DNA of 34,514 nt from Ignavibacteriales bacterium (GTDB lineage Bacteria > Bacteroidota > Ignavibacteria > Ignavibacteriales > Melioribacteraceae), in contig JAGVBL010000103.1 in assembly GCA_020059785.1 (NCBI GenBank), forward strand, positions 1 to 34,514. The letters are read 5' to 3'. Position numbers and translations under genes: made by a program. The notes under the pieces are model-generated. The model was given only the letters and a program-made list of their open reading frames with translations. It was not told the origin of the DNA and did no database searches. Of this stretch, positions 1-34,514 are shown one piece after another; the stretch's first letter is position 1; every line of letters starts with the position of its first letter.

Positions 1-97
1 GCCATTTACTTTTTTTTACCGTCGTTTAACGTGTCTACGGAGAACACGGTGTGCAATTCAAAGAACTAATAACCCCGTCGAAACCAATGTCACCCCC
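1..97 (-). ncRNA. ssrA: tmRNA (SsrA), 5' portion only; continues beyond the window start
   Basis: Reverse complement of 97..1 reads GGGGGUGACAUUGGUUUCGACGGGGUUAUUAG... This is the canonical tmRNA 5' acceptor/tRNA-like arm (compare E. coli GGGGCUGAUUCUGGAUUCGACGGGAU). A GC-rich pseudoknot-like segment (GCACACCGUGUUCUCCGUAGACACGU) and an A-rich tract follow. No ORF covers it. Confidence 0.8.
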
Positions 98-101
98 GTT
101 A

Positions 102-109
102 CAAATTTA
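102..109 (-). promoter_or_regulatory. Candidate Bacteroidetes-type -7 promoter box (TAAATTTG) for ssrA
   Basis: The minus strand reads TAAATTTG-TAAC-GGGGG, so the box ends 4 nt before the first G of the tmRNA. It matches the TAnnTTTG consensus. A direct repeat TTCTCAATT (x2) lies just upstream. Confidence 0.4.
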
Positions 110-133
110 GAATTGAGAATGGAAAATTGAGAA

Positions 134-682
134 TTATTTTTTCCATTCAATATCAGGGTGATTCGAAGAGAAATTTTCAAAACGAGCAAGAACAAACAAT
201 AAATCCGATAAACGATTCAAGTAAATTTTTATTTCTTCATTAATCGATTCAATTTTAGCAAGTGCAATCACTTCCCTTTCAGCTCTTCTGCAAACAGTTC
301 TTGCAAGATGAAGTAAACCGGCTCCTCTTGTTCCACCCGGAATAATAAAATTTTTAAGTGGAGGAAGCTTTGAATCATAATTGTCAATTAACTTTTCCAA
401 TTTTTCAACAAATACATTACTAACACGCTGTATTGTAATTGCTTTGTTATCTTTTTCCAGCGGACTTGCTAAATCCGAACCAAGCGTAAATAAATCGTTC
501 TGTATACTATAAATTACTTCTGCAAGTTCCTTTTCATTTATTTCATTTACAGAAATGCCAAGAACTGAATTTAATTCATCAACCGTACCATAAGCAGAAA
601 TTCTAAGATTATCTTTCCAAACTCTCTGTCCGCCAAATAATGACGTTTCCCCTTTATCGCCGGTTTTAGTATAAATTTTCAT
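134..682 (-). CDS. ATP:cob(I)alamin adenosyltransferase, PduO type
   Basis: 182 aa. The N-terminus MKIYTKTGDKGETSLFGG...RISAYGTVDELNSVLG is the typical PduO/MMAB-family signature. It overlaps the upstream gene by 4 nt. Confidence 0.85.
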   Translation of the reverse strand: MKIYTKTGDKGETSLFGGQRVWKDNLRISAYGTVDELNSVLGISVNEINEKELAEVIYSIQNDLFTLGSDLASPLEKDNKAITIQRVSNVFVEKLEKLIDNYDSKLPPLKNFIIPGGTRGAGLLHLARTVCRRAEREVIALAKIESINEEIKIYLNRLSDLLFVLARFENFSSNHPDIEWKK

Positions 683-1770
683 TTTGTAAATGGTAGCCCG
701 GTAACAGTTAAATCAATTCTTTTGGATTCAGTTTCCACATAAAATTTAGTATCCGGTAATATTTTCTTTTTCCTTATAAATCCAATTCCAATTGTTTTAT
801 TAAGCAGAAAAGATTGAGCAACACTTGTAACTTCGCCAATTTCCTCATTCTTATCTGTCTTAACGGTAATGGGTAAACTCACATTAGCATTTTCATTAAA
901 GATGTAACCGATCATATTAAACTGAACCTTATCATAAGTATCAAGACGTGCAATCACTTCCTGCCCGATATAACATCCTTTAGTAAATGATACTTCATTC
1001 AAAAGATCATTTTCATGCGGATTAAATTCATCATTAATTTCAGAAGGATATAGAGGAATACCGTTTTCAATTCTAAAAATATTAAACGCTTCAGAGCCAA
1101 CAAAATTTACATCGAAGACGCTCTTATTTTCGAGTAAGTATTCTACAAATGCAATTAATTGTTCTGCTTGAAGTAAAATTCTGTAATACTTTAATCCACT
1201 ATTCTCGTGCAGTGAAAAGAGCGAGAAATTAAATCCGTCAACATTAGGATTTATTATATTATCACCATCCAAAGATTTAATTTCCTCACCCAAAATTAAT
1301 GTAAGAAAAGACTCGGCTTGAGAACCGAATAAATCCATCACTACATAATTGTTTGAAAGGTCACCGGTCTGGATATCTTCCATTATTATGTATTTTTTTA
1401 TCCAGTTAAACAATCTGTTATTATTACTATTTCCGATTAATAAAAAATGATCTTCGAAGTTTAACAAAGTTGTTCTATCAATAAACCTTCCCTTTTCGTT
1501 AAGGAAAAGAGTAGGTGTTTTGTAAAACGGTTTTATATCTTTAACAGCATTTGTAGAAACCCGGTGCAGAAAGTCGAGTGTGTCTTTGCCTGTTAATTTT
1601 ATGATAGATTTATTAAACGATACAATAATTCCAATACCGTGTTTAAGAGATTTATACTCTTCTTCAACACCGGTATAAAATTTTATTTCGGAGCCAGAAT
1701 AATTTGACCCGGGAAATTTTTTTATTAATTGATCTATCATTGATCCTGTAATATGATTTTCTACAAACAT
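679..1770 (-). CDS. YgfZ/GcvT-family folate-binding protein (aminomethyltransferase-like)
   Basis: 363 aa. The C-terminal motif TKGCYIGQEVIARL matches the YgfZ signature KGC[YF]xGQE. Length and layout fit the GcvT fold. Confidence 0.7.
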   Translation of the reverse strand: MFVENHITGSMIDQLIKKFPGSNYSGSEIKFYTGVEEEYKSLKHGIGIIVSFNKSIIKLTGKDTLDFLHRVSTNAVKDIKPFYKTPTLFLNEKGRFIDRTTLLNFEDHFLLIGNSNNNRLFNWIKKYIIMEDIQTGDLSNNYVVMDLFGSQAESFLTLILGEEIKSLDGDNIINPNVDGFNFSLFSLHENSGLKYYRILLQAEQLIAFVEYLLENKSVFDVNFVGSEAFNIFRIENGIPLYPSEINDEFNPHENDLLNEVSFTKGCYIGQEVIARLDTYDKVQFNMIGYIFNENANVSLPITVKTDKNEEIGEVTSVAQSFLLNKTIGIGFIRKKKILPDTKFYVETESKRIDLTVTGLPFTK

Positions 1771-1780
1771 AATCTAATCT

Positions 1781-2623
1781 TTAGTATTTCCTGAACCATC
1801 TGGGATTTTTATCAGTAATATAAAGCTGTCTTCTTTCACTCCAATAAAACGGAATTGAATCCCGAACTCTAATTCTTAATGAATCTTCAATGAACCGGAA
1901 TTCATAGTAATCCGGGAACTTATCATTATTAACCATAGCCAACGTTCTTTTATGAACGATGCCCACATATGTTTCTAACAGATGCGGAGGTTTACGCCAT
2001 CCATCAACTAAAAAGAAATTATAATTTCTGTGACCCGAAATAATTCCATCTTCATAATTCATCTCAACGTATTTAATATTCTTAGGCGACCAGGTTTTAA
2101 TACTCATTCTATTAAATCCTCCATGGATTGGAACTTCGGATTCCCAGATTCTTTCGAATTGACTCTCCTTACATTCAAATAACGTTAAAAAGAAAAATGC
2201 AGTTCCAAGTTTTGTGCTGTCCAGATTAATAAAGCTCGATTCGTAACCGGTAACATTCTTAGCTTCAATATTTCTCTCACCGGGTTTAGACTTTGCAATA
2301 ACAGCCAGAATAAAGTTACTATTGCCATCCCTGAAATAAATTACTGCCGGTTTGGGAATATTAAACGTATAAGTCTTATCGAATCTTACCAGATAAGTAC
2401 CCGGTTCATAATTAGCCAGAACATATTCCTGAAGAGAAATTGTATCGCAAGGGAATCTGTTCTTTGCCTGAGATTTTTGAACATCAATATTGTACTCGCG
2501 TATAGATTCATCCTTTGTGGTTGAAGTAGCAGCATCACCTTCACCAGTATCTTTAGAAGTACATGATCCGGCAAGTATAATAATTGCAAATAGCACAAAT
2601 AATTTTACTAATAAGGGTTTCAT
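1781..2623 (-). CDS. Hypothetical lipoprotein
   Basis: The ORF was trimmed to internal ATG 2623, which gives MKPLLVKLFVLFAIIILAGSC, a lipoprotein signal peptide with a lipobox Cys. The longer ORF would overlap the upstream peptidase by about 137 nt. I recognise no family. Confidence 0.6.
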   Translation of the reverse strand: MKPLLVKLFVLFAIIILAGSCTSKDTGEGDAATSTTKDESIREYNIDVQKSQAKNRFPCDTISLQEYVLANYEPGTYLVRFDKTYTFNIPKPAVIYFRDGNSNFILAVIAKSKPGERNIEAKNVTGYESSFINLDSTKLGTAFFFLTLFECKESQFERIWESEVPIHGGFNRMSIKTWSPKNIKYVEMNYEDGIISGHRNYNFFLVDGWRKPPHLLETYVGIVHKRTLAMVNNDKFPDYYEFRFIEDSLRIRVRDSIPFYWSERRQLYITDKNPRWFRKY

Positions 2624-2639
2624 ACTTTTACCCGTTTTA

Positions 2640-4007
2640 TTAAATCTTTGAAAACTCATCCAGAAAATATGCTGAGCTAAAAATTCCTTTTTCAAAATTT
2701 TCCAAACGGAAATGTTCATTTGGAGAATGAATATTATCAGAGTCCAATCCAAGTCCCATAAGTACCGCCGGTGCATTTAATTTTTTCATGAAATCAACAA
2801 CAACTGGAATTGATCCGCCTTCTCTAGTATAAACAGTTTTCTTACCAAATGCTTTAGAAGTAGCTATAGCAGCAGCTTTTATTGCGTTGCCATTCAATGG
2901 AGCAACAACTGGATACCCGTAATGAAGATTTCTAACATCAACTTTTACACTCTTTGGTGCTAAAGCCCTAATATGTTTTTCAAAATCTCTGGCAATCTTT
3001 TTAGGATCCTGATTAGGCACCAGTCTCATGCTTATCTTAGCTGTTGCTTTAGATGGCAATACAGTTTTGGCACCCTTTTCAGTAAACCCACCGAAGATTC
3101 CGTTACAATCGAGAGTCGGTCTTACCCAAAGTCTTTCTAATGTTGAAAATCCTTTTTCGCCCTGTAATTCTTTTACATCCAAATCCTTTGCAAAATTTTT
3201 ATCGGAGTGTTTTAATCTTCTGAAATTTTCCCGTTCTTCTTTAGAAAGCTTCATTACATCTTTATAGAAATTAGGAACGGTCACCTTACCATTTTTATCC
3301 TGAAGTTTAGAAATAATTTTTGCGAGTTCATTAATAGGGTTAGCAACAGCACCGCCAAAGCTACCGGAATGCAAATCGCGGTTAGGTCCGGTAACTTCAA
3401 CTTCCATATAAAGTAATCCGCGTAAGCCATAAGTAATAGTAGGAACACCGGGTTGAAACATGTTTGTATCAGAGATTAATATTGCATCGCACTTCAACAA
3501 TTCTTTTTGTTCATCTAAAAATTTGGATAGGTTAGCACTACCAATTTCTTCTTCGCCTTCAATAACAAATTTAATATTGAGAGGGAGCGTACCGTTTGTT
3601 TTATAAAATGCTTCAACACTTTTGAAATGGACGAATGCCTGACCTTTATCGTCGTTAGCGCCGCGAGCCCAAATTTTACCATCCTTAATAACCGGTTCAA
3701 AAGGCGGATTATTCCACAGATCAATTGGATCAACTGGTTGAACATCATAATGACCGTAAATTAAAACAGTTGGTTTTCCGGGAGCTCCAAGCCATTCACC
3801 ATAAACAATTGGATGACCTTTTGTTTGAAAAATCTCGACACGGTTCATTCCCGCATTTCTAAGTTTAGAACTTACAAACTCAGCACATCTCTGCATTTCA
3901 TGCTTATGAGATTCAAGAGTGCTGATTGATGGAATCCTAATATATTCCATTAATTCATTAACATAGTTGTCAAAATTAGATTTAATATGATTAATAACGG
4001 ATTCCAC
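2640..4007 (-). CDS. M20-family metallopeptidase (dipeptidase / ArgE-DapE-CPG2 superfamily)
   Basis: 455 aa. Metal-ligand motifs are present: GHYDVQP, GANDDKGQ, EGEEEIGS and a C-terminal HSPNE. The start is GTG with AGGAGG 4 nt upstream. Confidence 0.8.
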   Translation of the reverse strand: MESVINHIKSNFDNYVNELMEYIRIPSISTLESHKHEMQRCAEFVSSKLRNAGMNRVEIFQTKGHPIVYGEWLGAPGKPTVLIYGHYDVQPVDPIDLWNNPPFEPVIKDGKIWARGANDDKGQAFVHFKSVEAFYKTNGTLPLNIKFVIEGEEEIGSANLSKFLDEQKELLKCDAILISDTNMFQPGVPTITYGLRGLLYMEVEVTGPNRDLHSGSFGGAVANPINELAKIISKLQDKNGKVTVPNFYKDVMKLSKEERENFRRLKHSDKNFAKDLDVKELQGEKGFSTLERLWVRPTLDCNGIFGGFTEKGAKTVLPSKATAKISMRLVPNQDPKKIARDFEKHIRALAPKSVKVDVRNLHYGYPVVAPLNGNAIKAAAIATSKAFGKKTVYTREGGSIPVVVDFMKKLNAPAVLMGLGLDSDNIHSPNEHFRLENFEKGIFSSAYFLDEFSKI

Positions 4008-4074
4008 TTGTCCTCCTGATCAAGGTGCTTGTTCAATGATTTATTGATTAATACTTTTTTATCATTTTAGTAAT

Positions 4075-4082
4075 CAAATATA
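4075..4082 (-). promoter_or_regulatory. Candidate -7 box TATATTTG for the M20-peptidase/lipoprotein/ygfZ-like/pduO-type unit
   Basis: The plus strand reads CAAATATA, which is TATATTTG on the minus strand. It lies 68 nt upstream of the GTG start, in the divergent intergenic region. Confidence 0.3.
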
Positions 4083-4224
4083 CACCTAACTAATGCCCGC
4101 TTCAAGTCCATTAAAACAATATTATAAACACACAACTAAGAAGGTTGGTTTGATGGTTTTATTATTGATCAATAGCCGGCGGGATTAATTGATAAACATT
4201 TTTTTATTCTATATAGAATATTGG

Positions 4225-4232
4225 TAAATTTG
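4225..4232 (+). promoter_or_regulatory. Candidate -7 box TAAATTTG for the lptF/lptG-family genes
   Basis: This is an exact TAnnTTTG match ending 23 nt upstream of ATG 4256. Confidence 0.35.
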
Positions 4233-4255
4233 AATAGAGAGTTACTTAAGAGCCA

Positions 4256-5629
4256 ATGATTATAATAAAATACATATTAAAAAATCATCTTATTCCTTTC
4301 ATTTTTTCGATATTCATACTAATCTCGGTATTTCTACTTCAATTTTTGATGAAGTTTGCAGATAAGCTTGTTGGTAAAGGACTTGATACCTGGGTAATTA
4401 TAAAGCTTATTACATATAACCTTGCATGGATGGTAGTGCTTGTAGTTCCGATGGCAGTTCTTGTTGCAACATTAATGGCATTCGGAACGATGTCCCAGAA
4501 TAACGAAGTGGCTATTTTGAAATCCTCCGGTGTGAGTCTATATAAAATGATGATTCCCCCGTTAGCTGCGAGTGTAGTAATTGCAATTCTACTGGTCTAT
4601 TTCAATAATTATATTTATCCGGATGCAAACCATGCGGCACGACTACTGATGGAAGATATTTCACGAAAGAAACCGACACTTTCATTAGTACCTGGAGTTT
4701 TTTCTCAAGAGGTCCCGAACTATTCAATTCTAGTACGTGAAATTGATCAGAATAAAAATGAGTTAAAAGAGATTACAATTTACGACTATACTTCTCCGCC
4801 AAAGGTAAATATTGTTACTGCAAGTGAAGGGAAAATATATCTATCAAGGAATCAGAAAAAATTGATTATGGATCTTGTTAATGGGGAAATACATGAATCG
4901 GATAATTCAAAAGAAAATGTTTACCGCAAACTCCGGTTCGAACGACATAAAATTGCATTACCGGCAGAACAATTCACATTCGAACAGTCAGCTCCCGGAG
5001 GTCCGCGCGGAGATCGCGAGATGGGTGCGCAGGATATGATTGTTATTGTTGATAGCTTAAATCAAATCTATCAAAAGAACCTTGCCGATTTCAATAATCA
5101 ATTCAATTCAATACTCGGTAAAAAAATTGATAGAACTGGTTCAAATATTATTTCACCTGAAAACCTGAGCAATATTTATATCAAAACACAGCAGAGAATT
5201 CAATCGCATTCAAACTCAATAATTACAATAACCAACCGGCTGGATTACGGCAAGGAAGAGATGGGCAGGTACTGGGTTGAGATCCATAAAAAATATTCTC
5301 TTCCGTTTGCATGTATAGTATTCGTTTTAATTGGTGCACCTCTTGGTACAATGATGAAAAGAGGCGGATTTGGAATGGCTGCCGGTACAAGTTTGATTTT
5401 CTTCCTTATTTATTGGGCGTTTTTAATAGGCGGAGAAAAATTAGCCGACAGAGGAATTGTATCTCCATTCTGGGGAATATGGAGTGCTAATTTTCTATTA
5501 ACCATTGTTGGTATTTTAATTACAATAAAAAGTGCGCGGGAAAAAGTTACAATCAGTTTCGATTTCTTACTTAAGTACATACCTAAATCGTGGAGATCAA
5601 ACGAAGAAGAAGACACTTCGAGCGAATAA
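4256..5629 (+). CDS. LptF/LptG-family (YjgP/YjgQ) LPS export permease
   Basis: 457 aa. It has N-terminal TM helices with the conserved ...NNEVAILKSSGVSLYKMM... motif, a large central periplasmic domain, and C-terminal TM helices (LPFACIVFVLIGAPLG). Confidence 0.8.
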   Translation: MIIIKYILKNHLIPFIFSIFILISVFLLQFLMKFADKLVGKGLDTWVIIKLITYNLAWMVVLVVPMAVLVATLMAFGTMSQNNEVAILKSSGVSLYKMMIPPLAASVVIAILLVYFNNYIYPDANHAARLLMEDISRKKPTLSLVPGVFSQEVPNYSILVREIDQNKNELKEITIYDYTSPPKVNIVTASEGKIYLSRNQKKLIMDLVNGEIHESDNSKENVYRKLRFERHKIALPAEQFTFEQSAPGGPRGDREMGAQDMIVIVDSLNQIYQKNLADFNNQFNSILGKKIDRTGSNIISPENLSNIYIKTQQRIQSHSNSIITITNRLDYGKEEMGRYWVEIHKKYSLPFACIVFVLIGAPLGTMMKRGGFGMAAGTSLIFFLIYWAFLIGGEKLADRGIVSPFWGIWSANFLLTIVGILITIKSAREKVTISFDFLLKYIPKSWRSNEEEDTSSE

Positions 5630-6714
5630 ATGATGAAAATAATAGACCGATACCTCATAAAACAATTTATACAAACAATACTATTCGGGCTTCTTGCATT
5701 CACACTTATATTTGTTGTTATAGACATGATGGAAAACCTCGACGATTTTATTGATCAGAATGTCCCTTCGATGATGATTCTTCAGTATTACCTTGTCTTT
5801 ATGCCGGAAATAATCCGTTTAATTACACCTGTAGCAGTATTACTTGCAAGTTTATTTACAGCGGGAAAAATGTCCTCGCTTAACGAGATAACCGCAATAA
5901 AAGCTGGCGGAATAAGTTTATACCGGTTTATGGCACCTTTATTGTAGTCTCTTTTTTGATAAGTGCAATTAGTGTTTATGTAGGAGGTTACCTTGTTCCA
6001 CTTGCAAACAAGCACAAAGTATTTATTGAACAAACATACATGAAGAAAGGAATTGTTTATTTCGGAAGCAACATTTTTTTTCAGGATACAAAATCGAGAA
6101 TTGTAACAATAAATTATTATGATATTGCAAATAAGCAAGCTCACCAGGTCAGCATTCAGGAATTTAACCCGGTTGATAAAACACGTTTAATAAAAAGAAC
6201 TGATGCATTAAGAATGCGATACGACGAACAAAAAAATTGTTGGACATTGTTTAATGGAACTATAAGAGAAATTTCTGATACTGCCGAGGTGATGGAGAAA
6301 TTTATTGAACATGAATTTTACGGATTGAATTTTAAACCGGATGACGTTATTAAAAAACAAAGGAAACCTGAAGAAATGTCCCTTGCAGAATTATCAGATT
6401 TTGCAAATGAACAGAGAAGAACAGGCAATGATCCAACTTCAATACTGATTGAATATCAGTCCAGAATTGCTTACGCATTTGCGAGTGTTGTAGTAGTATT
6501 CTTTGGATTACCTATTTCGGCAAACAGAAGACGAGGCGGACTTGCAATTCAATTTGGAATTAATCTTTTAATAACGTTCGTCTATCTTGTTTTCATGAAG
6601 GTAAGCCAGGCATTTGGAAAAAATGGTGTACTGGACCCGCTGATAACTGCATGGATAGCCAATCTCGTTTTTTTATTAGCCGCGGCGTATAATATAAAGC
6701 GCGCTCTTAAATAA
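5630..6714 (+). pseudogene. LptG/LptF-family LPS export permease; reading frame broken by a 1-nt deficit near 5936-5947
   Basis: ORFs 5630..5947 (N-terminal part, ...LNEITAIKAGGISLYRFMAPLL*) and 5956..6714 (C-terminal part) together make one ~361-aa permease. The downstream frame is already open from 5884. The span is 1085 nt, which is 2 mod 3. Restoring one T in CCTTTATT gives ...YRFMAPFIVVSFLISAIS... Confidence 0.8.
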
Positions 6715-8946
6715 TTATTTGGTTTTAAATTCAAATACTCCGTCCCAATCATCCGCCGGAGGATTCTGAATATAATACTGACATCTGTTCAAATAAACAT
6801 TAGAAGGGTAATCGCCTAATTTTTCTGAACATCGCTTAAAATAATCCATTGCTGCATCAAAGCTTTTATGTCTGTAAAGTTCTAACCCCTGGAAGTATTC
6901 GTGAATTTTATCAATAGCGTCAATCGCTTTTTTATCATCAATTAAACTAATTAGCTCGTAAACTTTTGTGGGTTCAAGTTTTCCTTTTACACGTATAATA
7001 TCAAGTTCCCTTACAAGAACTTTCTCTTTCACCAATTCGTAAGTTGAACCACTTATCATAATATTGGAGCCATATTCTTTGTTAGCACCTTCAAGACGCG
7101 AAGCAAGATTTACATCATCGCCAAGCACAGTATAATCAAATCGTTTTACACCGCCGATATTACCAACAATTACTTCACCTGAGTTAATTCCAATTCTTAT
7201 ATGAATTACCGGTTCACCAGTCTTTGACCATTTATCCCTTAGCTCGGCAAGTTTATCCTGCATTTGTAAAGCAGTTAAACAAGCTTTGTAAGCATGGTCA
7301 TCAACTTTAACGGGAGCCCCCCAAAATGCCATTACCGCATCGCCAAGATATTTATCGAGAGTACCTCCATTTCTTAAAATAATTTCAGTCATCTCATTCA
7401 GAAATTCGTTAATAAAGCTTACTAATTCCTCCGGTTCTTTTTTCTCTGCAAAAGTTGTAAACCCGGCTATGTCGCTGAACAGAACTGTAAGGGTTTTTTT
7501 CTCGCCGCCTAATTTTAATTTATCGGGATTTGCAAGAAGCTCGTTTACAATTGATTTGCTTACATATTGACTGAACATTCCGGTAATCATAACATTCTGC
7601 TGTCTTTCCTTAATGAAATGATACGCGGTGCTGCTCAAGTAACCAACAACTATTGCCAGTGAAGGACTTACAACTGCAATTACCAGTTTGTTGTTGATAA
7701 ACAGATAAATACTAAGCAAATAAATAACATAAACAATAAACACAACCGCAAGAAGATTGATAATTTCTGTGAGGATCCCGATTCTGATTTTAACTTTTCT
7801 TATTACTGAAGTTGCGATAAAAATAAAAATTGTAAGAAGGATTATTATAAATATTTCCATTTCCTTCGATTGGACGTAGAGGTAATCATTCCATAAAATA
7901 TTTTGAATAATATTTGCATGAAACTCAACGCCGTAAATTTGATTATCTCCTTTTCTTTTTCCTTCAGCAAATGAGATCGGAAGTAAGTCCCGGTCTTCGG
8001 GCATTGTAGAGCCGATTAATACAATTTTATTTTCTAATTTTTTCCTTAACTCCGGATCTGATAAGTATTCTTCCCAAACATTAATTTCGTCTTTATACTC
8101 AATCTCGTCTTTAGTCTTAAACGCTGAATCGTCAATGATATCAAGCATTTTAACATATTCGAACGTTCTGTTAGGTCCATAGAAATTTGTGAGTACTGAT
8201 GTCCTATCAAATTTAGGAATATTTTTATTCCCCAATTTAAAGTAACCATCAACAGATGTAGCTGATTCAAAATTTCGTAATCCTAATACTTTATTTATTA
8301 TGGCAAATCCAAAACTCGGAACTCTTGAATCTGTTATTCCTGTAAATCTAAATGGGATATATCTTCTAAATACATAATCAAAATCGGGCGGCGGCTGAAC
8401 TATTCCAAGAGAGCTATCAACAGTAAAGAAAATATTTTCGTAATTGTAAAATTTCTTCTTGCCTAAAGTATCTGTAACCTCAAAACCGATTTTCTCAATC
8501 AACAGATCACGCGATTCATCTATCTTACCGGCAAGAACAACTTTACCGTAAGATTGTATAGCATCAATAAAGAGAGAGTCGTCTTTGGGTGATGTATCCG
8601 GATTAGACATAATAACATCAATACCAATAGCTCTTACACCAATTTCTTTAAGGTTCTTTATCAATTTTGCATATAAAGATCTTGGTAGCGGCATACGATT
8701 ATATGGCGGTGGAAACTGAGTAAAGGATTCCTGATCAATCTCAATAATTACAACATCCGCTGAATCTTTTATATCAATTTTGCCACGCTCTAAGAAACGA
8801 TTATCAATTAATTTTAATTCGAGCTCCTTCAAAGGAGAAAATGTGAAAAGAAAATCCTGGGTTAAAACAATAGTTAGAATTGAAGCGGCAAGAATAAAAA
8901 TTCCGCTCTTATATAACCAGATTAATTTTCGTTTACCGGAAGACAT
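6715..8946 (-). CDS. CHASE2 sensor domain-containing class III adenylate cyclase
   Basis: 743 aa. It has an N-terminal TM helix, a periplasmic CHASE2-like region (VVIIEIDQESF...LPRSLYAKLIKNL...GIDVIMS), a cluster of TM helices, and a cyclase domain (LFSDIAGFTTF, DKYLGDAVMAFWGAP, DYTVLGDDVNLASRLE). A C-terminal tail ends ...DDWDGVFEFKTK. Confidence 0.85.
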   Translation of the reverse strand: MSSGKRKLIWLYKSGIFILAASILTIVLTQDFLFTFSPLKELELKLIDNRFLERGKIDIKDSADVVIIEIDQESFTQFPPPYNRMPLPRSLYAKLIKNLKEIGVRAIGIDVIMSNPDTSPKDDSLFIDAIQSYGKVVLAGKIDESRDLLIEKIGFEVTDTLGKKKFYNYENIFFTVDSSLGIVQPPPDFDYVFRRYIPFRFTGITDSRVPSFGFAIINKVLGLRNFESATSVDGYFKLGNKNIPKFDRTSVLTNFYGPNRTFEYVKMLDIIDDSAFKTKDEIEYKDEINVWEEYLSDPELRKKLENKIVLIGSTMPEDRDLLPISFAEGKRKGDNQIYGVEFHANIIQNILWNDYLYVQSKEMEIFIIILLTIFIFIATSVIRKVKIRIGILTEIINLLAVVFIVYVIYLLSIYLFINNKLVIAVVSPSLAIVVGYLSSTAYHFIKERQQNVMITGMFSQYVSKSIVNELLANPDKLKLGGEKKTLTVLFSDIAGFTTFAEKKEPEELVSFINEFLNEMTEIILRNGGTLDKYLGDAVMAFWGAPVKVDDHAYKACLTALQMQDKLAELRDKWSKTGEPVIHIRIGINSGEVIVGNIGGVKRFDYTVLGDDVNLASRLEGANKEYGSNIMISGSTYELVKEKVLVRELDIIRVKGKLEPTKVYELISLIDDKKAIDAIDKIHEYFQGLELYRHKSFDAAMDYFKRCSEKLGDYPSNVYLNRCQYYIQNPPADDWDGVFEFKTK

Positions 8947-8962
8947 TATTTTATATCGCAGT

Positions 8963-11346
8963 CTAAAAATTCAATCTCGTTACAAAGCCGATAATCGAGT
9001 TGGTATCTCTGCCGGGTATTTTAAATACTCTTGCCTGAAATGCCAGGTTAAGATTTGCAATTACATTGTAATCGGCAATAAATTCAAATGTCTGTCTCTT
9101 AAAATCGCCGAAGCTCGGACTAAGAGTTGCAGAGAGGTGTAATTTATTATCGAGCAGTCTATATCTTCCTCCAAGACTAAGGGTAAGATAATCAAATGGA
9201 ATGGTTGCAATTTCACTCGAGCTATAAAGAATCTGGAATAAAGATGAGATCTGCGAAGTCCAATAACTATTCAATGTAAATCCGGCAGCATTATATGTAG
9301 CGTCAGAATTAGATAAGCTATTATCCTCCCTATTTTGAGTTGTGAATGACAAAGAAGAAGTATGTTTTACCATTGCAACAAAATCGTATGATAATTGAAG
9401 AATAAATCTGTTGGTAATATCATCAACAACAAAGTTTCTATTAACCGGATCGGTAGTTTTCAATCCGTTTTTATTATCGGATTTATTGAAACCAATTGTA
9501 ATATTAGGAAAATCTGCCCTTGGGAATATTGATAACGAAGCACTTAAAGTGTTGTATTTAGTTGTTGCCGGCTTTGTTTTTTGTAGATTGTCCTCAAGAC
9601 TTTCGTATCCCAAAGAGAGAAAGACTTTGTTATCAAACATCCTGATCCGATCGACTATGTTAATGCCTTTTAAGTCGGTCCTTACATACGATTGACCAAA
9701 AGAAAAATAATCATTACCACGATAAATATAGGAGGCACGCAGATTATTGTTCAGGTAATTAAGACTTAGCGCAGCTTCTCCGGCAATAGAAGCAAATTCC
9801 TGTGGATTTAACGGACCGATATATTGATTAACGGTTATAAATTTTCCGAGAATATCTCTAATTGTTTTAACCTGATCAGGGTCGATATCATATAATCCGT
9901 TTGGACCAAAAATAGAATCGATTTGTGCATCGGTTAAATTTCCAGTTGAGATATCTTTATTGAACATACTAAATGCTACCTGGGTTGTAAAGAGAACATT
10001 TTGCTCATCGAAAGCAATTTTAATATCGCTTCCCAATACAACGTTTTCCTGGGGACGGGAGCCGAATTCAATTGATCCGGTTTTATCTTTAGAGTGTAGA
10101 TATGTAAAACCAAGCTGGAAATTTTCTCCACTTCCAAAAGAAGGACGTAACGCAAAAATATCCCTTTGAAAAGTACCTAAATTAACTTTACCAAACGGCT
10201 TACCGTATTTTGCTGCACTTATTGGAATTATATCACTTCCAAGCGGAACCTGGTCTTTTGTATATGTCTGAAGTAAAGCACCTTCAATTTTCCTGTCGGA
10301 TTCACCCACGGCTGCCGTAACATTAATAAACCCGAGATTTAAAAAACCGCTGAATCCGCGTATCCGCTTTCCATCCATTATTAAACTAGGAAAACGCGGA
10401 TAAGTATCGCCAACTCTTAATTCCAGCCATTCACCGTTTTTAATTGAGCCGAGTAGCGGTTATAAGGTTGCAAATTACTCTTTTCTTCAGAAGTTAAATA
10501 GACATAACCATTAATTCTCCACTGATCGTATGATGCATTAAAATCAGCACTAAGGTTATTATACCAGGTTGAAACAGTATTGTATGTTTCGCTTCGGGAT
10601 TCGGCTCTAAAGTTACCCAGTGATTTCCATCTTGAAATTACCTGTTCTGCAACAGCTGTTGAAACTACCTGAAATGTTTTTGAAATTGTGTGATATAAAT
10701 TTCCGTCTTTATCATAGACCTGAACCTTTAATAGTCTTGATCCGACGGGTAGATTTCCTTCAAAACTCTCTCCGCTTAACACTATAAGTTCATTTGTAAA
10801 TAGCGCTAAACCGGTTACGTCTTCATTGTTCAAGAAAATTTTTGTCTTTTTTATATCAACGTTATCAGGTGCTTTAAAAAATGAAATTGATACAAGTAGA
10901 TTTTCCTGTGAGAGAATTTCACCATCGGAAGGACTTAGAATAATTATTTCCTTATCCTTTTCGCTCGCACCTGAAACAGCAATTTGCAAAGGTGCGTTGC
11001 CCTGTTCAATTCCAAAAGGGTAGGTTTGAGTGTTTCCATTTTTTAATGTAATAAGTAAATAATAGTCGATGTATGGAGGTAGAACATATTCAGCGTCTAT
11101 TTGAGCTGAGGCAGTATTACCCGCTATTAACATTTCTTTATTTCTATATTCATTCTCACCGAATTTTTTGAAGAATAGATTAATTCCAGAAATATTTTCT
11201 GTTGAAAAAAGTGTTGCAGATACGTTAACCGGAATTTTATCTTTAGCATCGCCGATTCTTACAGCAGAAATATAATCGCTTACCTGGGCTTCTATTTTAG
11301 AGACTGAAAAAATTAATAAAAGTGATATAACAATAAACTTTTTCAT
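8963..11346 (-). pseudogene. Large outer-membrane beta-barrel protein of unknown family; frame broken by a 1-nt deficit in the A5 run at 10437-10441
   Basis: ORF 10417..11364 carries a signal peptide (MKKFIVISLLLIFSVSKIEAQ from ATG 11346, with GAGGG upstream). ORF 8963..10378 has alternating beta-strand-like sequence and ends ...GFVTRLNF (terminal Phe). The downstream frame is open back to 10459. Adding one A gives ...NRYSAQLKNGEWLELRVGDTYPRF... The span is 2 mod 3. Confidence 0.7.
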
Positions 11347-11376
11347 CTTGCCCTCTATTTTCAATATTTATTTATT

Positions 11377-12080
11377 TTATTTATCCTGTAAATATTCAAT
11401 CTTTATATCACCATCTTTGGTTCTAATAATCACCTGTTTTGTTGTAGTAGATTTAGATGATTTGAAGCGGGTGGAATCTTCTGCAGTAGAGCTTGAAAGC
11501 GAGTATGAGCCATCTTTTTTAACTTTCAAAGTATTACCGCTGCCAATTGTTCCTTCCTCGCCGCTGAGAGTTTGAAAAGTTGCAGAGCCGGTATTCAAAA
11601 ATATTGTGGAGGTTGTATCAATATCGTTATGCTCAATAAATCCCTCAGTCCCTCTTATGGATGCGACTACTGTTGGTGTGGTAAACTTAAACTCTTCATC
11701 TTCAGCTTGTTTATTAACTTCGAATCCAACCACTCCTTTATCAATAAAAGTATTCTTGCTCATTTTTTATTTTCTGATTTACCATAAATATTGAGGATAG
11801 AGTTTTCTCTTACCCTTAATAAACCGGATCCGTCAATAAAATGAACAAGTGCCAATGAACTGGAACCCGTTTTAACCTGTCCCCCATCACTTAGTATAAG
11901 CCCGACTTTAGCTTTTCCCCAATCTGGTTGATCATGGTTTGCACGGAATGTTACGTCCTTAATTATTTTCTTAACCTGAACAATCGGTGAATCTGAAGAA
12001 GAAGTAATATTTTTCTCGGTAGAAAAACCGGTTAATAAAAAAACACCCAGTACCGTTATAATAAGTTTAGGATTTATCAT
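11377..12080 (-). pseudogene. FecR-domain protein (secreted or membrane-anchored); apparently split by a 1-nt deficit in the A6 run at 11763-11768
   Basis: ORF 11760..12080 has a signal/anchor (MINPKLIITVLGVFLLTGF) and the first half of a FecR-like domain (WGKAKVGLILSDGGQVKTGSSSLALVHFIDGSGLLRVRENSIL). ORF 11377..11763 continues it (GVVGFEVNK...FKFTTPTVVASIRGTEGFI). The junction is AAAAAATGA, the span is 704 nt (2 mod 3), and one extra A fuses them as ...SENKKMSKNTF... The alternative is two genuine ATGA-coupled genes. Confidence 0.6.
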
Positions 12081-12099
12081 TTCAAAACTCCTGTTATTA

Positions 12100-13161
12100 T
12101 CATTTTGGAGAAAATGTTATTGAAATAATTGCACTGTTATCCTTCTCAAGAAAACCGAGTATCTCAATAAAATCTGAAAAGCTTAATACATTTCCCCTTT
12201 CGTCCGTAATCTGAATTTGCTCGGGCTGAATTTCTCCATTCATTAATTTATCTTTAATCTCTTTACTGAATTGCGGCGGCAAAAGATTTACTAATCTTAT
12301 CAAATCAGGATTACCAATTTTTACTGTTGTGTTTTTAGTTCCAGTAGCATTTGTCTTGAACATAACCAGAGGGCTATTTAAGACATTTCCACCGCCCGGA
12401 CCGTGAACAAAAGCTTTGACTACTACAACAATGTTTGTGTCGGCTAATAATTCTCTTTTTAGAATATCATTTAACCTTATTGAAGTAACCGTTCCAACAT
12501 CATAGTCATTAATTAAAGGGTTTCCGGAATTAAGAGCTTCTTCCAGGTTGATAGCATTATCAGACACATAGTTAGCTTTAATTTTATAACTTGTTGCACC
12601 AACCGAAGTAGTCCATTGTAAAATAATTGAACCGATATCGTAGGAACTTCCATCAACAGGAAAATTTATAGAAGGAGCCGTGGGATTTAAGAAAGAAATC
12701 TCTTCATAATCTTTTGAGATAAAATTTCCTCTTGGGTCTAACAATCTTAGTTCGATGCCAACCAGACCAGTTGGTTTACCTTTTTTAATAATATCCGAAG
12801 TAAGATCGGAATTAAAACTTGTGTTTTCAATTTCGATATCGGAATTGTTAATCTCGTCATTTGAGAAGTTTCTTGAAAGAAATTTTTTAGTTCTAAACCG
12901 GAATAATTCCTGGAATCCCGAACGTTCATCTTTTTGCCAGTCAACTTTACCTTCTACCATTACTTCAATACCCGGCGGTGAAATAATAACCTGAATTAAA
13001 CGTTGTGAAATATTTCTGGTGCTAGTAAAATCGAAAGCAGCAAAATCAATTGAACTTAACTCTGGAAAAATTATCAGGTTTATTGAGGCTTGTGCGTTAA
13101 TCCGGTAATTAGAGATTACCAGCAGAACTAGAATTACGGAAAGCTTAAAAATCTTTCGCAT
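12100..13161 (-). CDS. Hypothetical secreted protein, first gene of the FecR/beta-barrel/CHASE2 cluster
   Basis: 353 aa. It has the signal peptide MRKIFKLSVILVLLVISNYRINAQ, with GGAG 7 nt upstream of the ATG. The central segment ...SIILQWTTSVGATSYKIK... resembles an Ig/Fn3-like strand pattern. I recognise no family. Confidence 0.6.
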   Translation of the reverse strand: MRKIFKLSVILVLLVISNYRINAQASINLIIFPELSSIDFAAFDFTSTRNISQRLIQVIISPPGIEVMVEGKVDWQKDERSGFQELFRFRTKKFLSRNFSNDEINNSDIEIENTSFNSDLTSDIIKKGKPTGLVGIELRLLDPRGNFISKDYEEISFLNPTAPSINFPVDGSSYDIGSIILQWTTSVGATSYKIKANYVSDNAINLEEALNSGNPLINDYDVGTVTSIRLNDILKRELLADTNIVVVVKAFVHGPGGGNVLNSPLVMFKTNATGTKNTTVKIGNPDLIRLVNLLPPQFSKEIKDKLMNGEIQPEQIQITDERGNVLSFSDFIEILGFLEKDNSAIISITFSPK

Positions 13162-13273
13162 AATTTATCTCCACATTTACTGTGTCATTATGAATTAGAG
13201 GGATTATTTCGTAAGAAAAGTAGTTATTTATTTCATCTTACTCAAGATAAGTTTTCAAAAGTTAACAGGGGTT

Positions 13274-13315
13274 TGATACAGGATAATTGCAAAAGTAGTT
13301 GGATAAGATACAGGA
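13274..13315. repeat. Two direct copies of GATACAGGA (13274-13282 and 13307-13315), 33 bp apart; possible operator
   Basis: The 9/9 repeat was read directly: ...tttGATACAGGAtaatt...taaGATACAGGAatttt... The copies bracket the candidate -7 box at 13290-13297, in the 250-nt leader region of the cluster. Confidence 0.4.
13290..13297 (-). promoter_or_regulatory. Candidate -7 box TACTTTTG for the four-gene CHASE2 cluster
   Basis: The plus strand reads CAAAAGTA, which is TACTTTTG on the minus strand (a TAnnTTTG match). It lies about 129 nt upstream of ATG 13161. Confidence 0.3.
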
Positions 13316-13412
13316 ATTTTATTAATTAATAGCATACACATAAATTGCCCTATAATTAAAGGAGCAATTTATTTTTTATATTAGAATTAAATAAATCCTT
13401 TGAAGCAGAAGA

Positions 13413-13739
13413 CTAATTAATCGGTTCCGGTTTCTGTGCGTTTACAAATCCGAATTGATGAGCCGGCTGAGCATCAATCTTAATTTCGCCAAATCTCGAT
13501 TCAAACTTTTCAATGTTCTCTTTAAGTGCTCTCAGCAACATTTTTGCATGTTGAGGAGTTGTAATAATACGAGAAAGAACCCGAGCTTTTGGAACACCCG
13601 GAACTACGCGTGTAAAATCGATTACAAATTCTGCTGGAGAATGCGTTATTATTGCAAGATTCGAATAGATTCCTTCAGCTTCTTTCTCACCCAATTCTAT
13701 ATTAATCTGCTGCTGCATCTGTTCTTTATTCTGATTCAT
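13413..13739 (-). CDS. DUF3467 domain-containing protein
   Basis: 108 aa. The pattern ...INIELGEKEAEGIYSNLAIITHSPAEFVIDFTRV...RIITTPQHAKMLLRALKENIEKFESRFGEI matches the DUF3467 family as I remember it. Confidence 0.7.
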   Translation of the reverse strand: MNQNKEQMQQQINIELGEKEAEGIYSNLAIITHSPAEFVIDFTRVVPGVPKARVLSRIITTPQHAKMLLRALKENIEKFESRFGEIKIDAQPAHQFGFVNAQKPEPIN

Positions 13740-13769
13740 TTTTTTATTCCGATGTTTTTAGTTTGCATG

Positions 13770-13810
13770 AAAAAAACAACCCACGACCTTTTTGTAAAAG
13801 ACCGTGGGTT
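13770..13810 (-). terminator. Rho-independent terminator downstream of the TPR lipoprotein gene
   Basis: Arms AACCCACG..CTTTT (13778-13792) and AAAAG..CGTGGGTT (13796-13810) form 8 bp plus 5 bp with a 2x2 internal mismatch and a 3-nt loop. A T7 tract follows on the minus strand (A-run 13770-13776). Confidence 0.7.
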
Positions 13811-13832
13811 TGATATTAAATAAAAGTTGCCA

Positions 13833-14996
13833 TTACTTTCTTAGCAGATCCGCTTTTTCAAAAGCTTCTTTTGATTTTTGAGTCATACCAAGATTAGCAT
13901 ATATTTTACCAAGTAGTTCCCAAATAACAGCTTCCTGAGGATTTTTCTCAAGGTACTTTTCCATTAAAGGAATAGCAGATCTAAATTTTTCTTGATAAGA
14001 TAAATCTTCTTTGCCTTCAGCCTCAGATTTTTCTCTCATTTCAGTGCCCCATCTAACGTAGACAACTCCAAGATTATAGGTAGCATTAATATATTCCGGA
14101 TCAATTTCAATAGCCCGTCTAAATTCAGTTTCAGCTTCAGCATATCTACTTGCATTCAATAAAAGAACACCGTAATTGTAATGATAGTACTGATTATTCG
14201 GTTCTCTTTCAATTCCTTCTTTAAAAGCAACCATTGCTACATCAAGTTTATTTGCAGCAATGTATGCGTTAGAAAGTCTTAATAATATCTCTCCGTCATC
14301 AGGAAATTTTGCTTTCCCTTTCTCAAGAATGCTAATAGCTTTATCGAACCATTCATTAGCTTTAACACTATCGGCTTTATCCTTACTTTCTTTGAATTTA
14401 TCCATAAGAACATTTCCATTCTCGGTATAAATTTGCCCAATCATAGAAAAAGCTTCTGGAGTTTTACCGATATTAGCTAATTGTTCAAGCGGTTTAATAG
14501 CTTCGTCTATTTTATTTTGATTCAGATATGCATAAGCTAAATTCTGATAGGAAATTGTAGAGTCCGGTTCACATGCAATAGCGTTCTTAAATTGTTCTTC
14601 GGCTTTGGCAAAGAATTGTTTTACACTATCTTCCGAAGTGGACTTAGTAGCATTATTAAAATATACTACACCTTTATTAAAACTTGTTGCCCAATAATAT
14701 TGTCTTGAGTCTTTAATTTGAGGTTCATATTTCTTGCTTGCCTTCAAAGAATTATTGAAAGCGTCTAACATTTGAGGAAAATTTCCTTCCTCTCCATAAA
14801 TTACACCAAGTAAATACCATCCTTCGTCACTTGCCGGGTTCTTTTGAACCTCTTTTAGCAAAGATTCTTTTGCTTTATCATATTGTTTCTGGTTTATGTA
14901 CAATTTTGCACCGGTTAATTCTGCAGATGTACACTGAAATGCAGTTATACCTAAAACCATACTCAATATGCTCAAATAAATGAGTCCTTTTTTCAT
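13833..14996 (-). CDS. TPR-repeat lipoprotein
   Basis: The ORF was trimmed to ATG 14996 (AGGAG 6 nt upstream), giving MKKGLIYLSILSMVLGITAFQC, a lipoprotein signal. The rest consists of repeated 34-aa TPR-like units (e.g. AEAETEFRRAIEIDPEYINATYNLGVVY). Confidence 0.75.
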   Translation of the reverse strand: MKKGLIYLSILSMVLGITAFQCTSAELTGAKLYINQKQYDKAKESLLKEVQKNPASDEGWYLLGVIYGEEGNFPQMLDAFNNSLKASKKYEPQIKDSRQYYWATSFNKGVVYFNNATKSTSEDSVKQFFAKAEEQFKNAIACEPDSTISYQNLAYAYLNQNKIDEAIKPLEQLANIGKTPEAFSMIGQIYTENGNVLMDKFKESKDKADSVKANEWFDKAISILEKGKAKFPDDGEILLRLSNAYIAANKLDVAMVAFKEGIEREPNNQYYHYNYGVLLLNASRYAEAETEFRRAIEIDPEYINATYNLGVVYVRWGTEMREKSEAEGKEDLSYQEKFRSAIPLMEKYLEKNPQEAVIWELLGKIYANLGMTQKSKEAFEKADLLRK

Positions 14997-15150
14997 TGAT
15001 ACTCCTGATTTTAATATAAATTCTGAATTAAATTCCACGAAAAATAACCATTTTAAGATAGGTAAGTCAAGATTATTTTCTAGCCTCATTATTCTAAAAA
15101 TCGAATGAACTGATAATTATGTTTAAATTGATTTTCGGACACTAAAAGAA

Positions 15151-15158
15151 TATTTTTG
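15151..15158 (+). promoter_or_regulatory. Candidate -7 box TATTTTTG for the add-orf-hutU(-serA-like) unit
   Basis: This is an exact TAnnTTTG match ending 20 nt upstream of the TTG start at 15179. Confidence 0.35.
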
Positions 15159-15178
15159 AAATTAAAAGAGAGGAAAAA

Positions 15179-16267
15179 TTGAAAACCGAAGAGATAGTTA
15201 AAAACGTCCCTAAAGTTTTACTTCACGATCACCTAGATGGCGGATTAAGACCTGAGACAATTATTGAGCTTGCAAAGGATATGAAATACACTAAGCTTCC
15301 TACATCAGATCCCGTTGAATTGGCAGAATGGTTTCACCGTGGCGCTAACAAAGGGAATCTTGTAGAATACTTACAAGGATTTGAGCATACATGTGCGGTT
15401 ATGCAAACAAAAGAAGCACTTGTTAGAGTATCCTACGAAATGATTGAAGATATGCACAAGGATGGTGTATGCTATGTAGAAACACGTTTTGCCCCAGTAT
15501 TTCATACTCAAAAAGGTTTATATCACGAAGATATTATTCAAGCGGTTCTTGAAGGACTTGAAAAAGGTAAAGAAGATTTTGGAGTTGGTTACGGTTTAAT
15601 TTTATGCGGTATGCGTAATATGAAAAATACATTGGAGATTGCTGAATTAGCAGTTAATTTCAGGAACCAGGGAGTTGTTGGATTTGACCTCGCCGGTGAA
15701 GAAGGCGGATATCCCCCAAAAAAGCATATTGATGCGTTTCAGTATATTAAGCAAAAGAATTTTAACATAACAATTCATGCTGGAGAAGCTTTCGGTAAAG
15801 ATTCAATCTGGCAAGCAATTCAAATTTGCGGGGCTTTGCGTATTGGTCATGCAACACGACTTGTTGAAGATATGGTCTTCGATAAAGAGGGAAATATAGT
15901 AGCATTGGGAGAGCTGGCTCAATATGTACTTGATACCCGCTTGCCCCTTGAATTGTGTTTACTTAGTAATGTTCATACTGGTGCAGTGGATAGACTTGAA
16001 AATCATCCTTTTATTAGATACTATAAAGAAAAGTTCAGGGTGTTCCTCAATACAGATGATAGACTTATGAGTGATACTACCCTAACAAAGGAATATTTGA
16101 CTGCAATTGAAATGTTCGGATTGAATCTTGATGATGTTGAAAAACTTAATATCAATGCTATGAAATCCTCATTCATTCCCTATAAAACACGATTACATTA
16201 TATATACAACGTAATTAAACCCGGATATCAGAAGATGAGGGAAAAACTCCTTTCACTAAAAGTATAA
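15179..16267 (+). CDS. add: Adenosine deaminase
   Basis: 362 aa. The canonical motifs are present: LHDHLDGG (HxHxDG), TIHAGEAFG (HAGE) and FLNTDDRLMS. The start is TTG, preceded by GAGAGGA. Confidence 0.85.
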   Translation: MKTEEIVKNVPKVLLHDHLDGGLRPETIIELAKDMKYTKLPTSDPVELAEWFHRGANKGNLVEYLQGFEHTCAVMQTKEALVRVSYEMIEDMHKDGVCYVETRFAPVFHTQKGLYHEDIIQAVLEGLEKGKEDFGVGYGLILCGMRNMKNTLEIAELAVNFRNQGVVGFDLAGEEGGYPPKKHIDAFQYIKQKNFNITIHAGEAFGKDSIWQAIQICGALRIGHATRLVEDMVFDKEGNIVALGELAQYVLDTRLPLELCLLSNVHTGAVDRLENHPFIRYYKEKFRVFLNTDDRLMSDTTLTKEYLTAIEMFGLNLDDVEKLNINAMKSSFIPYKTRLHYIYNVIKPGYQKMREKLLSLKV

Positions 16268-16272
16268 ATGAT

Positions 16273-16611
16273 ATGGCAAAACCTTTATTCAAAAATTACA
16301 CATTCGAATTCGATAAGAACGAAAAAAAATTTCTTCTTAGTTTCTGCAAGACAATTCTAAAGCAAATTTCTGCCGATGATAAATTTTATGCAGATGTTCG
16401 TTCATTTAATTCAATAGTTGATAAACTAAACACACCCGATTACGAAATTAAGTTTACCAAGGAAGAAAAAACAAAACTTGGATTGAGATTGAAAGAGAAT
16501 GTTGATCATCTTGAGAAACAAATTAAAAACAGCGGGTTCTTAAAACGCTGGCTCTATAAATCTGCTTATAATCAGTATAAAGTTCTTCTGGATAAATATT
16601 TTGGTAATTAG
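16273..16611 (+). CDS. Hypothetical protein (112 aa, Lys-rich, no recognised family)
   Basis: The ORF starts 5 nt after the add stop and is co-oriented between add and hutU. No signal peptide or TM helix is visible. Confidence 0.5.
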   Translation: MAKPLFKNYTFEFDKNEKKFLLSFCKTILKQISADDKFYADVRSFNSIVDKLNTPDYEIKFTKEEKTKLGLRLKENVDHLEKQIKNSGFLKRWLYKSAYNQYKVLLDKYFGN

Positions 16612-16684
16612 TTATTCAATTAAAAATTTTTATTTATATCATACTTCAATATATCTTGCTTGATTAAATGACAGGAAAGAATAA

Positions 16685-18343
16685 ATGACAACACTTACAA
16701 AATCAATTAAAGCACCAACAGGTTCAAAGATTACATGCAAGGGATGGATTCAAGAAGCTGCTCTTAGAATGTTAATGAATAACCTTGACCCAGATGTTGC
16801 AGAACGACCCGAAGATTTAATTGTTTATGGTGGATCGGGCAAAGCTGCACGTAACTGGGACGCTTTCAATGCTATTGTAAATTCACTAAAAAATTTAGAG
16901 AATGATGAAACACTTTTAATTCAATCGGGTAAGCCGGTTGCAATCTTTAAAACACATATTAACGCACCGCGTGTAATTATATCTAATTCTATGCTTGTTC
17001 CGGATTGGGCAACCTGGGATGAATTCAGAAAACTGGATCAACTTGGTTTAACTATGTACGGTCAGATGACCGCAGGAAGCTGGATTTATATAGGAACCCA
17101 GGGAATTCTTCAGGGCACTTATGAAACATTTGCAGAATGTGCACGTAAATATTTCCACGGTTCCTTAAGCGGAAAATTTTTACTTACTGCCGGATTAGGA
17201 GGAATGGGCGGCGCTCAACCGCTCGCTGCTACTATGAACGGTGCTGCCTTTCTCGGAATTGATGTCGATCGCTCTAGAATTCAAAAAAGAATTGATACAG
17301 GTTATATTGATACGATAACCGAAGATTTAGATGAAGCACTTAAATTGGTGTTGGATGCTAAGAATAATAATCAAGCTCTTTCAGTTGGACTAGTTGGAAA
17401 TGCTGGTGAAATTCTACCAGAAATTCTTAAAAGAAATATTACTCCGGACATTATAACAGATCAGACTTCTGCACACGATACTTTAAACGGCTATGTGCCT
17501 ATGGGAATGACTCTTGATGAAGCACTTCAATTACGTAAAGAGAATCCATCCCGGTATATTGAGTTATCACGAAAAACAATTGTAACGCATGTAAAAGCGA
17601 TGCTTGAATTTCAGGAGCGTGGTTCGGTAGCATTCGATTACGGCAATAATATCCGCGGGGAAGCAAAAGAGAACGGTGTGTCTAATGCATTCGATATTCC
17701 AGGTTTCGTTCCTGAGTATATCCGTCCACTTTTCTGCGATGGAAAAGGTCCTTTCAGATGGGCAGTTCTTTCAGGTGAACCTAATGACATTTACGAAACT
17801 GATAAAGCAGTAATGGAAACATTTCCCGAAAACAAGGCGCTGATAAGATGGATTGAAATGGCTCAAAAGAAAGTTCACTTCCAGGGATTACCGGCACGTA
17901 TCTGCTGGCTTGGTTACGGAGAACGCGCAAAGATGGGAAAAATATTTAACCGTCTGGTTGCAGAAGGTAAAGTAAGTGCGCCAATAGTGATTGGTAGAGA
18001 TCATCTCGATTGCGGATCAGTTGCTTCGCCAAATAGAGAAACAGAGGGAATGATTGACGGAAGCGATGCAATAGCAGACTGGCCGATTCTTAATGCGTTA
18101 TTAAATGCAATCGGAGGGGCAAGCTGGGTATCCGTTCATCATGGCGGTGGTGTTGGAATTGGTAAATCGATTCATGCCGGAATGGTTGTAGTTGCAGACG
18201 GATCTAAAGATGCTGAAGAAAGATTGGAAAGAGTTTTAACTTACGATCCGGGAATGGGTATTGTTCGGCATGCAGATGCCGGTTATGAACAGGCAATTGA
18301 AAATGCTAAAAAGTTTGGCGTAAAAATTCCAATGATAAAATAA
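16685..18343 (+). CDS. hutU: Urocanate hydratase
   Basis: 552 aa, a typical urocanase length. It has the [16 protein letters not shown]-binding motif and ...[18 protein letters not shown]..., conserved end to end. Confidence 0.9.
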
Positions 18344-18397
18344 ATACTAAGTAATGATAGTAGACAAAAGTAAATTGTAAACAACCCAGGGTGAAAA

Positions 18398-19591
18398 ATG
18401 AAAATGAAAGTATTAATTGCAGACAAATTTCCCGAGCAGTATGTTCAGAAATTAAAGGATTCTGATATTGAAGTAATTTACAATCCGAAGCTTGGAGAAA
18501 ACGATTTACCGGAAGCAGTAAAAGATGTTGATTGCATTGTAGTACGTTCAACAGTTGTAAATGCAAAGACTATTGAAGCTTCGAACCAATTGAATCTGAT
18601 AGTACGCGCCGGTGCAGGAGTTAATAACATCGATATTAAAGCAGCTAACAAGAAAGGAATTTACGTTTCCAACTGTCCAGGAAAAAATTCTATTGCAGTT
18701 GCAGAATTAGCAATTGGTTTAATGATTGCGCTGGATAGAAGAATTCCACATAACGTTGCCGATTTCAAAGCCGGTAGGTGGAACAAAGCAGAGTATTCAA
18801 AAGCCGAAGGTTTATTCGGTAAAACTCTTGCAATTGTCGGTTATGGAAATATTGGAAAGGAAGTTGCAAAACGAGCTCAAGCATTTGGTATGAATATTTA
18901 TGCAAAAGATGTAACCCGTATTGAAGGATACGGTGCAAAAGATTTCTCGGAATTCGACCAGATATTACCAATTGCAGATGTTGTATCAATTCATCTCCCG
19001 GCAACACCTCAAACAAAAGGATTGTTTAATGCCGACATGTTTAAATTAATGAAGCCGGGTGCAATACTTATTAATACCTCTCGTCAGGATGTAATTGATG
19101 AAGAAGCATTAATTAATGCAGTGAAGGAAAAGAAATTAAAAGTCGGTCTCGATGTGTTCAAAGGAGAGCCGGAAGGTAAGGACGGAACAGTTGAATCCAA
19201 ATTAAGAGAACTTGATACTGTATATGTTACACATCATATAGGTGCTTCAACCGAACAAGCACAAAATGCAGTTGCTGAAGAAACCGTAAATATTATCCTC
19301 CATTACATTAACAGCGGAGTAATTGATCATTGGGTAAACAGAGCAAAAGTAACCGATGCTCATTACCAGCTTGTAGTAAAACATTACGATAAACCGGGAG
19401 TACTTGCTTCAATTCTTGATGTGCTTAGACAGGGTAACATAAATATTGAAGAGGTTGAAAATATTATTTTTGACGGCGGATTGGTTGCTTGCTGTACTTT
19501 GAAAATCCAGACCTCTGCAACCGGTGATATGCTTGAAGCAATCCGTAACAATCCAAATGTAATTTCCTATTCACACGTATCGCTCGATTAA
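18398..19591 (+). CDS. D-3-phosphoglycerate dehydrogenase-like 2-hydroxyacid dehydrogenase with C-terminal ACT domain
   Basis: 397 aa. It has an NAD-binding GYGNIGKEVAKRA motif, the catalytic region ...INTSRQDVIDEEAL...THHIGAST, and a C-terminal ACT-like segment (QLVVKHYDKPGVLASILDVLRQGNINI). Confidence 0.75.
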   Translation: MKMKVLIADKFPEQYVQKLKDSDIEVIYNPKLGENDLPEAVKDVDCIVVRSTVVNAKTIEASNQLNLIVRAGAGVNNIDIKAANKKGIYVSNCPGKNSIAVAELAIGLMIALDRRIPHNVADFKAGRWNKAEYSKAEGLFGKTLAIVGYGNIGKEVAKRAQAFGMNIYAKDVTRIEGYGAKDFSEFDQILPIADVVSIHLPATPQTKGLFNADMFKLMKPGAILINTSRQDVIDEEALINAVKEKKLKVGLDVFKGEPEGKDGTVESKLRELDTVYVTHHIGASTEQAQNAVAEETVNIILHYINSGVIDHWVNRAKVTDAHYQLVVKHYDKPGVLASILDVLRQGNINIEEVENIIFDGGLVACCTLKIQTSATGDMLEAIRNNPNVISYSHVSLD

Positions 19592-19599
19592 TAAACTTT

Positions 19600-19630
19600 A
19601 AAGACCTCCTGTTAATTACGGGGGGTCTTT
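19600..19630. terminator. Hairpin between convergent genes (possible bidirectional terminator)
   Basis: AAAGACCTCC (19600-19609) pairs with GGGGGTCTTT (19621-19630), giving 10 bp including one G.U. The U-tails are weak on both strands. The stem overlaps the stop codon of the minus-strand gene. Confidence 0.45.
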
Positions 19631-20390
19631 AAATAAATTTTATTTCGAAAATATCATCCAGAATTCCATGGTAATAGACCAGTTTGACCATTTCATTTAG
19701 AGCTTCTTTTTCGTTCGAAGTCATTTCAAAATAAACCGATCCTAAATTTTCCTTAACATAAAGTTTTATTTCCTCTGTAGTATTTATTCCATCAAGAATA
19801 ACATCAATATTTTCCTCAAAAAAAGTATCGATATCAAGCAGTGTAGTTTCAAGTTTAGCAAGAGCTTCTCTGCTGCTGGATACAAAAATAAAATTTACAT
19901 ATGGAAAATCGAGTAATTCTGCCAGTTGATCTGAGAAACTGATACTGGAATTATAATCCCAAAGAGAAAAATTTTCGTCACCTACAACAAGAGTATTCTG
20001 ACTTCCATCCGGCACTTTGTGAGTATCTAGGACAATCTCAACTTCGGAAGAGAATCTTTCTTCAAATAATATTTTGGTTAGAATTATTTCGTTTAAAGAT
20101 ACATCTCCTCTTAAGAGAATTTTCCCAAGAGTTCTTTCTTCGTTTTCAGTTAAATAGAAGTAAGAATTTGAAAGTGTGCCATCGAAAGAGATGCCAGACT
20201 TTCCGGAAACAAATAATTCCCTGTGGTTAATCAAATCCAAACTTGGAATTAATGCAACCGCTTCTCTATCGTTTTCAAGTTCTTTGGATAAAAGAGACGA
20301 ATCTTTAAGAATAATTTCATGTTGATTATTCTTTTCAAGAAATGATATCAGAATCTTTGAATAAATATTGGATGGCATAAATAATTTCAT
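19629..20390 (-). CDS. Hypothetical protein
   Basis: The ORF was trimmed from the TTG at 20408 to ATG 20390 (GGAG 5 nt upstream). It has 253 aa, is acidic and has no TM helix. Any likeness to MqnA-type binding-fold proteins is too weak to call. Confidence 0.55.
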   Translation of the reverse strand: MKLFMPSNIYSKILISFLEKNNQHEIILKDSSLLSKELENDREAVALIPSLDLINHRELFVSGKSGISFDGTLSNSYFYLTENEERTLGKILLRGDVSLNEIILTKILFEERFSSEVEIVLDTHKVPDGSQNTLVVGDENFSLWDYNSSISFSDQLAELLDFPYVNFIFVSSSREALAKLETTLLDIDTFFEENIDVILDGINTTEEIKLYVKENLGSVYFEMTSNEKEALNEMVKLVYYHGILDDIFEIKFI

Positions 20391-20404
20391 AAAATCTCCG
20401 TATT

Positions 20405-20437
20405 TCAAAAATAAAAAACCCCGAGTAACCGGGGTTT
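20405..20437 (-). terminator. Rho-independent terminator after rplS
   Basis: AAACCCCG (20416-20423) pairs with CGGGGTTT (20430-20437) across a 6-nt loop. On the minus strand the stem is followed by TTTATTTTTGA. Confidence 0.8.
20406..20413 (-). promoter_or_regulatory. Candidate -7 box TATTTTTG embedded in the terminator T-tail
   Basis: The plus strand reads CAAAAATA, which is TATTTTTG on the minus strand. It ends 15 nt upstream of ATG 20390. Confidence 0.3.
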
Positions 20438-20455
20438 CTTTTGAAGAATTGAAAC

Positions 20456-20803
20456 TTACTTAACTCTTTTATCTTTAATTCGTGCTGCTTTTCCGGAAAG
20501 CTCGCGCAGATAAAAAAGTTTTGCTCTTCTAACTTTACCCTCACGGATAATTTCTACTTTAGAGATTTTAGGTGAATTGTAAGAGAAGATTCTTTCAACG
20601 CCAACACCGCTGGCAATTTTTCTAACAGTAAAGGTTTTATTCAATCCGGCGCCTCTGATGTTTATTACATCACCTTCGTAAGGCTGAATTCTTTCTTTAT
20701 CGCCTTCAATAACTCTTACATGCACACGAATATGATCACCGGTCTTGAACGCCGGTATGTCCGATCTAATCTGATCAGTCACTATCTCTTTTAGTTTGTC
20801 CAT
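20456..20803 (-). CDS. rplS: 50S ribosomal protein L19
   Basis: 115 aa. ...[33 protein letters not shown]...[17 protein letters not shown] is the canonical L19 sequence. Confidence 0.95.
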
Positions 20804-20806
20804 TTT

Positions 20807-21493
20807 TTACTCCAGGTTATTTATTTTTTTCCACTTGTCGGTTAAATTTTTTGATTGCTCTTCTTTCCATTCTTTAATTTTTTTTTCATGACCGGAAAGA
20901 AGAACTTCAGGAATTTTCATATTATTAAATTCTGCCGGTCTGGTATAATAAGGAGCTTCAATTATATCACCATCCATCAAAGAATCATTAAGAGCTGATT
21001 CACTATCATTGAGAACCCCGGGCAGAAGTCTTACAACAGAATCAATAATTACCATTGCGGCAATTTCGCCACCGGTAAGAATATATCTACCAATCGAAAT
21101 TTCATCCGTAGCAAATTTTTGACGAACCCTGTCGTCAATTCCCTTATAATGTCCTGCAATAATTAAAATATTTTTAGCTAAAGAAAATTTATTAGCCATT
21201 TTTTGATCATAAAATTTTCCTCCCGGAGAAGGATAAATAACATGATCATATTTTCTTTCGTTCAATAATTTTTCAATACATTCAAAGAACGGTTCGGGTT
21301 TAAGAAGCATCCCGGGTCCGCCGCCAAACGGTTTATCGTCAATCTGCTTATGTTTATCGTGAGCATAATCCCTAAGGTTGTGCACAACAATTTCAACCTT
21401 ATTTCTCTCTTTGGCTCTCTTAATTATACTTGTATTCAGAGGACTAATAAGAGAATCCGGAACAGCAGAAATAACATCAATTCTCATCTTCAT
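20807..21493 (-). CDS. trmD: tRNA (guanine37-N1)-methyltransferase
   Basis: 228 aa. It has ...DDKPFGGGPGMLLKPEP... and ...DEISIGRYILTGGEIAAMVIIDSVVRLLPGVL. It sits in the conserved rpsP-rimM-trmD-rplS context. Confidence 0.95.
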   Translation of the reverse strand: MKMRIDVISAVPDSLISPLNTSIIKRAKERNKVEIVVHNLRDYAHDKHKQIDDKPFGGGPGMLLKPEPFFECIEKLLNERKYDHVIYPSPGGKFYDQKMANKFSLAKNILIIAGHYKGIDDRVRQKFATDEISIGRYILTGGEIAAMVIIDSVVRLLPGVLNDSESALNDSLMDGDIIEAPYYTRPAEFNNMKIPEVLLSGHEKKIKEWKEEQSKNLTDKWKKINNLE

Positions 21494-21995
21494 AAAGCAA
21501 ATCGCATTCTGCTACTAAATCAATTCTTTTCTTTTCCGGATCTATTTTTTTTATAAAATCCTTAATTGCCGGGATCAAAATATTTTTATTGTTCAGATCT
21601 TTAACAACATAAACATCATTAGCAGGTAGAACCAGAACATCTTCCACAGAACCTAAAAGAACTTTAGAGCGATAGACTTTAGACCCGATAATATCGTGAA
21701 TAAAGAAAGTATTCTCGCTCAGTTGAATTGAATCTTTTTCATCAATAAAAATATGTTTGCCGATAAAGATTTTTGCATCATCCGAGGAATTGAATCCTTT
21801 AATTTTCAGCAAAAATTTTCCTTTTATTTTATCAACTTCTTCAACAACAAATTCTTTTTTGTTACCGAAGAATTCAATAAAAATCTTTTTCAGATCGTAA
21901 AACCTCTCACTGAAATCGGAATAAGAATCAATAGCAACAAACCCATCAGAGCCACGCAGAGCAACAATTTTAGCAATTAAAATAAATTGATCCAC
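21477..21995 (-). CDS. rimM: 16S rRNA processing protein RimM
   Basis: 172 aa. The N-terminus IAKIVALRGSDGFVAIDSYSDFSERF is typical of RimM, followed by a PRC-barrel-like C-terminus. It occupies the conserved position upstream of trmD. Confidence 0.85.
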   Translation of the reverse strand: MDQFILIAKIVALRGSDGFVAIDSYSDFSERFYDLKKIFIEFFGNKKEFVVEEVDKIKGKFLLKIKGFNSSDDAKIFIGKHIFIDEKDSIQLSENTFFIHDIIGSKVYRSKVLLGSVEDVLVLPANDVYVVKDLNNKNILIPAIKDFIKKIDPEKKRIDLVAECDLLYEDEN

Positions 21996-22019
21996 AGAAG
22001 AATCCGAACAGGAACCGGA

Positions 22020-22253
22020 TTAATCTAATATTTTTAAAATTGCTCGTTTTCCCTCTTTAGCAGCAATAGCTGTAAGCAATGTTCTCATAGCTTGAGCGGT
22101 TTTGCCTTGCTTGCCAATGACTTTGCCTACATCTTCAGCTCCAACTTTAAGAGTAAGCTCAACGGTTTTGTCATCCGGAGTTACTTCATCAAGAGAAACA
22201 CCGTCGGGATTATCAACAAGATGTTTTGCAATAAATTCAATAAATTCCTTCAT
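22020..22253 (-). CDS. KH-domain RNA-binding protein (UPF0109/YlqC family)
   Basis: 77 aa. It has the GKVIGKQGKTAQAMRTLL KH motif (GxxG loop) and the conserved position between rpsP and rimM. Confidence 0.85.
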   Translation of the reverse strand: MKEFIEFIAKHLVDNPDGVSLDEVTPDDKTVELTLKVGAEDVGKVIGKQGKTAQAMRTLLTAIAAKEGKRAILKILD

Positions 22254-22321
22254 GAGAGTACCTATATTTAATTAAAAAGGGTACGTATTTAAGGTGCCGG
22301 CTGAACCTTAAATGGAACAGC

Positions 22322-22765
22322 TTATTCGGAAGCAGTACCCTTTGCTTCCACTGCACTATCAGACTTTTCTTCAGCTTTTTGAGCGGATGCTTTTTTGCTT
22401 TTTGCTTTCTCTTCGCGTTTTTTCAATTTAGCGGTAAGAGAAGCTTCTTTTAATTTTTTCCATTCATCAAGTTTAGCAGAAATCTGTTCTTCTGATAAAC
22501 CTTTTTTTGTCAATTCCTGTTTAAGAATAATTCCTTGATTTGTCAAGATATTTTTAACAGTATCTGTTGGTTGGGCACCAACACCCAGCCAATAAAGTGC
22601 ACGATCTTCTTTTATTTCAATAGTTGCTGGATCAGTTTTAGGATTATACAATCCGATCGCTTCAATAAATTTACCGTCTCTCGGTGAACGTGAATCAGCC
22701 GCAACAACTTTATAAACCGGCTGTTTTTTCTTTCCCATTCTTCTCAGTCTTAACTTTACTGCCAA
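22322..22765 (-). CDS. rpsP: 30S ribosomal protein S16 with a Lys/Glu/Ala-rich C-terminal extension
   Basis: M(TTG)[40 protein letters not shown] is the canonical S16 core of about 85 aa. A low-complexity tail of about 60 aa follows. GGAGGA lies upstream of the TTG start. Confidence 0.9.
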
Positions 22766-22797
22766 TTTGTTTATTCCTCCATATGATTTTTTATTTA

Positions 22798-24131
22798 TTA
22801 ATTATATCTAAAATTTTTCAGATTCATCATGCCGGATTTACCGGATTTTGAACTAACCATTTTAACCATTCGCTGCATCTCTTCAAATTGCTTTATCAGC
22901 CGGTTAACATCCTGAATAGTGTTACCGCTTCCACGAGCAATTCTTTTACGTCTGCTTCCGTTTAATATTTTTGGATTAATCCTTTCCTTTTTGGTCATAG
23001 ACTGAATTATAGATTCAACCTTTACCAACTGCTTATCATCAATATCGGCATTTTTAATTGCAGAACCAAGTCCGGGCACCATGGCAAGCAATGATTTTAA
23101 AGAACCCATTTTCTTAATCATTTTAATTTGCTTAAGAAAATCATCAAAATCGAATTTGTTTGCAAGTAATTTTTTCTCTAAGTCATCAGCTTCTTTTTCA
23201 TCAATCTGTTCCTGAGCTTTTTCAACAAGCGAAACAATATCACCTTTACCTAAAATTCTAGAAGCCATACGTTCCGGATAAAAAAGCTCTATCGAATCTA
23301 ATTTTTCTCCAAGACTTGTAAACTTAACCGGGCGATCTACAACAGCACGGATTGAAAGCACACATCCGCCTCTTGAATCGCCATCGAGCTTTGTAATTAC
23401 AACTCCATCGAAATCAACTTTTTCATGGAAAGCTTTAGCCGAATTTACAGCATCCTGTCCGGTCATGGAATCTACAACAAACAAAGTTTCAGTAGGATTG
23501 ACCTTTGCTTTAATAGCGGCAGCTTCATTCATCATATCTTCATCAACATGCAGACGACCGGCTGTATCTATAATTACCGTATTCAAGCCGTTTTCTTTAG
23601 CATAAATCATTGCTTCGGAAGCAATCTTTACCGGATCTTTACTGCCATCCATAGTGAATACAGGAACAGAAATTTGAGAGCCCAGAATTTTCAACTGATC
23701 GATTGCAGCAGGTCGGTAAACATCAGCAGCAACTAAAAGAACATTTCTTTTTCTGTTTTTTAAGTACTTAGCTAATTTGGCACTGAAAGTAGTCTTACCG
23801 CAACCCTGTAATCCTATCAACATTATGGAAGTAATTCCTGAAGGATTAAGAGTAAGTTCGGAACCGGTACTTCCGAGAAGCAGAGTTAATTCATCATAAA
23901 TAATTTTAGTAATTAACTGTCCCGGAGTAACGGAATTGATAACTTCCTGACCAATAGCTTTTTGTTTAACATCTTCAATGAACTGTTTGGCAACTTTATA
24001 ATTTACATCAGCATCTAAAAGAACACGTCTGATTTCCCGTAGAGTATCCGAAATATTAGATTCGGAGATTCTCCCCTGACCAGTAATTTTTTTAACGCAC
24101 GTTCAAGCTTTTCAGATAATTCTTCGAGCAT
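22798..24131 (-). pseudogene. ffh: Signal recognition particle protein Ffh; frame broken by a 1-nt deficit in the A7 run at 24087-24093 (probably a sequence artefact)
   Basis: ORF 22798..23823 begins inside the G domain (LIGLQGCGKTT) and carries the M domain. The N domain lies upstream. ATG 24131 gives MLEELSEKLERALKK, and with one added A it continues ITGQGRISESNISDTLREIRRVLLDADVNYKVAKQFIEDVK... in frame with the G domain. The span is 1334 nt, which is 2 mod 3. Confidence 0.9.
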
Positions 24132-24189
24132 AGTCTATCAACTCAGTTAAAAGATAATAAAAAGGGAATTCATTTCAAAAGTTAATTAT

Positions 24190-25071
24190 TTAACTTCCTT
24201 TTAGGGCATTTGCTCCGGAAACAATTTCAATAATTTCCCTTGTTATAGAAGCCTGACGTTCTTTATTATAAGTCAGGTTCAATGAACGAATTAACTCTTT
24301 AGCATTTTCCGTAGCCATATCCATTGCCGTCATACGAGCGCCAAGCTCGGCAGCAAAGGATTCCAGCAAATATCTCCACATTTGTGCATTCAAATGTTTT
24401 GGCAGCATTTTATTAATAATGCCAGATTTATCCGGTTCGTAAATGTAATCTGAATAGCTTGTATCTGAAGAAGATTCTTCAAAAGGTTTAATAGGTAAAA
24501 GCTGTTCGATTACTGTTTTTTGTTGAATAACGGATTTAAATTCATTGAACACAACTAAAACTTTATCAATTTCGCCGGATAAAAATTTGTGAGTTAATTC
24601 TCTAACAAGTCCGGATGCAAATTCAAATTTTAAGTGAGAAAAAATTCCGGGGTAAGAACCGGTTACATTGTAATGGCGCCGGGTAAAGTGGTCGTTCCCT
24701 TTTTTACCAAGACAGTATAATTTAACTTTTCCTTTACTATTAAGTTCACTCAATTCATTGTTTAAAAATTCTTCGGCAAATCTAATAGCATTAATATTAA
24801 AACTACCGCACAATCCCCTATCGGATGTAATAACAATTAATGCAACACTTTCAACTTTGCGTTCGGTAATTAAAGGGTTGTTAATATTTTTTTCAATATT
24901 CAACAGATGGCTTAATACTTCGGAAATCTTTCTGGAATATGGACGGGAATTAATAATGTTTTCCTGGGCACGCCGTAATCTTGCAGCAGCAACCATTTTC
25001 ATTGCTTTGGTAATTTGCTGCGTGTTTTTAACACCCTTAATTCTTCTTTTTATGTCCCTTAATGTTGCCAT
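24190..25071 (-). CDS. atpG: F0F1 ATP synthase subunit gamma
   Basis: 293 aa. It has MATLRDIKRRIKGVKNTQQITKAMKMVAAARLRRAQ and the C-terminal ...ITREIIEIVSGANAL. Confidence 0.95.
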   Translation of the reverse strand: MATLRDIKRRIKGVKNTQQITKAMKMVAAARLRRAQENIINSRPYSRKISEVLSHLLNIEKNINNPLITERKVESVALIVITSDRGLCGSFNINAIRFAEEFLNNELSELNSKGKVKLYCLGKKGNDHFTRRHYNVTGSYPGIFSHLKFEFASGLVRELTHKFLSGEIDKVLVVFNEFKSVIQQKTVIEQLLPIKPFEESSSDTSYSDYIYEPDKSGIINKMLPKHLNAQMWRYLLESFAAELGARMTAMDMATENAKELIRSLNLTYNKERQASITREIIEIVSGANALKGS

Positions 25072-25093
25072 CTATCTTTTATAAATTTTCAAA

Positions 25094-26638
25094 TTACTTT
25101 CTAAACTTTTCAATAAACTCATCAGCAGCTTTTTTAAGAAGCTGGATTGTATCTTCCTTAAGTTCTTTTGTAGATCTAATATTTTCATAGATTGCCGGAT
25201 ATTTTAATTCGGCAAACTCATGAAATTCTTTTTCGAATCTTTTTACAATTTTAACATCAATTGTATCTAAATAATTATTTGTACCAAGGAAAACGGAAAC
25301 AACCTGTTTTTCTACTTGAATAGGAACATACTGTCCCTGTTTCAATAATTCAACAAGACGTGCACCTTTAGCAAGAATTTTTTGAGTGGCTTTATCAAGA
25401 TCGGAACCGAATTTAGCGAAAGCTTCCAGTTCACGATATTGAGCCAAATCGATTTTAAGAGAACCGGCAACTTTTTTCATTCCTTTAATTTGTGCATTAC
25501 CACCAACACGTGATACCGAAATACCAACGTTAATAGCAGGACGAACACCAGCATTAAATAAGTTTGGTTCAAGATAAATTTGTCCGTCTGTAATCGAAAT
25601 AACGTTTGTAGGAATATAAGCTGAAACGTCGCCTTGTTGTGTTTCGATAATTGGAAGAGCAGTTAAACTTCCGCCTCCAAGATCTTCACTTAATTTAGAA
25701 GCTCTTTCAAGTAAACGGGAATGAAGATAAAATACATCGCCCGGATAAGCTTCGCGTCCCGGTGGTCTTCTTAATAATAGAGAGAGCTCGCGGTATGCTG
25801 CTGCTTGCTTGGAAAGATCATCATAAATAACAAGTGCATGCCTACCAGAATCTCTAAAATGTTCTCCTAATGTTGCACCGGAATAAGGTGCAATATATTG
25901 AAGAGGAGCCGGAGATGATGCCGGGGCAGATACAATTGTTGTATAAGCCATTGCACCTTCTTCTTCTAACTTTGCAACTACCTGTGCAATAGTGGAATTT
26001 TTCTGACCTATTGCCACATAAACACAATAAACCGGTTTAATACCGTATTTTTTCGCTTCTTCTGTATGAGTGAATTTCTGGTTAATTATAGTGTCAATTG
26101 CAATGGCTGTTTTACCGGTCTGACGATCGCCGATAATTAATTCGCGCTGTCCACGGCCAATCGGAATCATAGCATCTATAGCGGTAATACCTGTTTGAAG
26201 CGGTTCTTTAACAGGTTGACGTGCAATAACACCAAGTGCTTTTCTTTCGATCGGCATATACTTATCAAACTGAACTGTTCCTTTACCATCAACAGGTTCG
26301 CCGAGGGGATTAACAACTCTTCCAAGAAGTTTATCACCAACCGGAAAGGATGCTACACGGTTAGTTCTTTTTACTCTATCGCCCTCTTTAATTAATGAAC
26401 TTTCTCCAAAGAGAACGCAACCGACACTATCCTCTTCAAGGTTCAGTACCATCCCCGTAACATTATTCGGAAATTCAACTAATTCACTTGCCATTACATT
26501 GGATAATCCATATACACGTGCTATACCATCACCAACCTGTAGAACTGTACCCACTTCATATATATCAACCTCGTTATCGAAACCGGCAAGTTGTTTTCTA
26601 AGTATTGCAGTAACTTCGTCAGGTCTAATTTCAGCCAT
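25094..26638 (-). CDS. atpA: F0F1 ATP synthase subunit alpha
   Basis: 514 aa. It has the Walker A motif [14 protein letters not shown] and is alpha-type throughout (...[30 protein letters not shown]...). Confidence 0.97.
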
Positions 26639-26656
26639 GATTTTTTCCTAATTGTT

Positions 26657-27205
26657 CTAAATGCTTATCTCTTCCGAGAATTTTTTTCTTAATAATTCCA
26701 GTTGATGTTTTACCGACGCATCATAAACAGTATCTTTTATCTGAACGATAAAACCACCAATGATATTAGTGTCAACCTCGAATTCTGTTTTTATTTTTTT
26801 ATTTGTTTTTTTCTCTAACTTAGAAGCGATCTCTTTTTTAACTGAATCTGTTAAATCGACCGATGAAGTTATATTTGTTTTTACAATCCCTTCTTTATCG
26901 TCCCTAAGATTTAAAAACTCTTTCATAATTTCTGTTATCATTTCTTCGCGACCCTTAGTAACAAGAAATTCCAGGAAGTCGGAAGTTTCCTTTTGAATTT
27001 TGGGTCCGAATATTATAGAAAGAAGATTTTTCTTATCCTTCTGTTTAATAACGGGATTACGAAGAATTGCCCTAAGTTCTTTTGATTGAACAAGAGTATT
27101 GTGAATCAATTCAACATCTTCGGCAAATTTTTTCAATGATTTTTTTTCTTCAGCAAGCTGAAAAAAAGAATTTGCATAGCGATATGAAATTCTAAAAACG
27201 CTCAT
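26657..27205 (-). CDS. atpH: F0F1 ATP synthase subunit delta (OSCP)
   Basis: 182 aa. The N-terminus ...YANSFFQLAEE.. and the C-terminus IIGGFIVQIKDTVYDASVKHQLE are typical of delta. It sits between atpF and atpA. Confidence 0.85.
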   Translation of the reverse strand: MSVFRISYRYANSFFQLAEEKKSLKKFAEDVELIHNTLVQSKELRAILRNPVIKQKDKKNLLSIIFGPKIQKETSDFLEFLVTKGREEMITEIMKEFLNLRDDKEGIVKTNITSSVDLTDSVKKEIASKLEKKTNKKIKTEFEVDTNIIGGFIVQIKDTVYDASVKHQLELLRKKFSEEISI

Positions 27206-27207
27206 AA

Positions 27208-27750
27208 TCAGTTATTGGAAAGATCATCAAGATATTTCTTAACCAATTTAATCTGTTTATCTTTATCAAGACTTTCTCTTAGAATCTTTTCAGCAGATTG
27301 GATAGCAATATCCGCCACCTGATCTTTAAGCTTATTAAAAGCTTCTGCATTTTTTCTTTCAATTTCACTGGCAGCATCATCTATCATTTTTTTTGCTTGA
27401 AGTTTGCTTTCACCCAGAATCTGAGACTTTAATTTTTCAGCATACTCTCTGCTCTGATTAATAATTTTTCTGGCTTCATCTTCGGCTTTAAGCATGTTCT
27501 GTTTATTATCGGCAATTAACTTCTCAGCATCTTTTTTAGCAGTTTCAGCTTTTTCTAAAGATTCTTTAATAAAGGATTCTCTTTCTTTAAGCGAATTGAG
27601 GATCGGTTTCCATGCAATCTTTTTTAGAATAAGGAGCAAAAAGATAAATGTTACAACGGTCCATAAAATTACACCGGGATTTACATCAAGCGGGCCGCCG
27701 CTTTCTCCTCCGCCAGCAAGAGCTACAACAAATAAATCAGCTAATATCAT
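27208..27750 (-). CDS. atpF: F0F1 ATP synthase subunit b
   Basis: 180 aa. It has a single N-terminal TM helix followed by a long charged helix (KKDAEKLIADNKQNMLKAEDEARKII...). It sits between atpE and atpH. Confidence 0.85.
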   Translation of the reverse strand: MILADLFVVALAGGGESGGPLDVNPGVILWTVVTFIFLLLILKKIAWKPILNSLKERESFIKESLEKAETAKKDAEKLIADNKQNMLKAEDEARKIINQSREYAEKLKSQILGESKLQAKKMIDDAASEIERKNAEAFNKLKDQVADIAIQSAEKILRESLDKDKQIKLVKKYLDDLSNN

Positions 27751-27785
27751 TCTGAAAATTTCCTCATGTTAGAGAAAAATAAAAA

Positions 27786-28004
27786 TTACTTTAATGCAAG
27801 AAGAATACAGATAACCAGAGCAAAAAGTGAAATACCTTCAATGAGAGCAGCAGCAATAATCATTGATGTTCTAATTTCACCGGCAGCTTCGGGTTGACGA
27901 CCGCTTGCTTCCATAGCAGCACTTGCTAATTTACCAATACCGAATGCACCACCTATAACGGTTAATGCTGCGCTAAAACCAGCTGCTAAATATGCGTATT
28001 CCAT
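27786..28004 (-). CDS. atpE: F0F1 ATP synthase subunit c
   Basis: 72 aa forming a helical hairpin with the loop GRQPEA and the carboxylate in ...AAALIEGISLFALV. Confidence 0.95.
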   Translation of the reverse strand: MEYAYLAAGFSAALTVIGGAFGIGKLASAAMEASGRQPEAAGEIRTSMIIAAALIEGISLFALVICILLALK

Positions 28005-28039
28005 TTAACTTCCTCCTATTATGTACTGTTATTAAATAA

Positions 28040-28879
28040 TTAATGCTCTTGATGATATGCCATACCTATAAATAGCGATGACAACATTGTAAATATATAT
28101 GCCTGAATTAGTGCGACTAAAATTTCAAGCAAGAAAATAAACAATGCAAACGAAATCGAAACCGGAACTACAAAATACGTCCTTAAAATAAATATCAATC
28201 CAAGTAATGCCATTATAACAATATGACCGGCAGTCATGTTTGCAAAAAGACGAATTGCCAATGCAAACGGTTTGGTAAACAATCCTAACAGTTCAACTAC
28301 AAACATTATAGGAAGCAGCCACATCGGAATTCCGTGTGGAATTAATCCTTTGAAATATCCGAAGAATCCATTCTTCATAATTCCGCCAATCTGAATTACA
28401 AAAAAGGAAATAGTTGCTAATGTTGCAGTTACAGAAATATTACTTGTGGCAGTTGAACCGTAAGGTATAAGACCTAAAAAGTTACATGTTAGAATAAAGA
28501 AAAATACAGTAAGTAAATACGGTAAAAACTTTTCGAAACCGTGACCAATCGTTGGTCTGGCAATTTCATCACGGACAAATACAATAAGTATTTCAAGCAA
28601 ATTAGTTATGCCGCGGGGTACAAGAGATTTCTGATAAGATTTTCTTGCCACAATAAATGCAAGAACCAGTAAGATAACCGCAATCCACATAAATACAACG
28701 TGCTTGGTAATAGAAAGATCCATTCCAAACAAATGAATTTGCGGTAAATGAATTATGCCGAATGGGGTTAAATCCAGTTCACGCGCATCCAAAACATGGT
28801 GCATTATCCATCCGGTATCCTGGCTACCCGAGGCTGCTTTTAATGTGTCTGTTACAATGGTTGAATCAGATGTCCACAT
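28040..28879 (-). CDS. atpB: F0F1 ATP synthase subunit a
   Basis: 279 aa. It has the conserved ...FALAIRLFANMTAGHIV... motif (essential Arg) and is polytopic. Confidence 0.92.
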   Translation of the reverse strand: MWTSDSTIVTDTLKAASGSQDTGWIMHHVLDARELDLTPFGIIHLPQIHLFGMDLSITKHVVFMWIAVILLVLAFIVARKSYQKSLVPRGITNLLEILIVFVRDEIARPTIGHGFEKFLPYLLTVFFFILTCNFLGLIPYGSTATSNISVTATLATISFFVIQIGGIMKNGFFGYFKGLIPHGIPMWLLPIMFVVELLGLFTKPFALAIRLFANMTAGHIVIMALLGLIFILRTYFVVPVSISFALFIFLLEILVALIQAYIFTMLSSLFIGMAYHQEH

Positions 28880-28897
28880 TTACTTGATTTTTTAGGA

Positions 28898-29275
28898 TTA
28901 TGTGACTTTTTCAGCTTTTTTCTTAAACAAAACTATTTCATATGTAAGAAACAAGATATACCATATGAAGAGTGCAAATATAAACGCATATTTGTCAATA
29001 TTCAAGAATTTTATCACTACAAACACACCAATAAGTGTCAATATAAGCCGGAAAGCCATACCGCCAAGATTGTAAATGAGGAAAGTCTTATTGTTTTTAT
29101 TCTTTGAATACTCCCAGAAAATTAGAAAAAAGGTAAAATTTATCATCATAATTATGCTGGCATAAAAAACAGAATCTCTAAAGACAGTGGTAATAACTTG
29201 ATAATGATGCATAACTAAAAGGCATAGTATGCAAATTGCGGGAAGTAGTAAGGGGTATTTAATTTTTCTTATCAA
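28898..29275 (-). CDS. Hypothetical polytopic membrane protein in the AtpI position of the atp operon
   Basis: 125 aa with about 4 hydrophobic helices. It lies between atpZ and atpB and overlaps atpZ by 17 nt. The assignment rests on position only. Confidence 0.5.
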   Translation of the reverse strand: MIRKIKYPLLLPAICILCLLVMHHYQVITTVFRDSVFYASIIMMINFTFFLIFWEYSKNKNNKTFLIYNLGGMAFRLILTLIGVFVVIKFLNIDKYAFIFALFIWYILFLTYEIVLFKKKAEKVT

Positions 29276-29507
29276 TTTTCTTGTTGAGGGTTAAAACAGT
29301 TTTAATAAAATTATAAATTCCGGCAAATCCGCCTATAAGTGAGAAAGCGATCATTAAAAAAGGTTCTGTATTGAATTGATTATCTAACCATCTACCAAGA
29401 AAAAACATTAAGATGATAGTTGCAGCAAGTTGAGTTCCAAGACCAAGGTAAGGTCCAATTTTTCTATAACTATCAGAAAATTTTGAAGTGTAATTCTCTT
29501 CACTCAT
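29259..29507 (-). CDS. AtpZ/AtpI-family protein (ATPase_gene1)
   Basis: 82 aa with two TM helices. ...YLGLGTQLAATIILMFFLGRWLDNQFNTEPFLMIAFSLIGGFAGIYNFIK is typical of AtpZ. It lies upstream of the atp genes. Confidence 0.7.
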   Translation of the reverse strand: MSEENYTSKFSDSYRKIGPYLGLGTQLAATIILMFFLGRWLDNQFNTEPFLMIAFSLIGGFAGIYNFIKTVLTLNKKIDKKN

Positions 29508-29872
29508 TCAAATACTTTGGGTTCAGACTTGTTCTGATCCATAGAACTGCGCCCATCGAAAAAGGCACCTTCTTCAATTATTAATGTTCTTGCAGTAAGA
29601 TCACCTTTAAGAACAGATTTGGATTCCAATCGTAATTTTTCATCAACCATTACTTTCCCTTCAATTTGACCGCTCATAGTTATACTTCGGGCTTTAACTT
29701 CACCTTTAATATGGGATGTATCGCCCAATGTAAGGTTGCCGCTAACCGAAATGTTTCCATTGATAATGCCATCAATTCTAACGTTACCTTCACTTTTTAA
29801 GTCGCCAATAATTGTAACTCCGTTACTTATAATACTAACATCTTCTGAATGAGAATCTTTTTTAGCAGCCAT
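29504..29872 (-). CDS. Bactofilin (polymer-forming cytoskeletal protein, DUF583)
   Basis: The beta-helical repeat pattern reads IISNGVTIIGDLKSEGNVRIDGIINGNISVSGNLTLGDTSHIKGEVKARSITMSGQIEGKVMVDEKLRLESKSVLKGDL. I chose ATG 29872 (AGGAG 6 nt upstream) over the tracked ATG 29878, whose SD is directly adjacent. The stop overlaps the atpZ start (ATGA). Confidence 0.85.
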   Translation of the reverse strand: MAAKKDSHSEDVSIISNGVTIIGDLKSEGNVRIDGIINGNISVSGNLTLGDTSHIKGEVKARSITMSGQIEGKVMVDEKLRLESKSVLKGDLTARTLIIEEGAFFDGRSSMDQNKSEPKVFE

Positions 29873-29881
29873 TTGCATCTC

Positions 29882-30712
29882 CTATTTAATTAAAATTTCT
29901 TCGGGATTTATTGGTTTTCCATTATGCCAGATTTCGAAATGAAGATGTGGACCGGTAGTATTCTTACCCGAATTACCGCTTAAAGCAATCAATTCACCTT
30001 GTCTTACAAAATCGCGCTGTTTTTTTAATAGCGATGAACAATGCTTATAAAGCGTAATATAACCGTTATCATGGTTAATAATTATCATATAACCGTTTTC
30101 GTAAGTATAATCGGAAAAGACAACCATTCCGCCACTTGATGCATAAACAGGCGTTCCGGAAGGGACACCATAATCAATTCCGATATGACCTTTTTCAGAA
30201 TTAAATTTCTGAGTTATAATACCTGTAACCGGTTCTAAAAAAATTAAGTTAGAATTTGATTGAAGGTTTTTATTGAATAGATCAACAATTACACGAAAAA
30301 TGTTACCGCCTACAGGAAGTTTTTTGTGGATTGTTTTTTTAAGAGTATCGTAAAGTGGATTTGAAGAATTTATTGAATCGGTCTTTGCTAATTTAAGTGC
30401 ATACTTCATTCGTTCGTTTGTACTGGCAATTTTTTGAAGCTGACCGTTTAACAATTCGACCTTGCTCTGTAGATCATTAATTTTATTCCGCTGCGCTATT
30501 AGTTCCTGATTATCCAGCACAAAAATAAAATCCTTTAGCGGGGTAACTGAAAGTATAAAAATTAATACAAGCCATGCAATAAAAGTGTATATCAGTGTAT
30601 ATGCAGTAATTCGGAACAAACTGAATTTATAACTCTTTGTAGAAGAATCGGGATAATTTGGAGTTACATAAAAAGTTGTTTTTCTAATAAAATTCCACTT
30701 AAACCACTTCAT
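29882..30712 (-). CDS. M23-family (LytM-domain) peptidoglycan endopeptidase, membrane-anchored with a coiled coil
   Basis: 276 aa. It has a short N-terminal tail, a TM helix (ITAYTLIYTFIAWLVLIFILSV), a coiled-coil-like segment (NDLQSKVELLNGQLQKI), and an M23 domain with intact HxxxD (HIGIDY) and HxH (GPHLHFE). Confidence 0.85.
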   Translation of the reverse strand: MKWFKWNFIRKTTFYVTPNYPDSSTKSYKFSLFRITAYTLIYTFIAWLVLIFILSVTPLKDFIFVLDNQELIAQRNKINDLQSKVELLNGQLQKIASTNERMKYALKLAKTDSINSSNPLYDTLKKTIHKKLPVGGNIFRVIVDLFNKNLQSNSNLIFLEPVTGIITQKFNSEKGHIGIDYGVPSGTPVYASSGGMVVFSDYTYENGYMIIINHDNGYITLYKHCSSLLKKQRDFVRQGELIALSGNSGKNTTGPHLHFEIWHNGKPINPEEILIK

Positions 30713-30734
30713 TTCATTTCCTTAATGAGCGAAA

Positions 30735-30742
30735 CAAATATA
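30735..30742 (-). promoter_or_regulatory. Candidate -7 box TATATTTG for the M23-bactofilin-atp transcription unit
   Basis: The plus strand reads CAAATATA, which is TATATTTG on the minus strand. It lies in the only sizeable gap (42 nt) of this part of the array and ends 22 nt upstream of ATG 30712. Confidence 0.35.
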
Positions 30743-30754
30743 TAAATTTGAGAG

Positions 30755-31795
30755 CTATTTTTCTTGGGGAATAAGGATTTGATTTATCTTTTCGATTACT
30801 AAATCAGGCAATAATTTTAATCCGCATTCAAAAGTATTTATAGGACATTTTCTTTTCCCATGGATTCCGCACGGTTTGCATTTTAATCCATCCACAGATA
30901 AAGAAATGCTTTCCCGATTGTACGGATAGAAACCAAATCCCGGTATGGTAGAACAATACAAAGTAATCACAGGAATATCTGCTGCCATTCCCATGTGTGT
31001 GGGTGCACTATCGTTACATATTAGTAATTTTGATTTCCGCAACAGTTGAACTGACTCAATAATATTTAATCTTCCGGCAAGATTAATTGAACCGGTGTAG
31101 TTTTTCTTATTTAGCCGATCACATATTTCAAAATCGCTTTGTCCTCCAATAAATGCAACGGAATAATTTTTCTTAATTAGATATTCCGTTATTATTTCAA
31201 AATATTCTTCAGGATATTTTTTTGTTTGCCAGACCGAACCCGGGGCAATAGTTACGACAGGTTTAGAGACGTCTTTTAATAAATCGTTTACTTTTTTTTC
31301 AATCTCATTAGAAGTATTCATCTCCGGGAGAATTTTCCAATTCTCATTTTCAACATTAATACCAGCAAGTTTAAGATTCCGATTTACTTCATGTTCGGTT
31401 TTATCATATCTAATTGTGCGGTTATAAACAAAACTAAATGATGCGTTATCGAAACCAAATGAGTTCTCAACGTTCAGTAGTAAAACCAGAAGTGTGGTTC
31501 TGAATGAACGGTGCGGTGAATAAATTCTTGTGTAATTACTTTTCTTAAGTTGAATAGCAAATCGAATTAATTGCAGTATTGATTTATGTTTCCCTTTTTT
31601 ATGGAACGGAATTACATTATCCACGTAAGGCGAGCATTCAAATATTTCTTTTGTTGTTGGAATAGATATAACATCTATTGAGCTGTTGGGAAATTTTTCC
31701 TTTAACTTTTGAATCATGGGCAAAGTCAGAATTGCATCCCCAAGAAATGCCGTTTGTATTACAAGTATTTTCTCTTTACCGGTTAATATTTCCAA
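30755..31795 (-). CDS. Glycosyltransferase family 9 (LPS heptosyltransferase-like)
   Basis: 346 aa. It has KILVIQTAFLGDAILTLPMIQ (the GT9 N-terminal signature) and C-terminal ...LLICNDSAPTHMGMAADIPVITLY. The start is TTG and overlaps the upstream gene. Confidence 0.8.
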   Translation of the reverse strand: MEILTGKEKILVIQTAFLGDAILTLPMIQKLKEKFPNSSIDVISIPTTKEIFECSPYVDNVIPFHKKGKHKSILQLIRFAIQLKKSNYTRIYSPHRSFRTTLLVLLLNVENSFGFDNASFSFVYNRTIRYDKTEHEVNRNLKLAGINVENENWKILPEMNTSNEIEKKVNDLLKDVSKPVVTIAPGSVWQTKKYPEEYFEIITEYLIKKNYSVAFIGGQSDFEICDRLNKKNYTGSINLAGRLNIIESVQLLRKSKLLICNDSAPTHMGMAADIPVITLYCSTIPGFGFYPYNRESISLSVDGLKCKPCGIHGKRKCPINTFECGLKLLPDLVIEKINQILIPQEK

Positions 31796-32661
31796 AGTTT
31801 ATGCATCCAGAAATATTGTTCGGGAGTTTCTTTAACATGTTCTTCGAGCAGACTTATATAATTTTGTGTTAATAGAGAAATACGGTCTTCCTCCAATTCC
31901 GGTAAACTTGAAAGGTCTAATTCTCTTATGGTAAGCTTATAAGTAAAATCCTTTTTGCGTTGAATTAAGCCAATCAATAATTCACACTTTGTTCTATTGA
32001 CTATAGCAGCGGTTCCCGTATAATATGCTGTGGGCTGATTAAAGAAATTAAACCTCGGTCCATCCTTGTGTCCACGCTGATCGCCAGCTATTAAAACGAC
32101 CTCCCCTTTTGTTAGAGCTTGATAAATAGATTTAACCGAAACACCCGTTGGAATTATTTTGGTATGAGCAACATGCCGTGTTTCTTCAAGCCACTTTGTT
32201 ATATACGGATTACGCTGTGGTTTTACAAGAACATTAAATTTTCCATCCAACTTTGGAGCTAAATAAGAAATAATAAATTCCCAATTACCGAAATGTGCGG
32301 TTAATAAAATTATTCCTTTTCCGCTTTCAAGTTTTTCTTCAATTAAGTTAAGCCCCGAACATTCAACTTGACTATCAATTACCGATTGAGACAGATGAGG
32401 AATAATCATTAATTCGAAAAATGTAATTGTAATACTCTGATAATTCTTTCGGGCAATAGAACGGATTTCTGATTTTGATTTTTGTGGAAATGCTTTTTGA
32501 AGATTTGATATTGCAGTACTTCGCCTAATAGGAATAAAATAATAAATAAAAATTCCAACTCCGGAAGCAAATTTTCGTGTTTTTTCGAGTCCCAGTTTAT
32601 TCAATACAAAGAGAATTGAACGGAATAAGAAATACTCGATTTTATTTTTGTCTATTTTCAA
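31783..32661 (-). CDS. Lipid A biosynthesis (LpxL/HtrB-family) lysophospholipid acyltransferase
   Basis: 292 aa. It has an N-terminal hydrophobic segment, the catalytic ...LLTAHFGNWEF... (HX4D/E-type) motif and ...GDQRG.... The C-terminus PEQYFWMHKLWK is typical of the family. Confidence 0.8.
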   Translation of the reverse strand: MKIDKNKIEYFLFRSILFVLNKLGLEKTRKFASGVGIFIYYFIPIRRSTAISNLQKAFPQKSKSEIRSIARKNYQSITITFFELMIIPHLSQSVIDSQVECSGLNLIEEKLESGKGIILLTAHFGNWEFIISYLAPKLDGKFNVLVKPQRNPYITKWLEETRHVAHTKIIPTGVSVKSIYQALTKGEVVLIAGDQRGHKDGPRFNFFNQPTAYYTGTAAIVNRTKCELLIGLIQRKKDFTYKLTIRELDLSSLPELEEDRISLLTQNYISLLEEHVKETPEQYFWMHKLWKY

Positions 32662-32664
32662 TTT

Positions 32665-34038
32665 TTATAGAGTAGTTATTCTTCTCATCCAGTTTTCGTC
32701 CTTATATTCTCCCCTCATTGTAGAATGTAGAAGTTCATAATTCCCGAAACCGGTAAGGTCGCCAAAAATAAATGAAACGCCTCCTTCAATTCCGCTATAG
32801 AACCAGACTTCATAAGGTTTCAAATTCGCTTCACTCGGGAAATAATCTTTCTGATCGGGTTCACCATATAATAAATAGACTCTTCCCCTATCGCTTAAAT
32901 AACCGGCTTTCATTCTGGTAGTAAAATTACTATTAACATATTCAATTCTTTTCATGTATTCAATTTTAAATTCATTTATTGGAGTAGAAAGATCCGTATC
33001 GCGGTTTTTCCAGAACCTGTAGAGAAATTCTCTCTTTGCATTCAACGAGTCGATTAATTTATACTGATTAACTTCTGTATTTGATGCAATATATTTTGCT
33101 TGCTGGAACATCAGGTCGCATTCTTCAACAGTCATTAATGCAAATTCACTACCAATAAAACTTCCGCTAATCCTCTGCAATTGTTCTGTGCTTGTTACAC
33201 CCGGATTATGAAGGAAAAATCTTTTTGATGAAACATAAGCACGCTTTGTTTTATTATCGATCAAACTGAATTCAAGATTGTATGAATCGGTAGGAAGTTT
33301 TGATAGATTTATAAGTCCATATTCAACAATCGAGTTAGAACTCTGGCTTACTTGTTTTTCGGTTTTATAAACAGACTGACTAAAACTGTTAAAAATATTT
33401 TTTTGTAATGTAAAATTAGATGATGGATCTTCCAGATTTAGGTTATACAATTCAGAATAGAAAAATAGAATCGGGCTTTTATCAGAATAAACCATTGATG
33501 GATTTGGAATAACTTCAAGCGAGTTTTTATAAAAGAGAGAGAGTGGATCAGCATCAATTTTTTTTATGTTAGCTGATAATTCAATATCACTTACCGCAAA
33601 TTTTTTATTCTCGTATGGTTGAATAAAAAGTTTCTCATTTATAGTCTTATTTAATGCGGGGTTATTTGCATCATAAGCATTTACCAATAGCGAGTATTCA
33701 CCGCCCGGTATAATAAAACCGAATACTCCTACCAGGTTCTTATCAATACCGTCTTCTTCATTAATAATATTTTGAATCTTCCAGTCCTTTTTGATAAAGA
33801 AAGTATCGGCTTTAATATCCTTCATTTCAATCCTAACAATTGCTTCCAGAAGTTTGCCGGATGGGGTTTCTGTTACTTTCATATTTTTAGGATTAAGATC
33901 GTAATAGAATTCCATAAAAACTGAGGAGGAATCGAACTTGAACTTAGCAAAATCGAATTCAAATTTAAGCTCGTTCTGTGCAAATCCTGCAGATGTTAAA
34001 AAGATTGCAGACAGAAAAGTAAAAAGTAATTTTTTCAT
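32665..34038 (-). CDS. GWxTD-domain-like secreted protein (variant motif GYLSDRG)
   Basis: The ORF was trimmed to ATG 34038 (GAGGAG upstream), giving the signal peptide MKKLLFTFLSAIFLTSAGFAQ. The C-terminal ...FWKNRD...AGYLSDRGRVYLLYGEPDQKDY...PYEVWFY matches the GWxTD family pattern from memory. Confidence 0.6.
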   Translation of the reverse strand: MKKLLFTFLSAIFLTSAGFAQNELKFEFDFAKFKFDSSSVFMEFYYDLNPKNMKVTETPSGKLLEAIVRIEMKDIKADTFFIKKDWKIQNIINEEDGIDKNLVGVFGFIIPGGEYSLLVNAYDANNPALNKTINEKLFIQPYENKKFAVSDIELSANIKKIDADPLSLFYKNSLEVIPNPSMVYSDKSPILFFYSELYNLNLEDPSSNFTLQKNIFNSFSQSVYKTEKQVSQSSNSIVEYGLINLSKLPTDSYNLEFSLIDNKTKRAYVSSKRFFLHNPGVTSTEQLQRISGSFIGSEFALMTVEECDLMFQQAKYIASNTEVNQYKLIDSLNAKREFLYRFWKNRDTDLSTPINEFKIEYMKRIEYVNSNFTTRMKAGYLSDRGRVYLLYGEPDQKDYFPSEANLKPYEVWFYSGIEGGVSFIFGDLTGFGNYELLHSTMRGEYKDENWMRRITTL

Positions 34039-34143
34039 TAATCTTCTCCTCAAGTTTATAAATTTCCGGAAAGTTAAATAACTAATAATACGTTATTTAT
34101 CAATCCATAAAGAATTTCAGAAAAATGTAAAACAAGCATCTTT

Positions 34144-34182
34144 AAAATAAAAAAACCCGAGCACCTAACATAGGTGCTCAGG
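34144..34182 (-). terminator. Rho-independent terminator after the partial outer-membrane protein gene
   Basis: CCCGAGCACCTA (34156-34167) pairs with TAGGTGCTCAGG (34171-34182), giving 11 of 12 pairs and a 3-nt loop. The stem is followed on the minus strand by TTTTTTTATTTT. A T5 run is also present on the plus side. Confidence 0.8.
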
Positions 34183-34202
34183 TTTTTAAAGCTATTTACA
34201 AA

Positions 34203-34514
34203 TTACAATCCTAATTGAATTGTAAATATGTGATTATCCTCGAAGAATTTGGTCTGTCTGAACGCATAATCAACTTTAATCTTTGTTCCGCCTAAATCGT
34301 ACTTTAGACCAAGACCTGCGGTTAAGCCGTAGATATTAGCATCTGCATTATCCAATTCGGGTAGGAACATATATCCGCCTCTTACAAAGAACATGTCGTT
34401 AAGACCATATTCCATACCCAATCTAACTTCATCACCATAGTAGTTAGCATTCTGGTATGTTCCGGCAAGCTGCAGATAATTAGAAGCATTAAATACAAGA
34501 TTATAGCTCATACC
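34203..34514 (-). CDS. Outer-membrane beta-barrel protein, C-terminal fragment (gene starts beyond the window end)
   Basis: The frame is open to the window edge. It has amphipathic beta-strand alternation with aromatic girdle residues (...YGLTAGLGLKYDL..KIKVDYAFRQ...IFTIQLGL). A PorV/PorQ-like family is possible but unverified. Confidence 0.55.
   Translation of the reverse strand, partial: GMSYNLVFNASNYLQLAGTYQNANYYGDEVRLGMEYGLNDMFFVRGGYMFLPELDNADANIYGLTAGLGLKYDLGGTKIKVDYAFRQTKFFEDNHIFTIQLGL

Follow-up and report, generated by a model that had tools for sequence, protein, structure and literature searches.

Four adjacent genes on the minus strand of an Ignavibacteriales contig are predicted to encode a secreted FN3-like protein (g1), a FecR-domain protein, an outer-membrane beta-barrel and a CHASE2 adenylate cyclase. 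Because their order is kept across phyla while the flanking genes vary, the view that the four genes form a functional module is well supported. We lean towards the reading that they constitute an operon for a trans-envelope sensory module, which would lead from the cell surface to cAMP in a manner like that of the NsrA-CyaK system. The analyzed sequence, called the window below, is a stretch of 34,514 nucleotides (contig JAGVBL010000103.1 of assembly GCA_020059785.1), and the features concerned are as follows.

13833-15089, minus strand: gene for a TPR protein (Pfam)
13778-13810: strong terminator-like hairpin between the TPR and DUF3467 genes (terminator scan)
13413-13739, minus strand: DUF3467 gene (Pfam)
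13215-13245, minus strand: conserved promoter-like block, TTGAG-N18-TACTTTTC, lying upstream of the g1 start by about 54 nt
12100-13161, minus strand: g1, 353 aa (ORF list)
11377-12080, minus strand: FecR-domain gene, 234 aa after addition of one A (ORF list and frame repair)
8963-11346, minus strand: barrel gene, 794 aa after addition of one A (ORF list and frame repair)
6715-8946, minus strand: CHASE2 cyclase gene, 743 aa (ORF list)

Organization of the locus

The four genes (6715-13161, minus strand) are separated by 19, 30 and 16 nt, and the leader in front of g1 (13162-13412) has 251 nt; the ORF coordinates thus agree with a sequence-only reading of this DNA, which had described four co-directional genes with these gaps behind a leader of about 250 nt. 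The same reading had placed a candidate promoter and paired repeats in the leader. The repeat TCCTGTATC is indeed present twice (13275-13283 and 13307-13315), but it is short and its conservation ends at the closest relative, and sigma-70-type promoter matches in the leader are at chance level (31 found vs 28.2 expected). When the leaders of the window, of L068 (a contig with 90% identity), of Melioribacter roseus and of L003 are aligned, the TTGAG and TAC.TT columns are invariant. The Bacteroidetes-type promoter has a -33/-7 consensus of TTTG ... TAnnTTTG, which the TTGAG-N18-TACTTTTC block resembles, so that a promoter function is putatively assigned to it. The promoter and terminator scan gave results not above chance and detected no terminator in any of the three intergenic gaps, and in an Rfam search neither the leader nor any other part of the window matched a known RNA. 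Short gaps free of terminators and a promoter-like block upstream of g1 only are consistent with the proposed co-transcription, which we presume on this basis.

Predicted proteins

A Pfam search of the four proteins, two of them after frame repair, confirmed the FecR, CHASE2 and class III cyclase domains and gave no match for g1 or the barrel protein. The sequence-only reading had given the first three products a signal peptide or an anchor each, and this held in the segment scan for the FecR and barrel proteins and in sequence and model for g1.

The AF2 model of g1 (pLDDT 78.4) shows a pair of FN3/Ig-like beta-sandwich domains, to which a small helical domain is added at the C-terminus. In Foldseek, g1 scored best against tandem FN3 domains (E about 3e-5) and weakly against Saf pilus subunits; NCBIfam, like Pfam, has no family that it matches. 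No hydrophobic or transmembrane segment was detected in g1 by the segment scan; its signal peptide is predicted from the N-terminal sequence (MRKIFKLSVILVLLVISNYRINAQ) and a modelled helix at residues 2-19. Comparison of g1 with the N-terminal domains of the barrel protein by hhalign (probability 5%) gave no sign of paralogy.

The FecR-domain protein matches Pfam FecR at 1.3e-8, with the domain starting at residue 68, and its sole hydrophobic segment (residues 1-19) is read as a signal peptide. It has no lipobox, no cytoplasmic anti-sigma domain is found in its 234 aa, and a strand pair at the C-terminus is conserved. The protein is predicted to reside in the periplasm. NCBIfam and Pfam searches gave weak LipL45/Lsa33 matches, and a sequence search of PDB gave no match.

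The barrel protein has a hydrophobic N-terminus read as a signal peptide and ends in ...TRLNF, with a C-terminal Phe; F or Y is found at this position in 48 of 55 family members, and the homologues are all intact with 787-816 aa. In the AF2 model (pLDDT 83.5), two Ig-like domains (about 26-228) precede a roughly 26-stranded barrel (about 241-794) that lacks a plug. As modelled, the protein has the generic characters of an outer-membrane beta-barrel, namely a signal peptide, a barrel of antiparallel strands and an aromatic residue at the C-terminus. Foldseek gave probability 1.0 to many outer-membrane barrels at TM-scores of 0.26-0.51; MtrB ranks first (E 2.8e-10, TM 0.42/0.51), ahead of ushers and TonB-dependent transporters. 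Neither Pfam nor NCBIfam has a family for the barrel or for 56 diverse relatives, and a PDB search with the barrel profile returned noise only (best E 0.06, an Ig-like domain of peptidylarginine deiminase). On these searches the barrel is a member of an unannotated family, which in public data comprises 1466 clusters (50% identity). Assignment to TonB-dependent transporters or transducers was rejected, since Plug, TonB_dep_Rec and STN do not match the barrel in Pfam even at E 0.1 and are found in none of 57 family members. Assignment to the MtrB/PioB or chaperone-usher families was likewise rejected, in view of the absence of Usher and MtrB_PioB Pfam matches in the barrel and its relatives, the TM-scores and the lack of partner genes. 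The question raised earlier, whether the barrel belongs to a well-known unrelated family, is thus answered: it is neither a porin nor a TonB-dependent transporter, and the similarity is only that generic to large barrels.

As had been read from the sequence, the last product is a CHASE2 sensor joined to a class III cyclase (Pfam CHASE2 9.5e-44, residues 32-374; Guanylate_cyc 1.1e-31, residues 483-660). Four transmembrane segments (9-27, 364-382, 399-417 and 421-439) give a layout of one segment, the periplasmic CHASE2 domain, three segments, the cytoplasmic cyclase domain and a C-terminal tail. The catalytic motifs FSDIAGFT, KYLGDAVM and YTVLGDDVNLASR are intact; by motif assignment they cover the two metal-binding Asp, the substrate-specifying Lys and Asp/Thr, and the transition-state Asn/Arg. 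A Lys/Thr pair is typical of class IIIb adenylate cyclases, and the three motifs contain such a pair. Among solved structures, the catalytic domain comes nearest to those of CyaB (3r5g) and cyanobacterial cyclases, and none of the structures matched spans CHASE2.

Proposed sensory module and an export alternative

In the signalling reading, the outer membrane would hold the barrel, whose two Ig-like domains would face the periplasm, and the FecR-domain protein, probably together with g1, would be bound to the barrel. The FecR-domain protein would touch the CHASE2 domain that the inner-membrane cyclase exposes to the periplasm. An outer-membrane or surface event, for which binding of a macromolecule is our best guess by analogy, would then alter cAMP synthesis in the cytoplasm. 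Of the relay into the cyclase proposed by the sequence-only reading, the joint module has gained support from synteny and the NsrA analogy, and the contacts, the signal and its direction are what we infer from them. FecR appears to be paired with CHASE2 whatever the output, because another locus (L007) has a FecR gene paired with a CHASE2-Ser/Thr kinase gene and because a Burkholderia operon combines FecR with a CHASE2 histidine kinase (PMC5192318). Speaking against the relay are a trio of g1, FecR and barrel genes lacking the cyclase in Marinimicrobia, the dispensability of a FecR-domain protein (SMc02177) in Sinorhizobium meliloti, the absence of detectable homology between the barrel and that of NsrA, and the broken frames of two of the four genes.

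The trio is found in three marinimicrobial loci and can therefore exist lacking cyclase output. It thereby favours an alternative that we regard as unlikely, though deserving attention, in which g1, FecR and barrel would make up a complex of the outer membrane for export or surface display, with a function of its own, and the cyclase would sense envelope status or provide feedback, with no external signal. With a similarly low likelihood, the barrel would in that case sheathe or translocate beta-sandwich proteins, as in MtrB-MtrA or usher-pilin pairs. This alternative is in line with the barrel's closest structural neighbors, MtrB and the PapC/FimD ushers, with the tandem Ig/FN3-like build of g1 and its weak Saf pilus resemblance, and with the closest named relatives of the FecR-domain protein, which are Leptospira proteins annotated as lipoprotein LipL45 and surface adhesins Lsa33 and Lsa19. 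The likeness to MtrB-type porins and ushers, however, is one of structure only, consisting in the very large size of the barrel and its accessory beta-sandwich domains; the TM-scores are low, identity is 8-11%, and there is no match at the family level. Genes for decahaem cytochromes, chaperones or pilins were not found near the module, and the cyclase is adjacent in 51 of 55 evaluable loci; both points speak against this alternative.

Reading frames

In the window sequence as given, the FecR frame is broken at 11760-11763 and the barrel frame at 10378-10417. Addition of one A to an A6 run (about 11763-11768) restores a FecR frame of 234 aa, and addition of one A to an A5 run (10437-10441) restores a barrel frame of 794 aa. 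At precisely these two sites the L068 contig reads A7 and A6, and both of its genes are intact; the M. roseus proteins align over both break points. The neighboring lptG is also frame-broken in the window. Since either break comes down to a single A lost from a poly-A run, and since lptG is affected too, assembly or sequencing errors are the most likely cause. Two frame breaks within four genes could also mean that the frameshifts are real and that in this organism the module is decaying into a cluster of pseudogenes, which we judge quite improbable: both breaks are one-base deletions within poly-A runs, the broken lptG is normally essential, the closest relative is intact, and the repaired proteins match homologues end to end with no further damage. 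In addition, ffh appears truncated in the window.

Conservation of gene order

The order of g1, FecR, barrel and CHASE2 cyclase recurs in Ignavibacteriota, KSB1/Zhuqueibacterota, Calditrichota, other FCB MAGs and one Spirochaetota MAG. A cross-phylum locus scan using the clade alignment of the barrel family gave 63 loci with this order outside Ignavibacteria, and gene identities were checked by Pfam in a sample of the conserved loci. In these and the Ignavibacteria loci the four genes are on the same strand, and the gaps between them have medians of 15, 17 and 45 nt. FecR is directly upstream of the barrel in all 57 evaluable loci, g1 is upstream of FecR in 48 of 52, and all four genes are present in 39 of 45. 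The module is also present in the genome of M. roseus (CP003557). Any one flanking gene family is found in at most 13 of 66 loci; just these four genes travel together and the flanks vary. The synteny expected in related genomes was therefore strongly borne out, far beyond close relatives.

Within Ignavibacteria, the 18-kb neighborhood is syntenic as a whole, and synteny there says little against the possibility that the four genes are neighbors through descent alone with no joint function. We consider this very improbable, because the four genes keep their order, with gaps of tens of nt, in other phyla whose loci have different flanks. The DUF3467 and TPR genes are linked to the module within Ignavibacteria only and are missing from the loci of other phyla; as module members they were rejected outside Ignavibacteria, where the linkage is lost, and they probably lie outside the core module. 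The upstream TPR gene is of separate interest, since NsrA carries TPR repeats.

Comparison with known systems

The sequence-only reading knew of no characterized system with this architecture, a statement that did not stand: NsrA-CyaK qualifies, and clusters of FecR and CHASE2 genes have been published (PMC9239204, PMC5192318). In S. meliloti, NsrA mediates the perception of a plant uL2 signal by CHASE2 cyclases, and the response of these cyclases to an external proteinaceous signal from the plant requires it (PMC13001267). According to our own computation, nsrA encodes 1200 aa with FecR, TPR and barrel parts and overlaps the start of cyaK. NsrA-type genes are conserved upstream of CHASE2 cyclases in relatives, fused or split, and one relative (L072) has FecR split from the barrel. 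Both systems thus combine an outer-membrane barrel with a FecR component, and in both the module lies directly upstream of a CHASE2 cyclase gene. NsrA, in contrast, is a single fusion with TPR between FecR and barrel, whereas the window has FecR and barrel as separate genes, no TPR in its four proteins (Pfam), an extra FN3-like gene (g1), and a barrel of an unannotated family with two Ig-like N-terminal domains. NsrA relatives match PF00593, the TonB-dependent receptor barrel, and 0 of 57 barrels of the window family do. Identification of the barrel as an NsrA orthologue was rejected, as hhalign detected no homology with single sequences or between profiles (probability 0.15%), and the analogy therefore rests on architecture, not on descent. 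In terms of sequence, the module is a widespread variant, of which the separate FecR and barrel, the different barrel family and the extra FN3-like protein are new relative to the NsrA type. The stand-alone FecR-domain protein of S. meliloti mentioned above, SMc02177, was dispensable for perception of a shoot signal (PMC5498481); its locus tag directly follows that of cyaD1 (SMc02176).

In Campylobacterota, genes for a CHASE2 cyclase, a phosphodiesterase, a FecR-domain protein of the outer membrane as well as a TPR protein are clustered, and one pathway was proposed from comparative genomics (PMC9239204). Compared by this published description, the cluster shares the cyclase and the FecR-domain outer-membrane protein with the window module, which differs in having g1 and neither phosphodiesterase nor TPR protein. 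The Burkholderia 'BiofilmReg' operon encodes a response regulator, a LysM-FecR protein, a CHASE2 histidine kinase and a DUF4136 protein (PMC5192318). It likewise has a secreted FecR-domain protein encoded beside a CHASE2 sensor, but its output is a histidine kinase, its FecR protein carries LysM, and it has no outer-membrane barrel.

A classical FecA-FecR-FecI cell-surface signalling or TonB-dependent uptake system, with which the window shares a periplasmic FecR domain, an outer-membrane barrel and the concept of trans-envelope signalling, can practically be dismissed, because the FecR protein has a signal peptide only and no cytoplasmic anti-sigma part, the barrel is no transducer with plug and signalling domains, the output would be cAMP, and no ECF sigma gene lies in the neighborhood (no sigma-70 r2/r4 families among the scanned window ORFs or the annotated syntenic loci).

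Significance

To our knowledge, the mode of activation of CHASE2 has not been settled since the domain was defined, and NsrA with CyaK, CyaD1 and CyaD2 is the sole genetically studied case, which is bound to a symbiosis-specific signal. It is conceivable, although we regard it as doubtful, that CHASE2 is generally a receiver for secreted FecR-domain partners and not a small-ligand sensor. The operon would then be a widespread, undescribed machine of FCB bacteria, in which a new family of barrels with about 26 strands, perhaps occupied or threaded by an FN3-like or FecR-like protein, couples surface events to cAMP and has arisen independently of the NsrA-type barrel.

The module is a compact and strongly conserved putative operon with FecR, barrel and cyclase as separate proteins, and since it is present in the M. 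roseus genome, the proposed relay from FecR to CHASE2 is directly testable. It also points to a likely role for two unannotated protein families, of which the barrel family comprises about 1,466 clusters at 50% identity.

The gene cluster and its sequence quality

The sequence-only reading described four co-directional minus-strand genes with gaps of 19, 30, and 16 nt behind a leader of about 250 nt, and the ORF coordinates bear out this layout, with the leader measured at 251 nt. The four genes constituting the module are the following:

12100-13161, minus strand: first gene (g1), ORF of 353 aa
11377-12080, minus strand: FecR-domain gene, ORF of 234 aa after frame repair
8963-11346, minus strand: gene for a large outer-membrane protein (barrel), ORF of 794 aa after frame repair
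6715-8946, minus strand: CHASE2 adenylate cyclase gene, ORF of 743 aa

In the window sequence as given, the FecR and barrel genes are each split into two ORFs. One extra A in an A6 run (about 11763-11768) gives an intact FecR protein, and one extra A in an A5 run (10437-10441) gives an intact barrel protein. The contig L068, with 90% DNA identity, has A7 and A6 at exactly the two broken sites and intact genes, and Melioribacter roseus proteins span both breaks in alignment. Two other genes are also damaged: the neighboring lptG (5630-6714) occupies two frames near 5938-5956, and the ffh ORF (22798-24189) starts within the GTPase domain and lacks the N domain, its N-terminus being apparently truncated. 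Because of these observations, the breaks in the FecR and barrel genes are most likely homopolymer assembly errors, decay of the locus being a less likely cause and pseudogenisation in the source organism unlikely. Together with lptG and ffh, the two poly-A deletions suggest that single-base indel errors are frequent in this assembly.

A candidate promoter had been proposed in the leader, for which a sigma-70 scan gave results no better than chance. The 9-nt repeats noted there are present, but their conservation stops at the closest relative. L068, M. roseus, and another contig (L003) conserve the element TTGAG-N18-TACTTTTC (13245-13215), which resembles a Bacteroidetes-type -33/-7 promoter and may function as one. 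No terminator-like sites were found within the three intergenic gaps, and no Rfam family was matched in the leader or the window.

Between the TPR gene and DUF3467, the minus strand carries a strong terminator-like hairpin (13778-13810) with a 15-bp stem and a trailing T run, which suggests that the TPR gene is transcribed apart from the downstream genes. No Pfam family was found for a 259-aa ORF (19629-20408, minus strand) located between trmD and the 2-hydroxyacid dehydrogenase gene. The remaining window carries housekeeping genes: trmD-rimM-rpsP-ffh, the ATP synthase operon, bactofilin, an M23 peptidase, and LPS core/lipid A genes.

Conservation of gene order

The best 120 barrel homologues are all full length and all from Ignavibacteriales/Melioribacteraceae. 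M. roseus P3M-2 (CP003557) and two other ignavibacterial contigs have the identical four-gene order with ends overlapping or abutting, which alone is weak evidence because the entire 18-kb neighborhood is syntenic there. A distant barrel clade (25-28% identity to the window protein) was scanned with one genome per GTDB species, yielding 63 loci from KSB1/Zhuqueibacterota, Calditrichota, Neomarinimicrobiota, variously labeled FCB MAGs, and one Spirochaetota chromosome. Their ORFs were searched with HMMs from the window and its relatives, and loci were counted where the contig allows. The order g1-FecR-barrel-CHASE2 cyclase on one strand was found almost everywhere evaluable: the FecR gene is directly upstream of the barrel gene in 57 of 57 loci, the cyclase gene directly downstream of it in 51 of 55, g1 upstream of the FecR gene in 48 of 52, and all four genes are present in 39 of 45. 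Median gaps are 15, 17, and 45 nt, and Pfam searches on a sample of loci confirmed FecR and CHASE2/Guanylate_cyc.

The commonest flanking gene family occurs in at most 13 of 66 loci, and linkage of the upstream DUF3467 and TPR genes to the module is restricted to Ignavibacteria. The synteny by which the sequence-only reading proposed to judge its module is thus kept across phyla despite variable flanks. Since the four genes travel jointly while their background changes, this comparison of gene order is strong evidence that they function together; adjacency by descent only is unlikely.

Three marinimicrobial loci (L058, L059, and L062; Neomarinimicrobiota/FCB MAGs) have g1-FecR-barrel without an adjacent CHASE2 cyclase, and in the spirochaetal locus the barrel is shorter and g1 is not recognizable. 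Within 1.2-2.6 kb after the trio, L058 and L059 encode a metallo-beta-lactamase-fold protein and a GAF-HD (HD_5) protein. The KSB1-like locus L007 has a second FecR/CHASE2 pair 500 nt downstream of the module (7431-10856), in which the gene for a 332-aa FecR-domain protein with DUF7354 precedes that for an 807-aa CHASE2-Ser/Thr protein kinase; the pairing of FecR with CHASE2 thereby seems independent of the output domain.

Predicted properties of the four proteins

Neither g1 nor the 794-aa protein has a Pfam family. For g1, the model (pLDDT 78.4) predicts two FN3/Ig-like sandwiches behind a signal peptide, with a small helical domain at the C-terminus. The FecR protein (Pfam FecR, 1.3e-8) consists of a signal peptide, the FecR domain, and a conserved C-terminal strand pair, with neither lipobox nor anti-sigma region. 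NCBIfam gave for the module proteins solely a weak FecR-protein likeness to the Leptospira FecR-domain proteins LipL45 and Lsa33. Most non-ignavibacterial FecR members have sub-threshold Pfam matches to DUF7354 in the stretch that lies just before the FecR domain and overlaps it (residues about 21-103 in L006, L016, L024, L058, and L067); none was reported for the window protein.

The barrel was modeled by AlphaFold2 on a homologue 96% identical to the window protein (P0001) with 36 homologues (pLDDT 83.5). In the model, a signal peptide precedes two Ig-like sandwiches (about 26-228) and a barrel of roughly 26 strands (about 241-794). Foldseek placed MtrB best (E 2.8e-10, TM 0.42/0.51), with PapC/FimD ushers and TonB-dependent transporters next; all these matches have 8-11% identity and show a generic likeness to large outer-membrane barrels only. 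Plug and TonB box are absent from the protein, and a classical FecIRA or TonB-dependent system is unlikely. The family comprises 1466 clusters (50% identity) at E <= 1e-3 and 499 at E <= 1e-30; no Pfam family was assigned to any of 56 diverse relatives, and 48 of 55 members end in Phe/Tyr. The motifs most conserved across phyla, QPxNRY and GDxYP...GxRVRG (around residues 293-331), are placed by the model in loops on the outer or lumenal side, assuming the usual topology with a periplasmic N-terminus. Porin loops are expected to be variable, unlike these, and the conserved motifs would fit a possible functional site.

The last protein has CHASE2 (Pfam, 9.5e-44) and Guanylate_cyc (1.1e-31), and its transmembrane segments (9-27, 364-382, 399-417, and 421-439) indicate a periplasmic CHASE2 and a cytoplasmic catalytic domain. 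The catalytic motifs FSDIAGFT, KYLGDAVM, and YTVLGDDVNLASR were found, which we take to supply the metal-binding Asp residues, Lys/Thr substrate pair, and Asn/Arg of a class IIIb adenylate cyclase. Among solved structures, the catalytic domain is closest to P. aeruginosa CyaB and cyanobacterial cyclases, and none covers the CHASE2 part.

Comparison with known systems

The sequence-only reading knew of no characterized system with this architecture, and Sinorhizobium meliloti NsrA-CyaK is one; there, CHASE2 cyclases depend on NsrA to perceive a plant signal (PMC13001267). The nsrA gene (1200 aa, pSymB) overlaps the cyaK start, and in NsrA a FecR domain (66-160) is followed by TPR repeats (about 230-590) and, at the C-terminus, a barrel whose relatives carry PF00593 and are annotated as TonB-dependent receptors. 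On other contigs NsrA-like genes again lie upstream of CHASE2 cyclases. In the S. meliloti genome, the cyaD1 (SMc02176) locus tag directly precedes smc02177, a FecR-domain protein gene whose product is dispensable for shoot-signal perception (PMC5498481). For Campylobacterota, a comparative study reports clusters in which a CHASE2 cyclase is joined by a phosphodiesterase, a TPR protein, and an outer-membrane protein with a FecR domain (PMC9239204), and in Burkholderia a LysM-FecR protein adjoins a CHASE2 histidine kinase (PMC5192318). Because of the NsrA, Campylobacterota, and Burkholderia cases, FecR-CHASE2 pairing has been published before, as has the idea that a CHASE2 cyclase takes input from the outer membrane.

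Homology between the module barrel and the NsrA barrel is not detectable. The N-terminal domains of the window barrel are Ig-like, whereas those of NsrA are FecR/TPR; FecR is a separate soluble protein in the window but fused to the barrel in NsrA; and the conserved set in the window has an additional fourth, FN3-like protein. In contig L072 (4046-9665), an NsrA-like module encodes FecR (313 aa) and the TPR-barrel (897 aa) as separate proteins, with a 169-aa cyclase remnant after them; this arrangement is a natural intermediate between the fused NsrA and the split form of the window. Within a limited literature check, the window module varies a known type of system in a new way and is phylogenetically widespread.

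A divergent PycTM-type gene (PF18967, Pycsar effector-like, annotated DUF5706) is directly upstream of nsrA-cyaK in S. meliloti and related contigs (L004 2543-3088; L069/L070 4316-4867; L071 237-788). A membrane effector of the cyclic-nucleotide-activated type beside a CHASE2 cyclase may be worth attention.

Proposed mechanism

The best-supported reading, which we regard as somewhat probable, is a trans-envelope sensor. The outer membrane would hold the barrel, whose Ig-like domains would lie on the periplasmic side; the barrel and the CHASE2 domain would be bridged by the FecR-domain protein, probably together with g1, and an event at the surface or outer membrane would modulate cAMP synthesis. 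The analysis observed the components and where they are predicted to reside, along with intact catalytic motifs and a conserved linkage; all contacts, the signaling direction, and the signal are what we infer. Of the earlier interpretation, the functional coupling is well supported by the conserved linkage, and the claim to lack a precedent fails.

The main rival, to which we assign a rather low probability, is that g1, FecR, and barrel form their own export or surface-display complex, which the cyclase monitors. The resemblance of the barrel to MtrB and ushers, the marinimicrobial trios without a cyclase, and the annotation of Leptospira FecR-domain proteins as surface adhesins speak for it. 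The interest of the module is that it offers a clean, separable model for CHASE2 sensor activation.
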